NCBI GenBank assembly: GCA_001179505.1
Contig: CDMY01000344.1
Span: 1-64,000 of the forward strand
Direction of reading: 5' to 3'
DNA: 64,000 nt
From: Vitrella brassicaformis CCMP3155
Lineage: Eukaryota > Protista > Chromerida
The translations under genes were made by a program, and so were the position numbers. The notes under the pieces are model-generated. The model made no database searches. It was not told the origin of the DNA and worked only from the letters and a program-made list of their open reading frames with translations. Each line of letters starts with the position of its first letter. Within the stretch, counting starts at the first letter, position 1. Of the stretch, positions 1-64,000 are shown piece by piece.

Positions 1-1205
1 GGCAGTAGACGGGCGAGCAGCATCGAGTGGTCGCGCTGGGGGGCGAGGGCGGCGTTGATGGCCGACATGGTCACATCACACAGACCATTCAGCACCGTGG
101 CATACTCGGCCAACACCAGCTGGCGGCAACCGCGTCGCCCCAGATGTTCGGCAGTGGGCGTGGGGCCGCTGAGGGACTGGCCGGCGCCGGCTCTCAGAAG
201 GGTGCGGATGACGGTCTCGAGATTGGGAATTTCCCGTGTGCGGATGTCCTCCTCGACGTCTTCTGCAATCTCGTTACGGCCCAGCTTCTCAGTGGATATA
301 CGGACACTGCCGGCAGCGATGACGAGGGGTGTCAGATTGTTGTTCGTTCCTCTGTCGATGTCGTCAGGTGAGAGCTTGCGACACAGCCAATCCACGAAAA
401 AGTAAGAGCCCCAACGCGCCGCCCGGTGCAATTCCGTGTGGCCAGAATTGTTGGCCGCCCTGATGTCAGCTCCGTTGTCCACAAGCGGGTCGAGGTACTG
501 GCTCATGAAGGGCTGCGAGAAGCGACCTATACCCCTGGCGAAGGCCCAAAACACCAGGCCTCCGCCTCCAGGACCTTCTTCAGTCGCCACTGTGCTGTCG
601 TGCTGAATGAGCCGGCGGTAGATGGCCATCAATTGCCGCTCGCACTCGGGGGTAGGCCGACACGTATTGTACTCCGGCAGGCACATCACCAGGAATCCGC
701 GCAGCTGGACGCCCCGTCGCAGTAAGAGACCGACTGCCGGCATGTTGGCTGCCGCAACGGCGACACGGATGGGTCTTGACTCCCTGTTGGCAAATCGGGC
801 ATTGATGTCGGCCCCGCCGTCGATCAGTGCCGTCATGACGGCATCTTGGAGCTGAGGAGACGACCAGCGGGGCAGCCTAACGGGATGCGGACGCGACCAC
901 CTATTTGGGACTTGCCCCTGCACCCAGATGGACGGGATGGTGGAGTCGGTCATGTCGTCGATCGACAGACTGAGCAGCGGATAGGCTTTCTCATGGCGGT
1001 GCCGCAGTGAGGGCTCGACACTGGGGTTCGCCCCCTGCCGGATGAGCTGCGTCACTTGGTCTGCGTCGGTGAGTGTGCGGCGGATCACACCCGTGGCAAG
1101 CTCTCGAGTGGCATCGCTGGTGCCCTCATCAAACGAGGTGTCGACACCATCATTCAGGTCAAGCCACCCAGGCGGTGCAGCGGGTTGCGGCGAGGATGCA
1201 GCCAT
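1..1205 (-). CDS. Ankyrin-repeat-like protein of an expanded lineage family; intronless CDS, 3' end runs off the window
   Basis: Manual translation from ATG at 1205 gives MAASSPQPAAPPGWLDLNDGVDTSFDEGTSDATRELATGVIRRTLTDADQVTQLIRQGANPSVEPSL, and the same frame reads INAALAPQRDHSMLLARLL at the window edge. It is a close paralog of 54852-56519. It is probably missing from the ORF track because no stop lies inside the window. Confidence 0.85.
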   Translation of the reverse strand, partial: MAASSPQPAAPPGWLDLNDGVDTSFDEGTSDATRELATGVIRRTLTDADQVTQLIRQGANPSVEPSLRHRHEKAYPLLSLSIDDMTDSTIPSIWVQGQVPNRWSRPHPVRLPRWSSPQLQDAVMTALIDGGADINARFANRESRPIRVAVAAANMPAVGLLLRRGVQLRGFLVMCLPEYNTCRPTPECERQLMAIYRRLIQHDSTVATEEGPGGGGLVFWAFARGIGRFSQPFMSQYLDPLVDNGADIRAANNSGHTELHRAARWGSYFFVDWLCRKLSPDDIDRGTNNNLTPLVIAAGSVRISTEKLGRNEIAEDVEEDIRTREIPNLETVIRTLLRAGAGQSLSGPTPTAEHLGRRGCRQLVLAEYATVLNGLCDVTMSAINAALAPQRDHSMLLARLL

Positions 1206-1672
1206 CAGTCACATCCACTCGCACCTGCACATGAACGTTCGACACACACATATACAGACAGACAGTGCCGTGACTCGCCAGGCTGCCAAGTGAGCCGGCC
1301 TTCTCTCGGTTTCGCACCTGTTGCAGCAGTCGCGGCCAGCTGTGCACCATCCACACACCCTTAGGTGATGACCTGCAGCCACACAGACAGCGCAGAGCAA
1401 ATGACAGACAGAGCAAAGCAAATGGTGGCTTCGTGTGTCAACTCGCGTACAGAATGGATAAGTGACATCAGCGCAGCACCACACACACCAGCAAGAGTGC
1501 CGGCAACGCCCAGGCATCGCCCTTCGCCCCCATCTTTTCTTCTCCCGCCCGATCGCGCACCTTCTGGGACACCTCGCAAACCAAGCAACAGCGAAGCAAA
1601 GACTCATTCATCGTTACGTCGCATCGTTTGTGGCAAGATCCAGCGCATTGCATCTCCCGACGCCTCTCCGAT

Positions 1673-2664
1673 ATGTCAATGAAGACCGACCCATCATCGC
1701 CGGTGCACGGGACAGAGAAGGAGCTTCGGTCCCTCCTCCACGAGATTGACGGCTTCCATGGCGACTCACAGGGTGAGCAGGCACACACACACACAAAGGG
1801 GGAGGGGGGAGGGGGAGGCATGGTGATCTGTCTGTCGAGAGAGATCTTGCGAGGGGCGGATCTGTGCGCGTGCATCGGTTGCAGGTCTGAAGCGACTCCA
1901 GGGCATGGTCAACAAGATCGACAGCTCACGGTTCGCCGCTCGCTGAGCGAGGGGGGAGCCGGGATCTTGTCTCACTGTCGTGTGTTGCATGTCTGTGTGT
2001 GTATGTGTGTGCAGGGTGAACGGTGTATTCGGCTGGCAGGATGGTCAGGACCCGCCCGAGGGCCAGGCTGTGCTCCACGCCCTGCTCCACGAGTGCTATC
2101 GCAAAGTGAGTCTCCGCAGCCACCGGACATGCCACACACAGCCCGCACACTCTCTCTCTCTCTCTCGCTCTGCGTGTGTGTGTGTGTGTGTGTGTGTCCG
2201 TTGTGTTGCAGGTCAAGGGCAAGTTGGACCTGCTGGACATGGTGGAGCAGGAGGAGCTCGACCCAGCACTGCTGCCTATCAAACACGACATCGAGGGAGT
2301 CATCAAGTCACTCAAGGTGGGTCACGCATCACGGCTCAATGTATGAGCCAACGCAAAAAGAGCCTGTGTCTGTCGTCCGTTCAGGCGGTTGAGAACCCCA
2401 CGGAAGAGCTGCCAAGGATCCAGGGACGGCTAGACGCCATCGACAGCAAACGGTAGGCGGACACACACACACACACACACACACATGCACCATGCAGAGA
2501 GAGGGACAGATCGCACTGTGTACTGCGTGTGGGCGTGTGTGTCATGGCTCAGGGTGAATGGCATCTTCGGCGACCCCAAGAACATCCTGCCGGGTCAGGC
2601 GGTGCTCCACGACCTGCTCAACGAGGCGTACTCGACCGTACACCAGCTGCAGGCGCGGAACTAA
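1673..2664 (+). CDS. Small two-repeat protein resembling DUF2408 / fungal Cub1 repeats (6 exons)
   Basis: GT-AG splicing gives MSMKTDPSSPVHGTEKELRSLLHEIDGFHGDSQ-GLKRLQGMVNKIDSSR-VNGVFGWQDGQDPPEGQAVLHALLHECYRK-VKGKLDLL...SLK-AVENPTEELPRIQGRLDAIDSKR-VNGIFGDPKNILPGQAVLHDLLNEAYSTVHQLQARN*. The internal repeat (LQG.L..ID..RVNG.FG...P.GQAVLH.LL.E.Y) is seen directly. The family name is from recall. Confidence 0.7.
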
Positions 2665-5600
2665 ACACACCCTCACTGACTACATACGTCCACACACCGA
2701 ACCGAACCACCACACTGACACATACATATCTGTTTCCGTGCCACTGACTGACTGACTGGATGAATGGATGGGTGACGGCCCCTTGGGTGCGTGCGTCTGG
2801 GACGGAGGGAGGGCAAAGTACGTACGTATCTGTATGTCTGGGTGTGTGTGTGGGTGTGGGTGTGTGGGGGTACCTACCCAACGGAGCGGGCAAGGTCGGA
2901 CATGGGAGGCCAGGCCTTGTGAACAGTCAGGCAGACAGACAGCGCTTCGTTTCAAATCATGGCGAGGGGGGAGGGAGGGACGTTGTGCTGCCTGGTTGCG
3001 TGTCGGCTGCCTTCCCTCGTGCGGTGGTGCTGGGCGAACAGAGTCTGACCATCCACTCATGAGCAGACGATGTTGCACTGGCACCAACGTACGCGGGAGG
3101 GCAGCCGGCACATGACTGACTGACTGACTGACGCGAGCACCAGTAAAGCCGTCGAGGGATTGATGCCATGTGGTGCGGGCTAACTCACTTACTGACTCAA
3201 TCAATGGCTGGCTGCCTGTCTATAGCGTGCGTGTGGCTGCGTGTGGCTGACTAGCTTACCTCACTCACCCCACCCTCGTCATTTTCCCTCCCAGTTGTGT
3301 TCTTTCTGCCAGCCGGCCGTCGTGTGGCGATAAATGCTAAGCTGGCAATTTGTACTTCCTTACACACCACACCACGCATGACATGGTGGTCCACCTGTCG
3401 GTCGCGCATTGTGGGATAGATGCGGCGGGGCGGATGCGGCAGATCAGATGACATGAGATGAGTCGAGTCGGTCCCATTCCATGCGATTCGATTCGACTCG
3501 ACTCGACTCCATTTCTCCCTTCTCCTTTTTACTCCGTCGGTGTGGTGTTTGTATGTCTGTAAGGGAAGGAAGGAACGAATGGCCGAGACGGTCGGGCAGC
3601 TCGGTTGTCTGGCTGCCCTGTCTGGCCTGTCTGTCTTTGCGTCTGGCTGGCTGTCGTTGACCACTTATTGCACGTCGTATGTCTGTGGTGGCTGGATTGA
3701 CGGCGGGAGGGTTGGTTGCTTCGTCGACGTGGTGTCCGGGCAACCATCCAATCGCCACGCGTGTGTGCGCTTAACGTCCGTCTGTAAGCCTACTGACTTG
3801 CGAGAAATGGCGTGTGCGCTGCGGGGGACGGCGGGTGCATGGCTGGTGTCTCGGTCACCTGCAACTCTCACTTGCAGGCCGGCAGGTCGGCACCTGTGAG
3901 TGTTGGTTGCGGGCGGGCGTGTGACATCGACATGACCTGATCGAGACCCCGAAGGCGTGTATTTTCCACAGTGAGTGTAGCGATTGGCTTGGGTTGTGTG
4001 TACATTTATTATTCTACCTACATAATTTTCTCCCTCCCTCGACGGACGGATGGCTTGGCTGCCGCTTGAACATATGATGAAGGTGCCACTGGTGAGCATG
4101 TCTCGCCTATTTTTCGCCGTACGAGCAAAAACCATACATACCGACCGGTGACGTGACGTGACGTGACGTGACGTCGCTTCCTCCGCTGCGCGTGTCTGCG
4201 ATGGGAGGGATGTTGGTGGGGGTGGGGTGGAGTGGCCGGCTGGTTCACAGTCTGTGCCAACGGGCTATTTCCCCATGCCCACGACATCTCTCTCAACAGG
4301 AACAGCGAGCGGAGAAGCCAATCAATACGTACGGAGAGATGGAAAGACTGTTTTTCTGCAGCAGCTGAGTGGGGGTGCGGGCACCGGCTGGCCGATCGAC
4401 GGACGGTTGTATACCGCATGCCATGCAGTGCTGTGTGTGTTGGTGTGATGGATGCAAGGGCGGGGCCGTCGCCCATCTCTGTCTCTGAGTGTGGCATGCC
4501 GGCAACATGTGGACGGACTCGTTGTCGAGGATGGATGGATGGATGGACAGAACAGCAGTGAGGGTGTGGGGCGGGCCGGGTGGACGGACTACCAATACCG
4601 ATATTATACGTACATGAGTTCATGCCAATGTACGTGAAGACTCTGTGTGTGTGTGCGTGTGCGGACGGACGGACAGCTGTCGCATGTTCGTGTGAAGGGT
4701 CTCCCTAACGACCTGCCTACCTGCCTGCATTGCTTTCCGCCACGTCGCCACGTGACAACCATCACACGATTTGATATTCGGGTGATTGTTATATTCATTC
4801 GTTCCTGGCATTGTCCAGCCAATCGGTCACATTACACAGGTACCATACGCAATACACACACACACACATACACACCCACACCCACACACGGACGCCCCAG
4901 CAGACGACCACGACAGGCAGACGAGAAGAAGCCGCGCTGCTCGCACACACCACAGAAACGGCCGTCTGCGCTGCGCATCCATCCCATCACCAAAGACAAA
5001 TACCAGCACGCAACGCTCACACGCACACACACACACGCACAGACAGCTCCCGTCCCCCTCTGCTGCGATGCGCACACAAGACAAGACCCGTAGGCAGGCA
5101 GACAGTCAGACAGACAGACACGTGCCAAGAGTCAGCAAGGCAAGCATAGCATAGCATAGCATACACACACCGGAAAAAACAGCAGCTCTGTCGAGTCGAC
5201 TGACAGAGAGATGGATGGAGAAAATGACTTTCCTGACTGGGCGGTCCCGTCCCCGTTTTCAAAAAGTGTGTGAGCGATTCCATGCGCCATCCATCCATCG
5301 CCTGGCGTGGGTGGGATGCCGTGTGTCTCGTTTGCCTCGCTGTCAGGAGTTGCGTCTGCTGGTGCTAGCGTCTGTTGCACCTGACGACTGGTGCAACAAC
5401 AGCCAAGACCACCACACGCCGCACACCTGACAGCTGGGCAGACGACACGTACCAACGGCCTTCACCCAGACAGACAGGAACAACAAAGGAGGTCTCTCTC
5501 TCTCTCTCTCTCTGGCCACACTCCCTCCTGCCTGGTGTGCTTGTACCAACACGTACCCTACGTTCGCAGATCGATCACAGCTGTCGGCTAGGCTGGCAGG

Positions 5601-6345
5601 CTGTCAGGCAGGAAAAAAGCGAAACGCGCTCTCATTGTGGGCGGGGGGAAACTTGTGATCTTTTTCTGCCTCACCTTCCTGTATTATGCTACAACAGAAC
5701 AGCAGCTAGACCAACACAATTGGTTAACCGCTCGCTCAGCTCACTCACTCCCCCGCACGGCACGACACGACAACCAGCCCAAGAACCACCAGCACCACAC
5801 CAAGGACAGCCATACAGGCTAATCACGTCACGCGGCACACACACGCACTCACGCACGCACGGCACAGGGAGGGAGGGAGGTGAGGTGCACACGAACGCAA
5901 AAACCACAGCTAGGTTAAAAACCACACACACACAAAAGCAACGCACGCAGCGCTGTCCTGTACTGTCAGCAGCACGGCACGGCACGGCACGGCACGGCAC
6001 TCACCACCATGCAAAGCATTGCAATCAATGCAGTCAGTCAGTGATCTTGCCTACCTACACCGTTTTGTGTGTCTGCCCTTCCCTCCTATCCATCACATCA
6101 CAGCAGCCAGCCTGTTCGCACCTCACCCCGCCCAGCCACTCTGTTTGCCGATCCACATCGGAAACAAGAAAGCTGAGCGGGAAGAATCGCAAACCAGCTG
6201 CTGCTGTGACGAGAGACGACAGACGAGAGTAGCATACCAGATCCCCTACACCACCCCGCTGTCCTGCCTGCCTGTTTGCCTGTCTTATTCACATGAGCAT
6301 CACGTCGGTCGGTGTGAAATGCATCGACTCTGTGTGTGTGTGTAA

Positions 6346-7484
6346 TTATGCCCCGCTGGCCGGCACTCCGAGGTCTGATTCGTCCATGGAGTTGCCGTCC
6401 TTTGGGTGGTGCATGGGGGTCCCCGCCTTGGGCATCGGGCTGTAGGTCACCGAGGGGGGCGACTCGGGCACACACGACACGTCCTTGACGCCGTTGCTGC
6501 GGTCGATGAACGACAGGCGCAACGCTACAGCCTAGATAAGATACATACAGCAGATGTCAGGCAACAGACAGACAGACAGGTGAGGTGACACAAAGGACAG
6601 GATGTTTGTTCTCTGTGCGGGGCGGGGGTAGGGGTGTACCTCCTTGGTGTCAGGTGAGAGCATGACAGCGATCCCGTAGGCGCCATCGCCCCAGCCAGCC
6701 GATGAGACAGCGCCAACCGGACCTGAGGATGCGATGCGCCGCAAACCAAGCACAAAACCAAGCACGAAACACCAGAAACAATGGACCGCTCACACAACAC
6801 ATGTCGCAGTTGTCTGTCTGTCACGGCACCCCCACCCCACACACCGTGCACGTCTCCGGTGATGCCGGAGAGGTCACTTCCGTCAGTGATGGAGCACACA
6901 CGGCCGTACCAGTCCTCAAACCACTCGCGCCCCACACCGCCCGGAATGCTGCACACACACACAGCCAAAGAGACAGACGTCTCTGTGTCAGTCAGTCAGT
7001 GCATCTCTGTGTTTCTGTCTCCTCTGCCACCGGGGCGGGACGTACGTCTCTCTGCAGTAGAAACCCGCCATGCCGCTGTCGACGCCGCACACCAGCTCGG
7101 TGGTCTCCCATGGCAGGGCGTCGATCTTGCCGATGCTCAGGTCGCACAGCGGCACCGCTCCAGCGTGGCACACGATGAGGTCGGAGATTCGGTTGTTTGA
7201 GTCAAACAGGCCGAAATCGCACTTGACGGCGTAGGCGTGCCACATGCCCGGCTGCACGGGCGACAGGTTGACACCGGCATCCACGTAGGCGGGATCGCCA
7301 CACACCTTTGGGTCGAAAGGGACACACAATGACATTTTCAGATGCTGTTTGTTGTGCTCTGGCGCCTTGCCTTGCTAACTGTATGCTCATCTCATCTCAC
7401 CAGGCAGTCACTTTGTGCGATGAAGCAGCCCAGCGGCACCAGTGAGGCCGACACCTCGTCGTCAAAGGCTTCAGCCGGGATCAT
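6346..7484 (-). CDS. DUF4241-like domain protein (5 exons)
   Basis: The spliced model reads MIPAEAFDDEVSASLVPLGCFIAQSDCL-VCGDPAY...GMWHAY...RISDLIVCH...CGVDSGMAGFY...SSAGWGDGAYGIAVMLSPDTKE-AVALRLSF...GA*. The motifs DP, GVDSG and S.GWGDG.Y match my recollection of DUF4241. Confidence 0.7.
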
Positions 7485-7778
7485 TTGGCCAACAACCACT
7501 GGCACAGAAGAGCCAACACAACGCCAAGCACAAGCCGGAAGACTGAGAAATGCTGAGGCGCAGATCTCTCACCTCTCCCGCGAGTCTAAGCTCGCGTTGA
7601 TCTCACTGCCGAATTTCGTTGCCATTTGGATGATGGGGTGTGAATACACCCCTCAGGAGAAAGCAGGGTGAAGAAAAACGCCGACATCCCGAACAGCAGA
7701 AGATTCTGCGCTGACGAGCTTCCTTGGCCCATCTCCGAGCATCTGTGCGGGGTTTTCGAGGCTGGACAGGAGGCTGGG

Positions 7779-8651
7779 ATGAGCGGCAGAGAGAATTTCG
7801 TCACGGTTCCGTCGCCTGAAGGCCACACGCTTCACGCCCAGTGCTATGTGAGGGAGGGCTCCGACTCTGCTGTGGTCATCTGCCACGCACACCCCCTCTA
7901 TGGCGCCTCCATGAATGGATATGTCGAGGTGCGGACCAGGCCGACACACACACACACACGACCCGACAGCCATGCAACCGAAAACCAGCGCTGCAATCTG
8001 TGCATTTGGTGCGGTGCTGTTTGTGCTTATGACATGCAGGAGATGATGTATCACGACTTCAAAAGGCGGGGCTACTCGGTCGTGAGGTTCAACTTTCGCG
8101 GCGTGCAGCCGTCCACCGGGGTGCACGGCAACATGGAGGGGGAGGTCATCGATGTCAACGTCATGTGCGAGTACATCAAGGCAGAAACCGGTCAGTCGGT
8201 CAGCAGGGCAAGCAAGAGATCAGATGCGCATGCCCACGCCATGCCATGCCATTCCTGTGTTTCTCTCCCTTCGCACACACGCACAGGGTGCAGTCGACTC
8301 CTCCTGGTGGGTTATTCCTTCGGCTCAGTGGCGGCCTTCCTGGCCGCAGCACAACGCGACGACATCGCCGGCGTGGTGCTGATCGGCTACCCCCTGAGCC
8401 TCTACCACCCCACCTACACAGACGCCCTCCTCTCGCTGGCCTGCCCGAAGCTCTTCATCATCGGCGATGGTGACGACGTCGCGCTGGGTGACGAGTGCGC
8501 GTGGGGGGTGTTCCAGACGTTTGTTGACGAGAGTGTGTGTGAGCCGAAGAGTGTGGAGAGGATTGAGGGCGCTGGGCACTTCTTCCAAGAGATCAGCCCT
8601 GCCAACATCACGGAGCCGTTGGGTCGGTGGCTGGAGGGGCTCAAGGGGTGA
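7779..8651 (+). CDS. Alpha/beta hydrolase, COG2945-like (3 exons; introns 7929-8039 and 8191-8286)
   Basis: Motifs CHAHPLYGASMN and VRFNFRGV are present, with nucleophile elbow GYSFG, acid region IIGDGDD and His motif GAGHFF. The catalytic triad appears intact. Confidence 0.88.
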   Translation: MSGRENFVTVPSPEGHTLHAQCYVREGSDSAVVICHAHPLYGASMNGYVEVRTRPTHTHTRPDSHATENQRCNLCIWCGAVCAYDMQEMMYHDFKRRGYSVVRFNFRGVQPSTGVHGNMEGEVIDVNVMCEYIKAETGQSVSRASKRSDAHAHAMPCHSCVSLPSHTRTGCSRLLLVGYSFGSVAAFLAAAQRDDIAGVVLIGYPLSLYHPTYTDALLSLACPKLFIIGDGDDVALGDECAWGVFQTFVDESVCEPKSVERIEGAGHFFQEISPANITEPLGRWLEGLKG

Positions 8652-9414
8652 GAGAGGTGGAGAGACGAGGCATGTCTGCGCGTAGATAGGGAGAGGTAGC
8701 ACGTAGACAGATAGATAGACGGGCGTTTTGTAGATGGGTGGGTGTTCATCCGGCAGAGAGAGCAATGGTTTTCCTGCGGCGCATCAGTGAGTGAGAATGC
8801 GTGTGTGTACAGCGAAAAAGAAGGCATTCAGTCAGCGTCGCAGACTCGCAGATCTGATATGCTCGGACACAGCAGCGAGCAGGTCTGTTCCCTGAGGACC
8901 TCATCTCTCGAGGGCCCTACAGGGCACAAACTCGCACGTTTGTCTGCCAGGACCGGCCGTGAGGGACGTGGTGTTATGGGTCGGGTTTGGGTTGTATGGT
9001 GGTTTGGTAGTGCATGTGCTAGTCGCATATGTTATTGCGTTTGATGGGCCGTTCCGTTTGTGTCAGACTGCTGATGTCATTCTTGCCGTGTGATGCGCTT
9101 GTGTTTCTGCGATTGCGTGTGCCTTTGCATGTGTGCACATCCGTATTGACTCTAGATCAGACGTGCTGGTCGCCCATGCTTCCGTGAAAGCCAATCATCT
9201 GATCAGGGTTCGGGTTTCAGGGTTGAATGGGATATCATATGGCGCGGTGGAATCGTTCCAAGTGGTCCTGCGCTGAATCACTATTTGCCTTCTGTAGAGA
9301 TCTAGCGATGCCGTGTCTGCCTCGCTCTCCTCCGCCATTTGCAGCCCTCCTTGCCCGCCTCTCGGCTTCCTTCGAGCCGTGCTGACGCTGCAACCACCGG
9401 CCCGTTCGCTCACC

Positions 9415-10100
9415 ATGACGAGCGCTGCAGGTGAGTGAACACAAAAGGCGACAGATCGATGAGCTGCCGGCGCACTCTTTTGCGAACTGCTGATGGCATG
9501 CTGCTGTGTTTTGCAATGCTTGAGTTGTCTGTCTGTGGCGCAGGAAGCGGTCGTCTGCGTGTGGGCGATGTGCGCTGGTGCGGCGTGTCTGAGGGCAAGA
9601 TCAGGCGGGCCAGGCCTGTATTCAACGAGGAGGTGATCAGATACCTCTACGACTGGATGACCGGTTTGAAATGAACACGCACGCACACGCAACGCACGCG
9701 AAGCCCCATGCATTCATTCACTGTTCGTGTGTTGCTGTTGCTGGTGTGACATGGTATCAGAGCGTCACTTGATCTTCAAGCGCAAGAATGCGGGGGAGCC
9801 GGCGCCGTGGACGACGGACCCCGTGCTGCTCCAGTGGCGGTTCTGCAACGTACGCAGAGAACTAGACAGAGAATCAAGGTACGGTGGATGGTTAACAGCA
9901 GGCCGACACAGACACACCGACAGTATTGCCTGTCTGTCTGCCTGTCTGTCTGTCTGTCTGTCTGTGTCTGTGTGATGTGATGTGTTGTGTGCAGGGCACT
10001 GATCGAGCGCATTGTGAAGAATCCCGACCTCTGGTACGGTCAGCTGGCTGAGAGAAATGCACACGTGTGGTGAGGTGATGTACATGTGGCTGTCCAGGGT

Positions 10101-10131
<31 letters not shown>

Positions 10132-11815
10132 CAGCTACCGTGCCAAGGTGTTGAATTGCATCTGGTTCCGGCTGTTCAACAAACAGGAGACGTTCGAGAT
10201 ACTTGGGCCGCTCAAACTGGAGGCAAGCATGCACCAAACACACACCCACATGGACATGCCCTCACCAAATCACACACAACACGAGCTCCCAATGGATGCG
10301 TTTCCTTCTTCCTCTCTCCGTGTGTGTGTGTCTGTGCTGTTGATCTCCACTACACGGCAGGACTTTGCCGCTCTGCATGCCGTTCCGCGGGTGTTCCAGC
10401 ACTACAAGGAGAGGTTTGAGGAGTACCGCCGCAGCCACCCATCCTACCAATTCTTCACCAACGCCTTCCACACCAGGGGCCTCCTCGCCCAGTGGAAGCA
10501 GCCACCGCAGCTCAACGGAGGTATGGCTCCATGCACACATGCCACATCGACAGGATGCACCCACCCATTGCGTGTGTGCGTGCATGCAGGTGAGGTAGCG
10601 TCTGACAACGAGCGCATGCTGTATATGATCGACCACATCTACAGCAGCGGCCTGCTGGTATGTTGACCAGGGGGAGCGCACCTCAGCAATGCAATGCAAT
10701 GCCTGCCTGCATGTCTGTGGGCGTGTACGTGTGTGTGGTCAGGCCAAGATAGCTGTGACGGCTGATCCGTCCTATGTCAAGCCCGGCCTCACACAGAGTG
10801 ACGTCTTCAACACACTCTGCACAATCAGAGGTGGGTAGATGGGTGTGGGTCGGGATGGAAGGTGTGTGTGGTGTGTGTGTGCATATATATACATATCTCT
10901 CTCTCTCCCTGCTGTGTATGTGTAGGTATCGGGTCGTTCCTCGCCTACCAGATGTTCGTCGACTTCACCTACATAGCCGAGTTTCCGTGAGCAGCCAGCG
11001 CACACACACACGAATGGTCGACCGTTTCATGGCTGCATGTGTGTGTATGGTCTGCAAATACCCAGGTTCAGTGAGAATGAGTTCACGGTCGGCGCGATGG
11101 ATGAATGACGGATGGCACACACCACCACACGAGCCCCGCGTGCAACTCGTCACGTGTCTCAGGTTTCCTGCCCCGGGTGCAAGGCGGGGCTGTCGAAGCT
11201 CTTCGACGACCGAGCGGGTCAGTCAAATCACACACACGCACTCTCTCATGTCCATGTGTGTCAATGCCTGCAGGTATGAGTGACGAGGAGCTGCTGTTCT
11301 GGCTACGCGACAGCCTGGAGGCGGCCTTCAACAGCAGGAACCTCCCATTCAACCAGCACGTGAGCCATTAATGCAGAGCAGAGATCATATGACATGACAT
11401 GGCAGAGCCCACGTGTGTGTACGTTACATGTGTGTGTGGTGCAGGAGTTGTTTGACGACCTGCCGGAGGACTGCGCCCGGCTGAACGTCATGTGCCTGGA
11501 GAACGCCATGTGCGAACTCTCCAAGTACACCAGAGGTCAGTCAATCACACACGTCCCCCACACAGCAACTGTGACTGCCTGCATGTCTGCATGTCTGTGT
11601 GTGTTGCAGTGCGTCAGGATGCCGGCACCCCCCGAGTGCGCTATGAGGCCTCCACCGCCCCCCTGCCCGGCGCCACCACCGTGTGGAACACCGGCAAGGG
11701 CAGCGTCAAGACGGCCTCCAGCGGGGCCAAGAAGCGCACGGCGGCTGTGCAGCCGACACTAGACCGGTACTTGGTCAAGAAGACGGCTGTGGGTGTGGGG
11801 GAGGGGGCGGGGTAG
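9415..11815 (+). CDS. 5-hmdU DNA kinase helical-domain / aGPT-Pplase1-type protein (HhH-glycosylase-related fold), about 13 exons
   Basis: Spliced exons give YLYDWMT-ERHLIFKRKNAGEPAPWTTDPVLLQWRFCNVRRELDRESR, NCIWFRLFNKQETFEILG, FFTNAF, GIGSFLAYQMFVDFTY, FSENEFT-VSCPGCKAGLSKLF, EELLFWLRD and LNVMCLENAMCELSKYTR. This order matches the recalled PF18723 pattern (ER..I...K..G.P.PWT.DP.L...RFCNV.RE.DR; G.FLAYQ...D; ENEF; EN.LCE.SKY). Confidence 0.85.
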
Positions 11816-12258
11816 GTGTAGCCAGCCAGCGTGTAGCCAGGTAGGTAGATGGGATGGGATGGGTGGATATGGTCGCCTGATTACTGACTGCAGTGTGGCG
11901 TGCCCGGTGTACAGTGACAGACAGACAGACGGTGGACATGTGTGTGGGTGTGCTGTGCATGAGACTTAATTTGTTGGCTGAGTTCATTCGAGTGGAGGGA
12001 GTGCCATCGGCCAATCAGTGGGTGTTGAACGAACGGGTGTGCAACAGTCTGCTAGACAGCCAAAACACAGGCGGGAGTGGGCGTGGCCGTCATGCACCCC
12101 TCAGATATATACATCAGACACACAAACGCGGCCAATCCATCCATCCATCCATTCCCATCCACTGCCACACATGCACCCCAGACAGCCATTGCATGCACAG
12201 CTACCCCTCCCCTCCCGTAGAGGGGACCAATCCAACTGACGAGAGAGTGGAGTGGTTT

Positions 12259-15200
12259 TCAGCCTGCCTTGCTGGCCGTGTCTCTCTTCCTCTTAAGCCC
12301 TCCCTTGTCTGTCTTGCCGCTACTGCTACTGCTGCTGGTGCCCCCGTTCGCGCGACGCATCTCAAAGGCCCAGCTCTCGTCACCTTCAGGAGGCGACACA
12401 CCAAACCGACCCTTGGATGCATCACGCAACACACGCAGCAGATTGTAGCGGGGGCTAGGGCGGACAGTCAGAGCGATACAGTCGAGGGAAGCATTGGCAG
12501 CTAAGGCCGCGGCGACGCACTGGGCAAAAGAGCGGTGCATCTCCTTTGCCCTGCTATCACTCAGACCTGAAGCGCGACCAAAACCTCTCTCAGCTTTTGT
12601 GCTAATCTCAACCTCAATACGACTAACCCGGCCACTCTCCATGAGGCCTCTCTCCCTCTCTGCGCCTGCCCCAGCCCCCGCCCCCTCCCCACCCTCCCCA
12701 TCATACAGCGACCAAGTGATGTAATGGCTGGTTGAGTTGGCCTTCTGCAGGTCACCTATCGTCACATGAAAGGCTACCGTGAGCGGCCTGCCCTCTGTGG
12801 CGAAAAAGCCGACACTCGGAGGGATGAGACACAGCTCAGTGTGCGGGGTGGCCCACACGTCGCTACTGAAGGTGACCCGCTCGAGGGAAGGCAGATCACC
12901 CAGCACAGCCCCCAGCCCCCCGTCGTAGAATCCCATTCCCCCGAAGTCCCTCTCTTCGACCTCGACCGACTCGACGGCCGGGAAGAGGGAAGCGGGATTG
13001 GCGAGCACGTATGGGGGCAGTGGGTGACCGCCGCCACTCGGTAGCATTGTCAGCTTCTTGATCTTGGCACACTTGAGTGTTGTCAGGTCCGGGTGATCCT
13101 CTTGTCCAGCAGTAGCTTGTGAGAAGAGGTCGACGGTCTCGGCCTGCGTGCAGAGGGTCTGGGCGGTGGGCAGGCCGGCGGCGAGGTCGGCCGCGCTGCC
13201 GTGGAAGGGAAGGCGGAGATGGATGTCAGGGTAGGTCTCTGTGGCGTTGGGGGCGAGACACGATGTCCGGAAACGATGAACGCTCTTGTACACATAAGTA
13301 TGCACACAGACGGGGATTGACCAGTGCCGTGTTGTCGATCGAGGTGGCCTACCGAAATGTTCATTACGGAATTGATGATGGGGTAGCCCAGATTCATCTC
13401 GATCGTCTGCAGCCGCGCCGTTCTCGCTCCCCCGCCACCCATCTGGTCGATGAAGTCATCATCAGGTATCCCATGGGCGCCCTTCAGGCTCACCAGCGTG
13501 TTCCCTAAACGAGTGGACGCACCACATGCGTGCGACGGACAGACTCCTCAATCCTTACATGATGGTGTGTTGCTGAGGAAGTGGGGCACGTTGCCATAGG
13601 TCTGGTGGTGGTTTGTTGTCAGGACGAGCGAATGGATGCCGGCAGATGCCCTCGACACCCAAGAGCGAGGGCCCGTCGCTGGGAACCACACCGACGTGAG
13701 CTCCGACGCTCCCAGCTCTGTCAGCGCTGGCAACTGGTAGTCGCGGTCCTGCACACGCAGACCAAGACACACACACATGGAGGTAAAAGAACTGCCAGTT
13801 GCAGTGATGTGTACGTCACGTCTCACCTGTGCGATTTGGCTCCACGACTGATGCACTGAGGCCTTGTGCAGTTGAGGGAAGACCAGCTGCTGGCCTCTAG
13901 GGGGCATTTGGATGGGTTCGCGCCACTGTCGGCCATGCCGACTCCTTAGGGCGCCACCATCTGGACACGTCCATGCACGCAATAGGCACCAACAATGATG
14001 TCCAGGCAATTTCTTTTTTGTCTGCCTACCGCGATGACGTCTGTATGTCCCTGACCGTGGCGGCAGTAGCCTCGAGCAGCCGTACGAGCGATGGCATCGG
14101 TCGGTGATCCACGGCAAATGACTGGCACGCAGCTAGGCGACCTGAGAAGACCGACCAGGCCATCCGTCTCCGGTGACAAGCCGGCTCTCTGGGACCACCC
14201 ACCTGTCTCAAGCCATGTGTTGGCAATGTCAGGTTTGGGGCAGCGATTGAGTTCGAGGATCGGATGCATGGCGGGCTGCTGGGTGAGGGATTTGAAGTGT
14301 TGGCTGACGGACGAGAGGCACTCCATGGTGGAGATGAAGCCGAGGTAGCCGCCGATGCCAACACGCTGGTCGTCACTCATCCACAGGCCCTCAAGCAGAC
14401 CCTCCAGACACAACAACTCCTGGAAAGGGAAAGCCTCAATATGTACTTTGAATCTTTCCCGCCTCCCTCCCTCCCTCCCTCCCTCCCTCTCTTTCCCTCT
14501 TTCTACCTCTTGGTCGTTCTGGTTTAGATTGTCCATGTAGTGCTGCAGCGTATCGATCTTCTTGACAAACTCTTCTGTCTGCTCCCTGGCCGTGACGGCC
14601 GCGCTGTGCAGCTGCGCCTCGCCATTGCGGCACCCCATCGATATCAGTACATGACGCTGCCGCTCAATCGCCTGACGCACACATGTACAGAACAGAGGGG
14701 CAAACGGGCATGTTAGTGGCACCATGCACATGGCTGCATGGGTCTATCTTGGCTTGACCCGCATGTGGTTCTCCGCTGTGTGTGTCTGTGGAGGCGGGAG
14801 GGCATCCATCGCACTGAACACCTCCTCTGCCTGAGGCATCGCACCGCACACACCACACTGACGTACAACTTTCCATTCGGGTCCTGCTGTTTGTTACCTT
14901 GGCTTTGGCCTCCTCGACAAGTACGAGCTGCTCTTTCAGCGCCTCAGAGACGCTATGGAATGCTGCCAACACATCCTCAGGACCCCTCACTACCACAGCC
15001 GCCGCATCCTGGCCCATGAAAGACACGAGGAAAAAGCACAACATCTGTGATTGATGTATGCAATGTGGACCATCCTCACCTCCATATCGGTATCAGCTAC
15101 TCCCCCGCCGTCAGGCCCGTCCCCCTCCTCATGATCTCCCTCCTCAGTGGCCGGCGCCTTGGCTTTGGCCTTACCCCTCCCCCTCCCCCTCTCCTTAGCC

Positions 15201-15499
15201 GCACCCTTCCTGCCCGCCGCAACACCAGCCGCCCTGCCGTCGGCGTCCAGCCGCTGCTTCTTCCTGGCTGCAACACCCTTGTTCCCCCTCGCTATGTCCT
15301 CCCAGTCGGATCCGCTCTCGGACGAGCTGCTACTGCTCTCATCCATGGCCTCATCTTCGTCCTCGCCCTCCTCCTCCATCTGACCATCGTCGTCCGCGTC
15401 ATGGTGGCGCTTCCTGCAATGTGGTGCGGGCGCCGATGCGGCCCGTGATGCGGCTGCTGCTGCTAAAGCCGCCTTGCGCTTCGGACGCTGGCTATCCAT
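12259..15499 (-). CDS. Large multi-exon hypothetical protein: acidic/basic low-complexity N-terminus, coiled coil, F-box-like segment and LRR-like C-terminus
   Basis: Coding-like exons chain from MDSQRPKRKAALAAA (15499) through EALKEQLVLVEEAKAK, GGYLGFISTMECLSSVSQHFKSL and LPALTELGA to LFPAVESVEV...LPSLERVTF, ending KRKRDTASKAG* (12259). Internal exon joins are not fully resolved. Confidence 0.6.
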
Positions 15500-16153
15500 A
15501 ACGCGAGAAGCCGACGAGGATTTCGTTTACAAATGGCAGGGGATTCCGAAGCAGAGATAAGTTGGACGGAGGCGGGTGTGTCTCATGACAGGACCCAAAG
15601 CGACTGGCTGCGTTGGGAGGTAGAGTGGGAAAAGTTGGATTTCCCGCTGGAGACCTGGAGGTGCTGCATGTGGTACAGTGAGTGGATGGCTGCCTGCCTG
15701 CCTGGCTGTCTGCACTATGCACTAGTATGCACAGACATACGATCATAACGAAGCGCATCAGTGAGTGTTGAAGCGATATGTATGCAATAGTCCGCTAGCC
15801 AGCCACACACATGACATCACCAGGAGGCAGTGAGTGTGGCTGTCGTGTTCGGGTGTCTGATGCACTGCTGTGAGAACAATTGCTAACGGCACTCACACAT
15901 GCATCAAGCACGAGAAGACGACAGCCACACTCACCCAGAACTCCCACACATGCGCCACAAGTCAGCCATTCGACGCACAGCTACCCTCGTCCGTCAGTTA
16001 ACACAACAGCAACTCACCGTGCCTATCCCCTACCTACAAACACGAGCACGGATCCATCCATCCATCGATACACATTAACGTCGCCATGAATGGGTGCATG
16101 GCGGGGCGGCAGGCCTATCTATATATCGTCACTCACACCCCGATGTGATGTAG

Positions 16154-17260
16154 CTACGTGCGCGTGTTGGCCTTGATGGTCTCCCATATGGTGCGTGCCA
16201 TCCGCTCGCCGCCCCTGCCGCTGGGCTCCACCCGGTCGACATAGAGGGATGTGTCCTTGCCGTCCAGTACGGCGAAGAACGGCAGCGGCACCACCAGTGT
16301 GCCCTCGATGGTGCCACTGATGGCACATGTGGCCAGCTCGTACACCTTGCGAATGGCCGCCTGCAGCTTCTCGGGGCGACCGTTGTAGCCCAACGCCTAC
16401 ACACACATAAACACACGCCTCTCATCCACACACACATCCTTGCCTCCCTCTTGGGTGTGTTGTGTGTGTTCCGACTGGCTGCCTCGCCTCGCTGACTGAC
16501 CGCCAGAGTGCCGTCGGCCCAGGAGCCCGTCTTCTGCTCGTCCGGGAAGTAGATCATGCACACGATGACCATGGCCGGCCGCACCCTCTCGATCACCTTC
16601 ATGATGTACCGCCGCGTGTCGTCCCGGAACATCCGGACGAAGTGGCTCAGACCCCACGCGCCGCCCGGCGATGAGCACCGGCCGATACTCTCGGGGCTCT
16701 GGAAACCCATCAGCATCAGCAGGTTGAATATCGTCGAGAAGGTGGGCCGGAGGGCGATGTCGTTGCCACCGACAGACACGACGAGTATGTCGTTGGGCCG
16801 TATGCGGTCGCGGATGAACATGTCGTGCTTGAGCAGATGGGAGCCATTGCGGGCGCCGAGGGTGGACTCCTCGACGGCACAGTTGATGCAGACACTGGTG
16901 GGGGTGGTCGGGGCGGCCTGGTGCCTTTCGTGGGCAATGATGTTGTTGAGGTGGAAGGCCACGTCAGGGCGGCACAGCGGCGGCTGCAGGATGTTCTCAT
17001 ACCTACAACCAACCACGACACAGCCAATATATCAACACGCTTCTCTGCATCCTTCTTTGGCGTACATACCCGTTGGTTGCGGGCTGCCTGGGCTCCATCA
17101 GCCAGTGTTTGTTGTCGAGGGATGAGTCGCCCGCGAACCATATGAACCGGTGCGGCTGTGTGGGTGGCATCTGGGCCTTGAGGCTGTCATACAGCAGCGT
17201 GAGGTCGCTGATCTTGTGCCCGTGATACTCGGAGAAGAAGCGCTGGTGGGGAATCGCCAT
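16154..17260 (-). CDS. SGNH/GDSL-hydrolase-like protein (3 exons)
   Basis: Block I is FAGDSSLDN and block III is VSVGGNDI. The C-terminal block reads YVDRVEPS, with no His at the usual DxxH position. Confidence 0.75.
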
Positions 17261-17402
17261 AGCAATGCAGCCGACGATGGATAACGATGATAGATGCAGC
17301 AGACACAACAGCATGCAAAATGCAGCAGTGGTTTCAGGGTTACGACCCTAAGGTACATTCCGTGAAACCGCTCCCTCTAGAGAATCGTGGCTCTGCATTT
17401 TG

Positions 17403-20400
17403 GTGTTTGGCGAGAAAGAGGGCCTTCGAGGAACCGTATCGACCGGTGGAAGATAGCTTTGCGTCCCTTTATCGCGGGGAGGCCTGCAGCAGCAGTTGAC
17501 GAGTGGCTGAGGGCACGACTTGGAGGCATTTCGGTCACCAACAGGACAGGTGAGGGCGGCAGGGCGCGACAGGGAAGGCAGCAGCCCGCATTCCCTCCAC
17601 AACGAACGTTTCCCTTACGCATGCAGTGCTGGAGCATTCTTGGCGTGTGGTGAGAGCACCGCTCTCGGGGTACTCGGCAGTCTAGAAGAGGGTCGTAGCT
17701 CGCGATTCAGAGGCCACGGTGAGGTCCCCATGAAGGCGAGCTGCACGAGTGCGTTCACCGATGGCGACTTTGCAACTCTCTGTGTGTGTGCAGGAGGCCG
17801 TGAGTTTGTCGTGAGTGGCGTGGAGCGATGGCGCGTCGGAGCAGCCGTCTGGCGGCTAAAGCTGGCGGCGCAGTGAAGCAGGATGAGAATCCCAAGGAGG
17901 NNNNNNNNNNNNNNNNNNNNNNNNNNNNNNNNNNNNNNNNNNNNNNNNNNNNNNNNNNNNNNNNNNNNNNNNNNNNNNNNNNNNNNNNNNNNNNNNNNNN
18001 NNNNNNNNNNNNNNNNNNNNNNNNNNNNNNNNNNNNNNNNNNNNNNNNNNNNNNNNNNNNNNNNNNNNNNNNNNNNNNNNNNNNNNNNNNNNNNNNNNNN
18101 NNNNNNNNNNNNNNNNNNNNNNNNNNNNNNNNNNNNNNNNNNNNNNNNNNNNNNNNNNNNNNNNNNNNNNNNNNNNNNNNNNNNNNNNNNNNNNNNNNNN
18201 TGGCGGCGCAGTGAAGCAGGATGAGAATCCCAAGGAGGTCAAGGCGCCTGCTCGACGGGGCAGGGGAGCCGCCAAGGTGAGGGAGTGGGCTGCACTGCAC
18301 CGACGAGAGCCACAGTTATCCTGCCCTCTGTGCCTCTAATGCGCCGGATGTGTGGCTGCAGAAGAAAGCTGCCCAGCCCAAGCCCAAGCCGCCCCGTCAG
18401 ATCGCCAAAGTGAGCATAACACATGGATGGATGGATGGATGCAGAGAGCATCGGTGGACGGCGTGTGTCTGTGTGTGTGTGAATCAGGTTGCCGGCAAGG
18501 GTCAGATGGTCGTTGACGACGAACCCGACGAGCCCATGACGCCCATCGTAGACAAAAAGGTGGGCGATCACCTCCACCCTCTCATCCACGTGCGACCACC
18601 ACTCACTCACTCATGAATGTCTGTGTGTGTGGATGTGTGGATGTGCGTGCAGGTTGGCAAGAAGGCACCGCAGAAGAAGAAGGCCCCGCCCGCACCCAAG
18701 AGGAAGAACCCACCGAGGGTACGTTACGCTCACCACTCTGAGATGGGCACCTGAAGCCTTACCACCGACACGCGTGACTGTGTTGTGTTTGTGTCAGGGT
18801 GGCAACCGAGGCGGCGGCAACCATCGCAGGGACCGCACCCCCTCACCGCCGCGGGCACCTCCCATGGCGATGGACGAGGATGAGAACGCCCATATGGTCC
18901 GCACGCCGCCGCCGGGCATGTTCCACGCGTCGCAGCCGGGCAACGCTCCTCAGGTGAGGGACGGAGGAGCATCGACCACACGACCACCAAACACATACCT
19001 TCACACATTGGTGTGTTGTCGGTGTGTTGTGTGTGTAGGTGCAGGGTGCCCCTCAACATCCCGCGTCTCGTGGGTTGCGGGTTGACTCGAACTACAAGGA
19101 CGTTAACAACATCCGGCCTGATGAGGTGGGCGAGGCGACTGACTGACCGGCAGCGCAGCCAGACGGGGCACACACATGTCCTGGGTATGCCTCATCCCCC
19201 TGTCCCTGTGTGTGGTGTGTGTGCAGTTGAAGCGGGCGATGGACAGCCCGGAGTTGTCGCCCTACCTGCACGTTTGGGACGCACGGTTCAAGGGAGAGTT
19301 CGACGGTACGCCCGCAGACATTCCACTCAACCGGGCCCACCACCCCCACACACGCCGGACACACACCCACTGTGTGTCAATGCTGTCTGCAGGGGGGCAC
19401 ATCGCCGGGGCCCGCCACGTCAAGTCGGTCAAGGGCGTCATCGATGCGTTGTGGGATGAGAACGGGGCCGCCAAACTGCCCGAGCCGCACCGTCAGGTGG
19501 GTCGTGACAGGACACACACACAGAGCCACGGCCATCCATGTGTGTGTGTCTGTGTGCGTCAGAAATTGGTTTTCCATTGCGAGTACTCCCAGGAGCGCGC
19601 TGTGTTGCTCCTGCAGATGCTGCTGAAGTTCAACGGCTGGAATGCGCCCAACAACCAGGTGGGTGGTTGGTGGTTTGGGTGGGGCGCTCGGACAGCTAAA
19701 CCCACAAACGTGTGTGTGTGTGTGTGTGGTGCAGAAATACGAGCACATGTACTTGTTGAGAGGGGGATACAATGGCTTCTATTGCAACTACCCTGTAAGC
19801 CACACACACACACACCAACCGGGACACACACACACACACACCCCACTGTGTGTGTGTGTGTGTGTGTGTAGGACCTGTGCGGGCCGTATGTCAAGGAGGA
19901 AGCGTTGCCGACTGTAAGCAGCCGACACACCCCACTCCGCCACACACGTGTTCACCATAGATGTGTGTATGTGTCTATGTCTGTCTGCAGATGGGGGCCG
20001 ATCGAAATAAGCGTGGCGAACAAATCAAGAACATGAGAGACAAACTCAACGTACGCAACGCCCGTGATCAGTGAACAAATGTGTTTATAGCTATCCATCT
20101 GTGTGTGTGTGACGTGTTCAGAAGAAAGCTGACTTCGTGGCTCTGGTTGGCAAGCTCGAGAAGCCCCCGGAGCGCTGCCTCAAGCCGCGCACCCAGTACC
20201 ACTACTGAGCCACCCCGCACATTACACTACCTCTGGCAGCCTAGTTAGCCCATTGCTGCTCTGTTCTTCAGCCGCTCCATGAGTTAGCTTTAGGAAAGGG
20301 GCAGTGATGGGATAACTGACGAGGGCTGGCAGGGGGGTGTATGTGCACATGGGGGGTCAAGTGGCTGGCTGTGTGGGAGTGTTTGTCGTGACAGACAGAC

Positions 20401-20679
20401 TGACTGTCTGTCTGTCTGTCTGATGGCCGGTTGGTATGCATACAGACAGACAGTGAGTGACATCAATGAGTGAATGGGATCACGCACCCACTCACAGCCA
20501 TGGTCGGGTGAGGTGAGCTGAGGGGCTGCGTGATGGATTGCTGTGCACGGCCGAGCGAATGGATTGCTATGCTAAATGGACGGACGGGTGGATGGATACA
20601 ATGCATACATACATACGTGTGACGTGTGTGTGATGTGAAGGAATGGACACCAAAGTCACGGGCACGCAGTGCGCTGGAG
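17403..20679. repeat. Segmental duplication, copy 1 (promoter, Cdc25-like gene and 3' flank)
   Basis: Colinear high identity with 24887-27833, from gtgtttggcgaga to cagtgcgctggag, including introns. Ends are approximate. Confidence 0.92.
17828..20208 (+). CDS. Cdc25-like (rhodanese-fold) dual-specificity phosphatase, copy 1
   Basis: Exons give VWDARFKGEFD-GGHIAGA, LVFHCEYSQERA (HCx5R intact), YEHMYLLRGGYNGFYCNYP-DLC and a last exon KKADFVALVGKLEKPPERCLKPRTQYHY*. The N-terminus is K/P-rich. The CDS spans the N gap at 17901-18200. Confidence 0.85.
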
Positions 20680-21227
20680 GCTGACTGGACGACCCGTACT
20701 CACTCACAGCCATGGTCGGGTCGGGTGGGGTGAGGGGGTGCGTAGATGCGATCGATGTGCACGGCCAAGCGCAACCGATCGCGACCTTCTCTCGTCGTTC
20801 GTTGCTTGTATTTGGTTGTTGTAAGGGCACCTGAAGGTCACAATCACAAATCAGATCAGCAGCGGCTGCGCCTCCGGACGGACAGACAGAGAGGGGGCCC
20901 GGCCGGTGTGTCTCTGACTCGGAGGCGACTCGCGGGACGGAAGACAGAGAGGCGGCCTGAGCGACTCGGGTGGGAGGCCAACGGAGGGAAACTCTCCGGT
21001 GTCTCTGTGTCAAGCCGCATTGCATCTAGAGTGCCCCTCGGGAACTAATTGCGGCACAACAGCGGCGCGCAGACAATTGATTGACGCGAGAGGATATACA
21101 CACACACATATACACGCACACACCGATGGCTCTCTCGTCCGTCCGTCTGTCTGTGTGTCTCTCTCTCCCATATAGCCAGACAGACAGACAGACAGCCAAA
21201 ATTCTCTCGCGGTGCGCAGCTTCTGCG

Positions 21228-21360
21228 TCAGACGCCAAAAGCTTCGTTGACAAGCACACCTCACAGACGTGAGTCTGTCGAAGTGTCTCTTGTGGTATCG
21301 CTCGTTGATCTCTGCCGGCGGTGCATGGCGAGACGACCCCAGGGCCTTGTAGAGGTCATC
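21228..21360 (-). pseudogene. Possible degenerate DnaJ (J-domain) fragment
   Basis: One frame reads DDLYKALGSSRHAPPAEINERYHKRHFDR. A shifted frame then reads VLVNEAFGV*. This resembles J-domain helices, with HFD in place of HPD, plus a frameshift and a stop. Confidence 0.35.
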
Positions 21361-21930
21361 CCCGACAGGACACCTGCAATCGCCTGAGACGCAGAGGTGG
21401 AGACATAGGGTGGCAATGAACGGCCTTCATCTGAATCGCTGGCCGTCCCGCCGTGCGTGTCGCCCACGGCGACAACTCGGCACATGATAACAACAGGCAG
21501 CCCGCACACACGCGGGTGCCCCACACACGCGGGTGGCCGCTCGTGTGGCCTTTCCGACACACTTGCGGGTCCAAGAGGGAGGCAGATTGGAAATGACGTG
21601 GGTGCATTCATAACAGTGACATGGATGCGTATCTATGGCACTCGAGTAGTCTGCCCCACCCCACTACCTGCTCAGTGGTCTCTCAATCAGTTGGTGCGCA
21701 GATGGCGAGCCCCCCCCCCACCCCCCCACCCACACACCCACATCCACACACATAGACCCCGATATCTGTCTGTCGTGAATTAGCTCGCTGTGCCGCACTG
21801 TTCCTCTCGTAAGGCGGCAGCCGGGCATTCGGTCGGCCTGCTTTGCTCTCAGGCCTGTCTGTCTGTCTGTCTGTACACTAAGTGGCTGGCTATTCACACC
21901 GGCAACTAACTATCTCCCCCGCTGCCCTCC

Positions 21931-24501
21931 TCAGTCCGTCCAGCCCTTCTCATCGTCGACTCCCTTCCTCTCCTCCCCATCAGCATCACTGTCGTCCAGC
22001 GGCCATATGTCCACCTCGACGGTCAACTCGTGCTTGGCCGGCCAGGCTGCCATGTACTTAGCCGAGCACTGCATACCATTGAACCGCCGGTAGGCCATGG
22101 GCAGACGCACCTCCATGCCGTACTCGGCCATGTCGTCGCGCACACGGCTCTCGCGGAGCAGCAAGTCGAGCTCGCGCTGGACTTGGTCAGCGTCGCTAGG
22201 GGCGGTGAAGGTGTCTGCTCGTTCCCTGAGTTTGAAGGTGGCGTGTTTGGGCCGCACCTCATGGACGAGGCGGAAAAGGTCCCGCAGCCGCTCGGGGACG
22301 CTCTCGGCTCTCGCGTTGTAGAAGCGCTGGGCGCGGAGGTTGTAGGTGTGCCAGTCGTTGGCGTTGTTGCTGTCCTGGAGCATGGCGCAGGCCCTGGCCA
22401 ACATGTGGGTATCGGTAGGTTTCATCTCGATGCTGAGCTCTTCCACTGTGGGGTACTCTCGGGTGGTGTGGGGTGAGGGGAAGGCGACAGGGGCGGCCGC
22501 CTTGGTGCGGGGCTGGTTGAAGAAGAGCGGCTCGTCGTACTTAACCTCCAACTTCTGCCACCAGAGTGAAAAGGATTCGTTCATGAGGAGGGATATGGCC
22601 GTGCCATGTGTGTGTGCGTGTGGGTACCTTGAGCGGCTTGGCGATGCCCTGCTGAATGTATGCGAGCGCCTCTGAGGCCATGATCCCGGTCATTTTCGGA
22701 CGATCGTCGAAGTACACGTGTGTGAGTTTGGGGAGGGATGAGAGGAGGCGGGAGAGGCGGTTTGGCGTGCTGGGCGGCATCAGGTACTCGGGGTCGCAGG
22801 TTGGCCAAGTCTCCTTGTCGCTGTTGTCCGTCAGGTGCAGCTCCGTCACGTTACTGAATCGACACATCCACAGACATTAAGCGAAGCGTCTTTATTACTC
22901 TCTCCCTCTCTCCCTCCCTCCATCCCTCCCCCCTCTCTCTCTCTCTCTCTCTCTCTTTTTCTCTCACCACAGTGACTTGAGCGTGCTATCATCGGTCAGC
23001 CACTGGGGGATGCTGTTGAAGGACTCGGCATCGACATCGGGGGCGGTGGCGAGCTCGACCTCCAGGCGCCTGGCGCCGTTGAACCGGATGCCGCTGAAGT
23101 GCGGGCTGGTGGGATCGCCCGACCAGCTACAGCAACCCTCCAAGGTCAAAGTGTCCCCCCCTGCCGCGTGCCGTTTGATGGTCTCCACCAGCTCGAGGGT
23201 CTCGGCGGTCGGCGGGCCCTCGGTGGTCTCACCACAGCAGTCTATGGATGTCGTCCGTCCCTCCCTCACCACCTCCCACCNNNNNNNNNNNNNNNNNNNN
23301 NNNNNNNNNNNNNNNNNNNNNNNNNNNNNNNNNNNNNNNNNNNNNNNNNNNNNNNNNNNNNNNNNNNNNNNNNNNNNNNNNNNNNNNNNNNNNNNNNNNN
23401 NNNNNNNNNNNNNNNNNNNNNNNNNNNNNNNNNNNNNNNNNNNNNNNNNNNNNNNNNNNNNNNNNNNNNNNNNNNNNNNNNNNNNNNNNNNNNNNNNNNN
23501 NNNNNNNNNNNNNNNNNNNNNNNNNNNNNNNNNNNNNNNNNNNNNNNNNNNNNNNNNNNNNNNNNNNNNNNNNNNNNNNNCGTCAGCTGGCGCAGCAACG
23601 TCACCACCCTGCTGGTCTCCACTTTCCCGCCCCACAGCTTGAGGTGGCCCACGTGGCGCAGGTTCTTGAGCGATGGGAGGGCAGCGGTGGTGAGGGGCAC
23701 CTCGCAGTTGCTGCTCAAGTAGACACCGCAGCACAGTAGTGGGAAGATGTCCAGGTGGCTGAGGGCGGGGGACGAGCCCAGCACGAACGCCAGACTGCCA
23801 TCAAACGCACTGCGCATGGATGCCCGTTTGGCCGCAAGGGACGGGCGCAAGTCCCAGTCGCTTGCGATGAAGTTTGTCTCGTCCTCAGAGAGGACCCTGC
23901 CGGTGAGCCGGTCGAGTGCCGGGCAGACGAGCTTCTGCTGCTGGAAGAGATGCAGTCCGTCGAGGCTGTCCACCTCAACCGACGTGACCGAGGGAAACAC
24001 CGCGTCGGGCCCCTTGACCTGCGCCACCAGCAGGCCACTCGCCTCTTGATCGGCATCATCATTCCCGTCTCGCTGCTGCTTGGCTTGTGTCGTCTGGATG
24101 GCCTTGAGCGTGTCGGTGTGGAAGACAAGCTGCAGAGAGACGAAGGCAGAGAGCCGCGCCCGGCCGATCTCCTCGACCTCCTCCTCTCTGGGCAGCAGGA
24201 TGACGGCGTGCTGCTGTTGCTCGAACGTCACCAGGCTGCCGCCCGGTCCCTGGCAGCTGAGGCCGTGGTTGGGGCGGTGCCAGTTGATGATCCGGATCAG
24301 TGAGTAGATGGACCAGTAGAAGGCCCGGCACACGCAGCTCATCGCCAGGCGCTCCTTGACAGACTGATACGATGACACGTTGAGCCAGATGAGCCCATCT
24401 AGAAGGCTCGTGAGGCTTCTCCGCGCGGTGAGGCTGGACGGGTGGTCATCGCTCTGGACCGGAGGGGCCGTGCGCGGGGCTTTGGCTGGCGGGCCGTTCA
24501 T
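21931..24501 (-). CDS. F-box-like / LRR-like protein (long exons; spans N gap 23281-23580)
   Basis: The N-terminal LLDGLIWLNVSSYQSVKERLAMSCVCRAFY is F-box-like. It is followed by LRR-like segments (FPSVTSVEV, CPALDRL, LPSLKNL, FSNVTELHL, LPKLTHV). The gene ends KGWTD*. Confidence 0.72.
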
Positions 24502-24886
24502 CGCTCAACACACAAACACACCAGGGATCAGCTACGCCCCTCCAGCTTCCTGCAGATTCACAGACACACAACCGCAGGAGATGCCATAGCGTCAGGCGTG
24601 CCGTTTCTCCCGACCCGCTTACAGTTATTGCGATGAATGTTCATAGGCTGCCGGCACGTCTTCTTCTCCCTCTCGTCCATCGTCGTGGCGGTCCGCTGTG
24701 TGTCTTCTTGCGGATGGCGGGCAGCCGATGGTCTGTCCAGACTTGAGTATCGCTACGACAGCCAAGACCCTGCCTCGCCCTTGACTTTGCCAGCTTGAAG
24801 TCGAAAACTTGGCCGTCAGCCGCTAGGGTGCTCCATGAAATTGTTGCTGCTGCGAACTTGAAAGGTTATCGTGGCCCTGCAAACCC

Positions 24887-27833
24887 GTGTTTGGCGAGAG
24901 AGGGCCTCAGTGAGGAACCGTATCGACCGGTGGAAGATAGCTTTGCGTCCCTTTATCGCGGGGAGGCCTGCAGCAGCAGTTGACGAGTGGCGGAGCGCAC
25001 GACTTGGAGGCATTTCGGTCACCAGCAGGACAGGTGAGGGCGGCAGGGCGCGACAGGGAAGGCAGCAGCCCGCATTCCCTCCACAACGAACGTTTCCCTT
25101 ACGCATGCAGTGCTGGAGCATTCTTGGCGTGTGGTGAGAGCACCGCTCTCGGGGTACTCGGCAGTCTAGAAGAGGGTCATTCATAGCTCGTGATTCAGAG
25201 GCCACGGTGAGGTCCCCATGAAGGCGAGCTGCACGAGTGCGTTCACCGATGGCGACTTTGCAATCCTCTGTGTGTGTGCAGGAGGCCGTGAGTTTGTCGT
25301 GAGTGTCGCGTAGCGATGGCGCGTCGGAGCAGCCGTCTGGCGGCTAAAGCTGGCGGCGCAGTGAAGCAGGATGAGAGTCCCAAGGAGGTCAAGGCGCCTG
25401 CTCGACGGGGCAGGGGAGCCGCCAAGGTGAGGGAGTGGGCTGCACTGCACCGACGAGAGCCACAGTTATCCTGCCCTCTGTGCCTCTAATGCGCCGGATG
25501 TGTGGCTGCAGAAGAAAGCTGCCCAGCCCAAGCCCAAGCCGCCCCGTCAGATCGCCAAAGTGAGCATAACACATGGATGGATGGATGGATGGATGCAGAG
25601 AGCATCGGTGGACGGCGTGTGTGTGTGTGTGTGTGAATCAGGTTGCCGGCAAGGGTCAGATGGTCGTTGACGACGGACCCGACGAGCCCATGACGCCCGT
25701 CGTAGACAAAAAGGTGGGCGATCGCCTCCACCCTCTCATCCACGTGCGACCACCACTCACTCACTCATGAATGTCTGTGTGTGTGGATGTGTGGATGTGC
25801 GTGCAGGTTGGCAAGAAGGCACCGCAGAAGAAGAAGGCTCCGCCCGCACCCAAGAGGAAGAACCCACCGAGGGTACGCTACGCTCACCACTTTGACATAC
25901 ATGGGCACCTGAAGCCTTACCACCGACACGCGTGACTGTGTTGTGTTTGTGTCAGGGTGGCAACCGAGGCGGCGGCAACCATCGCAGGGACCGCACCCCC
26001 TCACCGCCGCGGGCACCTCCCATGGCGATGGACGAGGATGAGAACGCCCATATGGTCCGCACGCCGCCGCCGGGCATGTTCCACGCGCCGCAGCCGGGCA
26101 ACGCTCCTCCTCAGGTGAGGGAGGGAGGAGCAGCGACCACACGACCACCAAACACATACCTTCACACATTGGTGTGTGTGTGTGTGTGATGTGTGTGTGT
26201 GTGTGTGGGTGCAGGGTGCCCCTCAACATCCCGCGTCTCGTGGGTTGCGGGTTGACTCGAACTACAAGAACGTTACCAACATCCGGCCTGATGAGGTGGG
26301 CGAGGCGACTGACTGACCGGCAGCGCAGCCAGACGGGGCACACACATGTCCTGGGTATGCCTCATCCCCCTGTCCCTGTGTGTGCAGTTGAAGCGGGCGA
26401 TGGACAGCCCGGAGTTGTCGCCCTACCTGCACGTTTGGGACGCACGGTTCAAGGGAGAGTTCGACGGTACGCCCGCAGACATTGCACTCAACCAGGCCCA
26501 CCACCGACACACACGCCGGACACACACCCACTCTGTGTCATTGCAATGGTGTCTGCAGGCGGGCACATTGCCGGGGCCCGCCACGTCAAGTCGGTCAAGG
26601 GCGTCATCGATGCGTTGTGGGATAAGAACGGGGCCGCCAAACTGCCCGAGCCGCACCGTCAGGTGGGTCGTGACAGGACACACACACAGAGCCACGGCCA
26701 TCCATGTGTGTGTGTCTGTGTGCGTCAGAAATTGGTTTTCCATTGCGAGTACTCCCAGGAGCGCGCCGTGGTGCTCCTGCAGATGCTGCAGAACTTCAAC
26801 GGCTGGAATGCGCCCAACAACCAGGTGGGCGGCTGTGTGGGTGGGGCCCTCGGACAGCTAAACCCACAAACGTGTGTGTGTGTGTGTGTGTGTGGTGCAG
26901 AAATACGAGCACATGTACTTGTTGAGAGGGGGATACAATGGCTTCTATTCCAGATACCCCGTAAGCCACACACTCACACACCAACCGGGACACACACATA
27001 CACAGCCCACTATGTGTGTGTGTGTGTAGGACGTGTGCGGGCCGTATGTCAAGGAGGAAGCGTTGCCGACTGTAAGCAGCCGACACACCCCACCCCGCCA
27101 CACACGTGTGCACCATAGATGTGTGTTTGTGTCTATGTCTGTCTGCAGATGGGGGCCGATCGGGATAAGCGTGGCGAACAAATCAAGAACATGAGAGACA
27201 AACTCAACGTACGCAACGCCCGTGATCAGTGGACAAATGTGTTTATAGCTATCCATCTGTGTGTGTGTGACGTGTTCAGAAGAAAGCTGACTTCGTGGCT
27301 CTGGTTGGCGAGCTCGAGGAGCCCCCGGAGCGCTGCCTCAAGCCGCGCACCCAGTACCACTACTGAGCCACCCCGCACATTACACTACCTCTGACAGCCT
27401 AGTTAGCCCATTGCTGCTCTGTTCTTCAGCCGCTCCATGAGTTAGCTTTAGGAAAGGGGCAGTGATGGGATAACTGACGAGGGCTGGCAGGGGGGTGTAT
27501 GTGCACATGGGGGGTCAAGTGGCTGGCTGTGTGGGAGTGTTTGTCGTGACAGACAGACTGTCTGTCTGTCTGTCTGATGGCCGGTTGGTATGCATACAGA
27601 CAGACAGTGAGTGACATCAATGAGTGAATGGGATCACGCACCCACTCACAGCCATGGTCGGGTGAGGTGAGCTGAGGGGCTGCGTGATGGATTGCTGTGC
27701 ACGGCCGAGCGAATGGATTGCTGTGCTAAATGGACGGACGGGTGGATGGATACAATGCATACATACATACGTGTGACGTGTGTGTGATGTGAATGAATGG
27801 ACACCAAAGTCACGGGCACGCAGTGCGCTGGAG
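24887..27833. repeat. Segmental duplication, copy 2
   Basis: Direct-orientation copy of 17403-20679 with scattered substitutions and microsatellite length differences. Confidence 0.92.
25316..27366 (+). CDS. Cdc25-like phosphatase, copy 2
   Basis: Exon structure is the same as copy 1 and HCEYSQERA is intact. The last exon is KKADFVALVGELEEPPERCLKPRTQYHY*. Confidence 0.85.
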
Positions 27834-28575
27834 CGAGCACCACAGCCAGCCTATCGACTACCGAGTCTGTCTGTCTGTCTGTCTGTCTGTCTTGCCCTCA
27901 CCTCGCCCACCACCCTCAGTCGACCGACCACAGCCCCTCCGATAGATAGGCAGACAGGCAGGCCACCTTGAGCCAGGCCCCTTCTCTACCTCTCTACTAC
28001 ACAGATGCTTCAGGGTGCGTATTGTCTGTCTGTCTGTGTGTCTGCGCGCGTGTTGTGTGTCCGCATCTGATGGCTGGTGGAAGACAAGACAGGCAGCTCA
28101 CTCCACCCTCTAACTCTCTCTCGTCTTCGATCACATACGACATACATATGTATCTGCGCGGCCGGACGCCCCACCAAACAGACAGGAAGCGAAGCGATCA
28201 TTCGTGATGGACGGTGACGATGGATGTGCATGTGCGTCATGATGGACGTGTGCGTGGACCAACGAGTGCATCAATGAATGAATGGATGGATGGCCTGCAT
28301 GCACGCAGAGTGCCTTACATGAGTCATCTCGCCATGTAAGTCTTCTGCTCACCTCCCGGCTGTGTGTGCGTCTCTGCGGAAGGTGGTAAGGTCCTCCTCT
28401 CCCCTGCCCCTTCCCTTCCATCCCGCGAGCTTTTCTGGACCTGCGAGCTGGAAAAGCAGATCTGTCGAAGGGAGGGCGAGGCGAATGGGCTTACAGCTCT
28501 CGAGCAGCCATGAGATACACCGACACGAATGGACTTCGCAGCTTCGTCCACGCTGTTGCCGTCCCAGATCAACAA

Positions 28576-31500
28576 ATGGCGACAGCCGAGAAGACCAGCA
28601 TGAATGAATCAGATGAGCATCGAGATGAACCACCCCCGGACGAGCAGCAAGACCAGCCGATGGTCCCTGCCGTTGTCAGGCCCTTCACCCGCACCTCTGG
28701 GGGATGCATCACGGCCATCCGACCGGCATTCTCTCTGGACGGCTCCCTCCTCGCATGCGCGTGTGTCACTGATGCCGTCATCTACTCGACCAAGACCGGC
28801 AAGAGAGTGGCCAAGCTGACCGACAGACACAAGATGCCCATCACTGCCGTCTGCCCTTCTGCCGACAACGGCTGGATCACCGCTGAGCTTGATGGGACGC
28901 TGTGTCTGTGGAGCAGCGACCATGCCCTGCTGACGACGCATGACCTCGAGGCGCCCATTCTCGACCTGCAGTTCGCAGCGAAGGAGAGGAAGTACTATGC
29001 TCTCATCGTCGGCAAGGCGGCCGTTGAAAGCGACGATAACCACCAGCACATGAGTGCGGCAGACGACCGTGACGGTGATGTTGGTGACGACGGTACCCCT
29101 TCCTCATTTGTCTATCAGCTCACCATCAGCCATCGGTCCACCAGCGGCCACATCGTGCTGTCAGCCCCAGGCTCCCACGGCCCGTTGAGGCGCCTGGCCA
29201 TCCGTGGGGACGGTTCCTACGTGGCCGCAGCGACACGAAGACGCGTGCTGGTTCTTTCGGCTGACGGCCACCTGACCAAGCACAAGAGCGGCCAGCCGAT
29301 CGTGTCGATAATGATCCGGCCCGACACGGATGTGGTGATCACAGGCGACAGGCAGGGCGTGATGCACATGCTGACGGTCGACAAGAAGGCGGGCGGGTCG
29401 TCGGTCCGCATGCAGCACTGGCACGCCCATGCCGTGTCGTCGCTGGCGCACGTGAGCGGAACGGAGAGCATCCTGTCGACGGGCGAGGAGGCGGTGCTGT
29501 GCATGTGGAACCTGACCACACACGAGAGGAAGTCTTTGCCACGGATGGGCGCCGCCATCCTGCAGATGGCCGTGGCCGATGACGGGTCGCAGGTGGCCTT
29601 GTGTCTGGCCAACAACTGTGTGCGGGTGGTGGACATCCCTCAGTGGAAGATCGCCAAAAGCATCTATGGCGTCGATCTGGGTGTGGGTGGGGGTGGGCGG
29701 ACACCCGACTTGGTTGCGACCAGAGGGACGAGGCGGGTCTGCGATGCCCTGCCACGCACACAAGCGGCAGGTGCGTCGCTCTGTGGTCATACGTTTATGC
29801 GGTCGCACTTATGGATGGATGTATGGATGGTGGTCTGTTTGTGCAGACACCGAGACGACCGTCATGCTGTGGGCAGATCCCTCACGTGTCCAGTTTTATT
29901 CCCTCACGGCCGACGAGCACAGGGGGCACGTCGAGATGGCCAGAGGTGCGTGGGATAGACACAGACACATTTCCTCCACACACACGTGTGAGTCCTCCTG
30001 TCATGTAATGGTAATGTCATGTGTGTGTGCAGGTCGGATGTATGTGAGTCGGGTCGACGAGCAGGAGGGCATCAAGTGGACGGTCGAGCAGGCGTGCCTT
30101 TCGCCTGACCGTCAACACATGCTCACCGTCGAGACCAGACGGGAAGAACGGTCACACACACGCACTCATAAACTAACACGTCTATCTACACAAGTGCCGA
30201 TTGATTTGATGCGATCTCTCTGTCTCTTGTTTGCGTGTGGTCGTATTGAATGCTCTGCAGCCCCCACCCCCGGTGTGTGTCAGTGGTCAAGTTTTGGTCC
30301 CAGCAGTCGGACTACGGCTACCGGCTCGTCAATCGTGTGGACCTGGCCCACCAGGAACACATCACAATGGCACTCGCGAGACCGATGGTGCGCTCACACG
30401 GGACACACACACACACACGTCGGTCAGGGCACATCACATCTACATGGGATGGGTGTGGGGGTGCTGTTGGATCTTGTCTTTCAGAGTCCCGATTGCTTCC
30501 TCACGACATCAGCGGATGGCACATTCAAGGCACGTGGGCATGGAGTAGCCAACGTGCACCCCGGATGTCACACGTGTGTGTGTGTGTGTGTGTGGCCATG
30601 GTGTGTGTGGCCATGGTGTGTGTGGTCAGGTGTGGCATCCCTTCCCCTCGGCCAACAGCAGCACTCCGTTCTTCGCCCCGTCATCTGTCAACACCTTCAG
30701 GAACATACCTATCACATGTGCGCACGCGATCAACGCACACGGCGGGGGTCTGCACCTGCACTATGCTCCACTCACACTTATTCTGTGCACCTGATCAGGT
30801 GCTGCTTTCTCCTCCGATGGCTCCCTCCTGGCCCTCGGGCACAGCCGCGGCTGTGTGAGCCTCTGGGCGGCGCAGACAGACGGTGAGCAAGCAGCCTTCG
30901 CCTTGCGGCCTTCACAATATTTGCCCGTGTGTGTGTGCATGTGTGTTGTGTTGGTGCAGGTGACCAGTGGGACGTCAGTGAGACCATGACGTGCGGGGCA
31001 AGCCAAGAGGTCCGTTGGTTGGTTCCTGTGTGGTGTGGGAAGATGCTCATTTCTGCATGTATGTGTCCGTTCTGTGATATCTATCTGTCAGGCGATCCAT
31101 TCCGTGGCCTTCGTCGAGGGGCCGTCGCTGCTATGCCTGGCGGTGGCCTACAACCACAACCGCAATCGTACGGCGGTAGGCACCGTGGTGCTGTGGGACC
31201 TGCTCACAATGACGGTAGCCACCACCATCCAGCTCCCCGCGGCCGTCACCCATCTGCTGCCCTCTCCCTCTTCCCACTCGTCCCTCCTCCTCATCGGCAT
31301 GGCGCCCTCTCTGTTCGAAGCCCACACAGTCTGCTGCAAGGAGAGCCAGCACACGCAGCAGCCACATGCGCTTCTGCAGGCCCTCCTGCGGCCACAGTTC
31401 TCATCGGCGTGTTCCATGGACACACAGGTGGTGTGGCGAGGCAGCCTGCCCGGCGCGCGTGCGTGTCTTGACGCGTGTGTTGACGGGAGCGTGCTGCACG

Positions 31501-32488
31501 TGCTGATGGACACATACGAGTGGGTGTCCTGCGACGTGCTTGGAGGGCCGGCAGGGGTCACGGCTGCCATCGAGGCGGGTGAGGAGCCGACAGATGAGGG
31601 GAAGGGGCAACTTGAAGGTCTGAGTGTGTTCGGCCGGCTGTTTCGACGGCGGGAGAAGAATAAAGCCGAAGACAGCGAGGTGAGAATGCGACAACTGTGC
31701 ATATGGGTGCCGCGTGCTTCACCGTGTGCTGCATCTCTCTCTCCTGTCTGTGTGTCTGCGAAGGCGCCGGTGCCGTCAATGTCTCTTGTGTCGTCGTTCC
31801 ATCAGCAGCGCCTCGCCGCGCGAAGCCAACACCTGGAGAGGGTGGGCGCTACACACACACACACACACACACACATACACACATTTGGGCAGACCTATCT
31901 ATCAATTCCATGTGTGGTTCCATTCTATGCAGGGTCCCCCTGTGTGGCTATGTGTGGGCGACACGGCGAGTCACCTGCTGCCCCCCCCGTCTGCCCTACT
32001 CAGAGACATGCAAAGGAGACACCACCACACGTAGGAAGACACACCCCACACAACACGCCTGACCTCCCGTGCCCTCTGGCTGTCTGTCTATGTCATGCAG
32101 CGGCCATCCCCGATCCTCCCCGCAGCCCCCACCCCTCCCAGCACCATCAGCAGCACCATCCAACATGCCGGCAGCTCGTGCCGCTGCCGCCGCTACTGGT
32201 GCTCGCCGGCCATCATCGTTTGCGCCGAGAGGGTGTGAGGGTCCCCAGCGTGATGTGCTGGAGGCGATTGTGAAGGCCGCCAAGACTGACAGGAGGGCTG
32301 CCAAGAGGGCCAGACAGGAGGAGGATGCGGCTGTCCAAGAGAATAGTGAGGGCGAGGAGGCAGGAGAGGAAGAGGACGACAACGACAAGGACAAGGACGA
32401 TGGAGATGAAGATGGGAATGGGGATGAAGATGGAGGGGGGGAGGGGAAGGGGGGCGATCAGGTGATGGTCAGTGCAGCCAGTGCGTGA
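28576..32488 (+). CDS. WDR75: WD40-repeat SSU processome t-UTP component, WDR75/UTP17 (Nan1) homolog
   Basis: The sequence shows N-terminal GGCITAIRPAFSLDG, then HWHAHAVSSL...ILSTGEEAVLCMWNLTTHERKSLPRMGAAILQMAVADDGSQVAL, later FLTTSADGTFK-VW, and an acidic C-terminal tail. This pattern is characteristic of WDR75/Utp17. Confidence 0.8.
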
Positions 32489-33096
32489 ATAAACACACCT
32501 CGGTCGGTTGGTTGGTCGGTTGGGTTCTATTTCTGTGTGCATCATGCCATGCGTGCACACGTGCGTGGGTGCGCGTGTGGTGCGGTGTGGTGAGGGGGTG
32601 GGCGGCTTTTGTCGACCTGCGGGCGGTTTTCTTGGGTTAGTGTGCAGACAGACAGACAGCACAGGCAGACCAAGACTATCCACTCGTGTGCATGTGAGAG
32701 TGAGTGCCTTTTGGGGTGGGTGTTTAAAGGGAGGGACTGAGTTGCGTGCGTGGGTGCGTCAACATGTCGATCTGCGAGAGAACACATGTCTGTCTCGCGT
32801 AGGAGACATCCATCCATCCATCCTTACACAGCGGTTGGTTCATCGAATGACCGTTATTCAGTCCACGTTGTTCAGTCAGTCCTCTCACCCACCCACCCAC
32901 CCACTCACCCCGTACGTACGTACGTACGTCTTTGAATGCCTAAGCTGTCTGTCCGCCTCTGTTGCCCATTCACACAGGGCAACTTAGCATATCTATCATG
33001 TGTACGTCAAAAATTACAACGCCACAGCACCCACCTAATATATATCGCCCACAGCCTAGCTATCCTATCTATGCCTCAGTGTCCAAAAGCTTAAGC

Positions 33097-34573
33097 TTAC
33101 TCACTACACGCCGCGCCAGTGCAAGCTCCCAATCCAAAGCACATAAGGACCACCGAGAAGGACGAGTGTGGCACACCGACCGCACCACACATCACCACAG
33201 AGAGCAGCCGCAGCTCTTCTTTGTCGACTTGCCTGGGTGGGGGGATGAAGAGAGCAGACAGACAGACAGACAGACAGGGAAGCATTGATTGCACAATGAT
33301 TGCGTGTGCATGTGTGGCCCCGTACGTACGTCTGGGAATGGCCGGCTGTGTGACGCTCGCGTACGTCGGGATGGTGCCCGTCTGGCCGGGTGGAGCCTGT
33401 GGAAAATACAAACAAAACACGTAGCCAGCCAACACTCTCTCTGCGTGTGTGGGTCTTTCTTTTTGCACAGACCGACCAGACGATAGTGGTGGAACGGCGG
33501 CCTGTGGACCACAGGAAACACAGGACGGCCGCCGACCACATATGGGGGAGGGAAACCCACAACGTGCTGGAGCTGATGGCATCATGCAGACCAGACAGAC
33601 AACAGCACGGCAATGGATAATAGGTCCCCGTGCAGTGCATGCAGCAGCCTACGGGAATCACGACTGAGTGAGGTCCTGCGTGGCGAATCGGGTGGGCATA
33701 GTACTGGTGTGAGATCACTGCAGGGGCAACACGTGTTGTAGGCGCCGGCTGCTGCCCGCCGAGGGGCCCTGCCAACACGGAGAGACACCAGCAAGACAGA
33801 GGACGGAAGGTAATATCAATTAATCTCTATGCCGCTGGGTGTGCAGCGCCCCGCCCTGCTGACCAGTCACATGCTGCTCCAAGTGCTCGTCAGTGCTTCC
33901 TATCTGGTTGTCGTCGTCGGGGCTGGCCTGTCCACCGCCTCCCTCTCTGTCTGTCTCGCCCTCTTTGCTCTCGCCTGCCGCACAGAAGAGACGAGGAGAG
34001 TGCATACCTGTCTGTGCCTGCGGGGAAGGAGGGCGCCGTCCCTCACCCTGCTGGTCTTCCACACGCTGCTCGTCAGTGTTCTGCTGCTCGGCTTCCTGTG
34101 CACGATCTCCCCCCTGGGTATTCGTCTCAGGCTCGGCCTCGTTGTTGTTGTCTGCCTCTCTATCTGCGAGAAGTGCCATGCACACCGGCCTGTGGGGCAG
34201 GTGTTTTTTGGTTCTTGCAAGGGCGTTGGTCACCTTCCTGTTCGGCCCCCTCGCCCTCTCGCCCTGCTTCATCCGTGAGACCCCCGAGTTCTGCTGACAC
34301 ACAACATCCATGGCGCACGAGGTGTGTTTGTGTGCCCTCCCCTCCCCGGCTGCATGTCATGTGCTCACCGGTCTGTTGCCCAACTGGATTCTCCTGCTCC
34401 TGCTCCTGTCCCTGCGTCGCCCCACCCCCAGTTTCGTGTTCCGCATCAGGCGGCGAGGCGAAGGGTGCTGCGGGCAGCTGTGGTGAGGGGAGGGAGGAGC
34501 ACATGGATGAGGGGATGGACGACACCACCCCTACCGTCACGTTGTTGATCAGATACGACATCGTGGAAGTCAA
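33097..34573 (-). CDS. Hypothetical E/Q/G-rich low-complexity protein (multi-exon; could be a 3' extension of the RING-TLDc gene)
   Basis: Splice-bounded segments include APFASPPDAEHETGGGATQGQEQEQENP, ELGGLTDEAGREGEGAEQEGDQ and DREADNNNEAEPETNTQGGDRAQEAEQQ. Start, end and joins are uncertain. Confidence 0.4.
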
Positions 34574-34929
34574 AGAAGGCGGATAACGGCTGTTTAACGG
34601 TCAACGATCGCCACCTTTCCCACCACATCTCATCTGCACATCCCATCACGCACACCTGTAGGTATATGTGTATGTACGTACGTACTGAGACAGGCACATG
34701 CACCGACAGAGCTCGAGACGACAGATAGACAGACGGATATATACAACGTGTATAGATATGTACAGGAAGGAAAGAGCACGCAGATCTGGACGCAGATGCG
34801 AAGCCGCATTGAAAAGAAGCGCACCAAGGGAACTCCACACCCATGCACCACACCCAGACAAACAGGCGGCAGGCAGAGAGGCAGACAGGCAGAGAGGCAG
34901 AGAGACGGCCATGAGGGGTAGAGTTCGGC

Positions 34930-36438
34930 TCACTCACTGCGCGCCAGACTCAACACCTCCACGTCGTCAGCTACGAAGTCGCGAGTCCCCCCCAGCACCG
35001 CATAGCCATGCCTCATCTTCCCCGTGTAGCCCACAGGCACATCGTCGGCAGGGAGGAGCTGACTGCAGCTGCGGATGTCGGCAGCAGGGCCATCGCGCCC
35101 ACCCCAGCACAGATACAGGTGCTCCCCTATGCACACATTCGCGTAGCCATCGAGGCCATCCGCAGCCGCATCCGCCCCCGCCACCTCCACATACTCACAC
35201 CCCATGTCGATCTCGGTGGACCTGGGGAAGTGCCCGGCCAGCGACAAGTACCACACATCACAGCAGTAGGCAGCGATGTCGGTCCGGCCAGACAGGTGGA
35301 GGCCGTCACTGACGTGCACGCCGAACTTGTAGCGGCCCTTCTGGATGATGAACACCAAGGGCCGCTTTCTGCCCACCTTGTCGACCAGATCGTCATACGT
35401 GGGACCGTCCACAGAGGCCCTGCGACACATACATACACAAAGCAGATAGACTTACAGTAAGTGCTGCTGGGATGGCACATAACACGTGCGCGTGTGCGGG
35501 CATCAGTACCGGTAGAGTAGTCGCAGCTGCGTGTCGTCGCCCCCCATCATGTCCACCAGGCTGTAGTACTCGAACGCGCCCAGCGAGCTGCCCACAGGCA
35601 CACCCACCTGCACAGCCACACACACGCAGAACACACAGCACCAGAGACCGTCCAGACGGCGGACGAACAAACCGCTTCTCATGTGTGAAATGTGCTAGCG
35701 CACCAGTGGCTTGTATATCGACTGTAGCGATGCCGCGCCACGACGCAGCTCCCCGACGCGACCCTCCAGACTGCAAAAGGCAGACCAGCCATACAGCACC
35801 TCTGCTCCATTCTCCTCGTACTTACTTCTTGATTTGTTCGGCCGCCTGGTCGGCCGCCAATGTGGCCTTCGTCGCCCACTGCATCGCCACGGCGTCTTGC
35901 AGGCCGTAGTTGTCAGACACGTCAGCCTCAGGGGTCTCCTTCCTGGTTGGATCGACACACACACACACGTGTGGAGAAAGGTCAGTCCAACCACTGAGTC
36001 GGTCGATGAAGGCAAGGCATGAGTTGTCTAGGGAATGTGTGCGACCGACCTGCAGACAGGGCAGACGGCTGCACGACGCTCGTGGGGATGGTGGCGAATG
36101 AGGCTATCGACACACTGAAAGCGAAACACACACAGACACGCACGGAAGAATCTGATTGATGCCGCGCCGTGTACTGCGGTCGTGTCGCCCACACTTCGAT
36201 CGCCCACTCACCATGGCGCAGAATGAATGTCCTGAGAGCGCACAACACAACACAACACAATACAAACACCGATGCCGTCCGTCCATCAGCCATGGCCACG
36301 GCCACGTTTGCTTCTGTGTTGGGTGCGGGGCTGCGCCTCTTCTTCCTCACCACATCTCAATACTTTCGGGGCCTTGTCGCCGCGCGAATGATATTCCTCC
36401 TCACACACGATGCATTTGCACACACCTCCAGTCGCCAT
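34930..36438 (-). CDS. RING-HC (C3HC4) finger, coiled-coil and TLDc-like domain protein
   Basis: Small exons splice to CIVCEEEYHSRGDKAPKVLRC-GHSFCAM-CVDSLIRHHPHERRAAVCPVC. The C-terminal domain begins LRLLYR-ASVDG and ends GGTRDFVADDVEV, which is TLDc-like. Confidence 0.8.
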
Positions 36439-36785
36439 CACCCGATAGATGGACGATGACTGATGCGTCAGCCTGACAACACACAGCAGGGAAGGCACAT
36501 TGGATGAGTCAGTCAGCAATGCTCTCTCCAGTCTGCCTCTCTCTGAATGCCATACCGCCCATCCCTACTATTTTTCAATGAAGGTCGCCTTTCCGCTTCA
36601 GATACCGTCTGCTATCGTCTGCCGCAGCGCTTCTGCTGCTCAGAAGCACCAAAGGGTGGAAAATCATCGCATTTCGATCGTCAAATGCGAGCTTGTAAAA
36701 GGGAGATTGGGATACCGTTCGTCCCGGGTATGCTTCCCGGTTGTGGTGCTGCGCTTCTTCCTCACCACATCTCAATCCGTGCAGA

Positions 36786-38507
36786 ATGTTGAAGCAGCGG
36801 ACCACGAGAGCTTTCGTGTGCGCCGAGGCAGGGGCTCTGTTGGTGGAGCAGACCATTCAGCTGCCGGAGCTGCAGCCACACCAAGTGCGAGTGCAGGTAC
36901 GCCGGCAGGCAGCCCAAAAACCATGGCAGATTGCCAGATCCATCCATCCCTCATGTCATGTGTATGTCTGTGTGTGTGCAGATAGATGCGTGTGGCGTTG
37001 CCCCTGCTGATTGCCATTTCGCCAAGGACAGTCAGTTAGTCAGTCACTCAGTCAGTCAGCGGCTGCAGACCGACAGGAGAGATGCATGGATGGGTACTGT
37101 CGCGCGTGTGTGTGTGCAGATTGGGGTGCGAGCACCTTCCCCCTGGTTGCCGGCATTGAGGGTGTGGGGCGGGTGATAGAGGTCGGCTCTCTCGTCAAGA
37201 CACACAACATCGGCGACACCGTGGGCATCGGGTGGGTGACTTCCTCCTGCGGCACATGCGACATGTGCATCAGAGGAATGGACAATCTGTGCAGACAAGG
37301 TATGGTTGGGATATAACCACCACACGTCATGTCACGAAATGACATAAACGTGTGTGCGTGTGTGTGTGTGTGTGACAATCTCTCTCCCTATTCCTCGTGT
37401 CAGGCTACGGCGGTATCTTCCTGGGTGAGAACAGCATGCGCGGCAACTTCACGCGCGAGACCATCGTGGACGCACGGTTCGCCTTCATCCTGCCACCCGG
37501 AATGGACCCCCTCTCCGCAGTGCCTTTCATGTGTGCCGGTATGACGGTATACGCGCCCCTGCGAGAGCACGTCACGGGGCCCGACATGAGGGTGGGCATC
37601 ATCTCGGTGGGCGCGCTGGGCCATCTGGCAGTGCAGTTTGCGCGAGTTATGGGCTGCCAGGTATGGTATGCACTCACCCAGACAGACAGACAGACAGACA
37701 GGCAGCCATGTGTGTGGAAGTGTGTTTGGCTATGGTTGTGTGTGCAGGTGAGCGTCTTTTCGACGAGCCCCTGGAAAGAGCCCGACTGCCGCCAGTGGGG
37801 GGCGGACAGATTCGTGGTCAGCCAGACGGAGAGAGTAAAGACAGAGACCGTGAGTGCGTCTCTCCATCTGTCTATGTCTGTGTCTTGTGTGTGTATGCTA
37901 TGCTGTGCACGCAGCTGAGCACCGACGCCGCTCAGATGGAGGCCCAGGCCAACACATGCGATCTGCTCGTCGACTGCTGCCACGAGGCCATCGACATCAA
38001 GGCACGTATCCCCTTAACCCCTACCCCCCACCACACACACACACACACACATCGCAATTGATGCATCCATCCATCCATTTGTCCATCCATCTATCATCGA
38101 TGAGTGCAGGCGTACATGAACATCCTTCGTGCGGGCGGCAAATTGGCCTTCGTGAGCATCCTCCCGCCCAAGGACACGCCGTCGATCGAGGTGCCGCTCA
38201 TGCCGATGGTGTTCGGGCAGAAGAGTGTGTGTGGGTCGATTGTCGCCGGCACGCGAGATGCGATGGAGATGCTGCGGGTGGCCGCCGCACACGGCGTGAC
38301 GCCCTCCATTGAGACCATGCCATTCACCAAGGTAAGCAGCAGAAGGGAGGGCGTTTCTCGGCGGTGTGGAGATTTGTGTGTGTTTGGTTTGGTCTGGTTT
38401 GGTGTGGTTGGTTGCAGGTCAACGAGGCGATTGATCGCGTGTTGAGCGGCGACCACAAGGGCTACCGCATTGTGCTCACGCACGACAACGACAACACACA
38501 CAACTGA
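36786..38507 (+). CDS. Medium-chain dehydrogenase/reductase, cinnamyl-alcohol-dehydrogenase-like, with altered catalytic zinc site
   Basis: The structural Zn motif CGTCDMCIRGMDNLC is intact. Other motifs are PFMCAGMTVY, GIISVGALGHLAVQFARVMG, VFSTSPWKE and GYRIVL*. The catalytic-site motifs read CGVAPAD and AGIEGVG. Confidence 0.88.
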
Positions 38508-40654
38508 CCTGACTCACGACTCGACTGGCCGCCTCGCGCTGTTTTTTTCGGGCACTGCCATGCCCATTGGTGCGATGTGCACTGTATGTCTTTGATTGAC
38601 CGGCGGGGAGGTGAGAGAAGACCGACTTGTCTGTCTTTGTTTGCTTCTTTCATTGTGTGCGCCCCTGTTGTGTGCGTACGGTCGGTAAGAGAGGGAGTGA
38701 GGCAGTGGGTGGGGTACGGGTCGGCCGATGAGGGCGACAGACAGAGATTTTTGAGGCGCTGGCTGCGCTTTTTTTGCGCTGATTTCCTTCCTTGCTTCCG
38801 TCCGTCCTGCCTTGGGTGCAGGGTGTGTAGGGGTAGGGCTGGCTGTGTATGTGACGGTAAGCGCATCTCGTGTGTATGTGCGACATGACGTGAGATGAGA
38901 TGAGATGCCTGCGGTGATGCATGATTGTATGATGTGGTTTGCGCGGCCCGCCCAATCAGGGAGGGCCTGTCCGCCTGCCTTTTTTGCTTGCTGCCCCTGT
39001 GTGAGGTGACGTGTCTGTCTGTCTGCTGGTGTCTTTTCTGTCTGTCGATCACATCAAGGGATGTGTTTCTTTATCAATCACTACGTCTGTGTGGGCTGGG
39101 TGGGGCGTGAGTGAGTGTATGGATGGTGAAGAGAGAGGTACGGTACATGCATCAAATCAATGCGATAATAAGTGCACTCATTGATTGACTGACTGATGTA
39201 TGGAGTGAGTGATTGCGGTTGCGCGCAAAGGCCAAAGGTCACTCACTCACGCACATGGCATGGCATGGCATGGCACTGCAATCACAGCATCAATCAACAG
39301 ACCGACCGACCGCCCGACTCGACCGCCGGCTGGCTCGGCCCGGCCGCATTGTCAGTCGCACACACGTTGGTTGGCACACACCACACACACACACACACAC
39401 AGAGGGCCACGAAGAATTACGCATGCAAATGCACGCACACATGGACACATAAACGAAACGCATGGATGGCATCTATGGTATGTACGAATCGATCAATCGA
39501 TCGACTGACGCGCTCTCTCACCCAACCCCACCCAACCACAGCCCAGGCAAATCGGTCTGTCTGCCTGCCTGCTTGGGTGTGTATGCTGCTGCTGCTGCTG
39601 GTGGTGGTGGTGTGTGTGTGATGGGCGTGTGTGTGTTGGGTTGGTGTGGGTGGTGGTGCGTGTGTCGTGTCGGCCTCCCTGCATGGCACACACTCATGGT
39701 TGGACAGTAAGTAATGCCACAGCGAGGGCAACAGGACATCACACATACACACAGGCAAGGCAAGGCAAGGCAGGGACACAGAAACACAGATCGATAGATC
39801 GATGTATAGATATATATAAACACCCACCCCTTAATTGTCGCATCTCATTGCATCGCCCCCGCCACCCCACACCCACACCTCATAGACAACAGACGGCGAA
39901 AAACGAGTAAGTAGGCACACCCATACGTAGCACACAGCACACACACCCCTCTCGAACTGACAGACAGACAGACGTGCACGGATACACGGACATATATATA
40001 TAGAGAGAGAGAGAGAGAGTGAGAGAGAGAGTAAGTCGCCCCCAGACAGACAGACAGACAGACACGCACACACGAGTAAGAGCAAAACCTGTGTGTGTGG
40101 ATTACATACATANNNNNNNNNNNNNNNNNNNNNNNNNNNNNNNNNNNNNNNNNNNNNNNNNNNNNNNNNNNNNNNNNNNNNNNNNNNNNNNNNNNNNNNN
40201 NNNNNNNNNNNNNNNNNNNNNNNNNNNNNNNNNNNNNNNNNNNNNNNNNNNNNNNNNNNNNNNNNNNNNNNNNNNNNNNNNNNNNNNNNNNNNNNNNNNN
40301 NNNNNNNNNNNNNNNNNNNNNNNNNNNNNNNNNNNNNNNNNNNNNNNNNNNNNNNNNNNNNNNNNNNNNNNNNNNNNNNNNNNNNNNNNNNNNNNNNNNN
40401 NNNNNNNNNNNNTCATAGGCGTGGCGATCCGACCGATCCACGGAATAGACAGGCACGAAAAGACACGAAAATAGATAGATAGCTACCTCCACTCAACAAC
40501 TCAGAAAGAGAGAGACCGATACATCTCATCTCATATGATCTGAGCTGATCTATGTGCTCTGCACGGCTACCCAGCTGGCTGCACCTGTTCTTCTTTCTCT
40601 ATGGCTGTCCGTCAAGTCAATCTGCCTCTGTCTTGTCTAGGTGACTGTACGCAC

Positions 40655-40723
40655 GCAGCGCAGCGCAGCGCAGCGCAGCACAGCGCAGCGCAGCGCAGCG
40701 CAGCACAGCGCAGCGCAGCACAG
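40655..40723. repeat. (GCAGC)n pentanucleotide microsatellite
   Basis: Directly visible run of gcagc units with occasional acagc variants. Confidence 0.85.
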
Positions 40724-41455
40724 GGGAGGGAGGGAGGGAGAGGAAAGCCGCGAGAAACACTCGGCCGGCCGGAAGGCGGTGGTAAGTCAGGTTAGTTAAA
40801 TAGACCGCGCACACACACAGACGCACACTCATCCTCACCCGCGCAGCCCGCCCCCTCACACACAAAACAAAAAGCCACCTACCCAGCCCCCAGTCAGTCA
40901 ACACCAGTAATCATTCCTTGGTGCGAGCGAGCAAGAATGAACTTGAATCCAATGAATGCCTCATCGACTCGACGGGGGGACCGGACCGATGGTCACATTC
41001 AAAAACGACACTGACTGTCGACACACTGACAGACACGCTGACAGACAGACAGACAGCCGTACTCTAGAGTAGTAGACGACATGAGATGAGATATAGCATG
41101 CACACTCGCACACAGAGAGAGAGAGAATGACAACGGGGGGGGGGGGGGGGGGGGGNNNNNNNNNNNNNNNNNNNNNNNNNNNNNNNNNNNNNNNNNNNNN
41201 NNNNNNNNNNNNNNNNNNNNNNNNNNNNNNNNNNNNNNNNNNNNNNNNNNNNNNNNNNNNNNNNNNNNNNNNNNNNNNNNNNNNNNNNNNNNNNNNNNNN
41301 NNNNNNNNNNNNNNNNNNNNNNNNNNNNNNNNNNNNNNNNNNNNNNNNNNNNNNNNNNNNNNNNNNNNNNNNNNNNNNNNNNNNNNNNNNNNNNNNNNNN
41401 NNNNNNNNNNNNNNNNNNNNNNNNNNNNNNNNNNNNNNNNNNNNNNNNNNNNNNN

Positions 41456-42331
41456 GGAGGGGAGGAGGGGAGGAGGGACAGCACGGCCAGTGCCCGTGCA
41501 TTCAAAATGGTCTCACGCAGGCAGGGGCGGGGGAGGCAGACAGACAAGGCCACTAACACAATACAATCAGGCAGCCGGCCCCTTGCTGTCAGGAGCGTGT
41601 ACGCGGCTACGTATAGACAGACAGACAGACAGACCCATCCACCCCATCCCACCCATATGCGGCAGCATAGCAGCCATAATGCCGTGCAAACAGCAACGGA
41701 CTGATAGCAGGCAGCATCCACCACATCAATCATATCAATCATCCTGTGCGCCTTATCGACGCACCATCCATCCATCCATCTATCTATCCAATCGTCAGAG
41801 CATTCAGGCATCCCGAGAATGACCGAAAGACACACACACACACACACAAATGCACTCACACACAAGGTCACACGCACGCACGCAAAGGGGGAGGGGAGGA
41901 GGGGAGGAGGGGAGGAGGGACAGCACGGCCAGTGCCCGTGCATTCAAAATGGTCTCACGCAGGCAGGGGCGGGGGAGGCAGACAGACAAGGCCACTAACA
42001 CAATACAATCAGGCAGCCGGCCCCTTGCTGTCAGGAGCGTGTACGCGGCTACGTATAGACAGACAGACAGACAGACCCATCCACCCCATCCCACCCATAT
42101 GCGGCAGCATAGCAGCCATAATGCCGTGCAAACAGCAACGGACTGATAGCAGGCAGCATCCACCACATCAATCATATCAATCATCCTGTGCGCCTTATCG
42201 ACGCACCATCCATCCATCCATCTATCTATCCAATCGTCAGAGCATTCAGGCATCCCGAGAATGACCGAAAGACACACACACACACACACAAATGCACTCA
42301 CACACAAGGTCACACGCACGCACGCAAAGGG
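41456..42331. repeat. Tandem duplication, period about 442 bp, 2 copies, between two assembly gaps
   Basis: gacagcacggccagtgcccg starts at both 41477 and 41919. The copies look identical by eye. Confidence 0.85.
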
Positions 42332-42654
42332 CTGCGTGCGGCCTCTCGTTGCTTNNNNNNNNNNNNNNNNNNNNNNNNNNNNNNNNNNNNNNNNNNNNNN
42401 NNNNNNNNNNNNNNNNNNNNNNNNNNNNNNNNNNNNNNNNNNNNNNNNNNNNNNNNNNNNNNNNNNNNNNNNNNNNNNNNNNNNNNNNNNNNNNNNNNNN
42501 NNNNNNNNNNNNNNNNNNNNNNNNNNNNNNNNNNNNNNNNNNNNNNNNNNNNNNNNNNNNNNNNNNNNNNNNNNNNNNNNNNNNNNNNNNNNNNNNNNNN
42601 NNNNNNNNNNNNNNNNNNNNNNNNNNNNNNNNNNNNNNNNNNNNNNNNNNNNNN

Positions 42655-43755
42655 CACACATACACCAGTACGATCGCTTCTTCTCGTACACCAAAAAGAC
42701 CGGTGTTGACACACAAACATGACACGCTTCAGCACCCGCACACACAGAAAGATGCCCTCCCTCCCTCCCTCCCTGTGTTTGTCATGACTCCCTCCCTCTC
42801 CCTCCCTCCCTCCCTCCCTCTGTCTGTCCCAGCCACTGAGCCACTGAGCCACTGAGCCATCGAGTATGTGAGTACGCGTGAGTGCGAGTGAGTGAGTGGG
42901 TGAGTGCCAGAAAAAAGCTCCATCGATGCAGACAGATAGACAGGCAGGCAAGGCATCCGTCCGTCAAGACGGAAAGGAAGAAACAAAGAAACACACACAC
43001 ACACACACACAGCTGAGTGAGTGAGGCTGACGAAAGGGGGACAAACGCACAGACAAACGGACAAACAGACAAACAGAAACTCAGACCGATCGACACAGAC
43101 ACACGGAAATAAAGAGAGATTGGGAGAGAGGGACATACAGAGAGATAGATGTGCCCCTAAACAGCCGGACAGACAGACGACAGGCAGACGTACCCCCCCC
43201 CCCATACACACACACACACACATACACCAGTACGATCGCTTCTTCTCGTACACCAAAAAGACCGGTGTTGACACACAAACATGACACGCTTCAGCACCCG
43301 CACACACAGAAAGATGCCCTCCCTCCCTCCCTCCCTGTGTTTGTCATGACTCCCTCCCTCTCCCTCCCTCCCTCCCTCCCTCTGTCTGTCCCAGCCACTG
43401 AGCCACTGAGCCACTGAGCCATCGAGTATGTGAGTACGCGTGAGTGCGAGTGAGTGAGTGGGTGAGTGCCAGAAAAAAGCTCCATCGATGCAGACAGATA
43501 GACAGGCAGGCAAGGCATCCGTCCGTCAAGACGGAAAGGAAGAAACAAAGAAACACACACACACACACACACAGCTGAGTGAGTGAGGCTGACGAAAGGG
43601 GGACAAACGCACAGACAAACGGACAAACAGACAAACAGAAACTCAGACCGATCGACACAGACACACGGAAATAAAGAGAGATTGGGAGAGAGGGACATAC
43701 AGAGAGATAGATGTGCCCCTAAACAGCCGGACAGACAGACGACAGGCAGACGTAC
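42655..43755. repeat. Tandem duplication, period about 562 bp, 2 copies, adjacent to a gap
   Basis: catacaccagtacgatcg starts at both 42659 and 43221, and both units end ggcagacgtac (43193 and 43755). Confidence 0.85.
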
Positions 43756-44229
43756 ATGACCCGAGCCCACCTCTCCCCCACCCACCCACCCACCCACCCA
43801 CCAGCAGCACCAGCACCACACCAGCACCAAAGAACCAGCAAAAACTCTTCTCGCGTGGATGGGTGNNNNNNNNNNNNNNNNNNNNNNNNNNNNNNNNNNN
43901 NNNNNNNNNNNNNNNNNNNNNNNNNNNNNNNNNNNNNNNNNNNNNNNNNNNNNNNNNNNNNNNNNNNNNNNNNNNNNNNNNNNNNNNNNNNNNNNNNNNN
44001 NNNNNNNNNNNNNNNNNNNNNNNNNNNNNNNNNNNNNNNNNNNNNNNNNNNNNNNNNNNNNNNNNNNNNNNNNNNNNNNNNNNNNNNNNNNNNNNNNNNN
44101 NNNNNNNNNNNNNNNNNNNNNNNNNNNNNNNNNNNNNNNNNNNNNNNNNNNNNNNNNNNNNNNNNAACAGCCCCCTCCACCCCTCCCCGCCTCCCCTCTG
44201 TCCCATCAGTCCATCAGTCAGTCCATCAG

Positions 44230-45879
44230 TCAGTCCCCCAGCTTGGCCGTCACGCGAGTGCTGGTGTATGTGGGTCGCCTGGGGCCGCTCCTGTGCACCC
44301 GCACACTCGGTGAGGGGGGCGTCACCGTCAAGGTCACCAAAGGCGGCCCGTACACACTCGCCGTCAGTGAGGGGACGGCGGACAGGTTCTTGTACATCGA
44401 CGACGCCGGCGGCGTCTGCGCCTGCGCCTGGGCGTGTGCGTGTGCCGATGCGGGTGGCGTGTGTACCGGGGCGTAGTTGGTGCTGGCTGCCGACGGGGTG
44501 GCCTCGAACATCATGTCCTCGGTCTTGAAGCGCTCTTGTGGGGGGATGGATGTGGTCTGGTTGGTGCTGTTGGTGATGGTCTGTGTGCAGAGGTTGGTGA
44601 AGGGCGTGCTCTCGGAGGGGCACATGGCGCTCTCGACGCTCTGCAGGCTGCGCGTGACGCCCCGCGAGTAGAGCCGCGTGTTGGGCGGGGTGAGCACCGT
44701 GGGGTTGATCTCCTCCTCCTCATCGTCGTGGGCAAGGTCCTCGCCAGCATGGGTGCCCGGGTCGATGGTTTCTTCGCTCATGGGGGTGAAGGGGTTCGCG
44801 CCGGACAGACAGCGCTCGAACTGGTCTGTCAGGGGGCTCTTGGTCCTGACACACACACACACACACACATACATACACACACGAAAGATGTGGTTTGAAA
44901 AAGACTGGTTGGGCAGGTTGTGTGTGTGTGTGTGTAATGGGTACTTCTCACCTTGCGGGCGGGGTCTTGTTGTGGCCGCCCTGCTGCTGTTGTGGTGGTG
45001 CCGCCTCACGCAACTGCTGCTGCTGCTGCTGCTGCCGCTGCTGCAACATAAAGGGGATGGCATTGGCACCCGGCCCCGCCACACCACTCGACGACGCAGA
45101 AGTGGACACCTCCCTGTGGGGCTGCTGCTGTTGCTGCAGCTGCAGCTGCTGCTGCTCCCGCTGCTGCTTCATCATGATTCGGTGCTTGTTGTAGGAGGAG
45201 AATGGCCTGCTGCGGGGGAGGTCCTGGTCGAAGAGGCATGAGAGATCGCCGGTGGAGAAGGGCAGGGGCTGGAGCGGGGTGGACTGGGGGTCGCTGGGCT
45301 GACGCATGCGGTCAATCAGGTTGTCGAAACTGATCTTGATGTTCTTCTGCAAACAAAGGGGAGACAGATAGAGAAAGGGACGGGGTGTGCGTGTGGTGTG
45401 TGGGTGGCTGTGCTGTGGTGTGGGTGACTGACCTGTTTGATCCTGAGACAGCTTTCCCATCGGTTCTTGTTCTGCTGCATCTCACGCAGCACGTCCTTCT
45501 GCACACACCAAGACACACACAGCACAGAGGGGTCGGTGATGGGATGCTCCTGTCAGTCCTGATGGGCCGACCTACCTCGAGGAGGCCCGACTCGTCAAGT
45601 GATGCGAGGATTTGAAAGACGTCCATGCACATGACACTGATGAAGTACCGCTGCGAGTCGGCGATGTCGAGCGAGTGTCTGTCGCCCAGCACCCACTTGG
45701 GCAATCCCATACGGGTCTCCTCGTCACCCTGACAGACAGGACACACAGCACACATCACTCACATGGTGGGCCATCCATCCATCCATCCATCCACACACAA
45801 ATGCTCACCTGATCGAAGAACTCGGCCGTCACGCGCCGTGTCCACTCCCTGTGAGTGCGAGAACACACACCACAGGCCG

Positions 45880-45911
<32 letters not shown>

Positions 45912-48900
45912 TTCTGTGAAGGTGTTGCAGTGTGGTAGGGTTGCTGTGCTTACAGGTGTTGTGTCCACTCCTTGGCAGCGTGGGATATGTCTGCGGCTTT
46001 GATGCACATCTGGCACACCATCCAGCTGCACATCACAAGACATGAGATAGATAGATGCGCACATGCACTTCACTCAGGGATTGCAATGACAGATAGATTG
46101 TGTCGGTGACACTCTCTCTCTCTGTGTGTGTGTGTGTGTGTGCGCTTACGAGTCGTGTGCATTCTTGAGATACTCAAAGGGCTGCAACGCAACGAGGCAG
46201 GCACACGCACACACGAATGAGCACACCTGCAATGCAATACGGCCGTGAGCCGGCGTCCCCACCTACCCGTGTGATTTCCCCCTCCTTGCTCTCGCCCTTC
46301 ATCTTGATGCGCATCTTGCTGGCCTTCTCGCCGTTGTCACTGATGTCAGTCGCCAATATCAAGTCGATCTATACATTCCACTCACGCGCAGCACACACCA
46401 CACAGCAACCATTCATTTGTCACGTCACACACACTGACTGATGCGATGCGATGCGTCCATACGTGTGCCGTGCCTGCATTGCATTGCATACCACTTTGGC
46501 GCGAATGTCTTTCCACTGCTGGCCGGTGAGGAAACCCAGGAAGTTGTTCCGCGGCGCAGTCAGCAGCTGACGGACATGACGCCCACACCACACGACCACA
46601 ACCACAACCACACGCACATCACATGCCAGGTGAGCTGCCACTTGTATGTGTGTATGTGTGTGTGCCTACGTGGAAGGTGAGGGCCGAGTGAAAGTGCTCC
46701 ATCGGCGACATGTCGTTGTACAAGACGGCCCACTGCACACACACAACGACACGCAGCACAGCACAGCATAGCAATGTCAGTCAGTATTGGCACACACACT
46801 CGCTGGTGTCTGGTCTGACCTTGTGTGAAGTGGCCTTGAGGAAATCGTTGTTGCGGCCGAAATGGCCGACCTGCACAGACACAGATCACACCACAACATG
46901 TTCACCGTGCATCCATCGCTGTCCTTCCTTGTGTGTGTGGCTGGGTTGCAGTTGGTGCCCACGCACATCGTGGCAGAGGGCGGCCATGGCGAGTGCCAGT
47001 TGGTCGATCTCGGTGAAGACCTCGCTCTCCCACATGCCCAGCTGACGCACCAGATACACCGACGAGTGACACACCTCTACCGCATGCCACTACAAACAAC
47101 ACACACCACACAACACACAAAAAACGATCCCAATGCCAGCAGGGCAGGCTGCTCACACGACTTACGAAGTTGTGGTATAGGTTGGGCATGTAGGCGTCCT
47201 CGACGTCTTTGAGGAAGTGCGTAAGCCGCCTTGCCAGCTCGTCGTGCTTGAGGCGACCCTCGCTGCGCCACATGTGGTAGAACTTCTTCTCCCCCACACC
47301 GCCCCCGCCGCCCCCCGCACCACCGTCCTGTCGTGCGTGCGGTGCGCCGTCGTTGAGTAGGGCCACGATGGGGTAACAGAACTCAAAACCCACCTTAACC
47401 AACAGCTGCAGACAGAACGGCCAGCGAGAGATAACGCCACGCACGTGTCGATTTGTGTGTCTGTGTGTGTGTGTGTGTGTACCTGTGTGCCCCCCGGTGT
47501 CCTGCCCAGGTCTTCCCCCGCCTTGAGTGTGTCCCAATTCCATTCGTGCGAAAACCCCGCCTGCAACTTGGTCTGCATGCCATGGCATGGACCCCACCGC
47601 ACAGACAGAGAGGCATGAGGCCAGGCGAGGCGTGTGCGCGTGTGACGGGCGGACGGACTTACCGTTTTTGCCTTCTCCACCCAGACGTCCACTTCGTCTC
47701 TCTGACAGCCGTCGGCCGACGTGTCATCCCCGCCACCACCACCAGCAATACCCTAGGGACACGCGACAGACAGACACGCAGTGATTGCAATTGACCCAAC
47801 GACACGACACACCCACAGTCCATCCGTCCATCCATGATCGCGTACGTCAGTGCCGAGTGCGGGTGAGGTCTGCGACCTCCTGGGCGGCTGCTTGAGCGCC
47901 ACGAGGCTGCTGGAGGATGTGCTGGCACCGAGGGGCTCCCTCCTGCTGTCGTAGACGGGGGGCGTGGGGGACCGGCGCAGACGCTCGCTCTTGTGGTGCT
48001 GGGCTGATACAGACGACGAGTGGCCGCCAGCACTGGTGCTCGCGCGACGCATCTTCAGAGTCAGCGGACGATTCCTGACAGACACCAGAGACAGGACAGC
48101 CACGTTGCGCATCTCTGTACGTCTGTCTGTGCGAGTGTGGAGGATTGATGACCTTGACGGCGGGCTGACTAGTGTGTCTGGGTTGTGTGTGGTGTGCTCG
48201 TCGGGGGAGGAGTGCGTGTCGCTGTGCGCCAGGGGGTCGTCGTGGATCGTCAACGACTGCATAGCAGACACACACATACACACATACACACATGCACACA
48301 GACGTCTTCTGTGTGCTGTGGTGTGCTGTGCTGTGGTATGCATGATGCTGTACGTACGATGTCTCGTGGGCTGTTCCCGCCTTTGTTTCTCATCCTGGGT
48401 GTGGAGGCGAAGTGATACCGCTGAGTGGAGGCGAAGATCTGCTGGTGGAATATGCGCTCCTGCACACACAACACAAAGCACAAGACAGACAGACACACCA
48501 CACCACACGTGTGTAAATGTCGTCTGCGTGTGGACGGACGGCTGGGCGCAGTGATGTGATGTACCATTGAGGATGCGTTCTTGCTCATCTGTTGGTTGGC
48601 GTCGATGTCGAGAAGCCCGTCAGAATGGCGCAGCGTCTTGATGCACTCCTCCATCAGAGACTAGAGAAACACACAGACACACAAAGATAGACGGATGAGT
48701 GTGGTGTGGTGTGTGACGTGTCTGTCTGGCTGCGTTGTGTGTACGTGTGTTTCTTCCAGTCTGTTCCTGGTGTGCTGCATGAGTGACGACGAGCTCCGCT
48801 TCACTCCCTCAGCCATCATACGCAACACGTTCTTACTCGCAGTCTGCACACACACACATTATATACACACACACACACACACACACAGGCAGATATATGG

Positions 48901-51274
48901 GTTATATATCTGTGTGCATCTTTGATGGCTGCAGTGAGTGCAGGTGGGTCAGTCAGGTTCCTTCCCTCACTTCCAGCCCGTGTATGACGTTCTCCAGGAC
49001 GGTGCTCCTGCCTTTGCTCGTCTCCGACTCATCGCTCCTGCGTTGCGGTGTGTGTGCAGACAGACAGACCAATGCGTCCACGACACGCACGCACACCCGT
49101 ATTGTGTGTGTGTNNNNNNNNNNNNNNNNNNNNNNNNNNNNNNNNNNNNNNNNNNNNNNNNNNNNNNNNNNNNNNNNNNNNNNNNNNNNNNNNNNNNNNN
49201 NNNNNNNNNNNNNNNNNNNNNNNNNNNNNNNNNNNNNNNNNNNNNNNNNNNNNNNNNNNNNNNNNNNNNNNNNNNNNNNNNNNNNNNNNNNNNNNNNNNN
49301 NNNNNNNNNNNNNNNNNNNNNNNNNNNNNNNNNNNNNNNNNNNNNNNNNNNNNNNNNNNNNNNNNNNNNNNNNNNNNNNNNNNNNNNNNNNNNNNNNNNN
49401 NNNNNNNNNNNNNCCCCCCGATACGCTTACTTGTCGTGTAGCTGTGCCTCCAGCTGCCGAATGCGCCACGACTTCTTAATCAGCTCAACGAACTCCTGCA
49501 CATACATACACACACACACACACGTGTGTGTGTGGTGCGCGGCCGTCTGTGAGGGAATGGGTGGGCTGGTGTCTGTCTTTGGTGCACTTCACCCACCTTC
49601 CTCCTGAAAGTTTCGATCATTCGTTGTGCGATGAGTGCCACGAACAGCGTCACGAAGAACATCAGCAGATTCTTCCAACCTAAGCGACCGATCGTGCAGT
49701 GAGTGCACCGACAGACAGACAGACAGACAGACAGACAGAAAGGAAGCTTGACCCATCCCATCCAGGGGTGCAGGTCAGGAGGCAGGCAGGCAGTCGTGGG
49801 AGGGAGGAGGCCCATCACGTACCGTTTTCCCACCCCGTGGGGTCCCTCTCTGTCTTTTCTGGCGATCCGTATAGAAAGGTCATGAGGCCGTGCAGAAAGA
49901 GCGTCACCACAAACACCACTACCGCACACACCTGGTGGACGCACACCACACACACACACGCAGACAAACAGACACACATGTCAGTCGCTTAGCTTACATG
50001 CGTGTGGCTGTGTCCGTCATTATGTGGTTGTGTGTCATCCCATCCATCGTGTTTCTTACGAATCTGACGGGTACGAAGAAGAGCCCTACGCTGAAGAGCG
50101 CCTTGAGGGCCAGCAGCTGCTGCGCCTCAGTGATGCCTGACAGAACACAGACACATGACATGACATGCAGGAAGGGACACACACACACACGTGCAGTGCA
50201 ACATCCTCCAATTGATTGATTGATGCTTTGGCATCCACCCATCACCTAGCTACCTTTGTTGTATTCGTGCGGCCGGCCAAGCATGGCCGCCAGGCGGAAC
50301 TGATTGCACACAATCAACGCTGATGCATACGTCCACACACACACACACGCACACACACGCACAGAGAGAAAGAGAGAGAGGGAGACGAACATGAGATGGA
50401 TGGATGGATGGTCAGTATGCCCCTCATGCCCCCGCCTCCCCTCCCCAGTGCAGTGCCATGTCAGTGGTTGAGTGGGTGTCTGTCGTAGGTACCGGCGATT
50501 TCGATAGCGAGGAGTGCAGTGAGTATGTATTCCAGGTAGGGCCACGTCCGCCTCGAGCACGGCAACAGGATTATTATCACACCAAAGCCAAAGCCCAACA
50601 ACGGACCAATCAGACGCAGCGCCTACACTCACACATACACACAGACATCCATCCATCCATCAGCGGCTATATGTTGTGTGTGTGTACCTTAGTTACCTGC
50701 ACTGTGTCGGCTCCCTCGAGGATGACCCGCAGGTCGTAGTCGACGGCCACGACGCCCGCAAACACAAAGAGGGCAATGGCGCCCAGCCGCTGACACCGGG
50801 TGGCGATCAGACTCTCATTGTATTTCAAATACTCGCGCTCTGCAGACGTGACGTGACGTGACACCACCCCACAGCACAGACACACAAACATAGAGAGGAA
50901 CGCACACAGACAGACATACTTTCCACTCCTCTCTCTCCTCTGTCTACTTGCTGACCAAGTGCTGGGTCTCTGAACCGCAGTGTCCATCTCTGCCTCGAGA
51001 AGTCGCAGTCAGGTACATGCACCTTCGGGGGCGTCCGGGACCGATACGGACGCCGCTTCCTGCAGAACGCATCCTTGCTGTCCTTGCTGCTGTCCCTGCG
51101 ATTGCTGTCCTTGTTGGCCGCGGCTGACTGGTGTGTTGGTGTCGGCGTCGAGGCACTTGTGGTGGCCGCTGCTGTGGGTGTAGGGAGGGAGGAGGGGGGA
51201 GGGGAGGATGATCTCCTGGCGGCTGCATTGGCGTTGGCCGGGGTGATATCGGGAGCCTGGTGGTTGTCGGGCAT
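44230..51274 (-). CDS. Class I cyclic-nucleotide phosphodiesterase with N-terminal transmembrane region (apicomplexan-type PDE); more than 20 exons
   Basis: Catalytic motifs occur in order: LYHNF-WHAVEVCH, AALCHDV-GHFGRNNDFL, VLYNDMSPMEHFH, LILATDIS, CIKAADISH, AEFFDQ-GDEE and SQRYFI. Upstream exons are hydrophobic (LGAIALFVFAGVVAV; LLMFFVTLFVALIA) and there is a long polyQ/Ser tail. Extra 5' exons up to about 51820 are possible. Confidence 0.88.
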
Positions 51275-51920
51275 GACAGACAGGCAGTCAACGGTGGATG
51301 GGTGGGTGGATGGATGGATCAGAAAAAGAGCTGCAGAAAGGGAGAGGGAAGGGGAATGCGGCTTTACATCTCTGGGTGTGCACTGCATTGCAGCGGTGTC
51401 GCTGTGCGCACCTGCCCGAAAGCTGAGGTCTTCCCGCAGCGCAGTCAGTGTCCCTGCAACATTCAAGCCAAAGAGACAACCACATCATACTCACTCATCT
51501 GTCAGTCACAGTATTATTTCGTCTGGCTATCCACTCGAGTCACATGTGTGTGCCTCGCTCCCTCTCCCGCCAGCCAGTCTGCTCTCCCACACCCACCCTT
51601 GCCCTGTGTGCGCGATAAGGAGAGGCACGCACTGCCTTACTGCCTCTCCGTCTCCCTTATCGCGGACACTCACCTCAGCAAGGGCCCTGTGAGTCGCGCA
51701 CACCAGATCTGCACCTGCCTCCTTCATCAGACGTACACAGACCGACCATTGCCAGGCGGATCTTGCTGAGGGTGACGAGAGCAGATCTTGCTCCGCAGCT
51801 TCATCTGGCACGCTCGCCATCACGATCTGACAAACGTCTGACAAATATCGCGTTCCTCACACATGGCAATGTCAAGCTCGCGTGAGCTCGCGCAGATCTG
51901 ACCCACAGTAAGTCTTCCCA

Positions 51921-54525
51921 ATGCTCCGCTCTGCGGCCGTCGCGCGACGGTCTCTCCCGTCGCTCATCGTGAAGCCGCCAGCCTTTTCTCGCTGTCAGAG
52001 GGCCCGCACATCAACAGCACCAACGCTCTCAGCACCACCAGCTCCACAGCCCTCCGCCTATCAGCCTGTGGTCGATCTGAAGCTGTCGGATGAGTTGCAG
52101 AGGGGGCTGCACGACGTGATGGGCATCGCTCGGCTGACCGCAGTGCAGCAGATGACATTCAGGCCAGCGAGCGAATGGAGCGATGTGCTGATACGGGCGC
52201 CGTCAGGCAGCGGCAAGACGGTGGCCTTTCTGTTACCTGTGCTGCACAAGGTAGGGTAGGTGCCTGTGCCTTTCTCATCAGTCAGTAGACAGACATTGTT
52301 TATTCTCTGCCTTGTATGGTGTGTGAGCTTTCTTTTCCGTCAGCTGCACTCGGTGCTTGCTTCCGGCAGCAACAGCACCAGCGGCATTTCGTGTCTGATC
52401 ATCTCTCCCACTCGCGAGCTGGCCATGCAGACGCACAGCACGTGTGAGCGGCTGCTGCAGTACCACAGGTCCATGACCTGCGGCTTGATGGTTTCCGGCG
52501 GCCCCATCGACGACGACCTCAGGCGAATCCGGGAAGACCGACCCACTGTCCTGGTAGGGTAGGCTGCCTACGCACACGAGCAGACAGAGAGTCAGTCCAT
52601 CGTGTCAGCCATTTGTGTATTGATTGCCCTGCCGTCGACTTCTGATGCGATGCAGATAGTGACTCCCGGGAGGCTGGTGGACCACATGAAGCGGACCGAT
52701 CACTTCCTCCCCGCCCTCAAGCGGTCTCTGCGAGTGCTGATTGTCGACGAGGCGGCGCACCTGCTGGACCTGCCGTGCATCAAGGCCCTCCTGGCAATTA
52801 TCAACCGGCTGCCCGAGGACCGGCAGACTCTGCTCTTCACCAGCACTGTGGACGAGGGCGTGCGGCGGATGGCACAGCGGATGCTGAGGACCAACTTTGA
52901 GTACTTGGACTGCACGGCCGTACTCAGGAATCATGATATTATGTGGATGGAGCAAAGACAGAGAGGTGATGTTATCGATGATACTGCGGCCGGCGACGTG
53001 CCCGAGCTCGCCCCCTCTGTCACGCGCCTGTCGTCCCACGTGCCTGTGGAGACCATCCCCACTCCCACCAATCCGTCCCTCTCTCAGCACTTCCTCCACT
53101 ACCCCTCAGAGCGCTTCTTCCTGGTGCTTTACAACCTTATCGAGAGGGAGCGGCAAGCAGCCCCCGAAACATACAAGCTGGTGGTGTTCTTCCCCACTGT
53201 GCGGTTTCTCCAGTTCGCCTACGTCTTGCTCAAACACCTTGTCTACCGGGGGCAGCCGGATGTGGGCATGATGGCGCTCCACAGGCACCTCACCGTGGCT
53301 CGGAGAAGGGCCGCTTGGGATCGGTTCGCGGGTGCCAGTAGGGGCGTACTGTTTGCGAGCGATTTGGCGGGCATGGGGCTGGACCTCCCGAATGTCACGC
53401 TCGTCGTGCAGGTGAGGTGCGAATCACGTGCATTGCATGGTGGAGGGACACGGATCCACCCTGTGATCTGTTTGTCTGCGTCAGATTGGGCATCCCCCCA
53501 CTGCTGACCAGTATATCAACCGTGTTGGACGAACAGCCAGGTGAGTGAGGACAGCACCGATGCAACCAACGTCAATATAATGAATGTCTCAGTGACTGTG
53601 TGCCGCTGCTGTGCTGTGCTCACACCACACAGAATGGGTGATTCCGGTCGCGCCCTGCTGCTCCTGAATGAGCTCGAAAGCCACTCGCTGACGCCGCTCC
53701 TTCGAGCCCACGTGCCCATCCGGCCGGCACCCTCCTCTCTCAAGGAATCCCTCCTGCTGCCCTCCCCACTGCTCGACCGGCTCTTCGCGCCATCACCGAT
53801 CGACTTCCAGCCCAACCTGAGCCAAGACAGGACGCCCATGCTGCAAATCGGTGGATCGCCCTCCGTCCTTCCTGCACTGGTGTCTGACGATCGGTTGCTG
53901 ACGAGTGGCGACGCTGGTGTGGATGGGCATGGGGAGCACCAGGGTCAGGTGGCGGATTGTGTCAGAGGGGATCATCGGCATTGGTACAGCGTGCCGCATC
54001 TGTATGCCTCTGGGGCTCTGGCCTATCGGTCGCTGGTCGGGTACTACGCCAAAATGTGGGACACACTCAGGATCGAGAGGTCCGGATTTGACGTGAACCA
54101 AGAGAGGCAACAGTGTGCTTTTGCGTTCCCTTCGCAAACCGAGGTTTGGTCACATCCATCACATGTGGCATTCCGTGTGTGTGTGTGTGCAGCAAGTCCG
54201 TGCCCGCTGTGATTAACAAGGTGTTCGAGTCAGCTGGCTTACGCAAGCCACCAGTCGTCACCAAACAGTTCGCCGCCACCAACCAACTCATCGACGCACC
54301 AGGTATGACGACCCACTCACACACACACGCACCCACACACATGTTACGTGTAAGTGACATACATTCGTGTATACGGACGGCGCTGTTGCCGCAGGTCTGC
54401 ACTATGACTACCACGCGACTCGGAAGACGGCCCTGATCGCTGCTCTGCCGGGCTATGCGGGACACGCCTCGAGGCTGAGGCAGGTGACACACAGACAACG
54501 GGCGGCGATGAATAACGGCGTCTGA
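51921..54525 (+). CDS. Mss116-like DEAD-box RNA helicase with degenerate motifs and a probable mitochondrial presequence
   Basis: Q motif and motif I read LTAVQQ...APSGSGKT. Ia is PTRELA and Ib is TPGRL. II is DEAA, III is TST, V is ASDLAGMGLD and VI is YINRVGRTAR. The C-terminal AYRSLVGYY...GLRKPP resembles the Mss116 extension. The N-terminus is R/S/A-rich with no acidic residues. The 3' end is uncertain. Confidence 0.8.
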
Positions 54526-54851
54526 AATTTTGTCCATCTCTCCTGCTGAGACCGAACCCTAAGACCGAACCCTGCTGGAGAAACCCTGCGTCTGAAGTTT
54601 CGAATCGAAGCCGAGCGCTCAACAGATTCATCACGACAGCCTGAAGGTGAGTGGGACACTCTCATCTCATGTGGCTGACGAGGTGGCGAAATGATTCATG
54701 CACGCCAACCGCCCCACCTCAATACCGAAACACCCAAGCAGTGATCTGCGACGCCAGCTGATCATCAAAAGACGCAGGTCTGCAAGCATCCAACCGAGAG
54801 TCATCCACACGTGGCCGCCAAGGGTCTCGTCCGTTCGTGTGTGTCGCAGGT

Positions 54852-56519
54852 ATGTCAGCCTGGCTGCAGCTAGATGGCGTCGACACCTCGTTTGATGAGG
54901 GCACCAGCGATGCCATTCGGGAGCTTGCCATGGGTGTCATCCACCGCACACTCACCGACACAGGCCAAGTGAGGCAGCTCATCCGGCAGGGGGCAAACCC
55001 GAGTGTCGAGCCCTCACTGCAGCACCGCCATGACGCCACACCTCGGCTGTTGATGTTGAAGAAGGCCTATCCGCTGCTCAGTCTGTCCATCGACGACATG
55101 ACCGACTCCACCATCCCGTCCATCTGGGCAAAGGACCAAGACAACGGGCGACTTCCCGTCAGGCTGCCCCGCTGGCCGTCTCCTCAGCTCCAAGATGCCG
55201 TCATGACCGCACTGATCGACAGCTGGGCTGACATCAACGCGGAAGGCGCCGACGAGGACGGAAGACCCATCCGTGTCGCCGTTGCGGCGGCCAACCTGCC
55301 GGCAGTCGGTCTCCTGCAACGGGGCGTCCAGCTGCACGGATTCCTGGTGATGCGCCTGCCGGAGGACAGTATGTGTCCGCCTACCCCCGAGGGTGAGCGG
55401 CAATTGATGGCCATCTACCGCCGGCTCATTCAGTACGACAGCACCTTGGCAGCCGAACGCGATGAACTGGGCAACACATTGGTGCATTCGGCAGCCAGCA
55501 GAATGTCCAGAGGTCGCTTCTCCCAGGCCTTCAATAGCCAGTACATCGACCTGCTTGTGGACAACGGAGCTGACATCAGGGCGGCCAACAATACTGGCGG
55601 CTACACGGCATTGCACTGGGCGGCGCATCGGGGCTCTTACGTTTTCGCGGGGCTGTGTCGCAAGCTCTCACCTGACGACATCAACAGAGGGACAGACACC
55701 AACTGGACGCCCCTCGTCATCGCTGCCATTCGTCTCCGTATGTCCATTCGGACGCTGGGCGATAACGAGACGGCAGAAGAGCGCAAGGAAGACATCCGCA
55801 CAACGGAAATTCCCAATCTCAAGACCGTCATCCGCACCCTTCTGAGAGCCGGCGGCCGCACGCCCACAAGGCGCAGTGAGCGACGTGAGCGCAGTCTCGT
55901 GCTGGCCGAGTATGCCACGGTGCTGAATGGTCTGTGTGATGTGACCATGTCGGCCATCAACGCCGCCCTCGCCCCCCAGCGCGACCACTCGATGCTGCTC
56001 GCCCGTCTACTGCCCCTCGCACCCCACAACGACGGCAGAGACCCCGCCCCCTCCCCCCTCTCATTCGGACCACACGAGGCAGAGGCCATCGGCTGGAAGA
56101 TCGGCGCCTTCCTGCACGAGCCATTCGCTGCAGCAGCGGCCATCGACGAGTACCTCATCGGCGAGTCGACGCTGAGGCGCCGCGTCAAGGCGGCCATGGC
56201 GCACTTCGTCAAGTCGGCCGCCACACGGACATCCAGCAACAGGGAGGTCATCGGCGACATGGCCAACATGGGCGGCGTCATGGTGCGAGTGCCGCTGCAG
56301 TGCTTCGCCGTTCGGGGTCAGCAGGGTGGGCAGCATCGGCTGCTAGGTTTGCGTGAGGTGGTCCACAAGGCCCGGCTGGACGAGGCGGCCAGCCATGGTG
56401 TGACGGGTGTGGTCAAGGGCTTCAACGCCCACCTGGCTGACGACTGCGTGTTCGAATGGCGGCAGCTGGGTTACATCGACGAGACCACACGGCTGTTCGT
56501 GGCGCTGGGCATCGAGTGA
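54852..56519 (+). CDS. Ankyrin-repeat-like protein of an expanded lineage family; intronless CDS
   Basis: This is a continuous ORF of about 555 aa. It has ankyrin-like segments (GNTLVHSAA, LLVDNGADIRAANNTGGYTALHWAA, NWTPLVIAA) and is a close paralog of 1-1205. Confidence 0.88.
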   Translation: MSAWLQLDGVDTSFDEGTSDAIRELAMGVIHRTLTDTGQVRQLIRQGANPSVEPSLQHRHDATPRLLMLKKAYPLLSLSIDDMTDSTIPSIWAKDQDNGRLPVRLPRWPSPQLQDAVMTALIDSWADINAEGADEDGRPIRVAVAAANLPAVGLLQRGVQLHGFLVMRLPEDSMCPPTPEGERQLMAIYRRLIQYDSTLAAERDELGNTLVHSAASRMSRGRFSQAFNSQYIDLLVDNGADIRAANNTGGYTALHWAAHRGSYVFAGLCRKLSPDDINRGTDTNWTPLVIAAIRLRMSIRTLGDNETAEERKEDIRTTEIPNLKTVIRTLLRAGGRTPTRRSERRERSLVLAEYATVLNGLCDVTMSAINAALAPQRDHSMLLARLLPLAPHNDGRDPAPSPLSFGPHEAEAIGWKIGAFLHEPFAAAAAIDEYLIGESTLRRRVKAAMAHFVKSAATRTSSNREVIGDMANMGGVMVRVPLQCFAVRGQQGGQHRLLGLREVVHKARLDEAASHGVTGVVKGFNAHLADDCVFEWRQLGYIDETTRLFVALGIE

Positions 56520-57605
56520 CTGTGGGATGGGGGAAGGGAGTAGGCGGAAGTCGACCTGTCTGGCCCAGTTTTGGTGGGTCGTGTGTGGTGCATGTTGATG
56601 TATGAGATTCGATCGAGGTACGTGTTTGCATGGCATGAAGTGAGGGACTGCCCTTGCATTCCATTAACGCAAGTTGGAGTCAACCCAGCCAGCCACACGC
56701 CAGAGACATACACCACCTCTCATCACGTGAACGGCCGTACATGGGAAACAGAGACTGGGGTGAGTGGGAGCGTTAGTCAGTCAGAGCCACAGGATGCAAA
56801 CAATGACCGGCTATGTACACTGGATGGGATGGATGGACGGACGGGTATATTGACGGAGTCAAAAGTTGGTGGTTGTGTACACCGATTGGGCGCGACGAGA
56901 ATGAGTAGTCGCCAGAAGAGGCGCTCACGCAGCCCTTCTCCCAAAGAGACAGACAGACAGACAGAAATCCTTGAATCAAGAGCTTCCTCTTTCTCTCTCT
57001 GCAGCCTGTTACAATGCCGACGCGTCTGCTGAGACAGCCGACTGCACCGATGGGCCGCCAGGTCATTTTGCAACTTGACGGCCTGAAAGTGCAGATGGCC
57101 ATCCAAGCAGATTCACATCGAAGCACTGAAGACAGGCCTGAGGATACCATCGCCAGATCTGAAGTAAGGACCTTCTCTAACTTTCCCTCGTGTGACGCTC
57201 GACCAACCCACCATCGCTGTGCGCACCCCACATCGATTGTTCCCCGGGTGCGGGGCAACAATCGTTGTTCAGCAGGCGCACGCGACCGCGGCTTGGACAA
57301 ACACCACGTAGAGGGAAGAACCGACCAGTCAAGACACCACCATTGGACTAAGTGACAAGAGCACATGCATCCCGCCCGCCCGGCCCGTCTGTCACGGGCG
57401 ACCCCATCCCACCCTCATGAAGCCGAGCACCCCTTTGCAAAACAAGAACCACAGTCACACATTGAAAATACGGGCATGCGGCATCGCATGCCACACACAC
57501 ACATACACACAGTTACACACAACACACCAGATGGAGACACCACACGAGACGAAAAGACGAGATAAATGCCCACCCCTCCCCTCCCCCCCTCCCTCCCTCC
57601 CGGTT

Positions 57606-59168
57606 TCACACATATGCTTGGCCGTTGGCCTGTTGCTGCTGTTGTGTGCTCGACGTAACCGTCACCACAGTCGCGCCATCCAAGTCGGGTCCGGGCGTCT
57701 CCACACCCTCCTTGCCGTCGGCCTTGGACGCCTCAGCCGCCTCCTTCTCCGTGATCTCACGCAGAGCCTTGCGGGCAAACCTGACCGATTGACCAACAGA
57801 GGAAAGGACACGTGAGAGAACGGACCTCTTTTCGACGTGGCGCACCCACCATGTGACGATGAATACGGCAATGAAGGTGGCGACCAGCCCGACGGCCAGG
57901 AACACCCACTGAGACCAGTGGCCAGAGCCCTCCGCCTTGCCGCTGCACGCGCCTGCGAAGGCGGGGATGGCACCGATGTACACATAGAGAGCTGTGCCCG
58001 GTATAATGCCGAGGGTGCCTGGCAGACGTGGGCAGGAAGTAGGAAACAGGAATGTGTGGATTCCACGCTTTTTGTTGCCTTCTGCAGATCCGTGGTGTGC
58101 TCACCGATGGCGTAGTCTCTGTACCGAGTCCGTGTGCCGCCCATCTGATGGATGGTGAGATACGCACACACGCATTTATTGTCGTCACGACAGGGGGATG
58201 CGACACCATATACTCACTGACTTACAATGTAGTTGAACGCCGAGAATGGCACCACGGGGGACAGCCGCAGCAGGATATTGAGCTTCAACCCCTGGTGAAT
58301 CGATCGATGGACAAACGAAACAGCACCAAGACAGCATGTGCAAGCGCACGTATCCCTCCCCCTCCCCCTCCCCCTCTCCCTCTCCTTGCCAAGCACCTGT
58401 GTTTCGAAGACCTTGTCGATGGCCCGCATGACTTTGAATTTGTCCGTGAGGCCCTGCACCCAGCTCTTGAAGAGGAATCGGCCGCAGAAGAAGGCCAGCT
58501 GCGCCCCCACAAACGCACCCACAAGCACAGCGCCGATGCCGGCAGCCATCCCTGGACCATTCCCGAACGCACATACAAAGGTAAAGCCGGCGCCTGCACA
58601 CATCCGGTACCCACATCTTATGGCGATTTCATCTCGTGGTGCATGCCTTCGAGTGGCTGGCTGGCTGGCTGGCTGGCTGACCGACCTAGTGTGAGTATGG
58701 ATCCGGGAATGAAAGCCACTGTGCAGACCATGTAGACGGCCATGTAGGCCAGTATGCCCGTTGCAGGATTGTCCTGAACCTGCCGAAGCAGCCGCAGCCA
58801 GCCAACCGACCAGTACACACAGACAGAATGAACTCGCGATCCTCGTCTCTCTTGCCTTTCTGCAGCGTGTGTTTCCCTGCCCCCGTCGCTCGATGACTTA
58901 CCCATTCCTTGAATATGTCCAGCCCCTCGGCAACTCTCTGGCCTGTCGTCGAGTCGATGATAATGTACACAATGATAGCAATGATCACCAAAAACACCAG
59001 CAGCTTCTTCCAGCTCTGTGCCAACCATCCGCCCCACGTGCGCCGCGGCTTGACCGGTGCATCGGCAGACACGGCACCGGGCGATGGGGTGCCGCCGGGA
59101 GCTGCGTCACAGGCTGTGGACAGCTGAGAGTCGTCTTGGTTTGCTGGGATGGGCTGGCCGGAAGTCAT
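57606..59168 (-). CDS. TVP38/TMEM64 family (SNARE-associated / DedA-VTT) membrane protein
   Basis: Motifs are FIPGSILTLG-AGFTF, GAQLAFFCGRFLF, LLRLSPVVPFSAFNY and GIIPGTALYVYIG, with multiple hydrophobic helices. Confidence 0.9.
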
Positions 59169-59442
59169 GACGGATGAACTGCTGGAGGGCGATTGAATGA
59201 GGCTGGTCGATGGGCCGAGCTGTCACGCACGCGAGATGAGCCGACGTTGAAGGCTTTGCTGTTGCTTGCTGTGGGGAAGATGCACTTGTTGAGGTGGCAG
59301 ATCTGGTGTTGCTGGTGAAGATCTAACAGCTGGATCTTCTTGTTGCTTGTGAAGGAGCTAGGAGGGAAGGCCGAGAGAAAGAAAAGGGAGAGGAGCGCGG
59401 GAAGGAGCAGGGTTTCTAACCCTACACCCCGTCCTGTGCAGG

Positions 59443-59485
59443 AGTAACCCTAACCCTGCATGCAAGTAACCCTAACCCTGCATGC
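59443..59485. promoter_or_regulatory. Duplicated 21-bp element combining telomere-like CCCTAA repeats and TGCATGC in a divergent intergenic region
   Basis: agtaaccctaaccctgcatgc occurs at 59443-59463 and 59465-59485, between head-to-head start codons at 59168 and 59658. A regulatory role is inferred. Confidence 0.45.
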
Positions 59486-59657
59486 GGGGGCCGTGGGCGG
59501 TGTTCCCCGAGTCTCAGAATCTGAGATGTGTTTCGGCCCCTGAGGTTCTTCCACACACCTTGCAGAGGCTCAGTAGTCGCTGAAACCTGACTTGAGACGC
59601 CCCGAGAACAGCGCCAGATCTATGCGTCGCTATTGACATCCCGTTGCAAGGACGAAG

Positions 59658-62600
59658 ATGCAGCCTAGTGCCCGCCTCCTCCTCGGTGCCCTGCTGTCTG
59701 CTGTCACCCTCACGAGTGCCGGGGCAGCTCACGGTAAGCAATCACTACCAAACACGCTTACACGTGCCATATGGGCATTGCAGATCTGAAGGCACCCCTC
59801 CAGCCGTTTCTCTCTCACCAGAGGAGCGCATATGGCCACCTGCATAAGGATAATGTCACCTCAGCTGAGCGACCTTCAGGCGGAATCGTTCGTCGTGTGG
59901 ATGAGATGGATAAGCCGGGAGGTGACAGCAGAGAGTATCGCACTATAACGCTCAAGAACCAATTGGAGGCGGTGCTTGCGTCGGATATGAATGAGGAGTT
60001 CGGCACTATGGCACTGCGCGTCAAAGCCGGAAGGTGCGCCTGCGAGAGAGGGGAGACATAGATGTCTCATACATGTGTGTGGTGCCTGTGCGTGTCTGTC
60101 TTTGTCTTTTTCTATCTTTATCTGTGCGCACAGTTTCCAGGTAGGCGCTGGGCCTTTGTCTCCTCGAATATGCTCGTGTCTCTTCCTTCTCGCCGGCAGG
60201 ACCCCGATGAGCTGCCCGGCCTGGCCCATCTGCTGGAGTGAGTGAGTCGGCGCAACCTGCACACAATGCACATCTCTTGGTTGCTCCTTGACGTCGATGG
60301 GTGGGTGCATTGGCTGCCACAGGCACCTTGTGCATCACCTGTCGGTCCCGACCGATAAGCACCCCTACTCGGTGTACAAGCATTTGAGTATCATCGGTGG
60401 AGACAACGACGCGTTCACAGTGGCAGGTCAGTCCATTGCGTGGTCGGCAGATAGGGAGGCTCCTTCGTATCAAGGTGGTGATTGCCACTGATTGCACCGC
60501 GCCAGATTGTTGCGCGTGTGTGCAGAGGGCACTTTCTTTCAGTTTCAAGTGCCGAAGAAACACATGCAGGACGCGCTCAAGAGGTACATACAGACATGCA
60601 GGCAGGCAGGCATCGGCCCATCTGTGTGTGTAATGTCTCACCACTTTCTCTGTGTATGTAGATTTGCCGATATGTTTATCATGAAGGAACACGTCTTCAC
60701 TGACGAGACCATCAAGTCGGAGATCACTGCCGTCAACAACGACTTCAATGCCTTTCTACAGAATGAGAAGTGGCGCGTCCCACATATGACGAAAGTAGCC
60801 GCTAACCACCAACATCCCCATTCTCGTTTCGACCCTGGCAATAGGGCATCACTCGACAAGGGGATTAGCAAGGTGACGGCGCGAGCAGGCATATGTAGCT
60901 CAGCATTCATTGCCATGTGCATGTTTGGCACAGGTGCGCAAGGCGTTGGTAGGTTTCTTCAATCAGTTCTACTCCGCTAATGCCATCAAACTGTCTCTAA
61001 TTGGACCCTTCCCACTAGATAAGCTGCAGAAATGGGTCGTGCAGGTAGCAAGCGAATCGAACACGTGACTGTCGAGACACTTCAGGTGTCCCTACTGACT
61101 TCTCCACTTATCTGCATTCAGTACTTTTCGCCGATCCCCAACCGACAGATTCCACTGACCCACTCTTATCCAGTCACGCCTTATGAATTCGGCACTTTGG
61201 GCATCCGCTATGACGTGGTCCCTGCCCTCAAGGACGTCAACAGAATGCTGCTGTACTTCCCGTACACTCCCGAAGGGATTGTTGTGCCGGGCGCGCCGCC
61301 ACGGAACTTCAAGTGGGCGAGAATCGATAGAGAGAAAGGGGACTTTCATCACTGTGTGTCCCTTTTGTTTGGTCATGCATGTCAGGGAGAGCAAGCCGGA
61401 GCAGTACATACTGTCCCTTATCAACTACCGCGGTCCCGGCTCGCTGTCAAGGGTCTTGATTGAGAGGGGGTGGGCCACTCGGTTGGAGGCCAAGCTCACG
61501 GAAGAATCAGGCGACCTGTGTGAAGCATCGGACGACCTCGCCGCATTCAAGTCAGACAGACAGACAGTCTCTAACTTTGTCCACCAAAGTTAGAGACACC
61601 AAAACCTTACGTCTCTGCGTCTTGTGTGATGTAGGATTGAGATTCGCTTGACGAGGAACTTCTGTGAAGCATCAGGGGAGCGGGCCGTTGATTCGGAGCT
61701 CGAGTTGTTCTTCCACTTCCTCCATCTCATGCGCCGAGAGGGGTCCGACCTGGAGCGCTTCACCACGCTGGCGAACGAGAAGAGAGCTCAGTGGGATGAA
61801 GCCCCGGGAGACGATGCAGAGGCAAGTTCACGGCACAACGGACATGTGTAGGCGTCGATGGGTCTACATCATATCTGTGTGGGACGCGAGCAGAAGATTG
61901 TCGAGAGCCTTTTCCACTTTCCCCCGCCACGCACAATGAGCGGCCCCTCCCTTTTGGACAAGTGGAGCCCTGAAGACATCAGCTTCATGCTGGACAGGGT
62001 TCTCACGCCAGACAACATCATCGCCATCGTAGCATCAAAGACCCTGTTCAGCGAGAAATCGAGGACACAGAAGGTCTGCCATCACACTTAAAGGACCTTG
62101 CCTCCTTTGACTGGGCCGCTGTTCGTCTTTCCACAGCAATGGAAGACCGAGCAGTGGTACAAGATCGTCTACAGGGGTACAAATATCAGCTCCGAGCTCA
62201 AAGCCAGATGGCGCAGCCCTCCGGCCGTCGACAAGAGGCTGAAGCTGCCCGGTCCAAACCCGTTCACGGCAGGGGAGATGGTGAAGATAAAGGGCAAGGG
62301 CGAGGGAGACACCTCCCCCAAAAGATCGCTGTACAAGCTGACGCATAGATTCGTCGAGCTAATCGTTCAGCGGTCTTACTACGTATGCATACGGAGCAAG
62401 CCAGCCCCTGCCGCCCCCTTTCGCATTGCTGCACATGTGTGATGCAGGACGTCAGTGGGGCTGTTCTCGTCGTCCTCACGCTGCCTGAGCTGGGAAGCGG
62501 CAGCCGAGAGCAGTTCATGGTCGACCTGTACATCAAGCTCATCACGGACCGAATGGATGAGACCACATACATGGCCAGTAAGACAGGTACGAATCGACAG

Positions 62601-64000
62601 ATCGATGGATCGGTGGAGACATGCTGATTGGCTTGCTTGCGAGAGTGCGGTGCAGGCATTGACTCATCCATAGAGTTCGACATGGTCGAGAACCACATCC
62701 TTATCAAGTTCTCGCGGATTGCCGGGCAGAACATTCAGCGGCTGCTTCAGTCTTACCTCGAGACGATGAAACGCATCTGGGAGGAATACGGCAGCACCAG
62801 GCTGAGCACCGAGCTGCAGGAGAGGTTTGAATATGTGCGTCTCAACACTCTCGAGAAGAAACTGAACAAGCAACGGTCCGCCTTGGCGCAGAAACTTGCA
62901 CAGTAAGTGAGCCTCCAGCGCCATTTCTGCTATCGATTGTCTGCTTCTTCCTCTCCGTCCGTGCAGCAAATCGATGGACGAGGTCTTGTCAGGGTATTCC
63001 TTCAGTCGGCATGTGGAGTTCCTTCTCTCCGAGGCAACGCCCACCGCCATAGCTGACCTCGTCGGATCGGTTCTCGCCAGGATCGACATAACCGTCTTCG
63101 CATCAGGCAACTGGAATGACAAGGAGGCCAAGCGGATGGCGCAGCTTGTCTCGGATGTCCTGGGAAGTGACGCACTGGAGGCCGACGAGAAGCCCACGAG
63201 ACAGAGCATCCAGATTCCGCTCGGTCAGAGGGGCGTCGTGGTATCCCGACAAGGCGTCAGCAGGGCATCAGGCTTCGAGATTTTCTTGCAAGTAGGCCAG
63301 GGGGACGGGCTGGCTGATCGATCGGTGTGTGTCTCGTCTTTGTCTGTCTTTGTCTTTCCTGCGACACAGGTGGGACACTTCCCCGGCAAAGCAGACACCA
63401 CAATGGCGAAAAACGTCCTGCTGCAACAGTTGACGGAGCTCGTAACCAGGCTGGCCTTCATGTAAGCGACACCCGCCACGCCACAGGTCCACGTCCGACT
63501 TGCCCCACAGGTCAGCGTTCGAGATGCTGCGGTTGGAGCAGAATTTGTGCTATCACATCCTGGCTAGTTCTTGTGACAACTATGGCGTGCGGGGCGTCAG
63601 CCTGTACCTGCAGTCGACCGATCACGGCCCGGCAGATGTCGAGCAGCACGTCGAGACATGGCTGGGCAGATTCAGGCATGTGCAGACACACACACACTGT
63701 GTGTTTGTACAGTCCGTGTGTGTGGGTGCAGGAGGGAGCTGAAGGATATGAGTCCGCAGGCCTTCAAGGACTACCTTGAGGGATACACCACAAACGCGCG
63801 GCAGCTCGAGACACTGTAAGTCAGCCCGCCAATGGATGTCTCTCTCCCTCCCTCCGTCCACATATCTGTGTGAGTGCGTGTGTGCAGCATGTCTGCTGAG
63901 GTCATCTCACGTGCCTTCCTCTTCAATCGCGATGAGGAGGCCATGAATGCCCTCCAAAAAATCACAAAGGCACGCACACGACACAGAAAGAAAGAACCAG
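59658..64000 (+). CDS. Insulinase / insulysin-like M16A metallopeptidase with signal peptide (3' end outside the window)
   Basis: The N-terminal MQPSARLLLGALLSAVTLTSAGAA is signal-like. It is followed by DSREYRTITLKNQLE, PGLAHLLE-H (HxxEH), HPHSRFDPGNRASL, RGPGSLSRVLIERGWAT, LKLPGPNPF and FEMLRLEQNLCYHI. Confidence 0.88.

What the first reader, a model, noticed from the sequence alone, without database searches (positions are those of the whole stretch)
9415..11815. Intron-rich homolog of a phage thymidine-hypermodification enzyme (5-hmdU DNA kinase helical / aGPT-Pplase1 domain) in a myzozoan genome
Seen: hand-spliced exons rebuild a complete domain with all recalled conserved blocks in order (PWTTDP..RFCNVRRELDR, NCIWFRLFNK, HhH-like GIGSFLAYQ, ENEF, ENAMCELSKY). 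About 12 introns conserve frame, so the gene is native and probably expressed. Established: this family works in phage pathways that further modify 5-hydroxymethyluracil in DNA, homologs were predicted in some eukaryotes, and dinoflagellates (related myzozoans) carry abundant 5hmU. Inference: this organism may have an uncharacterised DNA base-modification or modified-base processing system. The gene is stand-alone with no P-loop kinase visible, so a partner would lie elsewhere. The usual GPGA-like loop reads CPGC, which may mean altered chemistry.
Basis: partly seen in the sequence, partly recalled or inferred. Interest (0 to 1): 0.85.

Follow-up and report, generated by a model that had tools for sequence, protein, structure and literature searches.

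The report
Phage-type DNA-modification gene in Vitrella
The alga Vitrella brassicaformis carries an intact, expressed, 14-exon nuclear gene whose nearest relatives are phage proteins from thymidine-hypermodification systems. This makes Vitrella a reasonable organism to test for unusual thymine chemistry, but the gene is already in public databases and its biochemical role is unproven even in phages.

Summary
Window 9415-11815 (+) holds a 14-exon, 13-intron gene encoding 405 aa. A public transcript contig matches all 14 exons at 96-100% per block, with the mismatches only in boundary overhangs. The protein is identical to Vitrella brassicaformis CCMP3155 CEM03549.1 / UniProt A0A0G4EY44. It hits Pfam PF18723 (HMUDK_hel, formerly aGPT-Pplase clade 1) at 210 bits over the whole profile. 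It keeps nearly all family-invariant residues, including a Cys-Glu motif that lines up, weakly, with the catalytic Cys247 of phage amino-acid:DNA transferases. The predicted fold is helix-hairpin-helix glycosylase-like, and the best solved match is that transferase (Z 10). In the tree, the gene and a 67%-identical paralog sit inside a clade whose other members are all phage proteins. dN/dS between the paralogs is 0.28. No partner kinase, transferase or hydroxymethylase lies in the window. No close ortholog turned up in other eukaryotes, so a shared origin with dinoflagellate 5hmU is not supported. The CPGC loop is real and unique to this copy. Function remains inferred: no role was assigned to clade 1 in the phage reconstitution papers I read. 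This scan had already met the paralog on other DNA (s1-242735).

The parts
9234..9414 (+). 5' UTR (minimum extent)
   Evidence: Transcript contig L001 starts at window 9234. The ATG at 9415 is the first in-frame ATG after an upstream stop.
9415..9430 (+). Exon 1 (start codon, aa 1-5 and the first base of aa 6)
   Evidence: The exon 1/2 junction is covered by contig L001, and also by MMETSP protein P0001, whose residues 1-103 are identical to the model.
9544..9663 (+). Exon 2 (N-terminal extension shared with the phage relatives)
   Evidence: Aligns with the N-termini of P0159 and the Ackermannviridae proteins.
9761..9878 (+). Exon 3. It carries PWTTDP (9805-9822) and RFCNVRRELDR (9838-9870), the most conserved block of the family.
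   Evidence: This exon alone hits PF18723 at 51.3 bits, E 1.4e-13. P61, W62, R78 and D81 are invariant in 93 of 93 aligned sequences.
9995..10033 (+). Exon 4
10135..10222 (+). Exon 5 (NCIWFRLFNK block), followed by the only GC-AG intron (10223-10360)
   Evidence: R110 and N113 are nearly invariant.
10361..10520 (+). Exon 6
10590..10657 (+). Exon 7
10743..10830 (+). Exon 8
10926..10986 (+). Exon 9. It carries the helix-hairpin-helix hairpin GIGSFLAYQ (10926-10951, first Gly split across the intron) and the nearly invariant Asp245.
   Evidence: (profile positions 174-194). hhalign pairs this hairpin with the FGPWIGFK hairpin of clade 2.
11066..11087 (+). Exon 10 (22 nt, FSENEFT). The following intron 10 (11088-11162) is retained in one assembled isoform.
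11163..11217 (+). Exon 11. It carries the Gly/Pro loop, which reads CPGC here (11169-11180).
   Evidence: (profile positions 203-233).
11274..11359 (+). Exon 12
11445..11535 (+). Exon 13. It carries ENAMCELSKY: Glu326 (11499-11501), Cys330 (11511-11513), Glu331 (11514-11516) and Lys334 (11523-11525).
   Evidence: Cys is present in 91 of 93, Glu in 88 of 93 and Lys in 87 of 93 aligned sequences. hhalign pairs Cys330 with Cys247 of M6 gp51.
11610..11815 (+). Exon 14: a disordered, Lys/Arg-containing C-terminal tail and the stop codon
   Evidence: pLDDT is below 50 from residue 349 of P0158 (about residue 360 of the full protein) to the end. No Pfam hit.
11816..12066 (+). 3' UTR (minimum extent)
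   Evidence: Contig L001 reaches window 12034 and L008 reaches 12066.

Best explanation
Shown: this is the intact, transcribed nuclear gene of Vitrella brassicaformis for a stand-alone PF18723 protein (aGPT-Pplase clade 1 / HMUDK_hel). The domain spans roughly residues 35-340, preceded by a short N-terminal extension shared with its phage relatives and followed by a disordered basic tail. Its nearest relatives are proteins of tailed phages. Since entering the lineage it has gained 13 introns, duplicated, and stayed under purifying selection. Inferred, about 45% likely: it works in the nucleus on DNA in the manner of the structurally related phage amino-acid:DNA transferases. In that scheme the helix-hairpin-helix module binds the duplex and a C5-substituted uracil (5-hydroxymethyluracil or an activated ester of it) is flipped into the pocket. 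Cys330, helped by Glu326 and Glu331, attacks C6. The C5 substituent leaves through an exocyclic methylene, which a nucleophile or a reductant then captures. The product would be either a further-modified thymine or plain thymine. The source of 5hmU would have to be encoded elsewhere; a TET/JBP-like gene was noted elsewhere in this genome but I did not test it. Any activating kinase would also have to lie elsewhere. The Gly-to-Cys change that creates CPGC is specific to this copy. Its effect is unknown.
For: Gene model and splicing. Identity to CEM03549.1 / A0A0G4EY44. PF18723 at 210 bits over the whole profile. phrog_2396 at 244 bits. Family-invariant residues kept. AlphaFold model with pLDDT 84 and pTM 0.82. 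The top solved-structure match is the DNA-bound transferase PUGT/gp46 (8z2n, Z 10.0, 218 residues aligned), and ranks 1-43 are all helix-hairpin-helix glycosylase-type folds. Two local hhalign matches to clade 2 are colinear with nearly equal spacing (hairpin to hairpin, Cys330 to Cys247; 84 versus 83 residues). Cys247 and a neighbouring Glu are essential in clade 2 (PMC8989533; PMC11472151). DNA-directed fusions occur in the family (Chromo, PHD, C5 DNA methylase, PolA, D5 primase-helicase, HhH-GPD). A basidiomycete Chromo-fusion cluster has 139 members. Phage nesting has SH-aLRT 100. There are 454 phage records with homologs, the best being Ackermannviridae at about 35% identity over 93% of the length. 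The closest full-length relative (45% identity) lies beside a thymidylate-synthase-like gene, a dNMP kinase and a dUTPase_2 gene on a phage contig. dN/dS is 0.28 over 331 codons.
Against: No biochemical activity was assigned to any PF18723 member in the papers I could read. M6 gp55 (PF18723) was dispensable for glycinyl-thymine formation, and the reconstituted pathways need only the kinase plus the clade 2 transferase. The sequence-level link to clade 2 is very weak (hhalign probabilities 0.9% and 2.4%). Z 10 is within the range that helical folds can reach without kinship (note). No 5-HMUDK, AADT or thymidylate-synthase-like sequence lies in the 64-kb window. The rest of the genome could not be searched. 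No paper in the searched library reports 5hmU in Vitrella. A nearly invariant Gly in the DNA-binding loop is replaced. The only paralog is broken in its mRNA.
Confidence: 0.45

Rival explanations
1. The protein acts on free nucleotides or nucleosides rather than on DNA. It could salvage or sanitise 5-hydroxymethyl-dUMP-like compounds, in the way the similarly folded queuosine-5'-monophosphate hydrolase DUF2419/QNG1 works on a free nucleotide.
For: DUF2419 structures are the second-best structural matches (Z 8.3-8.8, about 230 residues aligned). In phages the gene often sits within nucleotide-metabolism clusters: thymidylate-synthase-like, dNMP kinase, dUTPase_2 and RNR on L002; dCMP deaminase next to P0011; RNR next to P0058; and thymidylate synthase in pelagiphages (PMC9599517). 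No DNA-kinase partner is visible here.
Against: The helix-hairpin-helix hairpin and the Gly/Pro loop, which contact DNA, are conserved across the family. The best structural match is a DNA-bound enzyme. Family fusions are to chromatin readers and DNA enzymes.
Confidence: 0.2
2. It is a helix-hairpin-helix DNA glycosylase or repair protein that removes or recognises 5hmU or another damaged pyrimidine, without any group-transfer chemistry.
For: The fold matches AlkA, Mag1, AGOG, OGG1, MutY and EndoIII at Z 5-8. One family member is fused to an HhH-GPD module (P0076). A nearly invariant Asp lies ten residues after the hairpin.
Against: There is no Pfam HhH-GPD hit for this protein. The family's hallmark is the invariant Cys-Glu-x-x-Lys motif, shared in position with the covalent-catalysis Cys of clade 2 and not a glycosylase signature. 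Phage contexts are biosynthetic rather than repair.
Confidence: 0.12
3. It is a transferred relic that is transcribed but has no present function, on its way to the fate of its broken paralog.
For: No partner genes are nearby. A nearly invariant Gly is substituted. One assembled isoform retains intron 10 with a stop codon.
Against: The 405-codon ORF is intact across 13 correctly spliced introns. dN/dS is 0.28 at dS 0.88. All the other invariant residues are kept. The model is confidently folded.
Confidence: 0.08
4. It is phage or bacterial contamination, or an assembly artefact.
For: The nearest relatives are phage proteins.
Against: The gene has thirteen spliceosomal introns, which are removed in independent transcript assemblies. 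It is embedded in a 64-kb scaffold with intron-bearing eukaryotic genes. Its GC3 matches its neighbours.
Confidence: 0.01

Closest known systems
Phage aGPT-Pplase clade 1 / HMUDK_hel proteins (Pfam PF18723, phrog_2396), for example the Ackermannviridae protein annotated in Yersinia phage CAU_YEP3 (XPQ57365.1) and Pseudomonas phage M6 gp55
   Same: Same Pfam family with full-length coverage. About 35% identity over 93% of the length to the Ackermannviridae versions, including the N-terminal extension. Same invariant residues. They fall in one well-supported clade.
   Different: This is a eukaryotic nuclear gene with 13 introns. It has a disordered basic C-terminal tail and a CPGC loop instead of GPG[A/S/C]. 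There is no neighbouring nucleotide-metabolism or kinase gene. The phage proteins themselves have no assigned activity in the papers read.
Amino-acid:DNA transferases (AADT / aGPT-Pplase clade 2, Pfam PF18724): PaMx11 gp46 (PUGT, PDB 8z2m/8z2n), M6 gp51, ViI gp247
   Same: Best structural match (Z 10). Same helix-hairpin-helix-containing two-bundle fold. Colinear hairpin and Cys motifs, with Cys330 pairing with the catalytic Cys247 and Glu326 pairing with Glu243.
   Different: No PF18724 hit and no PDB sequence hit, even with a family profile. hhalign probability is below 3%. This is a different clade, and the transferase activity is shown only for clade 2.
Basidiomycete Chromo-domain fusions of PF18723 (for example Clathrus columnatus GJJ08985.1) and a PHD-finger fusion
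   Same: They are eukaryotic members of the same family, and the fusions imply a chromatin or DNA setting.
   Different: Identity is only about 24-25%. The Vitrella protein has no reader domain. In the ML tree it groups with phages rather than with the fungus, although an AU test cannot reject a Vitrella-plus-fungus clade (p 0.42).
Helix-hairpin-helix DNA glycosylases (AlkA, Mag1, AGOG, OGG1, MutY) and the queuine-salvage hydrolase DUF2419/QNG1
   Same: Shared overall fold (Z 5-9).
   Different: No sequence-level family match, and a different conserved catalytic signature (Cys-Glu-x-x-Lys).

Membership tests
Pfam PF18723 (HMUDK_hel, formerly aGPT-Pplase clade 1) | HMM score above the curated gathering cut-off (25 bits), with full-length domain coverage | tested here: met
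   210.2 bits, E 5.2e-62, profile positions 2-276 of 281. Exon 3 alone scores 51.3 bits.
Pfam PF18723 (HMUDK_hel, formerly aGPT-Pplase clade 1) | Family-invariant residues: PWT.D, F.N..R..D, R..N, G.F, D, GPG loop, CE..K | tested here: met
   All are present except the first Gly of the GPG loop, which is Cys here and Gly in 89 of 93 sequences.
Pfam PF18723 (HMUDK_hel, formerly aGPT-Pplase clade 1) | All-helical, helix-hairpin-helix glycosylase-like fold | tested here: met
   AlphaFold model with pLDDT 84. The top 43 solved-structure matches are all HhH glycosylase-type folds, with PUGT first at Z 10. This is a predicted model only.
Pfam PF18723 (HMUDK_hel, formerly aGPT-Pplase clade 1) | Genomic association with a 5-hmdU DNA kinase or a dUMP-hydroxymethylase-like thymidylate synthase, as in phages | tested here: not met
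   tblastn with M6 gp54, M6 gp51, M6 gp58 and the L002 TS-like and dNMP-kinase proteins found nothing at E below 0.2 in the window. This is a contextual feature of phage members, not a requirement for family membership. The rest of the genome was not searchable.
Amino-acid:DNA transferase (Pfam PF18724, AADT) | PF18724 HMM match | tested here: not met
   There is no PF18724 hit at E 0.01 or better, while M6 gp51 scores 159.6 bits. The protein is not filed as an AADT.
Amino-acid:DNA transferase (Pfam PF18724, AADT) | Catalytic Cys (Cys247 in gp46 and gp51) with a nearby essential Glu | tested here: inconclusive
   hhalign pairs Cys330 with Cys247 and Glu326 with Glu243, but at 0.9% probability. 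The pairing is supported by a colinear hairpin match and by the structural alignment ranges.
Phage-type thymidine hypermodification pathway (5hmU source + 5-HMUDK + transferase + tailoring enzymes) | Presence of 5hmU in DNA and of the partner enzymes in the same genome | not testable with these tools
Only this window is available. No paper in the searched library reports 5hmU in Vitrella.
HhH-GPD DNA glycosylase superfamily (Pfam PF00730) | PF00730 HMM match and the glycosylase catalytic signature | tested here: not met
   There is no PF00730 hit for this protein. The resemblance is at the fold level only.

The most novel reading that the evidence does not exclude
Vitrella runs a nuclear, post-replicative thymine-modification or demodification pathway. 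A TET/JBP-type dioxygenase makes 5hmU in DNA. This phage-derived enzyme, with or without an activating kinase, then converts it to a hypermodified thymine or back to thymine. If the product were a hypermodified thymine, I know of no other eukaryotic thymidine hypermodification beyond base J (from my own knowledge, not searched). The copy-specific CPGC (CxxC-like) loop might supply redox chemistry for a reductive 5hmU-to-T step.
Probability: 0.15. Interest if true: 0.85.

Novelty: new member of a known kind. Interest (0 to 1): 0.45.

Why it matters
Thymidine hypermodification through 5hmU has been characterised enzymatically in phages. Eukaryotic homologs were predicted about a decade ago (Iyer et al. 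2013, recalled from memory; the paper is not held in the library). I found no experimental follow-up in the papers searched. This gene is a clean eukaryotic case. It is intact, spliced, expressed and selected, and it sits in a culturable alga that belongs to Myzozoa together with dinoflagellates, whose DNA is rich in 5hmU. It gives a concrete protein and organism in which to test two things: whether eukaryotes process 5hmU enzymatically beyond base J, and what the unassigned clade 1 enzymes do. It is also a tidy example of a phage-type gene that became a 13-intron nuclear gene. The limits are that the protein is already in public databases under an automatic name, that no partner genes are shown, and that no ortholog was found in other alveolates. 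The finding is a lead rather than a discovery.

Tried and rejected
Public transcript contigs from JGI and MMETSP served instead.

(2) Pfam on the stop-free read-through of exons 5-7 (window 10079-10663) gave nothing, probably because of the translated introns. The full protein later covered that part of the profile.

(3) Sequence search of the PDB found no relative, either with the single protein or with a 93-sequence profile. The profile hits were de novo helical bundles and count as noise.

(4) Foldseek alone gave no significant match (best E 0.27). The second look with VIA-align was needed.

(5) Profile-profile comparison of clade 1 with clade 2 gave only short, low-probability matches.

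(6) The profile search of the 5.8-billion-protein set was swamped by roughly 280-aa prokaryotic and phage members and said nothing about eukaryotic range.

(7) NCBIfam and PADLOC gave no hit.

(8) I considered independent acquisition by fungi and by Vitrella. The ML tree separates them, but the AU test does not reject a joint clade (p 0.42), so I do not claim it.

(9) Iyer et al. 2013 (PMC3763556) is not held. What I say about it is from memory.

(10) The low-GC 'islands' at 40-44 and 49 kb turned out to be runs of N.

(11) P0002 (1645 aa, 17 short stretches) was set aside unexamined because it looked like a repeat-driven match.
Full report
**What is in the sequence**

Reading 9000-12400 and translating three frames gave a coherent model on the + strand. 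It has 14 exons at these coordinates:
- 9415-9430
- 9544-9663
- 9761-9878
- 9995-10033
- 10135-10222
- 10361-10520
- 10590-10657
- 10743-10830
- 10926-10986
- 11066-11087
- 11163-11217
- 11274-11359
- 11445-11535
- 11610-11815

The 13 introns are 56-138 nt long. All are GT-AG except intron 5, which has a GC donor. The ORF encodes 405 aa.

**Splicing, expression and organism**

Public transcript assemblies served instead.
- A search of 1.84 billion representative proteins with exon 3 alone (38 aa) returned an MMETSP transcript protein that is 100% identical over that exon (P0001).
- A follow-up search returned P0158. This 394-aa JGI protein equals residues 12-405 of my model.
- Its 1618-nt contig (L001, JGI 3300017297) aligns to the window in 14 blocks at exactly my exon borders, from 9234 to 12034. 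Eleven blocks are 100% identical and three are 96-99%, with the mismatches only in overhangs past the exon borders.
- The same 90% cluster contains P0163: NCBI CEM03549.1, UniProt A0A0G4EY44, EukProt Vitrella_brassicaformis_P008624. It is letter-for-letter my model.

So the organism is the chromerid Vitrella brassicaformis CCMP3155. The gene is transcribed and spliced as modelled, and it is already annotated publicly. UniProt's automatic name for it is '5-hmdU DNA kinase helical domain-containing protein'.

A second contig (L008) retains intron 10, which carries an in-frame stop.

**Family membership**

- Exon 3 alone hits Pfam PF18723 at 51 bits. Exons 9, 11 and 13 hit the same profile colinearly.
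- The near-full protein scores 210 bits (E 5e-62) over profile positions 2-276 of 281. It has no other domain.
- It hits phrog_2396 at 244 bits. It hits nothing in NCBIfam or PADLOC.

In a 93-sequence alignment (A1) the protein keeps every invariant or nearly invariant residue except one. In full-length numbering the kept residues are P61, W62, T63, D65, F73, N75, R78, D81, R110, N113, G235, F237, D245, P264, G265, C330, E331 and K334. The exception is the first Gly of the GPG loop, which is Cys263. This gives CPGC, where 89 of 93 sequences have G in the first position.

**Fold**

An AlphaFold model built on A1 has pLDDT 84 and pTM 0.82. It is all-helical, and the last 45 or so residues are disordered.

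Foldseek alone was not significant. VIA-align then ranked the phage 5-PmdU glycinyltransferase PUGT/gp46 (8z2n) first, at Z 10.0 over 218 residues. Next came the queuine-salvage hydrolase DUF2419 (Z 8.3-8.8), then AlkA, Mag1, AGOG, OGG1, MutY and EndoIII. The top 43 rows are all helix-hairpin-helix glycosylase-type folds. The tool warns that helical folds can reach such Z values without kinship, so I treat this as consistent rather than decisive.

There is no PDB relative at the sequence level.

**Relation to the characterised phage enzymes**

Pfam now separates three families:
- PF18748: the P-loop 5-hmdU DNA kinase, for example M6 gp54.
- PF18724: the amino-acid:DNA transferase, formerly clade 2, for example M6 gp51.
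- PF18723: formerly clade 1, for example M6 gp55 at 190 bits.

The experimental papers show that the kinase plus the clade 2 transferase are necessary and sufficient for the group transfer. They show that M6 gp55 is dispensable for it. They also show that a Cys and a neighbouring Glu are essential in clade 2 (PMC8989533). The structure paper names Cys247 as the nucleophile that attacks C6 (PMC11472151).

SP10 gp186 fuses the kinase to a clade 1 domain, and the kinase part alone is active (PMC5889632 and PMC8989533). This fusion probably explains the current Pfam name.

None of the papers I read assigns an activity to clade 1. They do note that these phages convert part of their 5hmU back to canonical thymine. 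In the passages I retrieved, no enzyme is assigned to that step. That clade 1 might perform it is my speculation.

hhalign between A1 and clade 2 gives only two short, low-probability matches:
- P0158 residues 306-326 pair with gp51 residues 234-254. This pairs Cys330 with Cys247 and Glu326 with Glu243.
- The hairpin at P0158 residues 222-232 pairs with gp51 residues 151-161.

The two matches are colinear, with spacing of 84 versus 83 residues. They agree with the ranges of the structural alignment. I therefore consider it likely, but not shown, that clade 1 uses the same covalent Cys chemistry.

**Origin**

tblastn found homologs in 454 phage records. The best are ViI-like Ackermannviridae at about 35% identity over 93% of the length, N-terminal extension included.

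The closest full-length relative in the large protein set is P0159 (45% identity, 404 aa). It sits on a 6.2-kb contig with these neighbours, all hitting PHROGs, so the contig is a phage:
- a divergent thymidylate-synthase-like gene
- a dNMP kinase
- a dUTPase_2 gene
- a ribonucleotide reductase

A maximum-likelihood tree of 96 sequences pairs the Vitrella protein with its paralog (SH-aLRT 100). It places the pair in a six-member clade (SH-aLRT 100) with P0159, the Yersinia Ackermannviridae phage protein, P0011 and P0058. The contigs of the last two carry portal, Mu-F, primase, RNR and Acb1 genes and so are phage.

The fungal Chromo fusion (Clathrus columnatus) and a PHD fusion fall just outside this clade. 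An AU test does not reject a Vitrella-plus-Clathrus clade (p 0.42), so I make no claim about the number of transfers.

The direction of transfer, phage or bacterium to eukaryote, is inferred from two things. The family's distribution is overwhelmingly viral and bacterial. And one search returned no homolog between 45% and 100% identity other than Vitrella's own sequences. That search was word-indexed and limited to proteins of 144-457 aa. On this evidence a shared ancestry with dinoflagellate 5hmU biology is not supported.

**The paralog**

P0151 and its cDNA L007 are 67% identical to this gene. The paralog keeps GPGC and MCELSKY. Its assembled mRNA lacks the roughly 17 codons of the helix-hairpin-helix hairpin and shifts frame. 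This agrees with an earlier follow-up in this scan on other DNA of the same genome (s1-242735), which called that copy broken in its own mRNA.

P0001 and L008 are reciprocal chimeras of the two genes, switching near the exon 4/5 junction. I read them as assembly artefacts.

Nei-Gojobori dN/dS between the copies is 0.28, with dS 0.88 over 331 codons. This indicates purifying selection over most of their shared history. The CPGC change arose in this copy only.

**Context in the window**

No kinase, transferase or thymidylate-synthase-like sequence is detectable in the window. The long ORFs nearby look like an alpha/beta hydrolase, a WD40 protein and an ankyrin protein. GC3 is 0.82 for this gene against 0.74-0.77 for two neighbouring ORFs.

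Only about ten residues precede the region homologous to the phage proteins. There is therefore no room for a bipartite plastid leader. A nuclear or cytosolic location is my inference. The Lys/Arg-containing disordered tail is compatible with nuclear import, but this was not tested.

**Verdict**

The observation and the family assignment are correct. The protein most likely acts on C5-substituted uracil in DNA through Cys330 (about 45%). Three rivals remain open:
- action on free nucleotides, about 20%
- a glycosylase or repair role, about 12%
- a functionless relic, about 8%

A whole modification pathway in Vitrella is possible (about 15%) but rests on untested partners.

This is a new, well-documented eukaryotic member of a known family. 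It is already present in databases and its function is open. I rate its interest as moderate.

Noticed in passing
window 40110-40500, 41155-41500, 49115-49500 (approximate): The sharp low-GC dips in the composition profile are runs of N, that is, assembly gaps flanked by (AG)n, (ACAG)n or poly-G. They are not AT-rich DNA.
   Followed up: yes
window 41456-42331: A perfect two-copy tandem repeat of 442 bp (100% match) lies directly beside an assembly gap. It is probably a scaffolding or gap-closing artefact rather than a recent duplication.
   Followed up: partly
window 10223-10360: Intron 5 uses a GC-AG splice pair (GAG|gcaagc). Its removal is confirmed by the cDNA contig.
   Followed up: yes
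window 11088-11162; L008: One assembled transcript retains the 75-nt intron 10, which carries an in-frame TGA. This splits the ORF into pieces of 266 and 162 aa.
   Followed up: partly
L007 (JGI 3300017148 contig, 1608 nt); P0001; L008: A 67%-identical paralog exists elsewhere in the Vitrella genome. Its mRNA lacks the hairpin codons and is frameshifted, but it keeps GPGC and MCELSKY downstream in another frame. Two public transcript assemblies are reciprocal chimeras of the two paralogs.
   Followed up: partly
L002 1049-6226 (Logan SRR21707689 contig): On this phage contig the closest PF18723 relative is followed by a divergent thymidylate-synthase-like gene (33 bits to Pfam TS, 255 bits to phrog_3676), a dNMP kinase, a dUTPase_2 gene and an RNR. 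I recognise this gene set, from my own knowledge, as the one that makes non-canonical pyrimidine DNA. No 5-HMUDK is visible on the fragment.
   Followed up: partly
proteins P0099, P0115, P0150, P0127, P0059, P0060, P0132, P0076: PF18723 occurs fused to Chromo (the basidiomycete Clathrus columnatus; an Atlas cluster of 139 mostly basidiomycete members), PHD finger, C5 DNA methylase, family A DNA polymerase, D5-type primase-helicase, AAA_25 and an HhH-GPD module.
   Followed up: partly
window 7668-8651 (+), 28510-29958 (+), 54837-56519 (+): Long ORFs have weak to moderate Pfam hits to alpha/beta hydrolases, WD40 beta-propellers and ankyrin repeats. They are ordinary eukaryotic neighbours with no evident link to the gene studied.
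   Followed up: no
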